Part shown: positions 1-64,000 of the stretch, in pieces | Layout: each line of letters begins with the position of its first letter | Numbering within the stretch: position 1 is the stretch's first letter | Assembly: GCA_049322675.1 (NCBI GenBank) | Contig: JBMORM010000010.1 | Span: forward strand, 19,028-83,027 | Direction: 5' to 3' | Length of the DNA: 64,000 nt | DNA from: Patescibacteria group bacterium | GTDB taxonomy: Bacteria; Patescibacteriota; JAHJAL01 | Position numbers and translations under genes: made by a program | The notes under the pieces: model-generated | Seen by the model: only the letters and a program-made list of their open reading frames with translations | Told to the model about the DNA's origin: nothing | Databases searched by the model: none

Positions 1-2
1 CG

Positions 3-143
3 ACGGATATCGGCCAATATGGCGATTTTTCAGTTTCCTTTTCATATGTTTCCAGTGCCAAAAATGGTACTTTGTCAGTTTTCGCTTACTCAGCCAAGGA
101 TGGAAGCAAACAGGATTTGGTGCAGATAGAAGTTGAATTGTAA
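3..143 (+). CDS. 3' end of an upstream gene (partial, unknown product)
   Basis: Frame 3 is open from the window edge to TAA at 141-143 (...GTLSVFAYSAKDGSKQDLVQIEVEL*). Too short for the ORF track; not otherwise assessed. Confidence 0.3.
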   Translation, partial: TDIGQYGDFSVSFSYVSSAKNGTLSVFAYSAKDGSKQDLVQIEVEL

Positions 144-190
144 AAAATGCGGGGGAAAACAAAATATAACGAGGAGGGACTAAAACTAAG

Positions 191-1582
191 ATGGAAAAGA
201 CTAAAAAATTTCCACGGCCAATCGGTTTTTGGCAAATGCTGGGACCAAGTTTTGTGATACTGGCACTGGGTTTGGGTAGTGGCGAGGTGATCATGTGGCC
301 ATATCTGGCCGCCAATTATGGCTTGGGGATTGCCTGGGCGGCGGTACTCGGAATCACTTTTCAGTTTTTCGTAAATATGGAAATCGAGCGATACGCTTTG
401 GTCAAAGGCGAATCGGTATTTGCCGGGTTGGTCAGGATGTTCAAATGGGCGCCCTGGTGGTTTATTGTTTCGACTTTCTTGGGATTTGCCATGCCCGGCA
501 TGATGGCGGCGGCGGCCAAAGTCTTTACCTCCTGGTTGGGTTGGGATGAGTTTAAATGGGTGGCGATTGTCGGTTTACTGTTGATCGGGTTTGTCTTGAG
601 TTTTGGAAAAACAGTTTATGGAATGATAGAAAAGATAACTCAAGTCGTCATAGTTTTGGCAGTACCGATGCTGTTTATTTTTGTGATAATTTTGGCTTCA
701 CATGCGGATTGGGCTGATTTACTAAAAGGCTTGACCGGACAGGGAAATGGTTATCGCTGGATACCGGAAAATATGGATCTGATGATTTTTCTCGGGGCGT
801 TTGCCTATGCCGGTGCCGGGGGAAATTTGAATTTGACGCAATCGATTTATATCCGGGAAAAAGGTTATGGAATGGGAAAATACGCCCAAAAAATTGGTGG
901 CTTGTTTATGGGGGCATTAAAACAACAAAAGGTGAAATTGGCGGGGGAAGATTTTGCAGTCAATAAAGAAAATCTGGCAAATTTCCGGGAGTGGTGGAAA
1001 AGGGTCAACTACGAGCATGCATTGGTTTTCTGGTTTATCGGCGGGGTAGGAATTTTGTTGTTGATGATTTTGAGTTATGCCACGGTCTATGATCTGGGAA
1101 GTAACGACCAGAGTATCAACTTTGTCATCAGCGAGGCTGGGGTAATCAAGCAAATTTTGGGCGTCAACTGGGCGGGATTGTTTATGGTGGCCGTGGCAAT
1201 AATGTTGTGGCAGACCCAATTGGGAGTTTTGGATTCAACCTCCCGCATAATGTCGGAAAATTACGCTTTGGCGATATTGGACAAAAATGAAGAAGGTAAG
1301 GTTAATATGTCTAAAATTTATTTTACCTTTTTGTGGACACAAATTGTGGTGGGAATCGTGCTGTTTGTTTTGGATATCAAAGAGCCGAAAACTCTGTTGG
1401 TGGTGGGAGCGGTTATCAATGCGGTGGCAATGTTTGTTCATGTGGGCATGGTCAATTGGATGAACTGGAAGGTATTACCAAAAGAAACACAGGCAACTAT
1501 TTTTAGAAAAATCGTCATTGGGGGAATATTTTTGTTTTACGGCATTTTTGCCACGGTAACTTTGGGAAGTAAGATTTTTTAA
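191..1582 (+). CDS. Polytopic membrane transporter, Nramp-like (divalent metal transporter family, divergent)
   Basis: 463 aa with about 10-11 hydrophobic helices. The N-terminal segment GPSFVILALGLGSGEVIMWPYLAANYGLGIAWAAVLGITFQFFVNMEIERYALVKGES parallels the Nramp TM1-TM3 layout (GPGFL...DPGN...LLW...), but the canonical DPGN motif is replaced. Confidence 0.55.
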   Translation: MEKTKKFPRPIGFWQMLGPSFVILALGLGSGEVIMWPYLAANYGLGIAWAAVLGITFQFFVNMEIERYALVKGESVFAGLVRMFKWAPWWFIVSTFLGFAMPGMMAAAAKVFTSWLGWDEFKWVAIVGLLLIGFVLSFGKTVYGMIEKITQVVIVLAVPMLFIFVIILASHADWADLLKGLTGQGNGYRWIPENMDLMIFLGAFAYAGAGGNLNLTQSIYIREKGYGMGKYAQKIGGLFMGALKQQKVKLAGEDFAVNKENLANFREWWKRVNYEHALVFWFIGGVGILLLMILSYATVYDLGSNDQSINFVISEAGVIKQILGVNWAGLFMVAVAIMLWQTQLGVLDSTSRIMSENYALAILDKNEEGKVNMSKIYFTFLWTQIVVGIVLFVLDIKEPKTLLVVGAVINAVAMFVHVGMVNWMNWKVLPKETQATIFRKIVIGGIFLFYGIFATVTLGSKIF

Positions 1583-1594
1583 AATTATATAATT

Positions 1595-3340
1595 ATGGAA
1601 AATAAAATCTGTCGGCAGTGCGGAATAAGTTTTATTGTTTCTGACGATGATTTGAAATTTTTGGAAAAGATATCGCCGGAATTTACCCCTCCTTCGCTTG
1701 AAGCTTCGGCGAGGCAGGGAAAAAAGTATCTGATCCCCTCCCCGACTTTGTGTCCGACTTGCCGATTGCAAAGAAGATTGGCGCATCGCAACGAGAGAAA
1801 GCTTTACAAAAGAAAGTGTGATGCGACCGGAAAAGATATTGTTTCTTTGTATTCTCCCAACAAGCCCTACAAGGTTTTTGATCAAGAATATTGGTGGAGC
1901 GATAAATGGGAGGCGATGGATTTTGGTCAAGATTATGATTTTTCCCGGCCGTTCTTTGAGCAATTTAAAGAACTTTATGATCGGGTGCCAAAGTTGAATA
2001 TCATCAATTCCGGGAGCGAGAACAGCGAATATACCAACCTGGCGGCCTACAATAAAAATTGTTACATGATTGTGGAGAGTAGCAACAATGAGAATTGTTA
2101 CTATGATTACTGGATTCAATTGTCAAAAAATTTGGTTGATTCTTGTTATGCTCACCAATCGGAGATTGGATATTGGAACTCGGATATTCGGGAGGGGTAT
2201 AATTTGCAATTTTGCCGCAAGGCGATAAATTGCCGAGATAGTTTTTTTCTGGAAGATAGTGTCGGGTGTAAAAATTGTTTTGCCGGCACAAATTTACACA
2301 ATAAGGAATATTACTTATTTAATCAGCCGGCGAATAAAGAGCAATTTGAGGAAACGTTGCAAATTTGGCAACAAGGAAATCAGGAGGAGAGGAGAGCTTT
2401 GTATGAAAAAATAAATAAGTTTTTTAGTGAGCAACCATTAAAGGCCGGTAGGATAGTTAATTCGGAAAATTGTGTTGGCGACTATATTTCCGACAGCAAA
2501 GATTGCTATATGTGTTTTGACGCGAGTGAAAGCGAAAGCTGCCGTTATTGTTCTGACGTAATGCGTAATGTAAAAGAGGCGATGGACACTTCGACGGCTG
2601 GTTTAGATTGTGAATTGATGTATGAATGTTTGAATACGGCGATCAATGTTTACAAAATGGCTTTTACCAATGTCTGCTGGACCAATTTGAAAAATGTTTT
2701 ATACAGTATGTATTGCTACAAATCCGAAGATATTTTTGGTTGTGTCGGCTTGCGCGACCATAAACAATACTGCATTTTGAATAAGCAATATACGAAAGAA
2801 GAATATGAAAGACTAATACCAAATATCATCGGACATATGATCTCAACTGGTGAATGGGGAGAGTTTTTTCCGATGAATGTCTCGGCTTACGGTTATAACG
2901 AAACTGTAGCACAAGATCATTTTGTTTTAACAAAAGATGAGGCCGAAAAATTGGGGGCAAACTGGGAGGATGGAGATTTTACACCGAAATATGATGGTGA
3001 AGTTTATAAGCCAAAGCCAATCGACTTATTCCAATTGAAAAATAATCCCCAAGCACAAACAGAAATTGATCTCTGTTTGAAAGGAATAATAAAATGCGAG
3101 AAATCAGGGCGACCTTTCAAGATTTTGCCACAAGAACTGGCTTTTTATATTGAAAATAATATTGAATTACCCAAAATTCATCCGGATGAGAGACATTTGG
3201 AGAGAATCAATAATAGGCATCATTACAAGTTGGAGAAAATTAATTGTGATAATTGCGGGCAAGAAATATCTACTTCTTTACCAAAGAATATTGGTAGAAA
3301 AATATATTGTGAGGAATGTTGGCAGAAATCTTTTTTGTAG
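1595..3340 (+). CDS. Cys-rich protein with N- and C-terminal zinc-ribbon-like CxxC pairs and internal NC/SxxC repeats (paralog A)
   Basis: 581 aa. The N-terminus has CRQCG...CPTCRLQRRLAHRNERKLYKRKC and the C-terminus CEKSG...CDNCG...YCEECW. The centre carries about 20-aa repeats rich in N-C and S-x-x-C. It is a clear paralog of 6329..8107 (same N-terminal CxxC..RNER..YKRKC..YSP and C-terminal ELAFY..RH..YCEEC blocks). Confidence 0.75.
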   Translation: MENKICRQCGISFIVSDDDLKFLEKISPEFTPPSLEASARQGKKYLIPSPTLCPTCRLQRRLAHRNERKLYKRKCDATGKDIVSLYSPNKPYKVFDQEYWWSDKWEAMDFGQDYDFSRPFFEQFKELYDRVPKLNIINSGSENSEYTNLAAYNKNCYMIVESSNNENCYYDYWIQLSKNLVDSCYAHQSEIGYWNSDIREGYNLQFCRKAINCRDSFFLEDSVGCKNCFAGTNLHNKEYYLFNQPANKEQFEETLQIWQQGNQEERRALYEKINKFFSEQPLKAGRIVNSENCVGDYISDSKDCYMCFDASESESCRYCSDVMRNVKEAMDTSTAGLDCELMYECLNTAINVYKMAFTNVCWTNLKNVLYSMYCYKSEDIFGCVGLRDHKQYCILNKQYTKEEYERLIPNIIGHMISTGEWGEFFPMNVSAYGYNETVAQDHFVLTKDEAEKLGANWEDGDFTPKYDGEVYKPKPIDLFQLKNNPQAQTEIDLCLKGIIKCEKSGRPFKILPQELAFYIENNIELPKIHPDERHLERINNRHHYKLEKINCDNCGQEISTSLPKNIGRKIYCEECWQKSFL

Positions 3341-3482
3341 GGGGCGAGTCGCGACTCGCCCGTACGATAATTAATTCGTAGGGGCGAGGTCCCCTCGCTC
3401 GACCGATGTCATAATCGAAGGATCGGACCCATGTGTCCGCCAAATGTCCTAACCGTAGGGGCGGGTTTTAAACCCGCCCGTC
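3338..3482. repeat. Cluster of GC-rich REP-like palindromes (GTAGGGGCGAG...CTCGCCC type), 3-4 units
   Basis: The units are tagggggcgagtcgcgactcgcccgtacga, gtaggggcgaggtcccctcgctcg, ggacccatgtgtccgcc and gtaggggcgggttttaaacccgcccg. Each is a perfect or near-perfect hairpin. The same ordered cluster recurs at 6097..6276, and the gene's stop codon TAG lies inside the first unit. Confidence 0.85.
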
Positions 3483-3611
3483 AATAACATAAAAATTAAA
3501 TAATTGTATTCATTGCATTCAATGCAATTACATTTTAAAAAATAGCCTTAAAATTAAAAAATATAATTCGATTCAAGGAGATCTGTTTAAGAAAATGGTA
3601 CATCTGATTAT

Positions 3612-3693
3612 TTTTTCTTTCTGGATCCTGGATATTGGAGCGCCGTGCCTCGCCGAGCAGGCGGGGATTACCTTCCAGTTCCAGGATGACACA
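3612..3693. mobile_element. Partial (right-half) copy of the ~125-bp double-hairpin MITE-like element
   Basis: ctggatcctggatattggagcg...ccttccagttccaggatgacaca matches the right hairpin and terminal inverted repeat of the full copies at 8110, 18991, 19831, 38550, 46460 and 54810. Confidence 0.7.
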
Positions 3694-3763
3694 ATTTGGA
3701 TAACGCAACTAAAAAATATTAAGTATAATAAAGGCAGAATTTAATTATTAATAACGTAAAAAT

Positions 3764-6079
3764 ATGAGACAAAAATGGGTGGGAGGGGTTTTGGCTTTTT
3801 TTGTATTTAACCTGGCAATGATCAATTTGCCGGTAGCGACGGCGGCAGCGGAATATGATTATCAGTGGGTGAGCCAGTCGGCTTATCCGACGATAAATTT
3901 GGGTGAGACAAAAGAGCTGTCTTTAAAAATTAAAAACACCGGTAGTCAAACCTGGAAACGTGATGGTAATAACGCCGCACATCTCGGGACCAGTCGGCCG
4001 AAAGATCGCAATAGCGGCTTTAGTGCAAGTAATTGGATTGCCGCCAATCGATCGGCAAAATTGATTGAGGAATCGGTGGCGCCGGGAGCAGAAGGAAATT
4101 TTGTTTTTTCGATTGCGCCAGATGATTCAATGGTGGTTGCGGGCGGTTGTTATGACGAATATTTTACACCGGTAATCGAAAACATAACTTGGATGAAAGA
4201 TGAGGGAATTTTCTGGAAGATTTGCGTAACAAATTCGGCGACTACTTCTGATAATGCTTATACCAATTTCAAGGACAAAGCGGATTTTGATAAATATTTT
4301 GAACAGGCGGAAAAAATATATGGCGACGAAACTCCTTTATACAAAGGCGTCTATGATTACATGGGAGACGCGGCCCCAGGGCAACCGATTGTTGGCAATG
4401 GGGAAAGTGACTCTCGTTATTCTAGCACCAATGTCCAATACAGCGGGATCGATGAGCCGGATATTGTAAAAGTAAATGAAAAAAATATTTTTTATTCTCA
4501 CTGGCCGTATGTAGTTTATGACGAAAAACCAATCTCGAGTGAGACGGATTTTGTTCCACCGATGCAAACGGGAGAAACCAAGATTATCAATGCTCAACCG
4601 GTGAATGATTTAAAAATTAGCGGCAAAATTGGACAACAAGGTGATATGCTGCTGGATGGCAATAATTTGATAGTATTGGCTTATGATGCGGTATATGGTT
4701 ATGATGTGTCGGATGCGACCAATCCGATTGAAAAGTGGTCTTATCATTTCAAAGAAAATACCGGGTATTCACAAGCTCGATTGTACAATCACCAACTATA
4801 TCTTTTAACTACCACTTGGACATACTACGACCGACTTTGCCCAATGCCGATTGCCGAAGGTGTCGAGGTCCGATGTGCCGATATTTATCATCCGACTTCA
4901 ATAATTGACAGTGATCAGTTTTACAATTTTCAACAAATAAATCCGGAAAATGGGAATATTGAAAAAACCGTTTCCTTTGTCGGGGCGTCCTACAATTCGG
5001 CCTTTATGATGTCAGAAAACAATGCTTATTTGGCTAATACGATTGAGCCGGATTATTCGATTTTGTTGGTTGATTTTCTCGATCAAAATCCGACCGTGAT
5101 GCCGGAAGATTTGAAAAATAGAATCAGAACGATCAATGGTTACGAGATAAGCCGCTATTCCAAACAGACGGAGATTTCCAACGCAATTATGGATTATCAA
5201 TATTCTTTGGATGAAACTACTCGTGCCAATTGGGAAAATAATATCAATCAAGCTTTGAAAAGTTACGTGCAGGCCAATGCGACCAAGATCAGCCGCACAC
5301 AGATTGTTAAAATTGGTTTAAATAGTTTTGGTTTGGATGCCGTCGGACAGGTGCCGGGAAGTTTGTTGAGTCAATTTTCACTGGACGAAAGCAATGATTA
5401 TTTGCGAGTGGCTTCCACAGTTGATGTCAATTGGTGGTTTATGTGGTCTAGCAATGTAAGCAATGATACTTTTAGCCAGGTAACGGTGTTGGACAATAGT
5501 ATGCAAACGATCGGACAAATCAGTGATCTGGGTCAAGGCGAGAGAATTTATTCGGTGCGATTTGTCGGAGACAATGCCTATGTGGTAACTTTCAAGGAAA
5601 TTGATCCGTTTTATATTATTGATTTGACCAATCCGACTCAACCGGTCAAGGCAGGAGAATTGAAAATCCCCGGGTACTCATCTTATCTCCATCCGATCTC
5701 GGAAAATTTAATACTGGGATTGGGAATGGAAGATTCCAAATTGAAATTGGCTTTATACGATGTAAGTAACGCCAATAATCCGATTGAAAAATCAAAATAC
5801 TATCTGGAAAATACCTGGTCGGAAGCACTTTATGACCATCACGCTTTTTTGAATGACCTCAAACATCAGATTTTCTTCCTGCCCGGCAGCAATGAAGGTT
5901 TGATCATATCCTATGCCAACGGTCAGCTGGAATTGAAAAAGAAAGTGTCCGATTTTTATGCTTCCAGAGCGGTTTATATCAATGATTACCTCTATTTGTT
6001 GGGACAAAATGAAATCAAGGTGCTGAACGAAAATAACTGGTTGCAGGTAAATGAACTGGACATTGCCGCGTTTGGTTGA
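3764..6079 (+). CDS. Secreted protein: signal peptide, Ig-like (NBR1-FW-type) N-terminal domain, C-terminal beta-propeller domain (PF09826-like)
   Basis: 771 aa. The signal peptide is MRQKWVGGVLAFFVFNLAMINLPVATAAA. The N-terminal domain (..LSLKIKNTGSQTWKRDG..RPKDRNSGFSASNWIAANR..) is homologous to the N-terminus of 13981..16140. The C-terminus carries the YSVRFVGDNAYVVTFKEIDPFYIIDLTNPTQP...LLG motif, a hallmark of the secreted bacterial/archaeal beta-propeller domain family. Confidence 0.8.
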   Translation: MRQKWVGGVLAFFVFNLAMINLPVATAAAEYDYQWVSQSAYPTINLGETKELSLKIKNTGSQTWKRDGNNAAHLGTSRPKDRNSGFSASNWIAANRSAKLIEESVAPGAEGNFVFSIAPDDSMVVAGGCYDEYFTPVIENITWMKDEGIFWKICVTNSATTSDNAYTNFKDKADFDKYFEQAEKIYGDETPLYKGVYDYMGDAAPGQPIVGNGESDSRYSSTNVQYSGIDEPDIVKVNEKNIFYSHWPYVVYDEKPISSETDFVPPMQTGETKIINAQPVNDLKISGKIGQQGDMLLDGNNLIVLAYDAVYGYDVSDATNPIEKWSYHFKENTGYSQARLYNHQLYLLTTTWTYYDRLCPMPIAEGVEVRCADIYHPTSIIDSDQFYNFQQINPENGNIEKTVSFVGASYNSAFMMSENNAYLANTIEPDYSILLVDFLDQNPTVMPEDLKNRIRTINGYEISRYSKQTEISNAIMDYQYSLDETTRANWENNINQALKSYVQANATKISRTQIVKIGLNSFGLDAVGQVPGSLLSQFSLDESNDYLRVASTVDVNWWFMWSSNVSNDTFSQVTVLDNSMQTIGQISDLGQGERIYSVRFVGDNAYVVTFKEIDPFYIIDLTNPTQPVKAGELKIPGYSSYLHPISENLILGLGMEDSKLKLALYDVSNANNPIEKSKYYLENTWSEALYDHHAFLNDLKHQIFFLPGSNEGLIISYANGQLELKKKVSDFYASRAVYINDYLYLLGQNEIKVLNENNWLQVNELDIAAFG

Positions 6080-6096
6080 TAAAAAATAATATCATC

Positions 6097-6276
6097 GTAC
6101 GGGCGGGTAAACCCCGCCCGTACGATATCAATTGTAGGGGCGAGGTCCCCTCGCCCGACGTCAATCCGTAAGGGCGGACCCATGTGTCCGCCCTTTTTTG
6201 TTGGAGATTACAAAATGATACAATTGATTTATTGATTATTAATGAATTGTAGGGGCAGGTCATGACCTGCCCATCA
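6097..6276. repeat. REP-like palindrome cluster (duplicate of the 3338..3482 cluster)
   Basis: The units are cgtacgggcgggtaaaccccgcccgtacga, gtaggggcgaggtcccctcgcccg, gggcggacccatgtgtccgccc and gtaggggcaggtcatgacctgccc. The unit order matches the 3338 cluster, and it is followed by the same aaaaattaaataat tract. Confidence 0.85.
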
Positions 6277-6328
6277 AAAATGTAAAAATTAAATAATCGC
6301 ATTTTGAATTGTATTTTGATTAAATAAT

Positions 6329-8107
6329 TTGAATTTTATGGACAAAGCCGATCAATTGATTTTGGAACAATTAAATAAAGAAGTGCCTCATGAGCGGACT
6401 TGTCGGGTGTGTGGGGGGGAATGGAAAATTGAACAGGATGATTTGATTTTTTTAAAAAAATTTATTGTGCCGGTTCCAAAAATATGTCCGAGCTGCAGCA
6501 TGCGGCAAAAATTGGCTTGGCGTAATGAGCGAGTTTTTTACCGACGAAAATGCAGTGCAACAAGTAAAGAAATTGTCTCAATTTATTCTCCAGACAAAGA
6601 TTATCAAGTTTTTGATAAGGATTTTTACGCCAATGAAAATAACTGGAATCCCTTGGACTACGTAATGAATTACGATTCGGCAGAGAGCTTTTTTGTCCAG
6701 TTCGCTCAACTGATGAAGTTGGTACCTTATGCTAGTCTAATCACGGTAACTAACAAAGCGGATAACTGCGAATACGTCAATCATGGTGGTTGGAGTAAGA
6801 ATTGTTATATGATTTCGATGGCAGCCTACAACGAAAACTGCCTTTTTGGTAAAAATATTATGCATAGTCGCGATTGTGTTGAAAATTATAATATTAATAA
6901 ATGTGAAAGTTGTTACGAAAATATAAATGGCTTGAATAATAATAATTGTCAATTTCTCTACAATTCACAGGATTGTTTCGATTGTCATTTTTCGGCTGAA
7001 CTTAAAAATTGCCAGAATTGTTTGCTGTGTTTTAATTTGCTTGATAAAAAATATTGCGTGCGGAACAAACAAGTAACACATGAAGAGTTTGAACAGGAGA
7101 GACAGCGATTACAATTTACTGAATTGAAAGCAGAGTTTTTTCAGATGAGGGCCAGACAAGTTGTTAAGTTTGCTAATATCGTCAATTCGGAAAATTGTTC
7201 GGGTGACTACATTAATAATTCCAAAGATAGCCTGTATTGTTTTGGGGTGGAAGGATATGAAAGTTGTAAATATTGCTTTGATGGCGCCGGCGGATTATTT
7301 GATTGCTATAACATTTATTCCAGTGGCAATAAAGCCTCGCTGGAATATAATTCATTGGCAGCTCCTGGATCATATAATGTGATTTGTTCCAGTGCGGTGG
7401 GAAATAATTCACAGCGGATTGGTTATAGTTTGCACTGTTATGGCTGCTCAGATATTTTTGGTTGTATAGGTTTGAAGAATAAACAGTACTGTGTTTTGAA
7501 TAAACAATATTCGAAACAAGAATATGAAAGAATAGTCGAAGAAATAAAACTTGATATGCTTTCAAGAGATGAGTACGGAGAATTTTTTCCGGCAAATATA
7601 AGTTGGTTTGGTTACAATGAAACAATTGCTCAAGAATATTTCCCTCTAAATAAAGAGGAGGCCCAAAAACTTGGTTTCAAATGGAGTGGTTATGAGGCAG
7701 AAGGTAAATTTGACGGTCCATTTTATGAGCCATTGGAAATAAAAGAATATTTTAATGAACAAAAAGCGAAAGAATTATTGGCTGGAATTTTACAATGTGA
7801 AGTAACCGGAAAACCATACAAAATAATGGGGCCGGAGTTGGCTTTTTATTTGAAACATAATATTCCGATTCCTAAACGTTCGCCGAATCAACGGCATAAA
7901 GATCGGATGGCGTTGAAGAATCCGTATAAGCTTTGGCATCGACAATGTATGTGCGAGGGACAATTGACAATTAACAGAAATCAATTAACAGGGGAAAATG
8001 GGTGTCAGCATCAAGGCAGGTGTATAAATGAATTTGAGACAACTTATGCGCCGGAGCGGACGGAGAAAGTTTATTGTGAGGAGTGTTATCGGAAGAGTGT
8101 TTTATAA
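6329..8107 (+). CDS. Cys-rich zinc-ribbon repeat protein (paralog B of 1595..3340)
   Basis: 592 aa. It shares with 1595..3340 the N-terminal CxxC...CPSC..RQKLAWRNERVFYRRKC..IVSIYSP block, the internal NC/SxxC repeats, the KQYC(V/I)LNKQY(S/T)K(Q/E)EYER block, and the C-terminal ELAFY...RH...VYCEECYRKS. Confidence 0.75.
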   Translation: MNFMDKADQLILEQLNKEVPHERTCRVCGGEWKIEQDDLIFLKKFIVPVPKICPSCSMRQKLAWRNERVFYRRKCSATSKEIVSIYSPDKDYQVFDKDFYANENNWNPLDYVMNYDSAESFFVQFAQLMKLVPYASLITVTNKADNCEYVNHGGWSKNCYMISMAAYNENCLFGKNIMHSRDCVENYNINKCESCYENINGLNNNNCQFLYNSQDCFDCHFSAELKNCQNCLLCFNLLDKKYCVRNKQVTHEEFEQERQRLQFTELKAEFFQMRARQVVKFANIVNSENCSGDYINNSKDSLYCFGVEGYESCKYCFDGAGGLFDCYNIYSSGNKASLEYNSLAAPGSYNVICSSAVGNNSQRIGYSLHCYGCSDIFGCIGLKNKQYCVLNKQYSKQEYERIVEEIKLDMLSRDEYGEFFPANISWFGYNETIAQEYFPLNKEEAQKLGFKWSGYEAEGKFDGPFYEPLEIKEYFNEQKAKELLAGILQCEVTGKPYKIMGPELAFYLKHNIPIPKRSPNQRHKDRMALKNPYKLWHRQCMCEGQLTINRNQLTGENGCQHQGRCINEFETTYAPERTEKVYCEECYRKSVL

Positions 8108-8109
8108 AT

Positions 8110-8341
8110 TTCAAACTCTTTGAAACTCTTAGAAACACTTACAAACTCTTTTAAACTGTGCCGGATGTCACTTCGGAGCCGGAAGTGTAATCATATTCCG
8201 ACATCTAGAATCCATTTCGATATTTTTTTCTGGATCCTGGATATTGAAGCGGATTACCTTTCAGTTCCAGGATGACGACAGTCATTTTTTTGGTTTTTAA
8301 ACGTTTTAAAGAGTTTGTAAGGGTTTATAAGAGTTTGTATT
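8110..8341. mobile_element. Full-length MITE-like element: ~125-bp double-hairpin core (8158..8284) flanked by ~35-bp terminal inverted repeats (AAACTCTT-containing)
   Basis: The left TIR is caaactctttgaaactcttagaaacacttacaaactcttttaaac and the right TIR is gtttaaaagagtttgtaagggtttataagagtttg. The core has two hairpins (ggagccggaagtg...ccgacatctagaatcc and ggatcctggatattgaagcg...cagttccaggatgac). No ORF is present. The same architecture is found at 46460..46735. Confidence 0.8.
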
Positions 8342-8411
8342 TTATCCCCCCCCGTTTGCTACTGTTTGTTAGGTTTGTTATGTTTATAATATTGATTATT
8401 AATTAAAATAT

Positions 8412-10172
8412 ATGTTTCGAACACATACTTGCGGGGAGTTAAATAAAGAAAATGCCGGCCAAAAAGTAACTCTGTCCGGTTGGGTCAATAAAATGCGTAA
8501 TTTTGGCGGGTTGATATTTGTTGATTTGCGGGATCGTTATGGGATTACTCAGATAAAAATCGAACCGGAACAGGCGGAATTGGTTGAGTTGGCCAAGGAG
8601 ATTGGGAATGAATATGTGGTAAAAGTGGAAGGGACGGTGGGAACGAGACCCGGCAAGGAAGGAAATAAAAATATGGCGACGGGTGAGATCGAAGTAGTAG
8701 CAGAGAAGATGGAAATACTAAGTCAGGCCAAAGTGCCGCCGTTTGAGATTTTTGCGACGGACAAAGAAGAGCCGGCCGAGGAGTTGCGTTTGAAATATCG
8801 GTTTTTGGATTTGCGACGGGAGAAGATGCAGTACAACATTGCCTTTAGAGCCAAAGTGATTCGAATGATTCGAGATTTTATGGACGAACGCGAGTATATC
8901 CATATTGAAACTCCGATTCTCACCTCGTCTTCGCCGGAAGGGGCGCGGGATTTTTTGGTTCCTTCTCGTCTGCATCCGGGAAAGTTTTATGCCCTACCCC
9001 AGGCGCCGCAGCAATTTAAACAATTGTTGATGGTGGCCGGATTTGATAAATATTATCAGATTGCCGCTTGTATGCGCGATGAAGATCCGCGAGCGGATCG
9101 CTCGCCGGGGGAATTTTACCAGCTCGACGCGGAAACAAGTTTTAAGACTTCCAAAGAATTTCAAGACGAGATGGAACCCATGTTTATCCAATTGACAGAG
9201 AAAATGGCCGGGAAAAAAGTGAAAGAAAAACCATTTCCGCGAATTCCGTATATTGAAGCACTGGATAAATATGGCTCGGACAAACCGGATTTGCGTTATG
9301 AAATGGCCTTGATTGATCTGACTCACTGGGCCAAGGAGACTGATTTTAAAGTTTTCAATAGCGCGGATTGCGTCAAAGCTTTGGTAGTAGATGGAGCGGA
9401 CAAATTGTCGCGCAAAGATATTGATACTGATTTGGGTGAACTGGCTAAAAAAATGGGGGCGAAAGGTTTGGCGTGGTTGAAATACAATGATGGAAAGTAT
9501 GATGGCGGTATTGCCAAATTTTTTAATGAGAAACAATTGACTGAGTTGGCGGAAAAATTGAAACTGACCAATAATCAATTAATTCTTTTTGTAGCCGATG
9601 AATATTCTGTGGTTATCGAATCTTTGGGTAAAGTCAGAAATAGAGTGGCGGAAAAAATGAATTTGATCGATCCCGACTTGATTGCCTGGGCCTGGATTGT
9701 TGATTTTCCGATGTATGAAAAAAATAAGCAAACCGGCAAGATAGATTTTTCTCACAATCCTTTTTCGATGCCCCAAGGCGGGATGAAATCGTTGGAAAAA
9801 TTGGATCCATTGAAAATCGTGGCCGATCAATATGATGTGGTTGCCAACGGATTTGAGATGGCATCCGGAGCGGTGAGAAATTATAATCCGGATATTTTGC
9901 ATAAAGTATTTAAAATCGTCGGTTATGGACCGGAAGTTGTCAAAAAGAAATTTGGTGGAATGTTGAACGCTTTTTCTTACGGCGCGCCACCGCACTGTGG
10001 TTTTGCCTTCGGGATCGAGAGAATGACAGCGATTTTGTTGGGATTGAATCAAATAAAAGACGTTGTCGCTTTTCCAAAAAACAATCAGGCACAGGATTTG
10101 CTCATGAACGCTCCGAGCGAAGTGAGCGATGAACAGTTGAAAGAGTTGGGGATTGAGATTCGGAAAAAATAA
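8412..10172 (+). CDS. aspS: Aspartyl-tRNA synthetase
   Basis: 586 aa. Class II aaRS signatures: N-terminal OB fold ([26 protein letters not shown]), [83 protein letters not shown], and C-terminal [24 protein letters not shown]. Confidence 0.95.
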   Translation: [586 protein letters not shown]

Positions 10173-10296
10173 AATATTACTCTTACAATACAAGAAGATC
10201 CTTGAAAAATATGTTTTCGAGGATTTTTTTATTGACCAATAATATTTTTTTGTCTAAACTAGGCTTTGTGACATTTTTTATTTATTCAAAATATTT

Positions 10297-10758
10297 ATGA
10301 AAATTGGCTTGGAAAATAATTATTCGGATGAAGAAGTTGGAACGGAAACTGAAAAAATCGACAAAAGAAAAAAACATATGGGTATGAGTCTGGGAAATAC
10401 CTGCCATTATATTTCGATTGAAGAGAGATTGATGCAAAGGAGTTTATTGAAACCTACCCCCTATCAACTGGAATTGGCGGAAAAATTGGGATTGTCTCCA
10501 GAAACTTACAACAAAATGAATCGACAACAAATGCAGACTTTTTTAACAAATGTAATTCAGGATTCTTTTCGGGAAAAATTGGGTCAAAAGAAAATATATG
10601 TCAGGCAAGAAGTAATCGACGAATATGGCAATCGAGGTAAAGTTTATTCGATAAATTATATTAGCCGTATTCTACGAATAGAATATATTGTTGAAGGCAA
10701 GAAAAAATATCGGCGAATCACCTATCAGGATATTGATAAACTGAGTCTAGTAAAATAA
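10297..10758 (+). CDS. Hypothetical protein
   Basis: 153-aa ORF followed by a strong terminator. No recognisable motif. Confidence 0.45.
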   Translation: MKIGLENNYSDEEVGTETEKIDKRKKHMGMSLGNTCHYISIEERLMQRSLLKPTPYQLELAEKLGLSPETYNKMNRQQMQTFLTNVIQDSFREKLGQKKIYVRQEVIDEYGNRGKVYSINYISRILRIEYIVEGKKKYRRITYQDIDKLSLVK

Positions 10759-10762
10759 TTTC

Positions 10763-10795
10763 TAAAAACCCCGCTTTTTAGGCGGGGTTTTTTGC
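10763..10795. terminator. Bidirectional rho-independent terminator between convergent genes
   Basis: aaaaaccccgcttttttaggcggggttttttg is a GC stem (ccccgc/gcgggg) flanked by A-run and T-run on both sides. It sits between the 3' ends of 10297..10758(+) and 10822..13824(-). Confidence 0.8.
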
Positions 10796-10821
10796 AGGGT
10801 AAAAAAATCGAGGGGATGGGA

Positions 10822-13800
10822 TTAACTTATTTTTTCAACAGCGATCTGATCAATCGAGATATCGGTTTGGCCGTAGGTAAAGACGCGATATTCCATGGTG
10901 CCGGTGGCGGTGCGGGTAAAGTTGATGGTTTTTTCGGTAAAGCTGACGCCGGCAAAATCAGATTGGGTCAAATCCAGATAACTATACAAGCCATCGCCGC
11001 CGACATTGACGGCTTCGATTCTGGCCAAATTACCGGAAGCCGAACCTTCGTTTTTGATGCGGAAGGTGGCTTGATAATTACCGGGAGTTTGATCGGTGGT
11101 GTACGGGCCGTAAACTATGTGACTGGCACCTTCGTAAGCAAAAGCTTTGACGAAAATATCTTGATTGTAATTGTCTTTATAAACTCGGCCGATACCAATA
11201 TTTAGATCTTCAGCTTGATAGATTTCAAAGTCCGGGTTTTTCTTTCTGATCATGATATTGTCAATCATGATATCTGCTACATCAGTAAAATACACGCGGT
11301 ATTCCATCGTCCCACCGGTACCATGATGGAAGTCCAAGGAAAAATTTTGCCAACCATATGATTCGCCAAAATTTCGACCGAGGATTTCACGATAAGCAAA
11401 AGGACTGTTGCCGCCAGGATTATAAACGTCGATTTTGGCGACAGTCAGATGAGTTTGGTTGTCGCTGGAAGACATACGGAAGGTAATTGAGTAATCTTGA
11501 TTATCCTCGAGGTTGTCAGAATATGGACCATAAACCATATATCCCGCATTGTCATCACCGATTAAGGCTTGCCTGGCTTTCCCACCACTGTAATACATAT
11601 TTGGGGCGACAGAGCCCGTTTGACTCAACAAATCTTCCGCTTCGTAACTGAAAAAAGTATTGTCACCCAAAGCAATGATATTTACGTAATCAAGATAAAC
11701 AAGATTGTAGTCACTGTTTCCATAATTATAAATTCGATATTCCAAAGTATCGTTATCATAACAATTGAAATATACTCCAAAATCTTCATATTGATCTTGA
11801 TAAACAAAATCACGGGGTTTTATGGTGCGAGAAGATGACAATTCCGGATGTTGATGATTGAAAACTTCCAAACGGAGTAAATCTTCATTTGGGAAGTTGT
11901 TTTCAACTTTCAAGCGGAAAACCGCGCGATATTGAATATTGGTATTGCGATCGGAGGCGTAGGGGCCGTATTGGACGTAGCCTTGGTCATCCCAATTGAC
12001 TTGAACGGCGACTTTTTCGGAAGCATTTTCGTCATAGATCAATTTACCGGCTTGTCGGTACAGATCTTCACTTTGATAATTGACGTTATAGTCCGGGTAG
12101 AGCAGACTGGTCTCGGTAAAATCAGCGGTAATATCGGTTAATCCATAAGTATAGACGCGATATTCAATCATGCCCAAAGATTTTTTGCCAAATTTTAGAA
12201 AGAAATCTTGATAAGTATCTGAAAATTCAAAATCGGTTCCTTTAATAGAGAAATATTCCCATTCATTGGGATCGCCGGTGTTGACCACTTCGATCCGGGC
12301 GACAACGTCCGAGGTGGAATTGTCTGAGGTTTTCAGATTAAATTTGGCCAAATAATTGTTGTCGATATTATCGTATCCGACATATGGTCCGTATTGAATA
12401 AAACCGGGGCCGTCGGCCACCGTGGCTTGAACGACTTTGCCATTGGAAGCGTGCAGATCTTTGACTACACTACCAATTTGGTGATACAAATTTTCACTTT
12501 CATGTTTGCCTTCTATACTGCCGAAGCTTTGATCTTTTTTGATTTGACTTAAAGCAGATTGAACATTGAGACGGCCATAGCCATAGTATTGATCCCAAGT
12601 TTGCCCGTTCATATTATTTACTTTGTCGGCCGAGGAGATCAGATAGTTTTTGATTTGCTGATTGGTGAGGTTTGGTTGAAAACTCAGTAATAAAGCGGCG
12701 GCACCGGCAACATGGGGAGCGGAAAAAGAAGTGCCACTATAATACACATAAGACTGGTCGCTATCATTGTAAGCGGTAAAAACGGAAATACCGGGAGCCA
12801 CCAAATCCAACTCTGGACCATAATTGCTGAAATATGTCAGATTGTCATCTTGATCCACAGCGCCGACAGCCAATACTTGATGATAAGCGGCGGGAAAGCG
12901 TACACCGGCGGAATCATTTCCGGAAGAAGCAACTACCACCACACCGTGATTATCGGCGTATTCAACAGCATAACGGAGGGAAGAATAGTCGTAATATGTA
13001 CCCAAACTCAAATTGATTATTTTGGCACCATTATCTGTGGCATAATACATGGCTTGAGTAACATCCCAGAGATCACAACTGCCAGCGAAATTACATACTT
13101 TTAATGGCATGATTGTCGCCTGCCAATTCATACCGGCCAAACCAAGATTATTGTTGGTATTGGCGGCGATCACCGAGCTAACGCCCGTGCCATGACCATA
13201 GTCATCGGCGGGATTATTGTTGTCGAAAACATAGTTGTAACCTTTGACGTCGTCAACATAGCCATTGTTGTCGTCATCGATATTGTTGTCGGGAATTTCG
13301 TCTTGATTGGTCCAAGATAGTCCTTGCAAATCTTCATGAGTAAACAAAAGACCGGTATCAATCACGGCAATGACCATATCTTGGTTACCTTGAACTTCAT
13401 CCCATACCGTAGGAACAGCCACGTTACGCAGGTTCCATTGGCTGGATAGATAGTAGGTGTCATTGGGGGTGGTAGCCTGTAGATCCAAGACGCCATTGGG
13501 TTCGATTTGGTCGGCACCAAGCAAATTTAGACTATTGAGATCAATTTGGTTGTCGGCTCTTTGTTTATTATTGGTATCGGTTGGTAAATTTTTGATTAAA
13601 ATATAGCCATCTTTGCCGACTTCTATCTGACTACTTTCCAAGTGATTATTGATCAGAAAATTTTCCAGACTAATAGAATCAGAAAGTTTAACGATAATTC
13701 CACGAGAAATATCACTGACTTTGGTTTCCGTTTTTGTTTGACCAAGAGCCGGAGAAACAAAAGAAAAACCAGCGACAGCGAGACAGAGGAAAAGGCCGGA

Positions 13801-13824
13801 AGCGAACCATTTATTTCCTACCAT
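10822..13824 (-). CDS. Secreted subtilisin-like serine protease (peptidase S8) with five tandem ~120-aa C-terminal repeats
   Basis: 1000 aa. Signal peptide MVGNKWFASGLFLCLAVAGFSFVSPALG. Catalytic triad motifs VIAVIDTGL (Asp), DYGHGTGVSSV (His) and YYSGTSFSAPHVAGAAALL (Ser). Five C-terminal repeats follow the pattern YQAEDL...GYVQYGPY...A(V/T)FR(L/I)K...LARIEVxN. Confidence 0.9.
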   Translation of the reverse strand: MVGNKWFASGLFLCLAVAGFSFVSPALGQTKTETKVSDISRGIIVKLSDSISLENFLINNHLESSQIEVGKDGYILIKNLPTDTNNKQRADNQIDLNSLNLLGADQIEPNGVLDLQATTPNDTYYLSSQWNLRNVAVPTVWDEVQGNQDMVIAVIDTGLLFTHEDLQGLSWTNQDEIPDNNIDDDNNGYVDDVKGYNYVFDNNNPADDYGHGTGVSSVIAANTNNNLGLAGMNWQATIMPLKVCNFAGSCDLWDVTQAMYYATDNGAKIINLSLGTYYDYSSLRYAVEYADNHGVVVVASSGNDSAGVRFPAAYHQVLAVGAVDQDDNLTYFSNYGPELDLVAPGISVFTAYNDSDQSYVYYSGTSFSAPHVAGAAALLLSFQPNLTNQQIKNYLISSADKVNNMNGQTWDQYYGYGRLNVQSALSQIKKDQSFGSIEGKHESENLYHQIGSVVKDLHASNGKVVQATVADGPGFIQYGPYVGYDNIDNNYLAKFNLKTSDNSTSDVVARIEVVNTGDPNEWEYFSIKGTDFEFSDTYQDFFLKFGKKSLGMIEYRVYTYGLTDITADFTETSLLYPDYNVNYQSEDLYRQAGKLIYDENASEKVAVQVNWDDQGYVQYGPYASDRNTNIQYRAVFRLKVENNFPNEDLLRLEVFNHQHPELSSSRTIKPRDFVYQDQYEDFGVYFNCYDNDTLEYRIYNYGNSDYNLVYLDYVNIIALGDNTFFSYEAEDLLSQTGSVAPNMYYSGGKARQALIGDDNAGYMVYGPYSDNLEDNQDYSITFRMSSSDNQTHLTVAKIDVYNPGGNSPFAYREILGRNFGESYGWQNFSLDFHHGTGGTMEYRVYFTDVADIMIDNIMIRKKNPDFEIYQAEDLNIGIGRVYKDNYNQDIFVKAFAYEGASHIVYGPYTTDQTPGNYQATFRIKNEGSASGNLARIEAVNVGGDGLYSYLDLTQSDFAGVSFTEKTINFTRTATGTMEYRVFTYGQTDISIDQIAVEKIS

Positions 13825-13980
13825 ATGATTTTTTTAATAAATAATATTGGATTAAATATAACAGATGGTTCTCTTTTGTCAATTTGGGGGCTTGTTCTCG
13901 CATTTTGTCTTTTTGGGGACAATTGACAAGACTATCATTTTTGAGACACACTAAAAGAAATAAAATAAGAGGGAGAGTAT

Positions 13981-16140
13981 ATGGAGAAAAAAGTTTGGAG
14001 TGGGGTCGGATTGGTGTTATTTACATTGGCGATTTTCGGACAAACCAGTCTGGTACAAGCGATGAGTGATTACGATTATTCGATTTCTCAAAAGTCGGAC
14101 AATCCAATCGTAAAACAAGGGGAAGAAGTAATCTTGTGGGTGAAAATTTTGAATACTGGAAATGCCACTTGGTATGGCGACCGGGCCAATGAACATGATA
14201 CTTGTCATACAGATGAAAACGGGGAAATTTATTGCATGGGAGCTTTGGTGGAGCCTTTGCGATTGGGAACTGTTCGTCCGACGGATAGAAACAGCGGGTT
14301 TTTTACGCAAGACAATTGGATAGCATCCAATCGAGTCCACAAAGCCGATGAAGAAGAAATAATGCCGGGCGGAGTGGCTTCTTTCGGTTTTTACGCGAGT
14401 GTCCCTTATGATATGAACCCGGGAATTTACCGAGAATGTTTTGCGCCGGTAGTTGAAAATACAACCTGGATGGGAGACAAGGGTATTTGCTGGGATATCA
14501 ATGTCGTGGATAATCCGGAAGAAAAATCCTACAAAGCTGATGCGATCAATGATTATGACACTAGTTATATTGAACTGGCGCCGGGAGAACAAAAGAAAAT
14601 TACCTTGAAGGCCAAAAATACCGGCACGGAAACTTGGACAAGAAGTGGACAATATCCGATTCATCTGGCAACAGATAAACCGAAAGATCGTGTAAGCGAT
14701 TTTTATGATAAAAACTGGTTAAGCGAAAATCGTTTGACGATGCTAAATGAAGAAAATATCAAACCGGGAGGGTCGGGCAGTTTTTCATTTACTTTGACCG
14801 CCCCCGTCAAAGCGGAGATCGGTGATGAATATTATGAATATTACCGTTTGGTTGCCGAGGGCAAACAGTGGTTGGGTTCTTCGGATTCTTTGGAAGCCTT
14901 TGGTTGTGGCGGCAATAAGTTAGGTGAGAAAATGGCTTATACTCAGTGTGCCGGATATTACGACGGTTTTATCGTAGTCGTAAAGATAGTTGACGACGAA
15001 AGCAACATTGAGACAAATGTCGGAGAAGAATTTACAATAGAACTGGATTCCAATGGTACCACCGGTTACGCCTGGGATATAGTCGCTCAACCCGATAAAA
15101 ATATTATCGAACTTGTTGATTCCGGTTACAGAGACGAGTGCCCAGTTGATCTAACCGGTTGCGGTAATCCGCAATTTTGGACTTTTAAAGCTTCAAAAGA
15201 GGGGAAAACCCAGTTTGAAATGCAATATCGACGCAGTTGGGAAACGGATATCGAGCCTTTGCAGACCAAGAAATATAATGTTTTGGTATTGAGCAAACTT
15301 GAAGCTCAGGAGAATCTGAAAGAAATGGCGGAAAATTTGACGGCGGTAAAATCATTGGAATACAATGGTGAATTCAAGATGTCCAGTGAGGATGAAAAAA
15401 TTGATATGGACATTGATTTTAGCGGCGGAACTGACGAAAATAATATCAATAATCCGTTGGGATATTTTTTGGTTGGTTTCAATTTGGTTAATGCGGATGA
15501 AGATTTGAAATATGCCGGTGACTTGGAATGGCGAACTATCGATAACATCGATTATCTCAAATTGGATTATCAAAGCGAGGTGGAAAATCCTGAGATTAAA
15601 AAGTATCTGGATGTGATCAATGATCAATGGATCAAAATGGACAAGGAGACGGATGTCGAGGATTTTGATCTGGGAATGTTTAATGAAGAATTGGGCAATT
15701 GGCAGGACAAGTTGACCGACGAACAACAGGAAAAAATCAAAGAACTCAATCAAAAATATCAAATCATGAAGGTTTCCGAGGTGTTGGCCGATACGACGGT
15801 AGATGGAGTAGCAGTTTATCATTATCGTTACATGATCGACGTAGCGGAGATGGAACAAATGATCAACGAACTGGATCAGGTGTTGTCGCCGGAGTTGAAC
15901 CCGTATCGCAATCCGTCGATGGACGAGGTAAAAAATCTAACGGGCGAGATTTGGATTGGAAAGACTGATTTACTGCCCTACAAAATGACGGTGGAAATGG
16001 ATGAAATGATGGAAGCCAGTGATGCAACGATTGATTTTACAATGTATTTCAAAAATTTCAACCAACCACTGACCATTGAGACTCCCGCGACAGCAAAAAC
16101 TATTGATGAGATTGCCGAGGATATGGAGAAGATTGAGTAA
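13981..16140 (+). CDS. Secreted protein: two Ig-like (NBR1-FW-type) domains, a chagasin-family (I42) peptidase-inhibitor-like domain, and an acidic C-terminal region
   Basis: 719 aa. Signal peptide MEKKVWSGVGLVLFTLAIFGQTSLVQA. The N-terminal domain is homologous to 3764..6079 (..ILWVKILNTGNATWYGD..RPTDRNSGFFTQDNWIASNR..). The central IVVVKIVDDESNIETNVGEEFTIELDSNGTTGYAWDIV matches the chagasin/I42 (G-x-x-F-x-I-x-L-x-x-N-x-T-T-G-Y-x-W) signature. Confidence 0.75.
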   Translation: MEKKVWSGVGLVLFTLAIFGQTSLVQAMSDYDYSISQKSDNPIVKQGEEVILWVKILNTGNATWYGDRANEHDTCHTDENGEIYCMGALVEPLRLGTVRPTDRNSGFFTQDNWIASNRVHKADEEEIMPGGVASFGFYASVPYDMNPGIYRECFAPVVENTTWMGDKGICWDINVVDNPEEKSYKADAINDYDTSYIELAPGEQKKITLKAKNTGTETWTRSGQYPIHLATDKPKDRVSDFYDKNWLSENRLTMLNEENIKPGGSGSFSFTLTAPVKAEIGDEYYEYYRLVAEGKQWLGSSDSLEAFGCGGNKLGEKMAYTQCAGYYDGFIVVVKIVDDESNIETNVGEEFTIELDSNGTTGYAWDIVAQPDKNIIELVDSGYRDECPVDLTGCGNPQFWTFKASKEGKTQFEMQYRRSWETDIEPLQTKKYNVLVLSKLEAQENLKEMAENLTAVKSLEYNGEFKMSSEDEKIDMDIDFSGGTDENNINNPLGYFLVGFNLVNADEDLKYAGDLEWRTIDNIDYLKLDYQSEVENPEIKKYLDVINDQWIKMDKETDVEDFDLGMFNEELGNWQDKLTDEQQEKIKELNQKYQIMKVSEVLADTTVDGVAVYHYRYMIDVAEMEQMINELDQVLSPELNPYRNPSMDEVKNLTGEIWIGKTDLLPYKMTVEMDEMMEASDATIDFTMYFKNFNQPLTIETPATAKTIDEIAEDMEKIE

Positions 16141-16174
16141 TTGAATAGAACAAGAAAAATATTGATAACAAAAA

Positions 16175-16205
16175 ACACCCCTGAAAAAAAATCAGGGGTG
16201 TTTTG
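16175..16205 (+). terminator. Rho-independent terminator
   Basis: acacccctgaaaaaaaatcaggggtgtttt is a hairpin followed by a T-run, downstream of 13981..16140. Confidence 0.7.
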
Positions 16206-16299
16206 AAAAATCGACTCATATTTTTTATATTGTAACTTATTTCAAGAATTGAGATGATTGATTTGGTCGTCAGAAAATGTCTTGAAATTTTCATGAAAT

Positions 16300-17337
16300 A
16301 TGACAAAAAAATATTGGAATCCTTTGGGGGATGATTTGCCGAACGAAAAGTTGGCAAGCGAGTCAGATAAAAATCAATTAAATAGTAATGACTACTTCAA
16401 AGAAGAGGTAAAAAAATATCGAGGAATGGTCAGTAAGGCGGCCAGAGAAAGAATGGGGATTATTTTGGCCGCGATTATTGTTTTGACTTTATTTTGGCAG
16501 TTTATGGAAGTAAATAGTCGGATAGTTTTTCCATTAACCATATTGATTTTATTTTTTCTTTTTGCTTTTTATATTGCTAGTGGTGGAAAAATTACGGTAA
16601 TAGGTTTTAGATTACAAAAAGAATATTACTGGCATTTATATTCAAACGTCATTTTGGAAAACGGATGGCGAATTGATCAAAATGTTTTTCGCGATCAATC
16701 TAGTTGGCAAAAGGTTGTTGGTTTATATCCATTGATTTTCCGAAAAGGTGATAATGATCAGACTCTTGAAAAAATGGTTTGGGGTTGGGTCGGAGAATAT
16801 CCATTTTGGAAGACAATTTTTAGTTATCAAATTGAATTTAAAGACATTAATCATAATGCAAATTACAGGACAGAAAAGGAGTTAATAATGGCCTTTAAGG
16901 CTAAAAAGAAAATTTGTAATGGCTATATTTTGTTGCAAGGGAGAGTAAAAGATATATGGCAGGAAAAAGTAGAAGATTTGGTCAATATCGGCGCTGCGGA
17001 AATAAATAAAAAACAAATGCCAGAAATGGAATTGATTGATTTTAATCGGGCATTTTTTTGCGTAGATAGCCAGGGCATTAGTAACAATGATTGGCACAGA
17101 ATCTTTTCTCCGGTAATGCAAAGAAATTTGGTGGAATTTTGGCGTTGGCATAATCGATGTAATATTCTTATTAATAACGATGAATTGTGGGTAGTTACTG
17201 AAGAAAAAGTATGGGGAGGGGAAAAAGATGTTAATGAAAACGATCTTTTTGATTACGAGAAAAATTATTCGGAATATAAAGATAAAATAAATCGGTTATT
17301 GAACAATTTTGTGGAGATATTAGATAATTGCGATTAA
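16300..17337 (+). CDS. Hypothetical membrane protein (2 predicted TM helices)
   Basis: 345-aa ORF. Hydrophobic segments GIILAAIIVLTLFWQF and FPLTILILFFLFAFYIA. No recognisable catalytic motif. Immediately upstream of the LemA-like gene. Confidence 0.55.
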   Translation: MTKKYWNPLGDDLPNEKLASESDKNQLNSNDYFKEEVKKYRGMVSKAARERMGIILAAIIVLTLFWQFMEVNSRIVFPLTILILFFLFAFYIASGGKITVIGFRLQKEYYWHLYSNVILENGWRIDQNVFRDQSSWQKVVGLYPLIFRKGDNDQTLEKMVWGWVGEYPFWKTIFSYQIEFKDINHNANYRTEKELIMAFKAKKKICNGYILLQGRVKDIWQEKVEDLVNIGAAEINKKQMPEMELIDFNRAFFCVDSQGISNNDWHRIFSPVMQRNLVEFWRWHNRCNILINNDELWVVTEEKVWGGEKDVNENDLFDYEKNYSEYKDKINRLLNNFVEILDNCD

Positions 17338-17346
17338 GAAAAAAAT

Positions 17347-17895
17347 ATGAGAAGAATAAAAAATGTTGATTTGATAGCATATTACATTGCCATAACGGTC
17401 ATGCTTATTAGTTTACCGATATTAGGTGAATTGATATACAATCCGACCAATATCAAAAATATTGTCTGGATAATTATCATTTTATTAATTGTTCTTTATA
17501 TTTATTTCTGGCGAAGAATAGTGAAATATAAAAATTTTGTTCTGAGCGCTCGGTCTAATATTGATGTGCAGCTGAGCAGACGTCATAACTTGATTAATGG
17601 TTTGATTGGAATAATTGAAAAATATTCAAGACACGAAGAAAATATTTTACTAAAAAAAGAAAATAAAATAGATTTTAATGTTTTAATGGAAAAATATCCT
17701 GATTTGAAGGCGGACAAATTATTTGTTGAGTTGATAGATGCCTTATCAGACTGCGAAAACGAGATAGCTGCGACCAGAGAGATATTCAACGAGAATGTTC
17801 TTCATTATAATAAGATTATTCAAACCTTTCCGGGAAATGTGATCGCGGTGATTAATGGATACAAACAAATTAATTATTGGACAGATGAAGAATAA
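17347..17895 (+). CDS. LemA family protein
   Basis: 182 aa with N-terminal TM. IDVQLSRRHNLINGLIGIIEKYSRHEE and HYNKIIQTFPGNVIAVINGYK match the LemA signature (IDVQLKRRhDLIPNLV ... YNtaIrqFPsNivA). Confidence 0.75.
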   Translation: MRRIKNVDLIAYYIAITVMLISLPILGELIYNPTNIKNIVWIIIILLIVLYIYFWRRIVKYKNFVLSARSNIDVQLSRRHNLINGLIGIIEKYSRHEENILLKKENKIDFNVLMEKYPDLKADKLFVELIDALSDCENEIAATREIFNENVLHYNKIIQTFPGNVIAVINGYKQINYWTDEE

Positions 17896-17957
17896 ATTTC
17901 GAGATAATTTCTTGAAAAAAAATATTAAATAATGGCAGTAATATTGGAGATTTTTTT

Positions 17958-18875
17958 ATGGAAAAAGTAATAATTATCGGTTCGGGGCCGGCGGCGATGA
18001 CGGCGGCGATTTATACCGGGAGAGCGGAGTTGAAGCCGTTGGTGATTGCCGGGGTGCAGTGGGGCGGATTGCTGATGTGGACAACCTGTGTAGAAAATTA
18101 CCCGGGTTTTCCGGATGGCGTGATGGGACCGGAACTCATGATGCGTTGCAAACAACAAGCGGAAAAATTTGGTGCCAGGTTTATTTTGGACAATGTGGCG
18201 GAAGTTGATTTCAAGAGTTCACCTTTCAAAGTAAAAGTGGGAGACAAGTGGGAAGAAGCGGAATCGATCATTATTGGTGCAGGAACGAAACCGAGAACTT
18301 TGCGTTTACCTAGAGAAAAAGAGTTTATCGGACGCGGTTTGTCAGTCTGCGCCACTTGTGATGGCGCGTTGTTCAAAGAAAAAGATGTGATCGTGGTTGG
18401 TGGCGGGGATAGTGCGATGGAAGAGGCTAATTTTTTAAGTAAGTTTGCTAAAAGCGTCACTGTTTTAGTGCGTAGCGACAAGGTGAGAGCAAGTAAGATA
18501 ATGCTGGAACGTTCAGAAGCAAATCAAAAAATAAAGATTATGTACAATACCGAAGTGATTGAATATCTGGGGGACAAGGCTTTGGCGGGAGTTAAAATAA
18601 TTAATAACAAAACTCAAGAACAATCCGAATTGCCGGCAAATGGATTGTTCTTGGCGATCGGTCACGTGCCAACAACGGAAATTTTTCAGGGGCAATTGCC
18701 GATGGACGAATTGGGATACTTGAAGAAAGAAAAAAATAATATGTCCTCTATCGAAGGGGTATTTGTTTGCGGAGACGTGGAAGACGGGCGATACAGACAG
18801 GCGATCGTGGCAGCCGGCGATGGCTGCAAAGCGGCGTTGGATACGATTAGGTGGCTGGAGGGGAAGGAAAAATAA
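17958..18875 (+). CDS. trxB: Thioredoxin-disulfide reductase
   Basis: 305 aa. FAD-binding GSGPAAMTAAIY, redox-active CATC (GRGLSVCATCDG), NADPH-binding VIVVGGGDSAMEEANFL, and C-terminal VFVCGDV..YRQAIVAAGDGC. Confidence 0.95.
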   Translation: MEKVIIIGSGPAAMTAAIYTGRAELKPLVIAGVQWGGLLMWTTCVENYPGFPDGVMGPELMMRCKQQAEKFGARFILDNVAEVDFKSSPFKVKVGDKWEEAESIIIGAGTKPRTLRLPREKEFIGRGLSVCATCDGALFKEKDVIVVGGGDSAMEEANFLSKFAKSVTVLVRSDKVRASKIMLERSEANQKIKIMYNTEVIEYLGDKALAGVKIINNKTQEQSELPANGLFLAIGHVPTTEIFQGQLPMDELGYLKKEKNNMSSIEGVFVCGDVEDGRYRQAIVAAGDGCKAALDTIRWLEGKEK

Positions 18876-18968
18876 CAAATTTCCAATTCTCAATTTTCAA
18901 TTTCCAAACGATATTTTGTTGGGATATTAGGAAAAGATATTAAACAAATTTTTGGAATTGAAAATTAG
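18876..18968. repeat. AATTTCCAA/TTGGAAATT heptad-repeat dyad element (family 2)
   Basis: tttccaattctcaattttcaatttccaaacgatattttgttgggatattaggaaaa...tttttggaattgaaaatt gives a left arm of TTCCAA-type heptads, a central (A)TTTGTTGG, and a right arm of GGAAAT-type heptads. Confidence 0.7.
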
Positions 18969-18990
18969 TTATTGTATTTCAAATCAAGGC

Positions 18991-19116
18991 GTCATTCTGG
19001 AGCCGAAAGCGTATTCGCGCTTCGACATCCAGAATCCAGAAAGAAAAGAATAAAATATAGAAATGGATCCTGGATATTGAAGCGCCCAGTAGGGCTTTCA
19101 GTTCCAGGATGACACA
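18991..19116. mobile_element. MITE-like double-hairpin element (core copy)
   Basis: gtcattctggagccgaaagcgtattcgcgcttcgacatccagaatccagaaag...ggatcctggatattgaagcgcccagtagggctttcagttccaggatgacac. Its ends are inverted repeats of each other (GTCATTCTGGA / TCCAGGATGAC). Confidence 0.8.
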
Positions 19117-19167
19117 GAAAGAGTTATTAAACATTGAAAATTTAATGAAATTTGGTAGTTTCCAGTA

Positions 19168-19806
19168 GTGACTAGCTCCGTGAGTGGGGAAGTTGAAAAT
19201 TATTTTGACTGTAATATTATTGATCAATCTTCGTTAATATCTATGGATGAAAGTAATCAAATAGATTTACAAATGGAGCAGGAATTGGTGGAAAGAGCCA
19301 AGACGGACGATTTGGCTTTTGAGCAATTGTACAATCTGTATTTTCCGAAAATATATGGGTTTGTTTACAAGCGGGTTGGCCAAAAACAGATTTGCGAAGA
19401 TATAGTATCGGAAGTGTTTATGAAAGTTTTTACCAACCTCAAGGATTATCGGGATCAAGGGATGTCTTTTGGTTGTTGGGTTTACAAGATTGCGACCAAC
19501 AAATTGATTGATTACTATCGAAGCGGTAAAAAGCAAATGGTGGTGGGAGTGGAAATGATGGAAAATATCGGGTCGAAAGAAAACATTGGGGAGCAAACAG
19601 CCAACAAGATGGAAGTGGAGGAGATTCAAACAGTTATTTCCACTCTTGCCGAAAATTATCAACAGATTATAAATTTAAAATTTTTTGCGGAACTAAGCAA
19701 TCAGGAGATCGCGAAGATTTTGAAAATTTCGGAGAATAATGCTGGGGTAATTATTTTTAGGGCGTTGAAGAAGTTTAGGGAGGAATACGGGAAAAAGAAT
19801 TTATAA
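19168..19806 (+). CDS. ECF-type RNA polymerase sigma-70 family factor
   Basis: Region 2 (VERAKTDDLAFEQLYNLYFPKIYGFVYKRVG..EDIVSEVFMKVFTNLKDY..FGCWVYKIATNKLIDYYR) and region 4 (INLKFFAELSNQEIAKILKISENNAGVIIFRALKKFRE). The true start may be the internal Met at 19243 or 19273. Confidence 0.85.
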   Translation: MTSSVSGEVENYFDCNIIDQSSLISMDESNQIDLQMEQELVERAKTDDLAFEQLYNLYFPKIYGFVYKRVGQKQICEDIVSEVFMKVFTNLKDYRDQGMSFGCWVYKIATNKLIDYYRSGKKQMVVGVEMMENIGSKENIGEQTANKMEVEEIQTVISTLAENYQQIINLKFFAELSNQEIAKILKISENNAGVIIFRALKKFREEYGKKNL

Positions 19807-19830
19807 TTTTCAATTTTCAATAAAGAAGAT

Positions 19831-19951
19831 GTCATTCTGGAGCCGAAAGTGTAATCACGTTTCGACATCCAGAATCCAGAAAGAAAAAATTATTGAAATG
19901 GATCCTGGATATCGAAGTGCCCATTAGGGCTTTCGGTTCCAGGATGACACA
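19831..19951. mobile_element. MITE-like double-hairpin element (core copy)
   Basis: gtcattctggagccgaaagtgtaatcacgtttcgacatccagaatccagaaag...ggatcctggatatcgaagtgcccattagggctttcggttccaggatgacac. Confidence 0.8.
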
Positions 19952-20003
19952 AAGACAAGGAAGTATTGAAAATTGAAAATTATAAATTGAAAATTTAATA
20001 AAC

Positions 20004-23000
20004 ATGGAAAATGATTTCAATAAAAAACTAGAAGAGGCGATCAAAACAGGCGTGTTTGATCAAATCGAGTGTAATAATGACGAAGAAAGATCGTTACTTA
20101 AAGCAGGAAAGAAAATTTATCAGGCTAAATTTAAAGCAATTCCTGCTGATAACGGTTTTAAAAATGTTCTTTTTGACAGATTAAAACAGGCGCGGCAGGG
20201 AGAAGGAAAAACAATGGAAAAAGAAATGGTCAAAGGGCAACAATTTGATTGGTGGGCGTTTTTGACTCAAAGAAAATGGGCGGTGGGAATTGCCTCGTTT
20301 TTGCTGGTGGCAATAGTCGCTTCATTGTTGTATTGGCTGCCAGGGACCAAGCAGACGACCGGTGGGATTTTGATCCCACGGGCCCAGGCGGATGAAATGT
20401 TTACTTTCAAACCGACAAAAGCGGACAGTATCGGGATTGACGAAGAAAGTGATTTTTCTCTGGTAAGTCAGATTGATTTAAAATTGGCAGATGTTGAAAA
20501 GTATTTGGAAGTAGATCCGGCATTTAAATATAGTGTTAAGGAAATTTCCGCACGGGAATTTTTGATTGATAGCCAGGAGAAACTAAATCCAAAACAGATT
20601 TACAAATTTAAATTGAAAACAACGACTCAGGACGCGAACGTTTTGGAAAGCCGCGATTTTGATTGGGCATATCAGATCAAGGACGAATTTAGAATTACCG
20701 GAACCATACCTGGCGATAAAAGTGATGCTGTGCCACTGGATAGCGGAATTGAAATAAATTTTAATCAGGAGAATTTTGTTAATTTCGATCAGTCAATCGA
20801 AATCAGTCCTGCCATACCGGGTCGATTGGAAAAGCATTATAAAACTTTGGTATTTGTGCCGACGGAAAACTTGCAGGCTTCAACTTTGTACCAAGTAAAA
20901 GTCAGTAAGTCGATTGTTTTGGATGGAAGTGATAAAAAATTGGCCGAGGATTATACTTTTGCTTTTGAAACTTCCACCGATACTACAAAAGATGGATATT
21001 TTGAAATAGAGGATGAGGTTGGGCAATATGGTCCGGAGGAAGTGCCGGGGGTCAAGATGTGGGTCAATATTTTTGACTCAGACGAGAATAAAGATGTGGC
21101 GACCAAGTTATTTCGTTTGGAATCGCAGGATCAGTTTTTGGATTTGTTGAACAAACGAAACGAAATTCCGTTGTGGGCAAGTCAAGCGCGTAATCGCGCG
21201 CAGGTGGATGTGACCGGTTTGAATAAAGTTGGTGAATATAATTTGCCGATTCATCGTTTGGATTACAATCAGTATATTTTGTTTCCGGATAAATTGCCTA
21301 TCGGATATTATTTGGCGCAATTTACAGTCAAAGGACAAACTAGACAATCTTTTATTCAAATCAGTAATTTGACCGCATATACTTCGATCAGTAAAACAAA
21401 TAGTTTGGTGAGAATATATAGTTTGGCGGGACAGAAACCAGCAGCGGGTACGGTTTTAACTATGTATCAAGGCGAACTGGAAGAACAAACAAATGATGAG
21501 GGAATTGCCTTTTTTGCGACACCGGAAGTTTTGTTGACGATATCGGAAAAAAGTCGATTTTTGCTGGCGACCGGAGCGGACGGAGAATTGGTAATTCCGA
21601 TAAAGAACTACGAGCGTGGCCAGATTTTTGATACGGATACGTCGGAGAATGATAATTTTTGGCGATATGTTTTTCTCGATCGCAGCGTTTATCACCCGAC
21701 AGACACAATCAAATTTTGGGGAATGATAAAACCTCGTGATGCAAATACCGCTAAGGTCAGTAAAGTATCGGTCGGAGTAGAGATGTTTTATCCGCGAACA
21801 GATGTTTTCGGAACAGTAGAAGTTGATTTGAATGAAGATGGTATATTTAGCGGAGAATATCAATTGAAGAATATGCCGACCAGTTCTTTGAATTTTACAA
21901 TCAGGGGTGAAAATGATGAATTGTTGCTCACTTCGTATTTGAATATCGAAGATTATATCAAGCCGGCTTATAGGATTGAATTGTTGCCGGATAAAAAAGC
22001 AGTAGTGCAAGGAGAGACGGTAAATGTTCGGGTAAAGGCGAAATACTTTGACGGAACACCGGTCGCCAATTTGGATCTGGATTATCAAGGTTTGACCATC
22101 AAAACCGATCAAGTGGGAGAAACAAATTTTACAGTTGAGACCACTGATAAAGCCAATTGTTCCGATTATAACTGCTGGTCAAGTTCGAGCACGATTGAAG
22201 TAAAACCATTGCGGGCGGAAGAAGGAGAGATTGTCGGAGTGACATCTGTGGACGTTTTTCCGGCCAAAGAAATGGTGAAGATATCGGGTAAGTATGATGA
22301 GGAAAATGGACAGATTGCTTGGAAAATAAATGTTAATGAAGTCGGTTTTGAGCGATTGAATCTGGGTGAAAAAAATTATTACGATGATTATATCGGACAG
22401 AAATTACCTAATCATGAAATACAAGTTCAGATTTATGAAAACTGGTGGGAGAAGACCGAAACAGGAGAAGAGGAATATGATTTTATCAACAAAGTGACCA
22501 GAAAAAAATATAGTTATTCGAGAGAAGAAAAATTGATCAAAGAATTTGGGGAAAAAACAGACGAAAATGGAGAGTATGATTATGTATTAAATAATTTGAC
22601 GGCCGGTAAAGATTACACTATGCGGGCAAGCATAGTGGATCCGGACGGAAGACAATATTTCAATCGAGCCACGATTTATTTTGATGGAGGGAACTATCAA
22701 AGCATTTTTATTGATTCCTATGGTTTTAGAAAAGACGAAAATGAAGATGTCAAAACATTTAAATTGGGCGAGAAAGTCAATTTGACCATGGTAAAAAATA
22801 GTTTTGACTCTATACCGGACAAAACGGGAAGTTATATTTTTTATCAGGCACAAAACGGAATCACTGAATATCAGGTTGGTGATAGTTCAAAATATGAATT
22901 TACTTTTGAAGAAAAGCATATTCCCAATGTCAATGTGATCGGAGTTTATTTTGACGGGGCACGTTTTTATCACACCAAAAAAGTATGGAATGATATGACT

Positions 23001-25571
23001 ATATTCTTCGATTATGAGCAGCGCCGATTGCAGCTTGAGGTAAAAGCAGAAAAGGAACAATACGAGCCGGGTGATGAGGCGACGGTAAAAATTGAGGTAA
23101 AGGACGAAAATGGCCAGCCAACTCAAGCACATGGCAATATCTCTTTGGTGGATGAGGCGTATTTTGATTTGTTCAATCGGGAACCTGTGGATACCCTGGC
23201 TTTGTTGTACTCAAAAGTGGAAGACGGTATATTCTTTAGCGAGACTTCCAATAAACCGTTGACGAAAATGATTTTCCAAGGTGGATGTTTTACCGCCGGG
23301 ACAAAAATATTGATGGCCGATGGAACCACCAAGGCGATCGAAGATATTCGTTTGGGCGATTTGGTATCAACTTTTGTTAATGAACATTCCAATATCAAGA
23401 TGACGGACAAGGTAACAAAAATTTTCAACGAAATTTCCGGTGGATATTTGGTGATCAACGATCGGCTCAATGTCACCTCCCACCATCGACTTTTGGTTAA
23501 TAATAAATGGATGACAGCGGGCGAGATAAAAGTAGGCGATTATTTGCGGGATCAAGACGGTGAGTTGGTCAAAGTGGAAAAAATCGAAACAAAAAGTGGC
23601 CGATTCACGGTGTACAACTTTACCACGGAGGCAACTCATACATATATCGCTGACGGAATATATGTCCACAACAGCAAAGGTGGAGGGAGGGAAAGTTTTG
23701 AAGATACCGCCTTTTTCTCTTCATGGAAAACTGATCGAAACGGGAAAGCCACCGTCAAGTTTACTTTGCCGGATAATATCACCAGTTGGAGAATTACCAC
23801 TCAGGGAATTTCGTCCACATTGAGAGCCGGTAGTGGCACCAACAAATTGGTAGTGACTCAACCAATATTTTTGGACATGTCTTTGAATACAAGTTATGTC
23901 AATACAGACAAGCCGATTGTTCCTATCCGAGTCTATGGAGAAAATATGACGGCGGACGACGAGGTGGAAATTACTGTCGAATCAAAAACTTTGAAAACAA
24001 AAGAAAAGTTGCACGGCAAAGCATTTACGACAATCGAATGGTTGATGCCGGAATTGAAGGTGGGGGAACAGGAAATTATCGTGACAGCAAAAGCCAAAGG
24101 ACTGACCGATAGTGTCAAGCGTTCATTTGTGGTAAAAGATACACGATTGACCAAACAGATGAGTCAGAGCGTGAAATTGACAGCGGATTTGAAACCGAAA
24201 CAACAGTCAGAAAATGGCCGGGTGGAGTGGAAGTTTTTTAACGGCGATATCGGATGGGCTTACGAAAATTTGCTCAATGCCAGTTGGCAGGATGGAGAGA
24301 GAATTGATCAAAAGCTGGCGCCGGTAGTGGCAGAAAAATATTTGCAAGAAAGTTTTGGTCTCGGATCGGGCGCGCAAAAAGTTGACGAAATAGCCAAATA
24401 TCAACGAGAAGATGGCGGATGGTCATTGCTTCCCTACTCTGACAGCGATTTGAAATTGTCGGCACTGACGGCAGGAATCGTCCCGGCTGAATGGCAAAAT
24501 GTTACCGAAGCCAAAAAATATTTTAACAATATTTTGGATAATAAAAAAAGTAATACCACTGAGATAGCCATGGCTTTGTATGGTTTAACAAATCTGGATG
24601 AACCGGTTTTGAATCAAATCAATCAGATTTTGAAATGGCCGGAACTGAAGCCAATTGATCAAATCTATTTGGGATTGGCGGCGGAAAAATCGGGCGCCAA
24701 AGAATTGGGAAGAAATATATTGCATGATGTTTTGCAAAAAAATGCGAAAACTAGCGGTGACAATATGTTTATTCCACAATCAGACCAATCGGCTCAAGAC
24801 GAGATCACCAGTCTGGCGGCAATCTTGGCCAATGCCACCGAAATGGACGAAAAGGAAAGCCTGATGAATTATCTGCGAGAGGGTCGGGATGGTGACAATT
24901 TGTATCTTTGGGAAAAAATGATCATCACCAAGAATATTTTGGATAGAAACAATGACCTAGATAGCGAATTTACTTATACTGTGGCAGGAAAAAACAAAAA
25001 AATAAGCCTAAAAAATAACGAGGAATTTGCTCTGAGTTTGACCAATGAGGAAAATAGCAGTTTGGCCTTTTCTCAAATCAAAGGGAAAATAACAGCAGTA
25101 GCGACATGGGAAGAGAAAGCAATAGATACAACAACCGACAAAAATCTGAAAATCAGCCGGGAATACTGGGTCAACGACCAGAAAGTAGATGTCGTCAGAG
25201 AAAATGATTTGGTTGAAGTGCGCATATTTCCTCAAATCAGTGAAGAAGCTCCATCTGACGCTTATCAGATTACCGATCTTTTACCTAGTGGATTAAAACC
25301 AATTACCAGAACATATACGCCATATTGGGGGAACAATGGAGGAAATTGGAAATGCAATGTGTACTTCCCGTCGGATATTAGCGGACAAAAGTTGAGTTTT
25401 ATCGTTTATAAAAACTTAATGCACTCCGGCTGTGAGGGTGGATATATCAGTTATTTTGCCCGGGTAAGCAACAAGGGCGATTTTACCCGCGAATCGGTAA
25501 CGATCAATCAAGTTGACGAGCCAACGTTCCGTTTGACCAGCCAGGAAGACAAGAGATTGGTGATTGAATAA
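20004..25571 (+). CDS. Membrane-anchored alpha-2-macroglobulin (A2M)-family protein with an inserted Hint/intein-like domain; short N-terminal cytoplasmic segment + single TM (anti-sigma-like placement)
   Basis: 1855 aa. The TM helix is WAVGIASFLLVAIVASLLYWL, around aa 92-112. Big/SbsA-Ig-like N-terminal domains are present. The bacterial A2M macroglobulin-domain motif is RESFEDTAFFSSWKTDRNGKATVKFTLPDNITSWRITTQG (compare YfhM/ECAM ..F.ETAFF.P...TD..G...V.F.LPDNLT.WR). The thioester-domain region is FGLGSGAQKV...KYQREDGGWSLLPY, with the CxEQ site degenerated to GSGAQ. A C-terminal receptor-binding-like domain follows. Confidence 0.8.
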   Translation: MENDFNKKLEEAIKTGVFDQIECNNDEERSLLKAGKKIYQAKFKAIPADNGFKNVLFDRLKQARQGEGKTMEKEMVKGQQFDWWAFLTQRKWAVGIASFLLVAIVASLLYWLPGTKQTTGGILIPRAQADEMFTFKPTKADSIGIDEESDFSLVSQIDLKLADVEKYLEVDPAFKYSVKEISAREFLIDSQEKLNPKQIYKFKLKTTTQDANVLESRDFDWAYQIKDEFRITGTIPGDKSDAVPLDSGIEINFNQENFVNFDQSIEISPAIPGRLEKHYKTLVFVPTENLQASTLYQVKVSKSIVLDGSDKKLAEDYTFAFETSTDTTKDGYFEIEDEVGQYGPEEVPGVKMWVNIFDSDENKDVATKLFRLESQDQFLDLLNKRNEIPLWASQARNRAQVDVTGLNKVGEYNLPIHRLDYNQYILFPDKLPIGYYLAQFTVKGQTRQSFIQISNLTAYTSISKTNSLVRIYSLAGQKPAAGTVLTMYQGELEEQTNDEGIAFFATPEVLLTISEKSRFLLATGADGELVIPIKNYERGQIFDTDTSENDNFWRYVFLDRSVYHPTDTIKFWGMIKPRDANTAKVSKVSVGVEMFYPRTDVFGTVEVDLNEDGIFSGEYQLKNMPTSSLNFTIRGENDELLLTSYLNIEDYIKPAYRIELLPDKKAVVQGETVNVRVKAKYFDGTPVANLDLDYQGLTIKTDQVGETNFTVETTDKANCSDYNCWSSSSTIEVKPLRAEEGEIVGVTSVDVFPAKEMVKISGKYDEENGQIAWKINVNEVGFERLNLGEKNYYDDYIGQKLPNHEIQVQIYENWWEKTETGEEEYDFINKVTRKKYSYSREEKLIKEFGEKTDENGEYDYVLNNLTAGKDYTMRASIVDPDGRQYFNRATIYFDGGNYQSIFIDSYGFRKDENEDVKTFKLGEKVNLTMVKNSFDSIPDKTGSYIFYQAQNGITEYQVGDSSKYEFTFEEKHIPNVNVIGVYFDGARFYHTKKVWNDMTIFFDYEQRRLQLEVKAEKEQYEPGDEATVKIEVKDENGQPTQAHGNISLVDEAYFDLFNREPVDTLALLYSKVEDGIFFSETSNKPLTKMIFQGGCFTAGTKILMADGTTKAIEDIRLGDLVSTFVNEHSNIKMTDKVTKIFNEISGGYLVINDRLNVTSHHRLLVNNKWMTAGEIKVGDYLRDQDGELVKVEKIETKSGRFTVYNFTTEATHTYIADGIYVHNSKGGGRESFEDTAFFSSWKTDRNGKATVKFTLPDNITSWRITTQGISSTLRAGSGTNKLVVTQPIFLDMSLNTSYVNTDKPIVPIRVYGENMTADDEVEITVESKTLKTKEKLHGKAFTTIEWLMPELKVGEQEIIVTAKAKGLTDSVKRSFVVKDTRLTKQMSQSVKLTADLKPKQQSENGRVEWKFFNGDIGWAYENLLNASWQDGERIDQKLAPVVAEKYLQESFGLGSGAQKVDEIAKYQREDGGWSLLPYSDSDLKLSALTAGIVPAEWQNVTEAKKYFNNILDNKKSNTTEIAMALYGLTNLDEPVLNQINQILKWPELKPIDQIYLGLAAEKSGAKELGRNILHDVLQKNAKTSGDNMFIPQSDQSAQDEITSLAAILANATEMDEKESLMNYLREGRDGDNLYLWEKMIITKNILDRNNDLDSEFTYTVAGKNKKISLKNNEEFALSLTNEENSSLAFSQIKGKITAVATWEEKAIDTTTDKNLKISREYWVNDQKVDVVRENDLVEVRIFPQISEEAPSDAYQITDLLPSGLKPITRTYTPYWGNNGGNWKCNVYFPSDISGQKLSFIVYKNLMHSGCEGGYISYFARVSNKGDFTRESVTINQVDEPTFRLTSQEDKRLVIE
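23286..23672 (+). other. Hint-domain insertion (mini-intein or bacterial intein-like domain, 129 aa, no endonuclease) within the A2M-like ORF
   Basis: The segment starts with Cys (CFTAGTKILMADGTTKAIEDIRLGDLV...), ends with ...THTYIADGIYVHN, and is followed by Ser (+1). The flanks IFQGG | SKGGGRESFEDTAFF are continuous host sequence leading into the conserved A2M motif. Confidence 0.75.
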
Positions 25572-25595
25572 AGTTTGGGTTATATTTCAATTTTC

Positions 25596-25624
25596 GTAGA
25601 GGCGGTTCATGAACCGCCTCTACA
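25596..25624. repeat. REP-like palindrome (single unit)
   Basis: gtagaggcggttcatgaaccgcctctaca is a perfect hairpin, nearly identical to the copy at 52845. Confidence 0.85.
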
Positions 25625-25705
25625 TATTTTGTGGTTATTTTTCCTTGATTTTTACCTGATAATATGAGATAATATGGGGATTTGGAAAAATCTTAACCTT
25701 ATCAT

Positions 25706-28700
25706 ATGCCGGGAGAAAAACACCAGCAAATAAATCCAAAAAACGAAAGAATTGAAAAATATCTGAAACGATCAGTTGATCGAGGTGCATATCTGGACAA
25801 AAAGCAGGTGGTAGAGGCAGCAACAGATGTTTTCCAAAGGGAAAAGAAATTACAGGAAGATATTCTAAAATCTTATGAAGCGAAAGAGATTTCAGAATTT
25901 GATTATATCGTTTTAGCAAAAAGAGTATTTGAAGAATGTGATTCGGAACGAGGTTGGGAATTATTAAAAAATCTAAAAATTGAGAATATTGATCCAGTTA
26001 GTCTTTTTGGACATAAGGGAGTTGAGAAGCATCAATTGCTTTTCAATGAAATTGAAAGGCAAATTAAAGGTAAAATCTCGAAACTCAATTCGTTTTCAGA
26101 TAAAAAAGCAATTTTATTGAGAATAGAATATTTGAAAGCACTGGATAAGATTCAAAATAGATGCAGGGAAAATAAAAAAGAAGAATACCAATCCCTTGAT
26201 CAAATACCCTTTTCCACCAAGAAAGCACAAGAATTATATATCGAAATAAATAATCATTACTCTGAGTATCTTCGGTTAAAAAAACTGAAAGCTCTGGATT
26301 TTAAAGATTCGCGGTCGGCAGGAGTAACTTTGGCAGAAAGTACTTTGCAGGAATTTTTTACACCAGAGACTGAGCCACAAAAAGTAAATCATTCGGTGGG
26401 AGTAAATATAAATTCTGGTAAGAAAAGGGCTAAACAGTTGAGACTATTAAGAAGGATTCTTGATGAGACTTTAAACGATCCGGAGCAAAACTGGCGGGAG
26501 AAGCAACAGGAGTTTGCTCGGGAAGTGGCGATCGATGGGTTACAGAAGGAGATAAAAAGATCTTTGGAGAAAACCAATCCGGAAGCGAGATTGGAGTTTG
26601 ATGGGGAGAAAGGGGAATTTGTTGTGTATTCCAAAAAATCTACCGATGGCACTGACGCGTCGATTGCCGGCGAAAAAATAGAATTGATTCCAGAAAAAAT
26701 CACAGGATATATATTTTATAAGCGTAATTCCTCCAAGATTATTAGCGTTGGTAATAGTTTTGTGATTAATGAGGATGGCAAGCAAATTTATGGATTTGTT
26801 GACACAAAGCAACACGAAGAAAGGAATAATTATTATGGTTTTGGTTTTTTTCACAATGATGATTTGTGGATTCGAACAAATTCAGATCCAGAAATAGAAT
26901 TAGATGATAATAATATAATATATTTTGACAAAAATTACGCCAGAAGAGATAAAATTCTTTTTGGAAACAATCATCCTGATGGTGAAAAATATATATTTCT
27001 TGTACAGCATAATGGAGAACTAAAGAAAATTTTTGGGATTGATGTAGCTTGCTGCGACGAACCTTCATTTTTTGATAATGAGTTTGTTTTTACGGCAAAA
27101 ACTAAGGATGAAAAATGGCACATTGTAAAAGAAGATGGATCGAAAATAACGATTCCGAATAGTTTGATACCGATAAGCAAAATATACAAGCCAATCGACA
27201 AAATGGTGTTTGTCGCTCATGAACTGGACGAAAATGGTCAATCGACCGGAAGCGTTATTGTGGATACAGACGGAAACAAGATATCACAAAAACACGATTA
27301 TATAGATTTCAAAGGTGAATATATTTTTTCCGAGTATATTTATATCAAGAAAGGTGATCCCCAATTTAATCCGGACGGACCGGAGGAAATATGGGGAACG
27401 ACTAGCGGCAGATTAGCCGCGTCGGGTTCGTCAATTAAAAAAATCTGGGGGGTGCAGGACCGTTTGTATTGGGTCAATGGACAGAATGAATTTTTTACCA
27501 AATACACGGATATAAAAACCCACAAAGATGTAGTGGAGAAGCTTGGTCAGTATGACAGCAGCAAAATTGAGTTTATTACAAGAATGACAAAAGACGGAGC
27601 CAATGACCGGATAATATATCCAGATAATATTGGTTCGATTAAACCGGGGGCGGTAGGGTTGGATTTTATTGATTCAGAAGGCAAACGCCATATACTGGGC
27701 GGCGATCGACATTTTTGGAATGTTTTAAAAGTGGAGAGTATTCAAGAAAAATGTCTGGTAGTTCAAGAACACAAAGGAAAAATAACGGTGTATGTCGAAG
27801 GTATCGGTGATGTGGGCGGAGAATGGGACAAGATTTATTTTTTGAAAGAATATGAAAATCAACTGTTGATTTGCGGGCGGCGAGGAGACGAGATCGTTGA
27901 AGTGGCGGTTGATTTGGATAAAAAAGCGAAATTGACGCCAGAGGAAGCGACCAAATTGAAATTGCTCAATCTGTTAAAAAAGTATGATTGGTTGGCATAT
28001 GAGGAACGATCGGTGAGAAAAAATAAGTCAAACACCTATTCCAAATCAGGTAAAGAAAAATTGGCCGAAAAATCAGATAAACTGAAAAACGACCGGGAAG
28101 AATTGAAGAAAAAAATATTGGATTATTTTGAAAATGATTCAGTCCTGCGGGAAATTTGGCAGAAGTGGGATCCGGAAAAGGATTATCGATCACATTCGAA
28201 AAATTTTGCCGACAAAATAACCAAAATGGTACGAACCAGCCCGGAATTGTTTTTGGATTATTTCCGGGCAAAGAAAGATCGAAATGTGGAAAAATTGGCC
28301 AGAGAGATGGTGGATTTTGTTTTTAAAGAATATGAAGAAAAAATAGAAAACGAACCGGCCAAGAAAGATCATTGGGTAAAAGGTTTAGCCAAAAATATAA
28401 TCTCCACTTTGTTGGGAGAAAAAACCAGAGAACAAATTGGTAGCTGGTGGCAAAAAAATTCAAAAAAAAGTTTGAACAAGCCAAATTTGGCTGATTTTTT
28501 TCAAGACAGTGACAACATAAAAATATTGGGCGGAGATCCTGAGGAAAAGGGACCGGGTTTGGAAGTGATGAAATTTGGTCGGGAATACAAAGGTTTTATT
28601 TATGATCAAATATTGGGAAAATGCGATAACGGGAAAAATTGGAGTAAGATTGATTTTCCGGCAACATTTCTTCTCACCGAACCAACAAAAGAAACCACCG

Positions 28701-30055
28701 TCACAATCAATGTTGATAAAAAATGGGATAAAATAATTTTGCCAAAACCGGTTCAGTCAGCAATAATTTCGTCGAGAATAAAAGGAATAACCAGCAAGGG
28801 AAAAGAAATATCTTTGGAAAAAAGTGGAACGACCAATAAGTTTGGTCAAAGAACGGTTATTTTTAACCCCAAGGACAACATTGCCCAACTGAGATATTCC
28901 TGGAAAGAAAATCAGTTTGAGACAAAAATGCTGGAAATTGAAGAATATGATAGTTTTAGAAATAAGTTTATTTGGGAAACTAAAATATCGGATTTGACGT
29001 CGGATATCGCCCCAAAAATGGACGAAAATTTTGGGGAGATTTTGGAAAAAATAGAATTATTATCCCCAAAGGGAAAGGTGGAGGCGATTGAAGAATTTGT
29101 GAAAAAAATTGGCTACTATGACATGAAAAACGCGGAAACACTGGAAGACAAAAATGATATAACCTTGGATGAAAGGTTGATACTGATGAAATCCAGGATG
29201 GATTCATTGAAAAAAAATCCAAAGATGGCCGGCAAATTGGAAAAAAAGTTTGTTGCCGGTGTTTGTGCAGATTATGCTTTGCTGACAGTTGCATTATTGC
29301 GAAAGGCCGGCTTCATGGCCGGATATGCCAGTGGTTTTGACGTGAATGGGAAAGTAGCTACTTCCAAGGAAGCTCATGCTAAAGCATTTGTCCTTTGGCC
29401 GGATAAAGATGGTAACGCCACTTTGCAACTGGTGGACGGCACGCCCGGCGGAATTGATGAAAAACAACAAAATGAAATAGACGGATTTTTGAATATCGAA
29501 ACAATCGAAAAAAAAGAAAAAATAACTGAGCAAAAGAAGGAGAGAAAGATAAAGACAGTTAAAGAAAGAGTGCAAGAGTTGATGTCTTTGCGAGTTGAAG
29601 ATATCGCCAAGATTGATAATGGAGAATTGGAAAAAATATTAAATGATTATCTGGCTCTTGTCACTAAAAAGTCTCATTTCAAAATTGTGGAGCGGGTACT
29701 AAATACCTACTGGTACACCGGTTCCGAAAGAAAGGATATGTCAAATCAAGATATCAAAAGAAAAATTCAATTTTTGTTGTTGGAGGAATTTGGTAAAGAG
29801 TACAATAGTATTTTGGAAAAAGACAAAAAGGTGGCGAGCGGCAAGGAAATGTTTGAGATGGTGGAAACTTTTATCGATAAATTCAAGAAACAAGATAAAG
29901 ATTTGGCTACGAGTCAGGCTTTGGAAAATATAAGAATCATAATTGAAACGGTGCCAAAAGGACTTCTTTCCCGACCGGAAAGAGTGGCGATGGAGATTAT
30001 AGTCAAATATTTGGAAGCAAAGAAGATGAGTAGTCAGTTGGGTCAAAATAAATAA
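25706..30055 (+). CDS. Giant (1449 aa) K/E-rich protein with a C-terminal transglutaminase-like cysteine-protease-fold core
   Basis: KKFVAGVCADYALLTVALLRKAGFMAGYASGFDVNGKVATSKEAHAKAFVLWPDKDGNATLQLVDGTPGG matches the transglutaminase-like core (G-x-C-x-(D/E)-(Y/F)-A...LLRA.GIPAR...HAW.EV..W...DPT, a Cys/His/Asp triad). The rest is coiled-coil and low-complexity sequence, with WG-containing repeats in the centre. Confidence 0.75.
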   Translation: MPGEKHQQINPKNERIEKYLKRSVDRGAYLDKKQVVEAATDVFQREKKLQEDILKSYEAKEISEFDYIVLAKRVFEECDSERGWELLKNLKIENIDPVSLFGHKGVEKHQLLFNEIERQIKGKISKLNSFSDKKAILLRIEYLKALDKIQNRCRENKKEEYQSLDQIPFSTKKAQELYIEINNHYSEYLRLKKLKALDFKDSRSAGVTLAESTLQEFFTPETEPQKVNHSVGVNINSGKKRAKQLRLLRRILDETLNDPEQNWREKQQEFAREVAIDGLQKEIKRSLEKTNPEARLEFDGEKGEFVVYSKKSTDGTDASIAGEKIELIPEKITGYIFYKRNSSKIISVGNSFVINEDGKQIYGFVDTKQHEERNNYYGFGFFHNDDLWIRTNSDPEIELDDNNIIYFDKNYARRDKILFGNNHPDGEKYIFLVQHNGELKKIFGIDVACCDEPSFFDNEFVFTAKTKDEKWHIVKEDGSKITIPNSLIPISKIYKPIDKMVFVAHELDENGQSTGSVIVDTDGNKISQKHDYIDFKGEYIFSEYIYIKKGDPQFNPDGPEEIWGTTSGRLAASGSSIKKIWGVQDRLYWVNGQNEFFTKYTDIKTHKDVVEKLGQYDSSKIEFITRMTKDGANDRIIYPDNIGSIKPGAVGLDFIDSEGKRHILGGDRHFWNVLKVESIQEKCLVVQEHKGKITVYVEGIGDVGGEWDKIYFLKEYENQLLICGRRGDEIVEVAVDLDKKAKLTPEEATKLKLLNLLKKYDWLAYEERSVRKNKSNTYSKSGKEKLAEKSDKLKNDREELKKKILDYFENDSVLREIWQKWDPEKDYRSHSKNFADKITKMVRTSPELFLDYFRAKKDRNVEKLAREMVDFVFKEYEEKIENEPAKKDHWVKGLAKNIISTLLGEKTREQIGSWWQKNSKKSLNKPNLADFFQDSDNIKILGGDPEEKGPGLEVMKFGREYKGFIYDQILGKCDNGKNWSKIDFPATFLLTEPTKETTVTINVDKKWDKIILPKPVQSAIISSRIKGITSKGKEISLEKSGTTNKFGQRTVIFNPKDNIAQLRYSWKENQFETKMLEIEEYDSFRNKFIWETKISDLTSDIAPKMDENFGEILEKIELLSPKGKVEAIEEFVKKIGYYDMKNAETLEDKNDITLDERLILMKSRMDSLKKNPKMAGKLEKKFVAGVCADYALLTVALLRKAGFMAGYASGFDVNGKVATSKEAHAKAFVLWPDKDGNATLQLVDGTPGGIDEKQQNEIDGFLNIETIEKKEKITEQKKERKIKTVKERVQELMSLRVEDIAKIDNGELEKILNDYLALVTKKSHFKIVERVLNTYWYTGSERKDMSNQDIKRKIQFLLLEEFGKEYNSILEKDKKVASGKEMFEMVETFIDKFKKQDKDLATSQALENIRIIIETVPKGLLSRPERVAMEIIVKYLEAKKMSSQLGQNK

Positions 30056-30059
30056 AAAA

Positions 30060-33000
30060 ATGATTGAAAAAATTGATAATGTTTTTGAGAACAATGAAGA
30101 TAATCTGGGAAAAAACTCCTTTGCAGGCCCAACACAAGATGTCCAAAAACAGAAACCCAATGAAGATTTAGTTTGGATGCGAGGGGTAGAAAGTGGATTG
30201 ATCATGATGGATCAAGATTTGAAAGAGATTCAGGAAGGAGAATATTTTGAGAAAAAAAGACAGATCGATCAAAAAGAAAAAGAGATTTTTTGGCAGAGGT
30301 TGGCATCTTTGAATAATCAAGATATCAATGAAGAAAATGTCGGTGATATCTTGGCGATAGCAAAAATTGGTGAGTGTCTGCGCGGCGAACTGATAAATGA
30401 TATTGAGGAAAAATCGGCGAATGAAATGGAATTAAAGAATCAGATTGCTGCTCTTGAAGAAAAAAGAGAAAAAATAAGAAAAAACCATTGGACCAGATTA
30501 ATCCCGATTTCTGACATCGCTTATATTTTTCGACCAAAAGAGAAATTGAGGGAGGTAAATCAAGAGATCAGAAAACAAAAAGATGATTTGTATATTTTAT
30601 CTAGTAGAAAACAAAAGGATAAAGAGTCCTTGGAAAAGATAAATGAGTTTTATCAGAAAAATACACCAGAGAAATTGTTTGCCGCTAAAGCCAAGAAAGA
30701 AATTGGCAAGACAATCGAGGGAGCTTTAAAGTCAATCGAGCAGAAATATGGGGGAAAAATTGAGTCCGACAATCAAATTCTTTGGGATTTGACCAGGCAA
30801 AATTTCAAGAAGGAGATTCTTGCCAACGTGGCTAATTCTTTGTTGGATAAAAAATGGGAGGATGATTATCGTAAAATTTTGGAGGAGGCAATAAAAGAAA
30901 AGGTTAAAAAAATCGATCAGGAAAAAATAGTTTATAACAAAAAGAATTATAGCTTCGATCCTCAAAAGTGGCTATCTCAAGACAGTGATATATTTTTATC
31001 TGATTATGACGATTACGGAGTGAGAAAGGTGGCGGATTGGGATTGGAAAAATTATAGGGGGGTGTTTGACAACGCCCCGATGATCAGAGAAATAATTGAC
31101 GGATTGGCAATAAAAATCACTCGCAAATTAATGGAAGATGAATTTGTTTTTCATCCCCAGCAAACCAAAGAAATTTTGAACAGGATTATTGAACCGGAAA
31201 AGATTTTGCCCTATTTGTTTTTGGGAATCAAGCACAATTGGCTGGAAGGAAACGGATACAAAACGAAAACACATCTTGATTTTTTGACGGAAATAAAAGC
31301 CGATTTGAAAAATAAGAGTAATTTTTATCATGCAATCAAACAAGAGACTTCAGTTTTGAAAGTTGCCGATCGTAAAATAGCATACTCTGATGGAGGGGGC
31401 GATTTGAAGGTGAAATGGAATCAGGGAGATGAGTTTACCAATCAAGATGCCGAGAGATTAAAGTTGTTTTTTGATCCATCGTCTATGTTTAATCACTTGA
31501 GAGGCAAGATTAACGGCAAAAATGATAACGATCCCGACCTTACATTTTTAGTTGCCGACAAACGATGGGTGCAAAGACAGGAAAAGTATTCGCGATTACT
31601 TTTGCAAAAAAACATTACTGCTGATTTGGAAAAAAATATCAAAACTGAAAAAGATTTGGCCGGATTTTATCATGATGAGATTAGTTCTTTGGATAGGTTT
31701 GCCAATAGAATATTTAGTTTGGCAGAGAATAAAGACGAGGGGGATCGGATATTTCAGGATTTTAAAGACGATTTATCGAAAAGGATGAGTTTCGGCGAAG
31801 CTACTTTGAAAGGTTGGAATACGATTTCCGAGAATACAAATCTTGCGAAAGAACAAATTTGGCAGATTTTTTTTGATGGTCTAAAAACTAAAAAAAGTTT
31901 TCCGTTTGATCCGCAAATAGTCGGACGCGAATTGGATATTTTTTCCAAGATGGCGGCGGCAGGATATTGTCAGGAACGGATTTTGTTGGATAAATTTGAG
32001 GAGCAATTGTTGGAGGTGGCTAATTGGGATAATGTTTTAGGTATTTTTAAGATGGTAAAAATAATGCCCGGGCTGGAGAAAGAAACGGTGCAATCATTTT
32101 TTCACAAAGTCTATGATGGCATCAATCACCAAAGACCGTTTGTTAGCTTTGAGGATTGGGTAAAACAATTGGACGAGATGATCAATATGACCGCAATAGA
32201 TAAAGACGGATTGCCCAACTGGGAAATAGATGTAAAAGAATTTGAGGAAAGTAAAGATATTACCCAATATCAACAGATGATATATAAAAAATTTATCTCC
32301 AGTCTTGTATGCAAAATTGATCAAACCCAATCAAACGCGAGGGAAAATGCTCAAATGCTTTCGGAAAAAAGCGGAGTTTCATTGGAAAAAATATACGCCT
32401 GGTTGTTGTCTTTGGAAAACGATGTGAGATTGGAAAACAATCAAATTTTTCAGAATTTGTTGGCTGAAGAAAATGAACAATTTTTAATCAAATTTATTGG
32501 CGAAATATCCGGATGGAAAGAAGACAAATCAGAAAACAGATTAACCGACGAAGAGATAAATGAGAAGATCAAAATATTTTTGACGAAATGCCCCAAAAAA
32601 AATAAAAAATCCATCCTATCGGAGATGGTGAATCTGAGTCGAATGAAAAACCGGGAGAAAAATATCGGACAGACAATGATAGCCTGGATAATAAATAGTG
32701 CTGGTAGAGAAAAGAATTTTAATCCCAATAAATTGTCAACTATTGTCTCCATGTTATCAGTTTGCAAAAGATTACACTGGAATACAGAATTTTTACCACT
32801 CGGACCCGAATACGAAAAATTGTTGAATGAAAGAAAAATGGCAGTCATGACATTGGATTTAAAGGAATTTAATTGGCAGAACATGTCGGATAATATAATT
32901 GAGCAAATGCGAGAATTTTTGGGTCGGGAGAAAGATGAAGTCAGAAATAGTTTGACACAAGAGTTTTTGTACTGTCCCCTGGTGAACAAGAAGATTTATC

Positions 33001-34661
33001 AAGAGATTTTTGGCAATGATATTATTACCACATTTCTTAATTGTTTACCGAAGTCTCCCGACCGACGGGAACAAAGCGACCCAAAAAAGGAAGCATTGAA
33101 TCGGGGTAAATATGATCGAGTAACTCCCTGGCTACAATTGATAAGCAATTATTCCGCCGGACTGACATTGACTGAAACTAGTTGGAAATACTGCGGTGAA
33201 TTTATCAAAAAGTACGGCTTGAATGAAGAGAGATTGTGGTTTGAAACATACCGAGATCTATGGCTAAAGGATAATAATATGGCCGACAAAAATGTATTGG
33301 AGAGGATAAATACAACTGGGTTGCAATCGTTGAAAGACTTGGAAGAAAGCAAGAAAAAAATCGAAGATGGACTAATCGGCGACAAATTTGAACTCGATTT
33401 CACCAAATTGAATAATTTTGAGAAATCAATGTTGGACATTATTTTGGGATTGAGCAGTCATAGTCACAATCAAGGAAAACTTTCTCTAGAAGAAGTAATT
33501 GATAATTTTTTACTGGAGAAAGACAACATTAGAGACCTGACGGAAAAATACAAAATATTTTCTTATGATGTCAAAAAGTTGGGCGAGGCGGCGGAGATGC
33601 CGGCCGAAGATAAAGAAAAATATCTCAATATCATCAGTCAAATTAAAGAATTTAGAAAAACCGATTGGCGAAAAATTTGGTCGGGAATGGTTGGAAAAAT
33701 GACCGGAAAGGAACTAACGCAAGATGAATTCGAGCGAATTGACAACAGGCAAACGTTGATGGATTTGTTGAAATTGATAACCGAGAACAAGACTGAATTC
33801 ACCTATAAATACGAGGCTTTAATCAAAAGAATTATTTGGAATACCGTATTAAAGAAAGATTTTCCGACTGAAGAGATGGCTAGCCAACGTCTGAAGGCGT
33901 TGGGAAATCCGGAGAATATTGAACAGGCTGAATCATTGTTGATAAACAATGTTTTGGAGCATGCAATAATCGGGCATATCGAAGATGGTAGCGAAGGAAA
34001 AAATAGTCTGGGAGAGATATGGGGAGAGGAGTTGGCAACAATCATGTCTCGACCGGAGACGCAAAAATGGTTGGTGGAAATATTTGCCCCCGAAAAAAAT
34101 TTATTGGCGGAATTGCGCACAAAACGAGACCGAATAAAAAAATTATCAGAAATAACCGAGATCAAATTTGTTCCCGGACGGGATTTTTTGGGTAGTGTCG
34201 CCGCATATATCGGCGACGCCTGCTATTCAAAAAAAGTACAGTACATGAGTTCTTATGACGGTATCAAAGGACCATTGGTTATGCCCTATCGCATTATCGT
34301 CAATAGAGAAATAGTAGGTTCGGTTTTGATTTTTGAACTCAAAGACGAAAAGGGAGAAAATGACGCTATGTTGGTGAGAGCTTTTAATATTCCGAAACAT
34401 GCAAAGGATTTTGATATGAACGAACTGATAGAAAATTTCTTGAACGAATTGGAGCCAATAGCCAAAGAAAAAGGATATCGAAAAATTGTTGTACCCGGCA
34501 AGTCGCAATCCGGATCGATCAGTAATTCCGAGGTGATAAAAAATATATTTATAAATACTTATACGAAAGAGGAAAATAAGATAGAATTGAAACAGGAATT
34601 TGATTTCAATGGTTATCCGTTGAAAAATGACTGTTATGTAGCAAGGGAGATTAAAATATGA
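30060..34661 (+). CDS. Giant (1533 aa) K/E-rich hypothetical protein, probably co-transcribed with 25706..30055
   Basis: Uninterrupted ORF that starts 5 nt after the preceding stop. Heavy antisense ORF noise inside is typical of a real AT-rich coding region. No recognisable catalytic motif. Confidence 0.7.
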   Translation: MIEKIDNVFENNEDNLGKNSFAGPTQDVQKQKPNEDLVWMRGVESGLIMMDQDLKEIQEGEYFEKKRQIDQKEKEIFWQRLASLNNQDINEENVGDILAIAKIGECLRGELINDIEEKSANEMELKNQIAALEEKREKIRKNHWTRLIPISDIAYIFRPKEKLREVNQEIRKQKDDLYILSSRKQKDKESLEKINEFYQKNTPEKLFAAKAKKEIGKTIEGALKSIEQKYGGKIESDNQILWDLTRQNFKKEILANVANSLLDKKWEDDYRKILEEAIKEKVKKIDQEKIVYNKKNYSFDPQKWLSQDSDIFLSDYDDYGVRKVADWDWKNYRGVFDNAPMIREIIDGLAIKITRKLMEDEFVFHPQQTKEILNRIIEPEKILPYLFLGIKHNWLEGNGYKTKTHLDFLTEIKADLKNKSNFYHAIKQETSVLKVADRKIAYSDGGGDLKVKWNQGDEFTNQDAERLKLFFDPSSMFNHLRGKINGKNDNDPDLTFLVADKRWVQRQEKYSRLLLQKNITADLEKNIKTEKDLAGFYHDEISSLDRFANRIFSLAENKDEGDRIFQDFKDDLSKRMSFGEATLKGWNTISENTNLAKEQIWQIFFDGLKTKKSFPFDPQIVGRELDIFSKMAAAGYCQERILLDKFEEQLLEVANWDNVLGIFKMVKIMPGLEKETVQSFFHKVYDGINHQRPFVSFEDWVKQLDEMINMTAIDKDGLPNWEIDVKEFEESKDITQYQQMIYKKFISSLVCKIDQTQSNARENAQMLSEKSGVSLEKIYAWLLSLENDVRLENNQIFQNLLAEENEQFLIKFIGEISGWKEDKSENRLTDEEINEKIKIFLTKCPKKNKKSILSEMVNLSRMKNREKNIGQTMIAWIINSAGREKNFNPNKLSTIVSMLSVCKRLHWNTEFLPLGPEYEKLLNERKMAVMTLDLKEFNWQNMSDNIIEQMREFLGREKDEVRNSLTQEFLYCPLVNKKIYQEIFGNDIITTFLNCLPKSPDRREQSDPKKEALNRGKYDRVTPWLQLISNYSAGLTLTETSWKYCGEFIKKYGLNEERLWFETYRDLWLKDNNMADKNVLERINTTGLQSLKDLEESKKKIEDGLIGDKFELDFTKLNNFEKSMLDIILGLSSHSHNQGKLSLEEVIDNFLLEKDNIRDLTEKYKIFSYDVKKLGEAAEMPAEDKEKYLNIISQIKEFRKTDWRKIWSGMVGKMTGKELTQDEFERIDNRQTLMDLLKLITENKTEFTYKYEALIKRIIWNTVLKKDFPTEEMASQRLKALGNPENIEQAESLLINNVLEHAIIGHIEDGSEGKNSLGEIWGEELATIMSRPETQKWLVEIFAPEKNLLAELRTKRDRIKKLSEITEIKFVPGRDFLGSVAAYIGDACYSKKVQYMSSYDGIKGPLVMPYRIIVNREIVGSVLIFELKDEKGENDAMLVRAFNIPKHAKDFDMNELIENFLNELEPIAKEKGYRKIVVPGKSQSGSISNSEVIKNIFINTYTKEENKIELKQEFDFNGYPLKNDCYVAREIKI

Positions 34662-34975
34662 TCATTTTTTTAAATTGGTATTATCGGACTTTGACCGTCG
34701 GACTGGCGGGGATTTTTTTGGATATATTTAGCACGATATCTCAGTCGTTCGCCATATCGATTATGGCCAAACATATTTTTGAACCTCTTTACCAGGATTA
34801 CACTTACGCCGGACGAGTGATCGGATTTTTTATCCGGTCGGGGAGGATAATATTGGGACTGATAGTAGAATTTATTTTTCTGCTTATTATCGGCTTGATC
34901 ATGATTTTATGGGTCTTGCTGCCACTGATTATAATTGGAAAAATAATTTTTATACTTTTTACGATGTGGGGCTAA
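34658..34975 (+). CDS. Small membrane protein (105 aa), translationally coupled (ATGA overlap) to the preceding giant gene
   Basis: The start ATG overlaps the stop of 30060..34661. Two to three hydrophobic helices (TVGLAGIFLDIF..., ILGLIVEFIFLLIIGLIMILWVLLPLIIIGKIIFILF). Confidence 0.5.
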   Translation: MIIFLNWYYRTLTVGLAGIFLDIFSTISQSFAISIMAKHIFEPLYQDYTYAGRVIGFFIRSGRIILGLIVEFIFLLIIGLIMILWVLLPLIIIGKIIFILFTMWG

Positions 34976-34977
34976 AG

Positions 34978-35087
34978 AGCAATTTCCAATTTCCAATTCT
35001 CAATTTCCAAAAAATATTTTGTTGGAATATTGGGAAATTGGTTATTGGAAATTTATTGGAAACTGGAAATTGGTTATTGGAAATTTT
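34978..35087. repeat. AATTTCCAA/TTGGAAATT heptad-repeat dyad element (family 2)
   Basis: caatttccaatttccaattctcaatttccaaaaaatattttgttggaatattgggaaattggttattggaaatttattggaaactggaaattggttattggaaatttt lies immediately upstream of the ClpC-like gene start. Confidence 0.8.
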
Positions 35088-37766
35088 ATGAATAAGTTGA
35101 AGGTTGAACTCATTGATTGTCAAAACTGTGCGGTGAATAACGGCGATAGTAATTGCGTGTATTGCAATGGCAAGCAGTATTTGGCCAAAGCAGGCGGCAT
35201 GATATTGTTTTGGGGGCCAAGTAAAGATCCGACTTTTATCAAATCGCCGGAGTATTTGCGTTTTAAAAAAATGACCAAGACCTTGATGTTTTTTGCCAAT
35301 TTGATCATGTTGATTTTGACGACGGTGATTATGGCGATTACTGCTTTGAAGGGCGGACAGAATTTTGTTTTGGATATTTTGGTAAAAAGTTCGCCGGCCA
35401 CTTTTTTGTGGTGGGTGTTGTCGGGATTACTTTTGATAACAGCTTTCAATTATTTTTATCGGGAAGCAAAAATTAAACCGGTCAGGGATTTTGGACCGGT
35501 ACCGACACACGACAGTTTATTTCGACGCGTGGATATTGCAAAAGCGTTTGACGGGGATTTGGTGACGACTTTGAATTTGGCGATAATATCTGCTCATAAG
35601 GCCAATAAGACCCCAAATATTTGGTGGCTACTTCGAGAATTAATGAGCGACAACAAATTTTTGTGGATGATTGTCAAAATGGAATTAAATCCGCAACTTA
35701 TTTCCGGTTTTGTCGATTTTCGCTTGAACAATTTTGAAAGCCGAGAAAATTGGGAAAAAGATTGGGACAAAGTTTTGCTTGAGGCTTATCTGGAGGGAGC
35801 TCGCATGCGAGCGGACGAGATTTCCTTTAATCATTTGTTTTTGGCCATGATAAAAGCAGATCCGGAAATCGCCCACATATTTGATGAACTGGGGCAATCC
35901 CCACGGGAAATTGAAACAGTTTGTCTATGGCAGGAAAAAATAAATAAACAAATCGCCCGTAATCGGGAATATCGGGAAAAATCTCGTTTCAAGCCGATGG
36001 GGCACATGAATCGGGCCTGGACAGCAGTGCCGACACCGATATTGGATTCTTTTGGTCAGGATTTGACAGCCATGGCCAAATATGAAGCGTTGGAGAGATT
36101 AATCGGAAGGGAAAAGGAAATTTCTCAGACGATGAATGTTTTGGAAAAAATGTCCAAAAATAATGTTTTGTTTATCGGTGAATCCGGGGTGGGAAAATCA
36201 ACGATTGCCAATGGTCTGGCCTACAAAATGGTTTCGGAAGAAGTGCCGGAAATGTTGAAAGACAAGAGATTGATCAATTTGAATATAACTCGTCTTTTTA
36301 GTTCAGCGGGAGACGGGGCGGAAAGATTATTTTTGGGCGCATTGAACGAAGTAATACGGGCCAAAAATGTGATTTTATATATCGATGATTTACATTTGCT
36401 GGCTGGCATCAAGACACGTTCGGGCGGACCGATGGATGCTTTGGCAATTTTGTCGGAAACTTTGAGTAAATATCGGATTCAATTTATCGCTTCCACCAGT
36501 CCGGAAGGTTATTCCAAATATATCAGCACTTATGACCAAATAGTTTCCGAATTGACTTCGATTGAAATACCGGAAGTGGACAATGAAACAGCAATTGCGA
36601 TTTTGGAGGAGGTCACGCATCGGATTGAAAATCAAAATCAGGTGCTAATCACCTATCCGGCGTTGAAAATGGCGGTGGAATTGTCAGCGGATTTGATTAC
36701 CGAGAAAAAATTGCCATCCAAGGCCTATGATCTTTTGACAGAAGCAGCGGTAGTGGCTCGTAATCAAAATAAAAAATTAATGACCAAACAAGATATCATT
36801 AATTTAATGCAGGAAAAAACGCATGTGCCGATTGCCCAGGTAACGACAGAGGAATCAAAATTGTTGCTCAATTTGCACGATGAATTGCACAAACGAGTGA
36901 TCGGTCAGGAATTGGCGGTCAAAGAGGTAGCGGAAGCGATCAAACGGGCAAGAGTAGGATTGAAAGATAAAAGCAAACCGATTGCCTCATTTTTGTTTGT
37001 GGGACCAACCGGAGTGGGAAAAACAGAGCTGGCCAAAGCTTTGGCGGCACTATATTTTGGTGATGAAGAACGAATGATCCGTCTGGACATGAGTGAATAC
37101 CAAGAGGTAAGCGATATCAAAAAAATAATCGGCGCGCCGCCCGGTTCGTCGGAATTCGAGGAAAGAGGTTATCTCACCGAAGCAGTGAAAAAGAATCCAT
37201 TTAGTTTGGTCTTGTTGGACGAGTTGGAAAAAGCTTATCCCAATATTTTGAATCTGTTTTTGCAAGTGTTGGACGAGGGAAAGATCAAGGATAGTCTGGG
37301 ACGGACAGTGAAATTTAATAATACGATTATAATCGCTACCTCCAACGCGGGAACGCCCAAGATTCAGGAAGGGATAAAAAATAATCTGCCTCACGAACAG
37401 ATCGAAGAACAGTTGATGGAAGAATTGAAAAAAGTGTATCGACCGGAGTTTTTGAACCGGTTTGACGGAGTGATCATGTTTGAACCGCTCAAAGTGGAGG
37501 AAATATTACAAATTGCCAAATTGATGATTGCCAAGATAAACAAGTCGTTGGCCAACCAAAAAATCACCGTGGAGGTGATGGATGAGGCTTTAAAATCTTT
37601 TATCGCCGGCGGTTACAATCAAGAGTTTGGCGCCAGGGCGCTGTATCGCACTTTGCAGGACAAGGTAAAAAATGTGATCGCGGAGAAGATGCTGACGGGC
37701 GCACTAAAAGAAGGGATGAAGTTGACCATCGTCAAAGATGGGGAGACGAAGGTGGAGAGGGGGTAA
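35088..37766 (+). CDS. Membrane-anchored ClpC/ClpA-like double-AAA+ ATPase with N-terminal zinc-ribbon and TM helices
   Basis: Start chosen at ATG 35088, because the ORF-track start 35019 runs through the repeat element. The N-terminus has CQNCAVNNGDSNCVYCNGKQY plus 2-3 TM helices. Two Clp_N repeats are present. NBD1 is LIGREKEISQTMNVLEKMSKNNVLFIGESGVGKSTIANGLA. NBD2 is VIGQELAVKEVAEAIKRARVGLKDKSKPIASFLFVGPTGVGKTELAKALA...SEYQE and ...FRPEFLNRFDGVIMFEPL. Confidence 0.85.
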   Translation: MNKLKVELIDCQNCAVNNGDSNCVYCNGKQYLAKAGGMILFWGPSKDPTFIKSPEYLRFKKMTKTLMFFANLIMLILTTVIMAITALKGGQNFVLDILVKSSPATFLWWVLSGLLLITAFNYFYREAKIKPVRDFGPVPTHDSLFRRVDIAKAFDGDLVTTLNLAIISAHKANKTPNIWWLLRELMSDNKFLWMIVKMELNPQLISGFVDFRLNNFESRENWEKDWDKVLLEAYLEGARMRADEISFNHLFLAMIKADPEIAHIFDELGQSPREIETVCLWQEKINKQIARNREYREKSRFKPMGHMNRAWTAVPTPILDSFGQDLTAMAKYEALERLIGREKEISQTMNVLEKMSKNNVLFIGESGVGKSTIANGLAYKMVSEEVPEMLKDKRLINLNITRLFSSAGDGAERLFLGALNEVIRAKNVILYIDDLHLLAGIKTRSGGPMDALAILSETLSKYRIQFIASTSPEGYSKYISTYDQIVSELTSIEIPEVDNETAIAILEEVTHRIENQNQVLITYPALKMAVELSADLITEKKLPSKAYDLLTEAAVVARNQNKKLMTKQDIINLMQEKTHVPIAQVTTEESKLLLNLHDELHKRVIGQELAVKEVAEAIKRARVGLKDKSKPIASFLFVGPTGVGKTELAKALAALYFGDEERMIRLDMSEYQEVSDIKKIIGAPPGSSEFEERGYLTEAVKKNPFSLVLLDELEKAYPNILNLFLQVLDEGKIKDSLGRTVKFNNTIIIATSNAGTPKIQEGIKNNLPHEQIEEQLMEELKKVYRPEFLNRFDGVIMFEPLKVEEILQIAKLMIAKINKSLANQKITVEVMDEALKSFIAGGYNQEFGARALYRTLQDKVKNVIAEKMLTGALKEGMKLTIVKDGETKVERG

Positions 37767-37772
37767 CAAAGA

Positions 37773-37806
37773 CAATTTCCAATTCTCAATTTCCAATTTC
37801 CAAATA
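37773..37806. repeat. Heptad-repeat element (family 2, short)
   Basis: caatttccaattctcaatttccaatttccaaatat. Confidence 0.6.
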
Positions 37807-38446
37807 TATTTCGAGGGGATCATATAAAACTTAGCAAACATATCAAACCTAGCAAACTTAACAAAATTTTTAAAAAATACAGCCGAAGGGCTGTTTTTTT
37901 AGAGTTCGGACACAACTTGAATGTTTACACTTTTAACTTATCACCTCACACGGGATCTGTTGCAAGCCCGTAAGGTAAGAGGCTCCTACTCGATCGTGGC
38001 CGGAGAGGACGGCGTAAACCGGGCCGCAGGCGAGGTTGATTTGAAACAATTTGATCCGGCTGGAATTTTTGTTGGGACTGAAAATTGTTTCAATATTCAT
38101 GGGAAATTGCGGGATAGTAATTATTTGTTGAAAGAGATTGAGAAAATGTTGTTTTTTGTAATCCAACAAGCGACGATCGGACAAAATTCTATTTACCCCT
38201 ACCCAACTATATGCGACATCCCGGTTGGTTGATTGTTGTGAATTGATGGAAATGGGGCGAAAGGAATATTGTCTGACTCGATGCCGAAGTTGACGCAGTC
38301 GCGTGGCAAAGTCGTTGGTAAGAGTCAGGGGTTGATCGGCCTGTATAACTTCAATTTGTAAACACAGACTCTTGTATATTTCCAGGCGGGAAAGCCGGTT
38401 TTTGGCGAGATTGTTTAATTTGATAGATTCGAGGGAAGACATAAGA

Positions 38447-38545
38447 CAATTTTTAATTTTCAATTTTTCCCCTCACGGGGACCAGCTGCTGCCGGTAATT
38501 TTCAATCAATTTTCAATGTTTCAATTTCACAATTTTCAAACAAAA
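38447..38545. repeat. Left arm of a family-2 heptad element, interrupted by a MITE copy
   Basis: caatttttaattttcaatttttcccctcacggggaccagctgctgccggtaattttcaatcaattttcaatgtttcaatttcacaattttcaaacaaa. The right arm lies at 38688..38735 beyond the MITE. The ccctcacgggga-ccagctgctg segment recurs reverse-complemented at 63300..63340. Confidence 0.7.
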
Positions 38546-38549
38546 AGAT

Positions 38550-38674
38550 GTCATTCTGGAGCCGAAAGCGTAATCGCGTTTAGACATCCAGAATCCAGAA
38601 AGAAAAAATTTAATAAATTAAGGAAATGGATCCTGGATATTGGAGCGGATTACCTTCCAGTTCCAGGATGACAC
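38550..38674. mobile_element. MITE-like double-hairpin element nested inside a family-2 heptad element
   Basis: gtcattctggagccgaaagcgtaatcgcgtttagacatccagaatccagaaag...ggatcctggatattggagcggattaccttccagttccaggatgacac. Confidence 0.8.
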
Positions 38675-38732
38675 AATACATTATTATCATTGGAAATTTA
38701 TTGGAAATTGAGCCTTGGAAATTGGAAATTTT

Positions 38733-39512
38733 TTACTCAAAATCTATATCTTCCAAATCCCAAGGTCGTTCTTGGCGAATATAATTGAAAATGGGAGCCA
38801 ATCTTAGTTTCCAGGGAGTCAGAAGGGCTTCCCAGATGATTTTGTTGCTCATTTTGGATTGGCCGAAGGTGCGATCGACAAAGGTGATGGGGATTTCTTT
38901 GAGGCGCCAGCCTTTTTGCCAGGCTTTGTAGTGCATTTCGATTTGAAAGGCGTAACCTTCGGAGACGACATCATCCAAATTAATTGATTGCAAGACTTCA
39001 CGACGGAAACATTTGAAACCGGCGGTGGTGTCGTGCAGGGGCAAGCCGGTTACTAGGCGAACATACAGGCTGGCAAAGAAACTTAGTAAAAATCTAAAGA
39101 CGGGCCAGTTGACCAAGCGGCCGCCCTTGATATAACGGGAACCGATAACCAAATCATTGTTTTCAATGTGAAGAAAAAAGTTTTCCAGTGAGGCCGGGTC
39201 GTGGGAAAAATCAGCGTCCATCTCCATGATGTAATCAAAATCATGTTTGAGGGCGTATTTGAAACCCAATTTGTAAGCTGTGCCCAAGCCAAGTTTGCCC
39301 GGACGTTGGATCAAAATTAAGTTTGAATATTGCGATTGGAGATTTTTTACGATAGTGGCGGTACCGTCAGGCGAATTGTCGTCGATCACCAAGACATAAA
39401 CATCCGGAACCATGGTAAATATCTCTGCCAGCAAATCGACGATGTTGTCTTTTTCGTTGTAAGTGGGGACGATGACGATTTTTTTATTTGTTTTTGTTTT
39501 AACTGCTTCCAT
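38733..39512 (-). CDS. GT2 polyprenyl-phosphate mannose/glycose synthase (DPM1-like)
   Basis: 259 aa. KKIVIVPTYNEKDNIVDLL, VLVIDDNSPDGTATIV, YIMEMDADFSHDP and LVIGSRYIKGG are canonical dolichol/undecaprenyl-phosphate mannosyltransferase-family motifs. Confidence 0.9.
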   Translation of the reverse strand: MEAVKTKTNKKIVIVPTYNEKDNIVDLLAEIFTMVPDVYVLVIDDNSPDGTATIVKNLQSQYSNLILIQRPGKLGLGTAYKLGFKYALKHDFDYIMEMDADFSHDPASLENFFLHIENNDLVIGSRYIKGGRLVNWPVFRFLLSFFASLYVRLVTGLPLHDTTAGFKCFRREVLQSINLDDVVSEGYAFQIEMHYKAWQKGWRLKEIPITFVDRTFGQSKMSNKIIWEALLTPWKLRLAPIFNYIRQERPWDLEDIDFE

Positions 39513-39623
39513 GTTTTTTATTTGTTTTTGATTTTGGATAAAACGAAGTCAAAATCAGATAAATCAGCGATAATTACCTTTTGGTTTTTGTCGACGATCT
39601 TCTGACACAAGTCACAGTGAGAT

Positions 39624-42413
39624 TTATTTAGTTTTCTTTTGACGGGTTTTTTTCTTGTTAACATGTTTGGTTTTTATTTTATTGGTTTTCTTTGATTTTT
39701 TTGTCGGTTTCTTTGGCAAGTCTGAATCTTTATCATTGTTGATAGTTGTCGGATGCATGGTTGGATGCGGGGCGTAAAAGAATAGATGATAGACAACCCA
39801 AATCGCTGATAACAAGGAAACAATAATTGAACCCCACTCGAGCCAGGAACGATGATAGATAAATTGGACTTTGGCTTTTTCCTGGATATTTTCCGGTAAA
39901 TGAACATACATCAGATTGGGGCCGGCTTTGTGAATAGTTAGATTGGCGGAACTAGTAGAATCGCTGATTTTGGCGGACCAGTTGGCAAAATAATTTTCTT
40001 TGAGTAGGACACCTTTGTATCCTGTCTTGTCCAAGATCACTTCCCGCAGATGAGGATCGTTGATAGTTCCGGTTTGCTGGATAAAATCATCACCTTGGTC
40101 GAGATCGAGAACATAATTCAATAAGTTGGCCACGAAACGACCTTCGTTTTCCGTCGGATAATTGTTGTAGTGATACAGCAAGTTGAGTCCACTAAAAACC
40201 ACTTTACCTTCTCCCCTATTCAGGCCAGAAACCACAACTTTGTCATGATTGAGAAGAATCGGAAACGCGTCCGCTCGAAGTTCATTTGGTTCGGCATACA
40301 ACATGCTCCATGCCAGTTTTTGATCGCCATAGATCGCCGGACCAAATTCATTTAGATCTACATTTTGAAATATTTCCGACAAATTTCCCGCTTTGAAGTC
40401 CCAGGTGGTGCCAAATTGACCGGGGTTTATTTTTTGAACAGGCGCGGGCAAAAAGGCAATCACTCCCTCCGGTTTGGATAAAATACCGGCTGACTCTATC
40501 ATAACTTTGCCACCGGCGTAGGCATATTGATCCAATAAACTAAAGGCATTTTCTTTTTCCAGATAATTGAAGTTGTTTAAGAATATTGCATCAAATTGTT
40601 TGAGATCGTCGATAGTGTACAGATCAATCATTTGATTGCCACGGATAGGAATTAGTTTATCGCTACCAATATTTAGTTTGGCGAGAACGAACAAGAAATT
40701 GCGATAGGCAGCGTCATCACCGATTACCAAAACGGTTTGGGCGTTGGTGGCCTCGATGATTGGTCGCGGTTTGGTATATTCATAGACATCAAAACGTTCC
40801 TCTTTGATCGGATTATTGTTGGTGGATTTGAGTTGAAATAGTTCGGGTAATTTTTGAAATTTTTCGAAATTGAAATTGGGGTATGAGACCGAGAGCCATT
40901 TGACAGCAAACCAGTCTAAAAGAAATTTGGTCTCATTGGTGTTGTCGTTGAGATGGAATACAGAATCTTCAAACCAAAATTTGTCATTGCTGTTTAAAAG
41001 GGCCTGAGAATAATAGTCGCGGGTTTGTGCCAAAAATGGAAAATCATAATTGAACCAGACAGCAACAAATGAATTGTTGTGAGCGTAACGATAGAGAGAA
41101 TTGGCGGTATCTGCGGGTAGAACATCTTTTAATTCGTTTTTGACAACGTCTTCTTTATTAAAATTTCGAAAAACGGTATTGATATTAATATTTTTAGTAA
41201 AAGAGATAAACGGATAATATTGATTGATGGTAATGGCGATCAAGATGGCCACGACGGCAAAACTGATTTGGCGGACGACTACGCTTTTGATAGCAAAATG
41301 ATAAGCAAGTCCAAATAGGATCGGCAGACCCAGACTCAAAAAATAAAAAGTGTCAGTGGGCGGAAGGGAAGCATTGTATAGATTACCGGGAAAACCAAAG
41401 TAGATCGATAAACCATACAAGGCAAATAAGATATTCATAAAGAAGAAAGCTTTTAAAATACGCCAGTTGTCCCAGGGCAAGATCATTTTTTCGCGGCGAC
41501 TGATAGCAATGAGCAAGAATATGCCGATCAAGGGTAAAACCAACCAAGGAAGAAAAGCGCCGTAACCGCTATCCATCCAGGCGATGCGATTGTTGAGAGC
41601 CGTGCCGTTTTGAAAGAAGCTAAGAATCTTGAGAGGTTGATGAAATGATTCGCCACCGAAAAAGCCTTCGCCAAAGACTTGTTTAATACCGGTGGAAACT
41701 AAAAACGATAAGAGAGTAAAGCATGACAATAAGAAGGCGGGGAGATATAAATCTTTGAGCAAATCGTAAAATTTACGAGTGAAACCGAGTAGCCACCAGG
41801 CGATAAACACCAGGGTAAATACGGTTAAACCGGTAATAATATAATGTCCTGAAAGGGATAGAGTAATAATTACTAAAGTGAAAAAGTATAATTTTTTGGA
41901 GGGGTTGGGTTGGCTCAAATAGCGAACCACAATCCACCAACTCAAGGGTAAAAATGAGGTGGCAATAAAACGGGGAATTTCACCCATGGCGAATCGGCCC
42001 CAAACGGCCGGCATGGACAACATCAAGAGACCGGATAAAAATGCGGCCAAACGGTTTTTGGTGGATTCATAGACCAACAAATAGCTGGAAAAAGCGATTA
42101 TTATCACGGCCAATATCGAAGCCAGATTGATAGCCAGTTCATAAGAATTACAGATCAAATAAATAGCATAGATTATAAAATACGGGACCGAGCTATACCA
42201 CAAGAACATTGGCATACCGTTGGCCCAGAGGTGATTCCAATCGAAATTGGGAAAATACTCAGCCAAAAATTTTATTTTGCTCAGATGGGCGTAGGAATCG
42301 GTGCCAATCGGATAGTCCTGCCAAAAGCCGGCGACATAACTGATATAGACGGCGGCGGCGGCCAGAAGCAAGAGATCGATGGCGATAATTATTTTTTGAC
42401 TAAGGTTTTTCAT
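39624..42413 (-). CDS. Large polytopic membrane protein (929 aa), GT-C-fold glycosyltransferase-like (PMT/ArnT/YfhO-type), with a Lys-rich C-terminal tail
   Basis: At least 12 N-terminal TM helices followed by a roughly 500-aa soluble domain. Directly downstream of the DPM1-like gene. The C-terminus is KKPTKKSKKTNKIKTKHVNKKKTRQKKTK. The family assignment is inferred from architecture and context only. Confidence 0.6.
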   Translation of the reverse strand: MKNLSQKIIIAIDLLLLAAAAVYISYVAGFWQDYPIGTDSYAHLSKIKFLAEYFPNFDWNHLWANGMPMFLWYSSVPYFIIYAIYLICNSYELAINLASILAVIIIAFSSYLLVYESTKNRLAAFLSGLLMLSMPAVWGRFAMGEIPRFIATSFLPLSWWIVVRYLSQPNPSKKLYFFTLVIITLSLSGHYIITGLTVFTLVFIAWWLLGFTRKFYDLLKDLYLPAFLLSCFTLLSFLVSTGIKQVFGEGFFGGESFHQPLKILSFFQNGTALNNRIAWMDSGYGAFLPWLVLPLIGIFLLIAISRREKMILPWDNWRILKAFFFMNILFALYGLSIYFGFPGNLYNASLPPTDTFYFLSLGLPILFGLAYHFAIKSVVVRQISFAVVAILIAITINQYYPFISFTKNININTVFRNFNKEDVVKNELKDVLPADTANSLYRYAHNNSFVAVWFNYDFPFLAQTRDYYSQALLNSNDKFWFEDSVFHLNDNTNETKFLLDWFAVKWLSVSYPNFNFEKFQKLPELFQLKSTNNNPIKEERFDVYEYTKPRPIIEATNAQTVLVIGDDAAYRNFLFVLAKLNIGSDKLIPIRGNQMIDLYTIDDLKQFDAIFLNNFNYLEKENAFSLLDQYAYAGGKVMIESAGILSKPEGVIAFLPAPVQKINPGQFGTTWDFKAGNLSEIFQNVDLNEFGPAIYGDQKLAWSMLYAEPNELRADAFPILLNHDKVVVSGLNRGEGKVVFSGLNLLYHYNNYPTENEGRFVANLLNYVLDLDQGDDFIQQTGTINDPHLREVILDKTGYKGVLLKENYFANWSAKISDSTSSANLTIHKAGPNLMYVHLPENIQEKAKVQFIYHRSWLEWGSIIVSLLSAIWVVYHLFFYAPHPTMHPTTINNDKDSDLPKKPTKKSKKTNKIKTKHVNKKKTRQKKTK

Positions 42414-42424
42414 TTTTTATATTA

Positions 42425-42605
42425 TTTATTATTTTGAGACAAATTTCCAAGGATCAATTTCCAATTTCCATTAAATTTCCAATGACCAATTTTCAAACAA
42501 ATAAAGAAACAATATAATTCCATATTTCTACAAGGTTATAATTGTTTGGAAATTGGAAATTGAGCCTTTTTTGGAAACTGGAAATTGGAAATTGGAAATT
42601 AATAA
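42425..42605. repeat. Family-2 heptad-repeat dyad element (full length)
   Basis: ...caatttccaatttccattaaatttccaatgaccaattttcaaacaaataaag...ataattgtttggaaattggaaattgagccttttttggaaactggaaattggaaattggaaatt has left TTCCAA arms, a central TTCAAACAAAT...ATTGTTTGG dyad, and right GGAAATT arms. Confidence 0.8.
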
Positions 42606-43279
42606 TTTATATTCGGATATTTCGGTCGGGCTTTAATGGCCAGAAGCAGCCCGAGGTTGAACCATTTTTCTTCCAAGATTTCGTAACCGATAAATTCCAT
42701 CAGGTGGCGTAATTTGCTGCCGTCGAAACGCTGGACGTGGGAATCGTCCCAGACTCCCCCACCGAGGTTGCCGGGCAAGCGGGTCCAGATTTCCCAGCCA
42801 AGACGAAAATGCAGGTTTTCCGCCGGAACCAAAACAATAACTTGTCCGTCCGGCTTGACCATGCGTTTCATATCTTGCAGGATTTCTACCGGATTTAAAA
42901 CGTGCTCCAAAGTTTCTAAAATCGTAACTGTATCAAAACTTTGATCATCAAATGGAAATTGGTCACTGGCGGCGTCATAGACGGAAAAATCGATGTGAGG
43001 ATATTTTTGACTGGCGTATTGGATAGCGTCAGGAGAAATGTCGATTCCGGTAATCTGAGCATCGGTGTATTTTGACAATTCATTGGTAAAAGTACCGCCG
43101 GCGCAGCCAATATCCAATAATTTACCCTTTGTGCCTCGCAACATGTGACCGATTTTTTTGAAACGATGTTGGTGATAAATACGTTTGATCGGGTGTTTGG
43201 CAATACTGTCGTCATAATAATCGCCGGTAATCGCAGTGTGGATTTGGTCTAAAACTTGTTTGTTGATTTCTTTTTCCAT
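42599..43279 (-). CDS. Class I SAM-dependent methyltransferase
   Basis: 226 aa. LLDIGCAGGTFTNELSKY (motif I), ITGIDISPDAIQYA, FDTVTILETLEHVLNP and DGQVIVLVP. Confidence 0.85.
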   Translation of the reverse strand: MEKEINKQVLDQIHTAITGDYYDDSIAKHPIKRIYHQHRFKKIGHMLRGTKGKLLDIGCAGGTFTNELSKYTDAQITGIDISPDAIQYASQKYPHIDFSVYDAASDQFPFDDQSFDTVTILETLEHVLNPVEILQDMKRMVKPDGQVIVLVPAENLHFRLGWEIWTRLPGNLGGGVWDDSHVQRFDGSKLRHLMEFIGYEILEEKWFNLGLLLAIKARPKYPNINY

Positions 43280-43317
43280 TTTGATATTTATTTTATTTAT
43301 TAATTAATTTTTTATAT

Positions 43318-43456
43318 TCTATTATGCACAAATTTCCAGTTTCCAGTTTCCAAACGAATCTAATTCTCATTCAATTTCCCTGTATTTGTTTGGAAATTGT
43401 GCCTTGGAAATTTACTGGAAATTGGAAATTGATCATTGGAAATTGTATTAAAGAAT
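43318..43456. repeat. Family-2 heptad-repeat dyad element
   Basis: cacaaatttccagtttccagtttccaaacgaatct...atttgtttggaaattgtgccttggaaatttactggaaattggaaattgatcattggaaattg. Confidence 0.8.
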
Positions 43457-43459
43457 CAT

Positions 43460-45574
43460 TTAGTCAATCAATTTCTTCTGCCTGGTTTTAAGTAGCCAAA
43501 GCAGGAGAACAATTGTGACAATCGTAATACCCGCACCTAACATGAAGCTGTTGTTGGATCCATAAGTAAAGGTAATGGTTGAATTTTCCAGATTATTTGG
43601 AGTAATAGCGACAAAATTTGGTCCGATTGATTCGATTTTGACAGTTTTACCGTCCTGATCGACTGCTTGCAAGCGATCATCAAAGTTCATTTTGAAGATA
43701 ATTTTTTCATTGGTTTTTAGATTGGAGAATTTGACTTGATACTTGTCGGAATCAATTATTTGGTAGCTTAGGCGATCATCTTTTTGGTCAGGAATCATCT
43801 TGGCAAAGGCGTTGATGGCTTCGGAATTGGATTTGCTGTCGATTCGGCCGTAAAAAGGATTGGAACTGGGATCAATGATATTGAATAAACTTGGGGAATA
43901 ACCGGGTGAGTTAAAAAGTTTGAAACCGCCGTCGGCAAACTTTGTTACCAAATCAAAGTCGGCGAATCGTTCATAATTTTCGTAGTCAACGTAGTGAGTA
44001 CCGCTTTCGGGGTAGTTGACCAGGATGTATTTTATATTAAGAATTTTTAGCCAGGATTTGAGCAATTGAGGATCTTCGCCCTTGTTTATTTGATAGGAGG
44101 CGTCGGCCCACCAGGGATTGGGCTGGGCATTGTCGGCACCACCACGGATTTGCGGAACATCACTAAAGACGTTGAGCCAGAAAGCCGGAGTACCGGTGAG
44201 ATAGACGCGATCGCCGGTTGACAGATCGATATTTTTGTTCAACCAAGTGGCGATTTCATATTCACTGGAATGATTCATTTGGTTGGGCTGAGCGATAAAA
44301 TAAGGGCGAGAAATATATCCGTAGGAAATAACCAAAATCAAAACAAAAATCGCAATTTTGGTAATGGTATAAAGCGTGTATTTTTTTACTCCTGAATATT
44401 GAGTGAGAATATGACTCAATAAACGAGTCAGAAACATAGCCAACAAAATTACAAAACCCATTTGCCCTTCGACCAGATAACGGTTTGGTTGGGAAAACAG
44501 GGAAAATCCGGTATGGTAATAGACGGCGCCGACAGCGAGAAAGATAAAAGTCCAGGCTCCGATCAAGAACCAGCGGAAAGAATTGTCGCTACCCATCATT
44601 TTGTGTCGTAGAAATAGGGCCAAGGGCAATATTCCAAATAAAACAACCAGAAAGACAACCAACATTGGAGGAAGATGGATCGAGTTTTCCGGGTGAATAT
44701 AGCTACTTTGCAAGATTGATTGGACAAAGTTGAAATCGTAGGAGAAGGCGGTAAGACCGTAGGCAAAGAGGCCAATAAAGAACAAGCGGCGATAATTGAA
44801 ATTGAAAGTATAGATGGCGAATTTTCCCAAAACCACTAGGACAATAATTACAATCAAGGCATAGGCACCGAAAAGATTGGACAAACCAGTCAGAGCGATA
44901 AAAATAGCAGCTAGGATATAATTTTTGATATCGGGCGAGCGAAAACTTTTGATAAAAAATAAAACGGCCAGGGGAGCAAAAAATAGAGAAACCAAGTGGG
45001 GACCTTCACCAAATTGCGAAAATACGATCCAGTGATAGGGAGGATAACCGGCAATGCTGGGACCACCGGCGATTTGCGGGATAAAGAGGTAGGCAACCGA
45101 CGGCAATAGAATATACATCAGGGCGGCGAGAAAAGCAGTCGTTTTTTTATTGTTCAAATAATAGGTAAAAAGATAGATACTAAGCGGGGTCAGCCAGACA
45201 AAAAATGCCACAATCAGACGATAACTATAGGAAACATCAAGCTTGAACAAGTAAGAGACCAGAGCGATCAGATACGGCACAAACGGCGGATAGGTCAGGT
45301 GAACCGGGAAGCCAAAGTACCAGAGATTATTCCAACTGGCGCCGAAGTGTTCCAAAATATATCTGGCATTGACCAAGTGGGCGCCTTCAATATTTTCAAT
45401 AAATCTGGAATATCCGGGAAGCAGCAAGGGATAAACCAGCAGACCGGAAATAACCAGCAGGACTCCGAGTAAAATACTGTGAGAGACGTGGATAAGGTTT
45501 TTATTTTCCGGATGAATGATTTGGGGTTCGACCGGGGGTTTATTTGATTTTTTTTGTTTAGACATCTTTTTCAA
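43460..45574 (-). CDS. Large polytopic membrane protein (704 aa), GT-C-like / YfhO-like; C-terminal extracytoplasmic domain
   Basis: About 14 hydrophobic helices across the first roughly 470 aa, then a soluble domain and a C-terminal TM (ITIVTIVLLLWLL). The family assignment is by architecture and context only. Confidence 0.6.
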   Translation of the reverse strand: MKKMSKQKKSNKPPVEPQIIHPENKNLIHVSHSILLGVLLVISGLLVYPLLLPGYSRFIENIEGAHLVNARYILEHFGASWNNLWYFGFPVHLTYPPFVPYLIALVSYLFKLDVSYSYRLIVAFFVWLTPLSIYLFTYYLNNKKTTAFLAALMYILLPSVAYLFIPQIAGGPSIAGYPPYHWIVFSQFGEGPHLVSLFFAPLAVLFFIKSFRSPDIKNYILAAIFIALTGLSNLFGAYALIVIIVLVVLGKFAIYTFNFNYRRLFFIGLFAYGLTAFSYDFNFVQSILQSSYIHPENSIHLPPMLVVFLVVLFGILPLALFLRHKMMGSDNSFRWFLIGAWTFIFLAVGAVYYHTGFSLFSQPNRYLVEGQMGFVILLAMFLTRLLSHILTQYSGVKKYTLYTITKIAIFVLILVISYGYISRPYFIAQPNQMNHSSEYEIATWLNKNIDLSTGDRVYLTGTPAFWLNVFSDVPQIRGGADNAQPNPWWADASYQINKGEDPQLLKSWLKILNIKYILVNYPESGTHYVDYENYERFADFDLVTKFADGGFKLFNSPGYSPSLFNIIDPSSNPFYGRIDSKSNSEAINAFAKMIPDQKDDRLSYQIIDSDKYQVKFSNLKTNEKIIFKMNFDDRLQAVDQDGKTVKIESIGPNFVAITPNNLENSTITFTYGSNNSFMLGAGITIVTIVLLLWLLKTRQKKLID

Positions 45575-45582
45575 TTAACAAT

Positions 45583-45705
45583 TAATAAGTTTTCAATTTC
45601 CAGTTTCCAGTTTCCAAAAAAGGCTCAATTTCCAATTTTCAAACAAATGCATTCGAAATTGTATTACTACTGTGTTTGTTTGGAAATTGAGAATTGGAAA
45701 TTTAG
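45583..45705. repeat. Family-2 heptad-repeat dyad element
   Basis: tttcaatttccagtttccagtttccaaaaaaggctcaatttccaattttcaaacaaatgcattcg...gtgtttgtttggaaattgagaattggaaatttagcc. Confidence 0.8.
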
Positions 45706-45707
45706 CC

Positions 45708-46424
45708 TTAACTGTTGTGTGCTTTAACTTTTATGAAGTCAGTATGATGAAGTATGTATCGATAGCAAAATATCCAGTAAAAAATCAGCCAGCAGATGAC
45801 AAACAAAGTACTGATGTAATCGTGAAAGACGATGGAGGCCATTTCGCCAAGATAAAAGGCAATCATAGCAACTAAGCTGATGCGGACGAGATTTATAATG
45901 ATTGTTCCCAAAATTCCGATGGCGATTGTTTCCAATTTGCTATTGAGAGTAAATGGCCCTTTGAGGCCGACAAACATACTGATAAAAAGCAGAATAAAAC
46001 TTTGCCAGCCGATACAGTTCCAACTGATGAAAATATTGATAGGATTGCCGTCTTTGATGATTTGCAAACCGGTGAGACTGGAAGAAGCTTCGATGCCAAT
46101 CAGTTTGAGGGTGGAGACTACCATTTTGGCTTCAAAGGGAACGACGTGATATTGGAGAATGCGGTAAAGTTCGACTTTGCCAATGATCGTCGTGATAAAT
46201 TCATTGAAAGTACTCACAAACGGCATGACCAAAAATGTGACACAGGCCAAGATAATAATGATTTGAAAGTTGGAAAAGCTAACAGTTTTGATTTCCTCCA
46301 ATTCTCTTTCCAGATTGGTGAGACCAGTAGAAATCGCAGCCAAATTGGCTTCTCCCTTTTGTTCCTTCCGCCAAAATTTCCAGCTTTTGAGTTTAGTAAA
46401 TAGTTTATTAATTTTATTTTTCAT
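45708..46424 (-). CDS. Exosortase/archaeosortase-family-like integral membrane protein (putative sorting transpeptidase)
   Basis: Start set at Met 46424. The ORF-track extension to 46544 is translated repeat DNA. Six to eight TM helices. The candidate active-site region is NIFISWNCIGWQSFILLF...IINLVRISLVAMIAFYLGEMASIVFHDY (Cys, then Arg about 35 aa on, then His/Asp). It lies immediately downstream of a gene ending in a PEP-CTERM-like signal. Confidence 0.55.
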   Translation of the reverse strand: MKNKINKLFTKLKSWKFWRKEQKGEANLAAISTGLTNLERELEEIKTVSFSNFQIIIILACVTFLVMPFVSTFNEFITTIIGKVELYRILQYHVVPFEAKMVVSTLKLIGIEASSSLTGLQIIKDGNPINIFISWNCIGWQSFILLFISMFVGLKGPFTLNSKLETIAIGILGTIIINLVRISLVAMIAFYLGEMASIVFHDYISTLFVICWLIFYWIFCYRYILHHTDFIKVKAHNS

Positions 46425-46459
46425 ATTTGTTTTTTTGTTTTGAAATAAAATATAGTTTC

Positions 46460-46735
46460 GTGTCATCCTGGAACTGGAAGGTAATCCGCTCAAATATCCA
46501 GGATCCATCTCCTTAATTTTCAATTTATAATTTTCAATTTTCATTAAATTTTCAATGTCTCAATGAATCAATGTTTCAAACTGTGCGTCATTGAAAATTA
46601 AAAACCCTGGATTCTGGATGTCGAAGCGCGATTACGCTTTCGGCTCCAGAATGACAACATTTTTTGTCTGCTTCAATTTGATTTATTAAGTTTAAAAGAG
46701 TTTGCAAGGGTTTATAAGAGTTTCTAAGTGTTTGT
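46460..46735. mobile_element. Full-length MITE-like element (reverse orientation) with nested family-2 heptad repeats, abutting the stop codon of the GT2 gene
   Basis: gtgtcatcctggaactggaaggtaatccgctcaaatatccaggatcc ... [ttttcaatttataattttcaattttcattaaattttcaatg] ... ccctggattctggatgtcgaagcgcgattacgctttcggctccagaatgacaa, then TIR gtttaaaagagtttgcaagggtttataagagtttctaagtgtttg. The stop TAA of 46735..50703 (at 46735-46737) lies at the end of the TIR. Confidence 0.8.
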
Positions 46736-49700
46736 TATTGTTTGTTTTGTTTCTTCCTCGAATACCACCACCCAAGTAACGCCGGTACGCCTAGTAATAA
46801 AGTTGCTTCCGGAACGATAATGTGGGGGCAGGATAAAATGGAAATGCCGTTGTTGTACTCGATTACCAAGTCATCGCAGCAGCAATTGGTAGTACAGCGA
46901 GGAGAACTGGAAGAAGCGATAGCAGTGGCGCTTTGACCATTGGGACTTTTTAAGTACCAGGTAAGGTTACTGCCATTAAAATTAACCTGGAAACTGTCTA
47001 CAACGCGTCCGGGGGTAAAGGTAGCCGGTTGTCCCCGATTGATTGGCGTGGGAGTAAATTTGTTTTTACTGCCGATAGCAATGGTAAGATTACTGTTGTA
47101 CAAATTTTCGTAACCAAAATGAGCTGTGTATGTTCCGTCATTATTGGCATCGACACATTCCAAAATCGGATTGACCTTTTTGATCGGACAGACGGATTGA
47201 GCGGTAATGTGTTCGGTATCGGAATAGGCAACAATTACACCACCTTTGTATGCCCCGATGCGATAATAATAACTTTGACCTTGGACAATACCCGTGTCTG
47301 TATAGGAGATGGTAGATTGACCGGATAAATATTGATAATAACCATCTTCCGGATAGGTTAATTCGGGATCGGTAGTAGAACGAAGCAATTTGTAACCATC
47401 AATAGTTTGATCGGTGTATTTTGTCCAATTCAATTTGATACTGTTGCAGTCATTGGCGGCGGTTAAAGCGATTGTTTCCGGAACTTGGCAGTCAACATTG
47501 CCGCACAAACTAATACTTTGGATACCTTCCTGGGTGTTGGTCAGTGTCAGACCACTTCCGGATGTCAGAGTAGTTTTTGAAGTTAAGCGAGCTTTCAAGG
47601 TGAGTGTGTTATCTACAATCAAATTATTTGGAATAGTAAAACTCCAATCAAAGTCATCGTTGTAACCCGAGGAATTATTGAGAGTAGTTAAAACATTGCC
47701 ATTACTATCCATTAAGCTAAAAGTTTCGTACAAAGTGGCAACGTTACTGCCCGAAGTTATTGTGTCACCGGTCAGATCCAAATCAGTAAAATGCATTTTT
47801 AAGGAAGCATCTGAAAAATTGTCGGGAATGCCATAGATGGAATATTCAAAATCAAGATAACCACTGGAGGTCGGGACCGATCTGGTCAGAGAAACACTAT
47901 CTGATGTCGTACCTTTGGTGGGATAGATACCCGAGGTACTTGTTTTCAACGGGATATAAAAGTAGGTATCGTCTAGATAAAGACAGTTTTCACCTTGTTG
48001 ACAGGTCGGGACGACCATGGCGTGAGCGGTGGGAATAATATCCAATTTGGGAAGGATGCTTTTTTGTTCAGTTGAAGAACCAGAATCGTAGGCTACGGCA
48101 GCGTCACAGGTTACGGCGGAGCAGGTTGCCGCTGAGTCACAATCTCCTTCGGAAGAAAGATAAGTGATGGTATAAACCAATTTTCGTTTATGTTCGACGT
48201 CACAGGTGACGGCGGGACCATTGCCGAGACTAATCGTAAGAGTCGAGGGCGTACTTTGATTGATGACGTAGTTGGTGGAGGTGATGTATTGATAATCGCC
48301 GCCGCTGGCATTGACGTGACCGACGGTAAAACTATATGTTTTATTGTGTTGCGGCTTGGAAGTCAATTTTAAAGTGGTAGAATAATTGCCGGCGGAAATA
48401 CCTCCGGGGTCATTGCCGGTCGGACAAGGATCAGAATACCAACTGTAAGAGGGATTTTGACGGTTAAATTTGACCGTTTTAGGACTAGAGGCGGCAGTCG
48501 AACTCAGATAATTGGGGTTGTTCAAATAGGCCAAATCATTGCTGGCAGCGGTAATCTCAGTAGTTGCCAAATAACTGATGGAGCCGACGATGATGGCCAG
48601 AATAACAATAATAGCCATTCCGAGCCGAGGTACACGTTTTAATTCTACCCAGAAACGTCCCTTTTTCAATTCTTCAGTTTGTTTCTTTTCAAATTTATAT
48701 ATTTTTTGTTGCGCCTCAAACGATTTGGCGGTTTTGTCCAAACTCTTGTTCAATAGTTGGACATTGGCATCAATCAAATCGAGGGAGGAACCGGCCATTT
48801 GTCCTTCCATAACAGCATCGGTCACGGAGCCGGTTTTAAAAGTCCGAACCCAGGCGCCTTCATTGGGAGAGATTAAACCTTTCAAGGACGCATAGGCCAA
48901 ATGAGGAATAATATAGTAAATATATGTCAAAAACGGTAAAAAATTGTAGTCTTTATCTTCTCCTCTTTCCAGAACTAGTCCGGAAATACACATAACCGGC
49001 AGAGCCATCAAATTGGTAAAAACCAAACTCCAACCCAAAGTGGCAGTCCAGCCGGGAACTTTGATGTGGAAAATCAATTCCCCAATCACCCAGCCGATAG
49101 TACCGACGATAAAGAAGAAAGCTTGCATATAAAAAGGAGCATAGAAGATGAATTCAATTTTTTCAATTAAGGTCATATGAGGCGAGAGCATGACTTTCCA
49201 GAAATATTTTTTAACGTTCCAGGTGTGACCTTCGGCCCAGCGGATCTGTTGTCTGGCCAATTTGTTTAGGCTGTTGACACACTCACTGGGGACTCTGATT
49301 TCCGGGGTATAACCGATTTTCCAGCCATCGATATACATTCTGATAGTGAGATTCCAGTCTTCAACGATCGAGGTATAACCGTTGGGCATTTGCCAGGTAT
49401 ATTTTTCCAAGACATCACGTCGGATGATAAAAACACTACCGGCGATCATTTTCATAGCGCCCAAATGTTGTTGAGCTGTTCGTTCAATCATGTAGCCGCC
49501 GGAGAAACCAAAACGAATACCGGAGGTCACAAAGTTTTCATCTTTATTTAAAACGTGCCATTGATAACCTTGAACGGCGGCCAGATTATTTTCTTTTTCA
49601 CGAGCAAAAGTATTACCGTTTTGGGTAAAAAACTCCTTCAAGAAACTTTTTATACTTCCCGGAGGCGGAACAAAATCGGCGTCAAAGACAATGATGAAGT

Positions 49701-50703
49701 CCGCTGCCGGGTTGGTTTGTTTGATAGCCTCTTTCAAAGCACCGCCTTTATAACCTTCACGACTTTCGCGGCGCAAAACTTTGATCATTTTATTTTTGGC
49801 ATATTTTTGCAAAATCTGTGGAGTACGATCGGTACTGTCGTCAGCGATGATTATTTCATACCGTTTATAGTCTTGTTTCAGACATGCTTCAATAACACGT
49901 TCGGCAACGTTTTCTTCGTTATAAAATGCCAAATGGATAGATACGAATGGTTGATGAATCGGATCATCAATCAAACCGATACTATCCATATTTATTTGTC
50001 GGAACAACTTTTTGGCCTTGGGACCAAGTTGGACCGGGTGTTTTGAAAATTTCAGATCACGGCTGCAAAAAGTGAAATTGTCGATATTTTTGGCTGTCTG
50101 CGGCAAGATTCTATTTTTGTTTACTGTCCAACTGGAACTTCCGGTAAATAATTTTCCTAACGCGGAAAGCCAAACCAAAAACATGGAAGATAAATCTTCA
50201 TAATTTGATTTTTTCATGACCATGATCAGCAATTGGTGCAGACGTTTACGCAAGCCGATCCGGGCCGGATGAACCACGATTTTTTCCTTACCGCGTTTTA
50301 TTTCCCAAAACATATCCCGGAGTTTGTTACTAACTTTTTGAAAAATTGCCTGATCAGACATATTAACGCCTTGACGAGAAAAACCGAGGTCGTGTTGATC
50401 GATGTGATTGATCAATAATTCAGTTCTGACTTTTTTCTTTTTAAAACCGATGGATTTTTTTGATCGAATATTGGTTCGATTTTTCTTTAATTGGTGAGCC
50501 AACATATCAATCGAACTAAAAGTAAAACCCAAACCGAGATTTGATTTTTCGGATTGAGCTTTGTCCAATGCTTGTTGATCTTTTAATAAGATGAAGATGG
50601 AAAACAAATAGTAACGGACGGAGTAAACAAAAAAGAACAATCCACATATCAAACCGATAATCGAACTGGTCAAACCGATAAAATGAATTATTTCTGGACT
50701 CAT
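46735..50703 (-). CDS. Processive family-2 glycosyltransferase (cellulose/chitin/hyaluronan-synthase-like, QxxRW) fused to a ~650-aa Ser/Thr/Cys-rich, FN3-containing ectodomain ending in a PEP-CTERM-like sorting signal
   Basis: 1322 aa. GT2 motifs VSIHLAFYNEENV (D1), IIIADDSTD, IIVFDADFVPPP (DxD), GSVFIIRRDV and QQIRWAEG (Q-x-x-R-W). At least six TM helices flank the GT domain. An FN3-like segment (CNSIKLNWTKYTDQTIDGYKLLRSTTD...GQSYYYRIGAYKGG) is present. The C-terminus is VPEATLLLGVPALLGWWYSRKKQNKQ, giving a P-E-x motif, a TM helix and a basic cluster. Confidence 0.8.
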   Translation of the reverse strand: MSPEIIHFIGLTSSIIGLICGLFFFVYSVRYYLFSIFILLKDQQALDKAQSEKSNLGLGFTFSSIDMLAHQLKKNRTNIRSKKSIGFKKKKVRTELLINHIDQHDLGFSRQGVNMSDQAIFQKVSNKLRDMFWEIKRGKEKIVVHPARIGLRKRLHQLLIMVMKKSNYEDLSSMFLVWLSALGKLFTGSSSWTVNKNRILPQTAKNIDNFTFCSRDLKFSKHPVQLGPKAKKLFRQINMDSIGLIDDPIHQPFVSIHLAFYNEENVAERVIEACLKQDYKRYEIIIADDSTDRTPQILQKYAKNKMIKVLRRESREGYKGGALKEAIKQTNPAADFIIVFDADFVPPPGSIKSFLKEFFTQNGNTFAREKENNLAAVQGYQWHVLNKDENFVTSGIRFGFSGGYMIERTAQQHLGAMKMIAGSVFIIRRDVLEKYTWQMPNGYTSIVEDWNLTIRMYIDGWKIGYTPEIRVPSECVNSLNKLARQQIRWAEGHTWNVKKYFWKVMLSPHMTLIEKIEFIFYAPFYMQAFFFIVGTIGWVIGELIFHIKVPGWTATLGWSLVFTNLMALPVMCISGLVLERGEDKDYNFLPFLTYIYYIIPHLAYASLKGLISPNEGAWVRTFKTGSVTDAVMEGQMAGSSLDLIDANVQLLNKSLDKTAKSFEAQQKIYKFEKKQTEELKKGRFWVELKRVPRLGMAIIVILAIIVGSISYLATTEITAASNDLAYLNNPNYLSSTAASSPKTVKFNRQNPSYSWYSDPCPTGNDPGGISAGNYSTTLKLTSKPQHNKTYSFTVGHVNASGGDYQYITSTNYVINQSTPSTLTISLGNGPAVTCDVEHKRKLVYTITYLSSEGDCDSAATCSAVTCDAAVAYDSGSSTEQKSILPKLDIIPTAHAMVVPTCQQGENCLYLDDTYFYIPLKTSTSGIYPTKGTTSDSVSLTRSVPTSSGYLDFEYSIYGIPDNFSDASLKMHFTDLDLTGDTITSGSNVATLYETFSLMDSNGNVLTTLNNSSGYNDDFDWSFTIPNNLIVDNTLTLKARLTSKTTLTSGSGLTLTNTQEGIQSISLCGNVDCQVPETIALTAANDCNSIKLNWTKYTDQTIDGYKLLRSTTDPELTYPEDGYYQYLSGQSTISYTDTGIVQGQSYYYRIGAYKGGVIVAYSDTEHITAQSVCPIKKVNPILECVDANNDGTYTAHFGYENLYNSNLTIAIGSKNKFTPTPINRGQPATFTPGRVVDSFQVNFNGSNLTWYLKSPNGQSATAIASSSSPRCTTNCCCDDLVIEYNNGISILSCPHIIVPEATLLLGVPALLGWWYSRKKQNKQ

Positions 50704-50987
50704 ATTTGTATTATTTTTATTTTGTGATTATTTTTTTCTTTGTTTTAGCAAATCGTTTGATTATATCTCATAAAATATTTTTGTGTCAAAGGTTTGGGTG
50801 TGGATAAGTTTATAATCGCAATATATATTTTCTTTTTTACTCTTTATTTATGCATATTTCCGTGTTTTACAAAATTAATAATGAATAGTGAATAATGAAT
50901 AATAATTTGGTAAAAATACATAAAAAAACAGGCGGTGATTTGACCGCCTGTGGAAAAGTTTTTTTCTATAATTTGGGTAACAAGAGA

Positions 50988-52751
50988 TTATCGATTCAAC
51001 TGCAAATTGGTTATCATTTCTTCTTCCATCTCTTCCAGACTCTTGCCATATACCTTGGTAAAACCTTCGGGAAATTCTTTTTCTTTGGCTAGATTGATAT
51101 ACAAATCGATGCCGTATTTATCGACGAGATATTGTGAGAGAACGCCGACCTCGAAATATTTGATGTCGCCTTCCAAAAGTTCCCAATTGACGCTCATCAA
51201 ATCTTTAAGAGGGATAAAGTGATTTTGACGGAGCATCCCCAAATAGTCACGATTGGTTTGATCCATCATGACGGCTATGCCTTCCAGAACAAAACGTTCT
51301 TTGACGGTACCAAATGTATTTTGAAAAATAATTTTGGTGGTCTCATAACCGAAACTTTGGTGGACGTCTTGGCTTTCAAATAAAATATGCATTTCTTTGT
51401 TATCCAAATCGGAAAAACTATTTTTGGCCAAGGTATAAATTTTGATCTTGTCCCAGGAAGGATAAAGATAGACATTAATTTTTTCTTTCCAGTTGATCAA
51501 CATTTTATCATTGATACTTTTGAGAGCATTTTGAAAATTTTCTTGAATAAAACTCTGATCTTCTGGCGTAAGACTGGCCCAGCCGTGAAAGACGAAGTTG
51601 GCGCTTTCGAACGTGGTTAGTTGATCATAGCTTTCGAGATCAAACTCGGGAAGTAGGGCAAAACTTTGAACAAATTGTTTGAATACTGTCTGGTTTTGAC
51701 TGAAATCTTTTTTGGGAACGAGAATACTTATTTCGTAACCAAAATAATATTTTTGCATCAAAACAGTAATCTGATAGAAATTGTCCTGTTCCAAAGCAAT
51801 GATCTCCGACTGGTTATTTTTAAAATTAATATCCGATTTGGTGGCTAGTATTGTTGTTTTTTGATCAAGATCAGTTTTAAACAGTTCTTCAACTTTTTGC
51901 AAATAATTGGCCTTGGGATATTTTTTGACGGTCAGGCTGCTATCTCCCGAAACAAGTTTCAAATCGGCGTTGGATTCGATTTTTTCCCAACCGGTGGGAA
52001 GCATTATTTTGTAATGATTGTCCGGATCAAGATACTCCTGCTCGGGGGCTACAGTAAAATCTGGTTCATGAGCAATGTCAAAATTACCTAACAGCAATTC
52101 GCCTCTTTTTTGATTGACTTTGGTCAAAAGTTCCAAGGCAGGTTGATAATCCGGAGACATGGCCAAAATCTCATCCACTTTCGTTTTGGCCGGTTCAAAT
52201 GAATTTTGATTATAAAAGTCCTGGGCTTGTTTAAAAGCCAACTCGATTTCAGTCAGCGGACGGTTAAATAATTTTTCTTTGATGAGATTGATTAAACCAA
52301 AGCTGGCAAACAAAAGGATGATTATTACCAGCAAACTAATGGCGCCACCGATAAGCCAGGCGATTGATTTACCCCGGAAAATTTCATTTTCAAGAATAAC
52401 GCTGCTGCCACCAGGACTGAGCCAACTACTTTTTTCTTTTTTATCCTGTTTGGTAGCGGCGGAGAAAAATTTTTCGGCTAGTTTGGAATTGGTTATCGAA
52501 CTATGTGTTTTGGACATTTCTTTGTCAATAAATTCCTCGTCGATATTTTCAGTTGCCCCAGTTTTTACCGTATTTTCTTTGTTTGGAACCGTGTTCTCGG
52601 CACGAGAATGATCATCTTTTTGTTTGAAAAAGATGTTAATTTTTTCATTTGATTCCAACCATCTACTGAACCGACTCCACAAATCATTTTTTTGTGGTCC
52701 AAGTTTGATCGGTTTGGATAAATTGGCCAGGTTTATTTGTTTTACATCCAT
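50988..52751 (-). CDS. Hypothetical type-II membrane protein (587 aa)
   Basis: The N-terminal roughly 115 aa are cytoplasmic. A single TM (IAWLIGGAISLLVIIILLFASFGLINLI) precedes a large extracytoplasmic domain. No recognisable motif. Confidence 0.6.
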   Translation of the reverse strand: MDVKQINLANLSKPIKLGPQKNDLWSRFSRWLESNEKINIFFKQKDDHSRAENTVPNKENTVKTGATENIDEEFIDKEMSKTHSSITNSKLAEKFFSAATKQDKKEKSSWLSPGGSSVILENEIFRGKSIAWLIGGAISLLVIIILLFASFGLINLIKEKLFNRPLTEIELAFKQAQDFYNQNSFEPAKTKVDEILAMSPDYQPALELLTKVNQKRGELLLGNFDIAHEPDFTVAPEQEYLDPDNHYKIMLPTGWEKIESNADLKLVSGDSSLTVKKYPKANYLQKVEELFKTDLDQKTTILATKSDINFKNNQSEIIALEQDNFYQITVLMQKYYFGYEISILVPKKDFSQNQTVFKQFVQSFALLPEFDLESYDQLTTFESANFVFHGWASLTPEDQSFIQENFQNALKSINDKMLINWKEKINVYLYPSWDKIKIYTLAKNSFSDLDNKEMHILFESQDVHQSFGYETTKIIFQNTFGTVKERFVLEGIAVMMDQTNRDYLGMLRQNHFIPLKDLMSVNWELLEGDIKYFEVGVLSQYLVDKYGIDLYINLAKEKEFPEGFTKVYGKSLEEMEEEMITNLQLNR

Positions 52752-52844
52752 GAATATTGGTTTTTATTTGGATATTATTTTTAGATTAAATCCGTATATT
52801 GTAGCATGCCTGGGTAAATTTTGCAAGGTTTGGGGCGCAAAAAA

Positions 52845-52872
52845 TGTAGGGGCGGTTCATGAACCGCCCCTA
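52845..52872. repeat. REP-like palindrome (single unit)
   Basis: gtaggggcggttcatgaaccgcccctac is a perfect hairpin, downstream of groEL. Confidence 0.85.
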
Positions 52873-52999
52873 CGATGATATTTTATTTGCAGACATGGGA
52901 CCAAAAATTGTATTTAATTAAAAACACAATCCCTCAAATCATGTCTGCGTAGGCCAGTGTATGCTTATCGGGATATTTAAGCAATACTTTTTCAAGAAA

Positions 53000-54682
<1,683 letters not shown>

Positions 54683-54744
54683 TTATTCAGTTAAAAAAGT
54701 GAATTGTGGTTCTTGATGCGTGGAAGAAAGAAAGTTGGTTCATA

Positions 54745-54800
54745 AATTTCCAATTTTCAATTTTCAATTTCCATTAAATTTCCAATTTTCAATTTCCAAA
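54745..54800. repeat. Family-2 heptad repeats in the groES-groEL intergenic region
   Basis: aaatttccaattttcaattttcaatttccattaaatttccaattttcaatttccaaacg. Confidence 0.7.
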
Positions 54801-54809
54801 CGAAAAAGA

Positions 54810-54932
54810 GTGTCATCCTGGAGCTGGAAGGTAATCCGCTCCAATATCCAGGATCCATTTCCTTAATTTATTTTATTTTTTTCTGGATTTAAGGATAAGA
54901 AGCGTGATTACACTTTCTTTCCAGAATGACAA
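54810..54932. mobile_element. MITE-like double-hairpin element inserted between groES and groEL
   Basis: gtgtcatcctggagctggaaggtaatccgctccaatatccaggatcc...ttctggatttaaggataagaagcgtgattacactttctttccagaatgacaa. Confidence 0.8.
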
Positions 54933-54955
54933 GATTCCGTGAATGCGTCTAGTAA

Positions 54956-55243
54956 TTAATCTTTGACAATGGCGATGACATCGGATTCGGCGAGAATCAT
55001 GTATTCTTTGCCGTCGATTTTGAATTCGTCGGGAGCGTAGCGGCGGAAAATGATAATATCACCGACTTCAATAGTCATGGGGATGATTTTGCCGTTGTCA
55101 TCCCGCTTGCCCTTACCTACAGCCAATACTTTGGCTTTTTGCGGTTTTTCTTTGTCCATGGTTTCCGGGACGACAAAACCTGATTTACTGGTTTCGACAA
55201 TCGCTTCGATAAGCAGGCGATCGCCTAGAGGGAGTAGTTTCAT
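54956..55243 (-). CDS. groES: Co-chaperonin GroES (Cpn10)
   Basis: 95 aa. MKLLPLGDRLLIEAIVETSKSGFVVPETMDKEKPQKAKVLAVGKG...IIFRRYAPDEFKIDGKEYMILAESDVIAIV. Confidence 0.95.
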   Translation of the reverse strand: MKLLPLGDRLLIEAIVETSKSGFVVPETMDKEKPQKAKVLAVGKGKRDDNGKIIPMTIEVGDIIIFRRYAPDEFKIDGKEYMILAESDVIAIVKD

Positions 55244-55297
55244 AAATGACTCCTTTCAATTAAAAATGGTTAATAGATGAATAAAATCGAATTTATT

Positions 55298-55324
55298 TTA
55301 GCACTCAAATAATTCATGTGCTAT
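55298..55324 (-). promoter_or_regulatory. Degenerate CIRCE-like inverted repeat upstream of groES (putative HrcA operator)
   Basis: The + strand reads TTAGCACTC-AAATAATTC-ATGTGCTAT. One half-site is a perfect CIRCE half (TTAGCACTC / GAGTGCTAA on the other strand), and the other half matches 5 of 9 with the correct 9-nt spacer. It sits about 55 nt upstream of the groES start. Confidence 0.45.
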
Positions 55325-55703
55325 TTTTTATTTTAAAAAAGTTTATGGCGACTGACAAGAGGAAAGTTATTCAATTTTTAATTTTCAATTTATAATTTAT
55401 AAACAGATTTTGTTAGGATATTTATGGGAGATTTGAAGAGATAAAAATTTAGTGTTAAGATGTTGTTGTGTGATTTTGCTTGAAAAAAATCTTGGTAATA
55501 TAGATCCAAATATTTTTTCTCGTGAAAATTGTCGAAGAAATTTTTAAAATATTCCAAAAATTGTGAATGCTCCGATTGACCGGAGTGTAACGAGGATCAA
55601 TCAGGAAATGAAAATTTTTGGAAAGAGGAGGAACCGGTCCGGTAGTGCAGCGAAAGGCAAGTATTCTTGACTTGCTCGAAACAGTAGGATCGTGTTCTGA
55701 CGA

Positions 55704-55777
55704 GGGCGGTTAGCTCAGCTGGTTAGAGCGCCACATTGACATTGTGGAGGTCAGAGGTTCGATTCCTCTATCGCCCA
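55704..55777 (+). tRNA. tRNA-Val (anticodon GAC)
   Basis: Cloverleaf: acceptor GGGCGGT/ATCGCCC (7 bp, one G-T), D-arm GCTC-AGCTGGTTA-GAGC, anticodon arm CCACA-TTGACAT-TGTGG (U33, G34 A35 C36, A37), variable loop AGGTC, T-arm AGAGG-TTCGATT-CCTCT, discriminator A. No CCA is encoded. Confidence 0.85.
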
Positions 55778-55784
55778 TTATTTA

Positions 55785-55822
55785 AAAAAACCGTTATGAA
55801 ATTATAACGGTTTTTTGTTGAT
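55785..55822 (+). terminator. Rho-independent terminator after tRNA-Val
   Basis: aaaaaaaccgttatgaaattataacggttttttgttg is a hairpin (accgttat/ataacggt) followed by a T-run. Confidence 0.75.
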
Positions 55823-55833
55823 TTTGAAAAAGA

Positions 55834-56037
55834 TTATTCCTGATTTTCCTTGATTACTTCCTGATTAGCTAGCTTTTCTAGTTTCGTTAAATAATTTTCC
55901 AGGTACGAGTCACGTAAATCAATTCTTTCTTCCGTTTCTTCTTGATTATTTTCTCGGGGACAAAAATTGGGTTTGGTCATGTTTTCGTTATTAAATATTA
56001 TTTTTTCTATATTAACGATTATTTTGCCAAAGGGCAA
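55834..56037 (-). CDS. Small hypothetical protein (67 aa)
   Basis: ORF only. Acidic C-terminal half. No support beyond an open frame. Confidence 0.25.
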   Translation of the reverse strand: MPFGKIIVNIEKIIFNNENMTKPNFCPRENNQEETEERIDLRDSYLENYLTKLEKLANQEVIKENQE

Positions 56038-56540
56038 ATGGGCAAGAAAAAACCCCGGGCGAGGACTCTATTTTATATTTTTGGTGGTGATAGAGTGCCG
56101 AATTGTGCCCGGGGTAAAAGATTTATTTAAATTTTGATTTTTTCAAAAAACCCTGACCGCTTTAATTTCGTGAATCGAAGCTCTTTTGAGATTTAATGAG
56201 CGGCGGCCAGGGTATCAAAAACCCCTTAAATCTCTCCCTTTCGAAAGAAAAGGAGAGATAAAGAGGATTGTTTTAAAAAATAATTTGAGGAAATGTCGAA
56301 AAGGAGGTAAATAGAGAAAACGACATTTCCTCAAATTTTTTCAGAAAGAAAGGATGATTTTTTATTTCAACAAACCAAACACCTGCCCTTGCTCCAAGGC
56401 AAGAAGACCTTTTAAAGGAGGGAATAATAAAATGGTCTTCAGTGAGGGGGGATTTTTTTATTTTTTCCCCGGCTTGGAGCAGATTTTTTTGGGATTTTTA
56501 AAAGGGAGGTGTTTGGTTTGGGATTTTTTGGTTTTTTATC

Positions 56541-56570
56541 GTAGGGGCGGGTTTCAAACCCGCCCCTACA
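56541..56570. repeat. REP-like palindrome
   Basis: gtaggggcgggtttcaaacccgcccctaca. Confidence 0.85.
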
Positions 56571-56687
56571 TATATTTTTTTTAAAGATCAAAATAATACC
56601 GATGAATTCATGTTTTTATCGAATCCATCAGTGATTTCATCATATCAGAAAATATTGGAATGTGCCAAAATTTGGGGGTTAATTTTG

Positions 56688-56714
56688 TTGGGGCGGGGTG
56701 ACCCCGCCCGTACA
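56688..56714. repeat. REP-like palindrome
   Basis: ggggcggggtgaccccgcccgtaca. Confidence 0.85.
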
Positions 56715-56774
56715 TTAATTATTTATTAATTTTTATTTCATTTGAAAATAATTTCGGTTTGTTAATTTGGGAAT

Positions 56775-57377
56775 ATGCGAATAAATGCCAGAAAAACAAT
56801 CCGTTTGCCAAATTATGATTATTCATCACCCGATGATTATTTTGTGACGATTTGTACGAAGGATCGGGAATGTTTGTTGGGAAATGTGATTGATGATGAA
56901 ATGGTGTTGAATAAATACGGGAAAATTATTGAACAATATTGGTTTGATTTACCCAATCATTATCCCAATATCATATTGGATGAATTTGTGGTGATGCCCA
57001 ATCATGTGCATATGATCATATCAATCGTAGGGGCGGGGTCTCCCCGCCCTTCCACGGTTTTGCCCCGCCCCTCCATGAATCAAAACGCAATCCGAAACAT
57101 TAAACCGATTCACCAAATAAACGACAATTGTGTGAGGGGCGAGGAAACCTCGCCCCTACGAAAAATACGAAAAATAACGTTGGGCAATATTGTTGCATAT
57201 TTTAAATATCAAACAACCAAACAAATAAACAAAATTTTGTGCAATATTGGTCATAAAATCTGGCAACGGAATTATTTTGAACGGATCATAAGAAATGAAC
57301 GCGAATTGAACAAAACCCGGGAATATATTCAAAACAATCCATACAATTGGCCAAACGATCGAAATAATAATTTATAA
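56775..57377 (+). CDS. IS200/IS605-family Y1 (HuH) transposase of the REP-associated tyrosine transposase (RAYT) type, carrying an in-frame REP insertion
   Basis: 200 aa. The HuH motif is MPNHVHMII. The catalytic-Tyr helix is WQRNYFERIIRNERELNKTREYIQNNPYNW (compare the IS200/RAYT consensus WQR.YY-H.IR.E.-L....YI..NP). Between the two, about 45 aa (GAGSPRPSTVLPRPSMNQNAIRNIKPIHQINDNCVRGEETSPLRKIRK) are encoded by REP DNA (57027..57160). Confidence 0.8.
   Translation: MRINARKTIRLPNYDYSSPDDYFVTICTKDRECLLGNVIDDEMVLNKYGKIIEQYWFDLPNHYPNIILDEFVVMPNHVHMIISIVGAGSPRPSTVLPRPSMNQNAIRNIKPIHQINDNCVRGEETSPLRKIRKITLGNIVAYFKYQTTKQINKILCNIGHKIWQRNYFERIIRNERELNKTREYIQNNPYNWPNDRNNNL
57027..57160. repeat. REP units inserted in-frame inside the RAYT coding sequence
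   Basis: gtaggggcggggtctccccgccc ... ccccgcccctcc ... gaggggcgaggaaacctcgcccctacg. No stop codon in the gene's frame. Confidence 0.8.
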
Positions 57378-57483
57378 CGTACGGGCGGGGTCTCCCCGCC
57401 CCTCCATGGTTATTTTTCCTTTCCACGTTATTTTAACCTCCTTGGGCAATCGCAATGAGGGGCGGGGAAACCCCGCCCCTACG
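57378..57483. repeat. Two REP units immediately 3' of the RAYT gene
   Basis: gtacgggcggggtctccccgcccctcc and gaggggcggggaaaccccgcccctacgg. Confidence 0.85.
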
Positions 57484-57736
57484 GTATGGTATGTGATTTC
57501 AGGGTGGGGTTTTGGGGCGTTTTTTCATTGACAGATTGCGTTTTCGATGGTATGTTCGCGTTAACCATTAAATAAAATTTTTAAAGAAATTTTGAGAGGT
57601 GGTGAACATTAAAAATTAGCAACTCCGACGACGTTTTTGGGAATTTTGACGTCTCGGAGAAAAAATTAGGAAAGTTTCCTATTCCTGCATGCCGACAGGA
57701 AGAAAAAATAACATGGCATATATTTTTTGAGAGGAT

Positions 57737-59407
57737 GTGAGAAAAATGACGAGAGTCATTTTTTTGTTTTTTGTATTAACATACTTAGGTTTTTCTTTGA
57801 TAGGTTGCGGCGGAGGATCTGGAACGGGGGCGGATGTGAATGTAAACACTCCAGTTCCCTTGGCTACCGCTACGCCGTTAAACCAATTAACTACGACAAT
57901 AAGCGGAATTTTTTTAATGAGGGATAAGACTACTCCACAAAATGACCCAAATATGGTTGTACTTATCCAAAGTTCTTCTATAAATTCAAGCGCCATTCAA
58001 ACAAATTATAATGTTCTTGTTCACATAAATAATCTTGGAAAGTTTACATCTGCAGGAGCTCCTTATGGAACATTATTTTTTTATGGATGGCCAAGCTCTG
58101 TTGCTTATAACAATGATGCACAAAAGAATCAGTTTGTTTGTTCGTCAAAGTTTGAAGCTACAGGACCAGAATTAGCTGTTGTACTTGTTGAGGGTGAATT
58201 TATTCAGGGGAATCCAACCCCTGTCTCCACGCCAACAGCAAATCCAATTATGACCCCGACTCCCACAGGCACGACAACGCCTCCAACTACTACCCCAACA
58301 ACAGTTCCTACAACTTTGCCCACTCCGAATGGGGCACAAGTTGTTGTTTCTGGGTTGCCAATCGGGGCAGTTATTGAGGTGTTGCCTAAGATTGATATTT
58401 CTGGTTACAACTGGGTTGAGTTTTCTCCAGCTGACAAGGTCAGCGGAGACGATCATAGATATCGATTGAATTTTACTGCCCCATCTCCTTTGATTTCTGG
58501 AACAGCTGGTAATAGTGGGGTGGTAAATATTAATGGATTAACTGTTGGAAACTATTACAATGTCAGAGTCATGGATAGCTCTGGCAAAATTATTGGTAAT
58601 TTTTATTTTCAGACGGTAGCGGGAAATAACAGTTTTACATATCCGTCAGGAAATAAAAGAACTGTTCGTTTTTATATTAACCAAAAGACAAATACCACGA
58701 CCGAAAGATTAGTGGATTTGTCTAAGTGCACAGTATATCTTCAAATGAACAATGGGTCAGCGTGGTATTCCGAATGCTACTGGCAGGATTACTCGGACAC
58801 AAAGGGATACTACGTTGATTTTCAGGGGATGGGCACTGGAGCCGGAACGGTGAACTTTTGGCTGGTTGACAAATTTGGAAACAATATTGGGTCCAATACA
58901 GTTTATGTCAATATTGGTTCCAGTACTTCCAAAGTAACCATTCCGATGACTGACTTCCAACCCATGGGTGACCAATTTATGGAAGACCCCAATGGGGTTG
59001 ACCATTTTGGCAATGGGTCAGCTGTCAGCGGAGGCTGGAACTGGCCAGTAACTGCAGTTTCCAGCGATAAGTATTTTTGGCAGAAGACAAGTGGATACAC
59101 TTTTTCAACTTCAAGGTTGGTAGCAGTGAAAATTAAGTGTAGTCCATTGTCTCGAAACCAGACAGAAACCCTGATCTTCCGGTCTGACATCACAGGCGCC
59201 GCTGGCGTCTGGTACTATCGCGGAGTTAGGGAAAAGGATTTTTATGCGGGAAATGATTATGTAATTATAATCTTTCCAGCAGAAGCTGGCACAAATTATA
59301 AGATAAGCCAGTTGGCGACTTCAGGATATCTGGGAGGCGTCACAATCAACTGGGTGAGTATCTTCCAGATCATGACCGTCGTTGCCGGAAATCCCGAATA
59401 TCAATAA
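57737..59407 (+). CDS. Lipoprotein with Thr/Pro-rich linker (hypothetical, 556 aa)
   Basis: Signal plus lipobox MRKMTRVIFLFFVLTYLGFSLIGC|GGGSG. Linker PTPTGTTTPPTTTPTTVPTTLPTP. No recognisable catalytic motif. Confidence 0.7.
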   Translation: MRKMTRVIFLFFVLTYLGFSLIGCGGGSGTGADVNVNTPVPLATATPLNQLTTTISGIFLMRDKTTPQNDPNMVVLIQSSSINSSAIQTNYNVLVHINNLGKFTSAGAPYGTLFFYGWPSSVAYNNDAQKNQFVCSSKFEATGPELAVVLVEGEFIQGNPTPVSTPTANPIMTPTPTGTTTPPTTTPTTVPTTLPTPNGAQVVVSGLPIGAVIEVLPKIDISGYNWVEFSPADKVSGDDHRYRLNFTAPSPLISGTAGNSGVVNINGLTVGNYYNVRVMDSSGKIIGNFYFQTVAGNNSFTYPSGNKRTVRFYINQKTNTTTERLVDLSKCTVYLQMNNGSAWYSECYWQDYSDTKGYYVDFQGMGTGAGTVNFWLVDKFGNNIGSNTVYVNIGSSTSKVTIPMTDFQPMGDQFMEDPNGVDHFGNGSAVSGGWNWPVTAVSSDKYFWQKTSGYTFSTSRLVAVKIKCSPLSRNQTETLIFRSDITGAAGVWYYRGVREKDFYAGNDYVIIIFPAEAGTNYKISQLATSGYLGGVTINWVSIFQIMTVVAGNPEYQ

Positions 59408-59536
59408 CACATATCAACATACAAGCAAGGCGATCCCCCGGCCTTTAACTGGGGGAATTTTTTTGTCCGGAAATGGGGGGAATATTATTGGGGCGGGTTT
59501 TTTGAAACCGGTCTTTTTTTTGTGGGGTTTTTCCCG

Positions 59537-59687
59537 TCGTAGGGGCGAGGTCTCCTCGCCCCTACATGTTTATTTTTCTTTTTTCAGGTCAAACCCGATG
59601 AAGGGCGGGGAAACCCCGCCCCTACGATTTTGGGCGGACATATACAATCGGGCAGACACGTGGGTCCGCCCCTACGGGGACAAACGC
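59537..59687. repeat. REP-like palindrome cluster (same composite order as 3338 and 6097 clusters)
   Basis: cgtaggggcgaggtctcctcgcccctaca; gggcggggaaaccccgcccctacga; gggcggacatatacaatcgggcagacacgtgggtccgcccctacgggg. Confidence 0.85.
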
Positions 59688-59737
59688 GGGGGGGGGTGGT
59701 GGTGGGGGTTTTGGGGATTTGGGGTATAATTGGGGAA

Positions 59738-59866
59738 TGAGAGAAATTTCCAATTCTCAATTTCCAATTTCCAAAAAATGTCCAATTTCCAATTATCAAA
59801 CTAAATAACATTGGAAATTGTGCCTTGGAAATTTATTGGAAACTGGTCATTGGAAATTGGAAATTT
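59738..59866. repeat. Family-2 heptad-repeat dyad element upstream of rlmN
   Basis: gaaatttccaattctcaatttccaatttccaaaaaatgtccaatttccaattatcaaactaaataacattggaaattgtgccttggaaatttattggaaactggtcattggaaattggaaatttgtc. Confidence 0.8.
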
Positions 59867-59914
59867 GTCAATCAAGCTGATAGACAATTGATAATTTAAT
59901 GAAATAAGAAAAAG

Positions 59915-61150
59915 ATGTTTTCCGAAATTATTAAACAACAGGGGTGGAGTAAGTACCGCGAGAAGCAGATCAATCGCGGGGTTTTTGTGGAACTTGTAAA
60001 TAATTGGCAGGAGATTACTAGTTTACCGAGGGAGATTCGGGATTATTTGGACGATAATGTGCCGTTTTGTTCTTTGAAACTGGTGCGGGAACAGGTAAGT
60101 AAAAATAACGATACGGTGAAAGCATTATTTGAATTGGCGGATGGTAATATGATCGAATCGGTGCTGATGATGCATGCGGACCGCAATACGGTGTGCGTGT
60201 CCAGTCAGGTCGGGTGTCCGGTGGGTTGCACGTTTTGCGCCACCGGGGCGATGGGATTCAAGAGAAATTTAACCAGTCGGGAGATTGTGGATCAGGTGTT
60301 GTGGTGGGCGCGGAAGGCGAGAAATTTCCAATTTCCAAATCCCAGTTTCAAAAAAATTTCCAATGACCAAACAGATACCGTAGGGGCGACCCTTGCGGTC
60401 GCCCGGAATGGGGATATCGTCGGGGCGGATCAATGCGTTCGTCCGGATTTATCGTCCGTAGGGGCGGGGTCTCCCCGCCCATCCATGGATATTTTTCGGG
60501 CAAATATTTCCCGGGTAAATGGCAATACCGCCAAGGGCGGGGAGACCCCGCCCCAACGAGTTAATAATATCGTATTCATGGGGATGGGGGAACCGATGAT
60601 GAATTTGGAGAATGTGGCTGATGCGATAACTGTTTTGACGGACAAAGAGAAATTTGGGATTAGTAAGAGGAAAATTACCATTTCGACCAGCGGATATATT
60701 GCCAATTTGGATAAATTGTTGAAACAATTTCCGCATATTGGACTGGCAATCAGTTTGCATGCGCCGACGCAAGAGTTGCGGGAAAAAATCATGCCGACAG
60801 CGGCAAAAAATAATCCGTTGGATAAATTGATTGATCTGGTAGCAGATTATTCTCGCAAGACGAAACGGAGGGTGAGTTTTGAATATATACTGATTGAAAA
60901 GGTCAATGACGACTTGATTCAGGCGCAACAATTGGCAAAATTGTTGTCAAATAAAGGTTTTCTTTTTCATGTCAATTTGATAGCATTTAATGCGGACAAA
61001 AAAAATGGCGCGCAAAAATACTCTCGACCAAACAGCCAGCGGGTGAATTTTTTTCGAGATGAACTGATCAAACTGAAAGTGCCGGTATCGATCAGATCCA
61101 GCATGGGTGAGGATATCGCCGCCGCCTGCGGACAATTGGCCAATAACTGA
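59915..61150 (+). CDS. rlmN: 23S rRNA (adenine2503-C2)/tRNA methyltransferase RlmN (radical SAM) with a ~240-nt in-frame repeat insertion
   Basis: 411 aa. The radical-SAM cluster is CVSSQVGCPVGCTFCATGAMGFKRNLTSREIVDQV. Downstream are NIVFMGMGEPMMNLENV, ITISTSGY, LAISLHAPTQELREKIMP and FEYILIEKVNDD. Between WWARKA and NNIVFMGMGEP lie about 80 extra aa (RNFQFPNPSFKKISNDQTDTVGATLAVARNGDIVGADQCVRPDLSSVGAGSPRPSMDIFRANISRVNGNTAKGGETPPQRV) encoded by family-2 heptads plus three REP units. Confidence 0.85.
   Translation: MFSEIIKQQGWSKYREKQINRGVFVELVNNWQEITSLPREIRDYLDDNVPFCSLKLVREQVSKNNDTVKALFELADGNMIESVLMMHADRNTVCVSSQVGCPVGCTFCATGAMGFKRNLTSREIVDQVLWWARKARNFQFPNPSFKKISNDQTDTVGATLAVARNGDIVGADQCVRPDLSSVGAGSPRPSMDIFRANISRVNGNTAKGGETPPQRVNNIVFMGMGEPMMNLENVADAITVLTDKEKFGISKRKITISTSGYIANLDKLLKQFPHIGLAISLHAPTQELREKIMPTAAKNNPLDKLIDLVADYSRKTKRRVSFEYILIEKVNDDLIQAQQLAKLLSNKGFLFHVNLIAFNADKKNGAQKYSRPNSQRVNFFRDELIKLKVPVSIRSSMGEDIAAACGQLANN
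60320..60560. repeat. Composite repeat insertion (family-2 heptads + 3 REP palindromes) lying in-frame inside rlmN
   Basis: gagaaatttccaatttccaaatcccagtttcaaaaaaatttccaatgaccaaac... gtaggggcgacccttgcggtcgcccgg ... gtaggggcggggtctccccgcccatcc ... gggcggggagaccccgcccc. Length is about 241 nt (a multiple of 3 within error), with no stop in the gene frame. Confidence 0.8.
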
Positions 61151-61165
61151 TTAAATCTATATATT

Positions 61166-61687
61166 ATGACATTGAAGGCAAAAGAGAAAATTTCGTTTCA
61201 AATGGATGAATCGAAAATAGATCGGTTCAAATATCGAGACTATAATCCGGAGATTGTTGAGGAAAACGAAAAAACAATTATTATTTATCGAGGGTATCAC
61301 TGGTGCAAATATGAAAAAAATACCGATCCGGAGTTTTTGAGAGAGAAAAAGAGTTATAATTATGGGTTGCTTTACAATAATTTTGATATTTGGTTGTCAA
61401 AAAATTATTTTCATAAAGAGACTTTAAACAGATGCGATATTGAGAGAATCAGGGCGGAGCTGAGAACTATTATGGAATTGCTGAGTTTTGTCAAAGCTTC
61501 GACTATGCCTTTTCAAAAAAGACTGAATAGAGCGGTCGAGGTGTATCGAAAAAATATTTGCGACTACCAGAAAAATCCCAGCGAATTTGTAGATGATATT
61601 GTTGACTGCCAAAAAAGTTTAGATTTGTTGTGTGCGGCTCAGTCTGAATATTATTATTTGCGCAAGGAATTATTGCTGGGAAAATAG
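61166..61687 (+). CDS. Hypothetical protein (173 aa)
   Basis: ORF only. Its 3' end overlaps the convergent 61670..63181 gene by 18 nt. Confidence 0.45.
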   Translation: MTLKAKEKISFQMDESKIDRFKYRDYNPEIVEENEKTIIIYRGYHWCKYEKNTDPEFLREKKSYNYGLLYNNFDIWLSKNYFHKETLNRCDIERIRAELRTIMELLSFVKASTMPFQKRLNRAVEVYRKNICDYQKNPSEFVDDIVDCQKSLDLLCAAQSEYYYLRKELLLGK

Positions 61688-63181
61688 ATAAAGATGCGAA
61701 TATCGGTTGATTTCTGATTGCCAGAGGAGAGAATAATTTTTTTCAATGTATTCCAAAAGGGCCGGTTCGAGTCGATCACGGGCCATTTGGTCGTACAAAA
61801 TATAGGTTTTTTTGGTGGAAGAGAGTTTTTTTAATTCCTCCAGATTGTTGATAGTGGGGGCATTGGCATAAATTTCCCTTCCTGATGATCCGACATATTT
61901 GTCAGGGTTATTTTTACCGAGGTAATCAAAGGCTAGCCAGTATCCGGGCTGGTTTAGATATATTTTGGTCAAATTGGGATAGGCGGAAATCACAATATCT
62001 TCAGCTTGCAGATTGGATTTGATTTTGGCGTAGCCGGCGGCGAAATCCGGTTGGGGGGTGTAGGAGAGATAGGTTTTGGTCGAAGATATTGGACTTGATT
62101 CGAGGGCGTAGAAAGATTGTGGGATTAGAATTAATTCCTTGGTTAGGAAGAGGGAGAGGAGAACAGCTAAGAAAAAAATGATTTTTACTGTTGCTGACTT
62201 TATTTGTAGGTAAATTTTTTCAATAAGGATGGCGGAGATGATAAATAATATCGGGGTGAAGATAAATAGGTAGCGGAAGATGAGATTTTTGAAGAAGAAA
62301 CTGAAGATGATAAATGGCAGGAGAAAAATTAATAATATAAAAATATGGGGGCGATCGGCTTTTTTATTGGTAAATAACCAGATTGAGCCAACGATGGTTA
62401 AAATGGAAAAAATTGGCCAGGAGTGGGCGAAAAATTCTAGAAATGATGGGAGGTAAAAGTTGAATGCCAGATTATTTTTGATCAAATTGATGGGACTAAA
62501 GATGGTTTGAGGGAGAAAGAAATGGAGAACTTCCAAGAAAATTGGGGCAAAAATCAATAACAATAACCCGGGTTTTTTGTGCTGGCTGGGGAAATATATG
62601 AGCCAGAATAGGAAATAGATGGGTATGAGTAATAAGGCGACGGGGTGAAAGATGGTGGCGATTGATAAAAATAATATCGACCGCAACAAGTCTTTAGTAT
62701 TTTTTAACGTAATTAATTTCCAGAAAAAGTAGACGGAGAGCCAGGCAAAAAGTTCGACAAAGATATACATGCGGATTTGCCGAGACCAAGCGATTTGCCA
62801 AAAAGAGAAACCGACAAAGATGGCGGCCAATATTCCGGTAAAGCGGTTGAATAATTTTTTAACAATATAATAAAATACCAAAATAAATAGAGTGCCAACG
62901 ATGACACTGGGTAACCTTAAGAAAAATAGATCGAGACCAAATATTTTTATGACGCCGGCGAGTAGATAGGTATGAGGAAAAGCACCCCAATAATTGGCGC
63001 CGCTATCAAGAACAGGGATTCCTTTGGTCAAAATTGACAAGGCAGCGTTGAGAGTATAACCCTCATCCATCCAGAGACTGGGAGAGGAGAGTTGGTAGAG
63101 GCGGAGGGAGAGAGCGAGGATCAATATGATTATTATCAAAATCATGGGCCATGGGAAGTGATTGAGGTGTTTTTTTGTCAT
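61670..63181 (-). CDS. GT-C family glycosyltransferase (ArnT/PMT-like, GT39/GT83-type) integral membrane protein
   Basis: Start set at Met 63181. The ORF-track start 63235 lies inside the heptad repeat. The N-terminal loop LRLYQLSSPSLWMDEGYTLNAALSIL carries the conserved D-E/Y of ArnT/PMT-type enzymes. About 11 TM helices and a C-terminal soluble domain. Confidence 0.7.
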   Translation of the reverse strand: MTKKHLNHFPWPMILIIIILILALSLRLYQLSSPSLWMDEGYTLNAALSILTKGIPVLDSGANYWGAFPHTYLLAGVIKIFGLDLFFLRLPSVIVGTLFILVFYYIVKKLFNRFTGILAAIFVGFSFWQIAWSRQIRMYIFVELFAWLSVYFFWKLITLKNTKDLLRSILFLSIATIFHPVALLLIPIYFLFWLIYFPSQHKKPGLLLLIFAPIFLEVLHFFLPQTIFSPINLIKNNLAFNFYLPSFLEFFAHSWPIFSILTIVGSIWLFTNKKADRPHIFILLIFLLPFIIFSFFFKNLIFRYLFIFTPILFIISAILIEKIYLQIKSATVKIIFFLAVLLSLFLTKELILIPQSFYALESSPISSTKTYLSYTPQPDFAAGYAKIKSNLQAEDIVISAYPNLTKIYLNQPGYWLAFDYLGKNNPDKYVGSSGREIYANAPTINNLEELKKLSSTKKTYILYDQMARDRLEPALLEYIEKNYSLLWQSEINRYSHLYLFSQQ

Positions 63182-63187
63182 AATATT

Positions 63188-63366
63188 TAGTGAAAATTTC
63201 CAATTTCCAAGGCGCAATTTCCAATAAATGATCAATTTCCAATTTCCAGGTGAAATACTAAAACCATTATTCGTATTATTCGAAAATCTAATTTGTTTGG
63301 AAATTGCCAGCAGCAGTTCGGTCCCGTGAGGGAAAAATTTTTTGGAAATTGGAAATTGTGAATTGG
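63188..63366. repeat. Family-2 heptad-repeat dyad element (full length)
   Basis: aaatttccaatttccaaggcgcaatttccaataaatgatcaatttccaatttccagg...aatttgtttggaaattgccagcagcagttcggtcccgtgagggaaaaattttttggaaattggaaattgtgaattggaaattttt. Confidence 0.8.
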
Positions 63367-63542
63367 AAATTTTTTTTCCTTGTCTAAATTATAAATGATC
63401 CCTGGGCTTTACGGCAGAGATATTTTTGTGGTAATATGAATTAAATAATGTGTACCTTAAAAATTAGGGTTTCAGACGAAATTTTTGAAAATCATGTTTT
63501 TAATTATATTAATTTTCTTTTATTCTTTAAATGAGGTTTGTA

Positions 63543-64000
63543 ATGATAAAAAATAAATTGACAATGGTATTGTCGATTGCGGTTATCGCCGCGTTGACCG
63601 CAGTATCTTTGTTTGATGTCAGAAAAGGTTTTGGTTATGGCGGGGGCGGAGGTGGTTCATCTCAACCCAGCGCGACAATAACCTTGAGCAGTCCAAATGG
63701 CGGAGAGCTTTGGGGTGCTGGTACTACACATTCGGTTGACTGGACGACTACCGGCGGAACCTTGATTTCAAATGTCAAAGTGGAATATTCAACCGATGGC
63801 GGTAACAATTATTCGACATTGACAGAAAATACACCAAATACCGGAACTTTCAGTTGGGCAATTGCCGAGGGAGTTGATTCTTCACAAGTTCGAGTTCGAG
63901 TGAAGGGACTCAATACTGGCGGCGGTTTGATGGCGACAGACACTTCGGACAATAATTTTACTATTACAGAAAATGTCGTAAAACCGGAAGCTCCTACCAG
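63543..64000 (+). CDS. Secreted Gly/Thr-rich protein, 5' part (runs off window end)
   Basis: Signal peptide MIKNKLTMVLSIAVIAALTAVSLF, then GFGYGGGGGGSSQPSATITLSSPNGGELWGAGTTHSVDWTTTGG.... The frame is open to the window end. Confidence 0.55.
   Translation, partial: MIKNKLTMVLSIAVIAALTAVSLFDVRKGFGYGGGGGGSSQPSATITLSSPNGGELWGAGTTHSVDWTTTGGTLISNVKVEYSTDGGNNYSTLTENTPNTGTFSWAIAEGVDSSQVRVRVKGLNTGGGLMATDTSDNNFTITENVVKPEAPT

Follow-up and report, generated by a model that had tools for sequence, protein, structure and literature searches.

A frame-preserving mosaic of REP hairpins and heptad repeats within the rlmN gene of a Patescibacteria bacterium

The rlmN gene studied here contains an in-frame, stop-free insert composed of two repeat families that are otherwise almost wholly intergenic in the window (the entire 64-kb stretch of DNA that we analysed). 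We think it likely, with a probability of roughly 0.8, that this insert consists of GTAG-type REP and REPIN sequences nested in a BIME-like cluster, of the REP family that goes with the RAYT (REP-associated transposase) gene 2.9 kb upstream, together with a heptad arm, and that it is a functionless passenger in a permissive loop of RlmN. The phenomenon is already published in other bacteria, and the insert represents neither a new kind of element nor a new mechanism.

Results

The rlmN gene around the insert

The rlmN coding sequence (59915..61150, + strand) is open throughout and specifies a protein of 411 aa that scores 323.7 bits against TIGR00048, the profile of the dual-specificity RNA methyltransferase RlmN (cutoff 290), in two stretches divided by the insert. 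Residues C94, C101, C105, C108 and C405 occupy invariant columns of an 83-sequence alignment, and all 37 of the invariant family columns, these five cysteines included, are kept in the window protein. (The two mechanistic cysteines are those that we take to be the equivalents of E. coli C118 and C355.) The profile score, the CxxxCxxC motif with the mechanistic cysteines and the RlmN/Cfr fold all identify the product as RlmN. These findings bear out the claim of the first-pass annotation that RlmN is intact and co-linear on both sides of the insert; the gene still looks functional and, judging by its sequence, would specify an active m2A2503/tRNA m2A37 methyltransferase. The description of rlmN as essential was, however, overstated, as the gene, although conserved, is dispensable in E. 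coli, where knock-outs are viable. Note that a tblastn search of the 64-kb window with an insert-free RlmN query found no second rlmN beyond the known locus.

The insert occupies residues 136-216 (60320..60562), that is, 81 residues in place of the approximately 7 found in most homologs, for a net gain of 74 codons (222 nt); the position given earlier, approximately 60320-60560, is confirmed, and the earlier figure of about 80 extra residues is corrected to the net gain just stated. The GC content of the mosaic is 0.55 when compared to 0.44 in the remainder of the coding sequence. Alignment with PDB 6fz6 pairs residues 6-137 and 215-408 of the query with residues 34-165 and 169-356 of the chain, and about 75 query residues stand in for about 3 residues of 6fz6 at the split point. 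Similarly, 71 of 106 homologs have a distance of 37 aa between CxxxCxxC and GMGEP, as against 111 aa in the window RlmN, the longest such gap among the 120 best matches. As had been proposed, the 246-nt insert is in frame and free of stops: only the frame in use is open, the remaining five having between one and three stops each, and just 2.9% of composition-matched shuffles of the insert are stop-free.

An AlphaFold model of the protein (pLDDT 83.5, pTM 0.81, with core pLDDT above 90) places the insert between a helix (residues 121-137) and a strand (residues 218-221), in a coil whose pLDDT falls below 50 for residues 151-208, and Foldseek returned 6fz6_A (E 3.9e-36, TM 0.91), 5hr7 and 3rfa as the top matches. 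The insert is thus predicted to be a disordered surface loop that joins helix α1 to strand β2 of the radical-SAM barrel, which answers the question for which a mapping of the insert onto the RlmN structure was first suggested. The topology of the barrel suggests that this loop would lie opposite the Fe-S/SAM site. The sequence indicates that the insert is most likely translated; tryptic peptides predicted for it include ISNDQTDTVGATLAVAR and PSMDIFR.

Composition of the insert

The features of the insert are as follows.

60313..60558, + strand: whole repeat mosaic, 246 nt, encoding approximately residues 134-215
60320..60372, - strand: heptad arm (TTGGAAA/TTTCCAA family), translated as RNFQFPNPSFKKISNDQ
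60379..60406, + strand: REP a, hairpin CGTAGGGGCGACC-cttgc-GGTCGCCCG, read as VGATLAVAR
60418..60446, + strand: REP b, degenerate, CGTCGGGGCGGA...TTCGTCCGG, read as VGADQCVRP, with a GTCG head
60457..60482, + strand: REP c, CGTAGGGGCGGGG-tct-CCCCGCCC, VGAGSPRP in translation; forms the left arm of the doublet and is common to sibling allele L001
60483..60533, + strand: spacer of the doublet, strongly diverged from the sibling allele
60534..60558, - strand: REP d, inverted, GGGCGGGG-aga-CCCCGCCCCAACG, GGETPPQ in translation; forms the right arm of the doublet
~60313, ~60449 and ~60558: junctions of the insert

The first-pass annotation had described heptads and three REP palindromes. Both repeat families are real, but the GTAG-type hairpins number four, of which one is degenerate; three have forward heads, at 60380, 60419 and 60458, and the inverted one ends at 60558. 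REPs a, c and d carry the GTAG tetranucleotide (CAAC on the inverted arm) together with GC stems of 8-9 bp. The arms of the REPIN-like doublet (60457-60480 and 60535-60558) are 24 nt each, 96% complementary and separated by 54 nt. The three forward heads are spaced by exactly 39 nt (13 codons), and we entertained tandem duplication as the source of REPs a-c; Tandem Repeats Finder gave no 39-nt array. Because the units are too different from one another, we read REPs a-c as separate REPs at a spacing typical of clusters. The heptad arm and an intergenic copy at 42429-42496 have AAATTTCCAATGACCAA in common.

Repeat families in the window and the nearby RAYT gene

Both families are abundant in the window, where GGAAATTGGAAA has 31 matches (2.8 expected) and the REP head GTAGGGGCG has 37 (4.6 expected). 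Sixteen of the 22 REP hairpins in the window are intergenic and the six others are confined to rlmN and a RAYT gene. Moreover, 14 of the 22 lie no more than 4 kb to either side of the RAYT gene, a region that makes up 13% of the window. The relevant features are listed here.

56541..56713: REPs on the 5' side of the RAYT gene, arranged as in a REPtron
56775..57377, + strand: RAYT/TnpAREP gene, 200 aa, 2.9 kb upstream, the presumed mobilising enzyme
57027..57160: in-frame REP doublet in the RAYT gene, directly past the HUH motif and between the HuH and Tyr motifs
57379..57482: REP doublet on the 3' side of the RAYT gene, with the window's best match to REP c (41 nt, 92.7%)
59536..59880: intergenic mosaic of both repeat families directly upstream of rlmN

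The mosaic upstream of rlmN has REPs at 59539, 59601 and 59650 and, after these, two heptad arms inverted relative to each other (59732..59878); the REP at 59539-59565 is an example of the double-foot type (GTAG...CTAC). The RAYT product matches Pfam Y1_Tnp at 30.7 bits (cutoff 23) and NF047646 (REP_Tyr_transpos) at 53.2 bits, which is under the cutoff of 80 and falls in two separate stretches. The gene sits between REPs of the same family, as is expected of a REPtron.

REPs are present at the site corresponding to 57027-57160 in the RAYT genes of four other loci (L007, L010, L011 and L132), and inspection by eye revealed that almost all 120 of the closest homologs have REP-like peptides there. 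(Our first list of RAYT homologs was biased, as the query contained the REP peptide, and the search was repeated with the REP-free N-terminal 83 aa. The regular expression that we used for REP-like peptides undercounts lineage-specific ones such as VGAIHELPL, VGAKNFSPL and AGFKPAPT.) Among public-data RAYT representatives, 106 of 150 end right at the REP region. The parallel drawn by the first-pass annotation between rlmN and the RAYT gene holds insofar as the latter does contain an in-frame doublet; this is, however, a family-wide trait of TnpAREP subclass 2.4 rather than a sporadic event (PMC6006769), and we therefore dropped the RAYT-internal REP as a discovery. A PDB sequence search for a solved TnpAREP on which the RAYT insert could be placed gave no significant match.

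In the window, as in L132 and L007, the type of REP found in rlmN is that of the local RAYT gene. We infer from these sequences that REPs may have been mobilised into rlmN through single-strand transposition by RAYT. An exact scan of a genome collection with a 23-mer REP returned matches in many phyla among those listed; these include examples, rather than a census, of in-frame copies in other genes, such as a copy of the 23-mer within an inositol monophosphatase gene from another phylum. An automatic test found no copy of the 23-mer inside a RAYT ORF among the genome-collection matches listed. (A metagenome scan with three consecutive heptads gave mostly isolated single matches among those listed and was uninformative on the heptad family.)

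Sibling alleles and selection on rlmN

Alleles of sibling genomes have different inserts at the same codon of rlmN, all of them in frame. L002 has a single double-foot REP (GTAGGGGCATGCCATGGCATGCCCCTAC), L001 has a REP doublet, and the window allele has the same doublet as L001 preceded by the heptad arm and two REPs, a segment seen in the window genome alone. The three proteins are 352, 367 and 411 aa in length, and at this single codon position their genes have gained 15, 30 and 74 codons. Thus, the comparison with siblings that had been recommended did reveal distinct states, two of them shorter than that of the window, but the siblings also carry REPs. Elsewhere, the syntenic sibling locus L132 has an identical double-foot REP (a 28-mer) at two places 2.7 kb from each other, in its RAYT gene and in its rlmN loop; in L007 another RlmN loop contains a REPIN, which matches the REPs of its own RAYT gene; and P0011, P0014 and P0069, which belong to other lineages, have REP-like peptides in the same RlmN loop.

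In three pairwise comparisons, all between alleles with inserts, dN/dS in the flanks was 0.064-0.096 at dS 0.48-0.71. For the insert codons common to the window and L001, dN/dS was 0.91 (37 codons only); change in the insert peptide thus appears to be close to neutral, and for that reason we regard the insert as most probably a genomic parasite that is tolerated. When the window and L001 are compared, 23 of 23 positions of the REP c stem-loop and 19 of 21 of REP d are identical, as compared with 11 of 30 aligned bases in the spacer (60496-60531) and approximately 90% in the coding flanks. Because the c-d spacer is so unlike that of L001, independent insertions and common descent are indistinguishable.

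Alternative explanations for the insert

If the insert had been exapted, its REP hairpins might tune rlmN expression at the level of the mRNA (through pausing, protection from RNase or attenuation), or the loop might bind a protein or RNA. The insert RNA is unusually structured (predicted MFE -114.9 kcal/mol, z -4.4), the REP stems are kept between siblings when the spacer is diverged, and several lineages have inserts in the same loop. We nevertheless consider exaptation unlikely: the insert peptide is close to neutral, the content and length of the insert vary between close siblings, the structural model predicts a disordered loop, and the sense strand has no terminator-like site within the insert. 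Moreover, homogenisation within a mobile repeat family explains the conserved stems equally well. Lower still is the probability that rlmN is a recent pseudogene whose frame is open by chance, an alternative raised in the first-pass annotation. An insertion of 74 codons in a radical-SAM core is plausibly disruptive, and dispensability of the gene in E. coli would make its loss easier to accept, but a dN/dS of 0.06-0.10 at dS 0.5-0.7 in the flanks of insert-bearing alleles, the retention of every invariant column with its five cysteines, the existence of three distinct indel states that are each in frame, and the openness of just one frame in six (and of 2.9% of shuffles) argue against a pseudogene.

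Mis-joining at repeats in a metagenome-assembled genome would be another way to obtain such an allele, since REPs are classic assembly breakpoints, as illustrated by the RAYT representatives that end at the REP region. Against this, a Logan contig (L003, from SRR32167788) shares 3575 nt with the window (59751..63325) at 100% identity and spans the whole gene, albeit probably as a product of the same source reads; two independent samples (ENA ERZ724101 and JGI 3300010355) have REPs at exactly the same rlmN site; and a chimera would rarely be both stop-free and in frame. The concern that a sibling genome might expose a chimera was accordingly not borne out, and we hold an artefact to be very improbable. 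We give least credence to the idea that the mature protein lacks the insert because of its removal in the manner of an intein or an intron, or because of a translational bypass. That idea was prompted by the size and strong structure of the insert and has no direct support. Searches for Rfam families gave tRNA-Val alone at the gathering threshold across the whole window and, at E up to 1 across 59400-61200, only hairpin-driven, miRNA-like noise that lay entirely upstream of rlmN, with nothing in the insert. Pfam reported Radical_SAM as the only match in the rlmN protein, the boundaries (ARKA|RNFQ ... PPQ|RVNN) lack the residues of an intein (a C/S/T start; H-N then C/S/T at the end), boundaries and length vary among siblings, and the content is ordinary intergenic repeat DNA. 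Thus, the removable element envisaged earlier finds no intein or intron signal.

Discussion

Our preferred reading, that of a passenger REP cluster in a permissive loop, suggests a history in which a REP or REP doublet would have arrived after the W-W-A/G-R-Y codons in an ancestor common to the three sibling lineages, unless it did so repeatedly at that hot spot. In the lineage of the window, 136 nt more (the heptad arm and two REPs) would then have been added directly 5' of the REP doublet, and a 1-nt deletion may have brought the rlmN frame back. Selection would keep only those versions of the insert that are in frame and free of stops. If only such versions survive, then the mosaic is part of the transcript and most likely also of the protein, as a disordered loop some 80 residues long, which RlmN would tolerate and which would have no function of its own.

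In all of the syntenic genomes examined (the window, L132 and L007) rlmN is 2.7-3.6 kb from the REPtron. We tentatively raise the possibility, to which we give well under even odds, that in these tiny, gene-dense genomes REPs disperse chiefly over short distances, by hopping or conversion from the copy within the RAYT gene, and repeatedly colonise surface loops of neighbouring housekeeping genes where intergenic space is scarce. If this were true, REP mobility would be a recurrent and measurable source of protein-length expansion in Patescibacteria, with the 352-, 367- and 411-aa alleles as a test series.

The findings add the ultra-small Patescibacteria to the bacteria whose housekeeping genes are colonised in frame by REPs, and provide an unusually clear stepwise series (15, 30 and 74 codons) in a structurally characterised enzyme in which selection on the rest of the gene can be demonstrated. 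They also amount to a natural experiment on the tolerance of a radical-SAM barrel loop for disordered sequence encoded by repeats, and to a warning for annotation, as length outliers and 'split' HMM matches in Patescibacteria may be translated REPs.

Comparison with known systems

Our literature search found no earlier report of such an insertion in Patescibacteria or in RlmN. To that extent the first-pass statement that no report was known stands; it fails for bacteria at large, as the excerpted text of PMC3733652 describes GTAG-tagged REPs that have inserted, singly or as dimers or clusters, into genes for known and unrelated proteins without disturbing the frame. According to the same text (Di Nocera et al. 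2013, BMC Genomics 14:522), intragenic REP clusters encode 43-82 aa, and neutral insertion in loops was proposed. The window cluster resembles these in its GTAG heads and GC-rich palindromes and in adding 74 codons. It differs, relative to what that text covers, in its Patescibacteria host and its RlmN target; it differs also in that the mosaic includes an arm of an unrelated heptad family and in that three sibling alleles record stepwise growth at one codon.

REP insertions have likewise been described in the genes of TnpAREP subclass 2.4 (Quentin et al. 2018, BMC Genomics 19:475, PMC6006769). The RAYT gene of the window, with its in-frame doublet between the HuH and Tyr motifs and its double-foot REPs, is like these genes, a match made on traits rather than on the authors' HMMs; whereas in that study it is the transposase gene that is occupied, here a neighbouring housekeeping gene is occupied as well.

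The analogy with Rickettsia palindromic elements put forward at the outset is apt. In the portions of PMC3733652 and PMC10969869 that treat them (after Ogata et al. 2000), those elements interrupt various unrelated conserved genes without a frameshift, are believed to be translated and occupy positions compatible with the fold. The likeness that we draw, that of an in-frame and fold-compatible insertion in a conserved gene, is one of mode. The Rickettsia elements belong to another host clade, whereas the elements of the window have a cognate RAYT gene next door.

Finally, the mosaic is reminiscent of BIMEs, the clustered REP mosaics of enterobacteria, which are extragenic by definition (Ton-Hoang et al. 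2012, PMC3333891). In both cases several REPs, alternating or in tandem, are joined by short linkers, here with a period of 39 nt and with three forward REPs and one inverted REP. In contrast to BIMEs, however, the mosaic of the window is located within an ORF, whose frame it preserves.

An in-frame REP and heptad mosaic in rlmN

An intact ORF of 411 aa in the window (59915..61150, + strand) encodes RlmN (TIGR00048, 323.7 bits where the cutoff is 290, the match falling in two stretches). Residues 6-137 and 215-408 align with chain residues 34-165 and 169-356 of 6fz6, the closest solved structure, and thus approximately 75 residues of the query stand in place of approximately 3 in the structure. 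Moreover, the distance from CxxxCxxC to GMGEP, which is 37 residues in 71 of 106 scorable homologs, is 111 in the window protein, the maximum among its 120 best matches. The first-pass annotation had placed the insert exactly, as residues 136-216 correspond to nucleotides 60320..60562. It had counted three REP palindromes where we count four (REP a-d), and was otherwise accurate in its description. The mosaic occupies 246 nt (60313..60558), with a GC content of 0.55 versus 0.44 in the remainder of rlmN, and contains the following features.

60320-60372: one arm of a heptad array (TTTCCAA units)
60380: head of REP a
60419: head of REP b, degenerate
60458: head of REP c
Between REP c and REP d: spacer of about 50 nt
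60534-60558: REP d, inverted

The last two elements, REPs c and d, pair as an inverted, REPIN-like doublet with 24-nt arms that are 96% complementary and 54 nt apart. The three forward heads (a, b and c) recur at intervals of 39 nt, or 13 codons, and are all translated as GTA-GGG-GCG (V-G-A), a frame that escapes the TAG hidden in GTAG. The insert is indeed in frame and without a stop: the frame used is the only open one, each of the other five carrying 1-3 stops, and 2.9% of composition-matched shuffles lack stops. Folding prediction gives the insert RNA a strong secondary structure (MFE -114.9 kcal/mol, z -4.4).

Both repeat families named earlier are real and abundant in the window, with 31 matches to GGAAATTGGAAA (2.8 expected) and 37 to GTAGGGGCG (4.6 expected). 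Sixteen of the 22 REP hairpins are intergenic, four lie in rlmN and two in the gene for a REP-associated transposase (RAYT). The region within 4 kb either side of the RAYT gene (52775..61377), 13% of the window, holds 14 of the 22 hairpins and five of the eight REP clusters. The heptad arrays fall into 15 clusters, which are almost all intergenic and often consist of inverted pairs with arms of about 50 nt (for example 34968-35098, 42429-42613, 43318-43457, 45582-45649, 54732-54813, 59732-59878 and 63182-63384). They separate almost every gene in the 34-46 kb interval and are also found upstream of rlmN and groEL. The arrays have no Rfam match, and intergenic arrays are absent from the syntenic sibling locus L132 (GCA_016294905.1). 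(Note that the mechanical start of a PMT_2 glycosyltransferase-like ORF, 61670..63235 on the minus strand, enters a heptad arm, MIIYWKLRLGNWKFSLNI..., at 63182..63263; the true start is probably the downstream MTKKHL, which would likely make this copy extragenic. A G-rich tract, GGGGGGGGGTGGTGGTGGGGGTTTTGGGGATTTGGGG..., at 59686..59740, some 200 nt ahead of the start of rlmN and between the upstream REP cluster and a heptad inverted repeat, could form a G-quadruplex. Apart from tRNA-Val (GAC) at 55704..55777, no RNA gene was detected in the window.)

The insert maps to a surface loop of the RlmN model

An AlphaFold model built from 83 sequences (mean pLDDT 83.5, pTM 0.81, core mostly >90) matches RlmN/Cfr structures, 6fz6_A foremost (E 3.9e-36, TM 0.91), followed by 5hr7 and 3rfa. 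It predicts a helix at 121-137, coil through 217 and a strand at 218-221, with pLDDT <50 at residues 151-208; this locates the insert in the α1-to-β2 loop, in keeping with the surface loop proposed earlier. In (β/α) barrels, α-to-β loops lie at the N-terminal strand ends, opposite the Fe-S/SAM site, and fold topology would therefore put the insert on that side. Most likely, the insert is translated as a disordered loop of RlmN.

REP-like peptides also occupy the α1-β2 loop in other lineages (homologs P0011, P0014 and P0069). In other Patescibacteria, inserts are seen at two further RlmN sites (L007 10001-11227, encoding P0013; L004 10001-11239, encoding P0012; P0014, P0020, P0069 and P0106). 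One site precedes the F-H-I/V-N-L-I-P-Y-N-P strand, where L007 has a 148-nt REPIN; the other follows NLIPYNP, where other palindromic sequence contributes about 55 aa to P0012 and P0014. Judged from these sequences, more than one loop of RlmN, and apparently several, can accept inserts.

Selection, sibling alleles and alternative explanations

Pairwise comparison of three rlmN alleles gave a dN/dS of 0.064-0.096 in the flanking coding sequence (dS 0.48-0.71), which indicates strong purifying selection while every lineage carried an insert. All invariant columns of the family are retained, including C94, C101, C105, C108 and C405. These findings argue against a pseudogenised rlmN, and they uphold the mechanism first suggested, an in-frame mobile-repeat insert in a still-functional gene. 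(Because rlmN is dispensable in E. coli, its description as essential should be softened.) The other alternative raised, a removable element, was rejected: no Rfam match was found inside the insert when E was relaxed to 1, Pfam reported Radical_SAM alone on the window RlmN, the residues at the junctions do not resemble those of inteins, and the insert boundaries vary among siblings. No terminator-like sites were found on the sense strand of the insert.

As to a possible assembly artefact, a Logan contig (L003, SRR32167788) spans the gene and matches the window at 100% identity across 3575 nt, although it probably derives from the same reads. Stronger evidence against an artefact comes from two sibling alleles of unrelated samples, which have REPs at the identical codon: L002 (JGI 3300010355; 352 aa) has one 'double-foot' REP, GTAGGGGCATGCCATGGCATGCCCCTAC, and L001 (ENA ERZ724101; 367 aa) carries the doublet of REPs c and d. 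Nucleotide alignment of the alleles shows that the ancestral ...CG-TTAT... junction is retained at 60449-60452, and thus the window's extra 136 nt (60313-60448), comprising the heptad arm and REPs a and b, lie directly 5' of the older REP, with the frame restored by a 1-nt deletion. Among the 37 insert codons common to the window and L001, a small sample, dN/dS is 0.91, suggesting that the insert peptide evolves about neutrally at the protein level. In the DNA of these two alleles, the REP stems are identical at 23/23 and 19/21 positions and the spacer at 11/30, the pattern expected of a homogenised mobile repeat family. The feature is best read as a mosaic of nested REPs and heptads that an apparently functional rlmN accommodates in a surface loop.

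A neighbouring RAYT gene as the likely source of the REPs

The ORF at 56775..57377, 2.9 kb upstream of rlmN, encodes a RAYT/TnpAREP (Pfam Y1_Tnp above cutoff; NF047646 at 53 bits, under the cutoff of 80). REPs of the insert type flank this gene, and an in-frame REP doublet (57027..57160) directly follows its HUH motif. At L132, an identical double-foot REP is present in the RAYT gene and in the rlmN loop, 2.7 kb apart, and window-type REPs are absent. L007, a more distant relative, has a different REP, GTAGGGGCACGCTGCTGCGTGCCC, around and inside its RAYT gene and as the REPIN in a different RlmN loop. Thus, the REP type in rlmN tracks that of the local RAYT. The most likely origin of the insert is the REPtron next to rlmN. 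L132 keeps the order groEL/groES - RAYT - 550-aa ORF - rlmN - PMT_2, and L007 keeps part of it.

An in-frame REP or REP doublet after the HUH motif was verified at the DNA level in the following RAYT genes.

L007 6646-7317
L010 10001-10570
L011 10001-10591
L132 10001-10552

Visual inspection of the 120 closest homologs, which come from several phyla, shows one in nearly all of them, with 44 to 143 aa separating HUH from WQR. In-frame REPs were also common in 150 representatives fetched with a REP-free N-terminus. (The C-terminal WQR motif is missing from 106 of these 150, P0241-P0390, retrieved with the N-terminal-domain query; the called ORF mostly ends in or shortly past the REP-encoded stretch, possibly owing to assembly breaks at REPs or to frame disruption by REP turnover.) The view that the RAYT gene displays the same phenomenon as rlmN holds for the in-frame doublet but not for a sporadic insertion: TnpAREP genes of subclass 2.4 have in-frame REPs between the HuH and Tyr motifs, as reported by Quentin et al. 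(2018, PMC6006769), who also defined double-foot REPs. The trait is thus confirmed here, not new.

Comparison with known systems

Among the matches listed for the exact REP c 23-mer (GTAGGGGCGGGGTCTCCCCGCCC), many phyla are represented. A Deltaproteobacteria MAG has this 23-mer in frame (VGAGSPRP) within an inositol monophosphatase gene (L049 4775-5587; PF00459, 236.6 bits), directly before the WIIDPLDGT motif, and further in-frame copies lie in other long ORFs (L064 109-1245 and L123 356-7999, both minus strand). A literature search for translated REPs in Patescibacteria found no report. Di Nocera et al. (2013, PMC3733652) described intragenic GTAG and CGTC REPs from the coding regions of several species, where they are present singly, as dimers or in clusters that encode 43-82 aa, and argued for their neutral residence in loops. 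In-frame REP insertion itself is therefore already known, and the window insert is a further example, with its classic analogue in the Rickettsia palindromic elements. This case is set apart by its host clade and target gene, by the presence of a second repeat family in the mosaic and by the growth series of three alleles.
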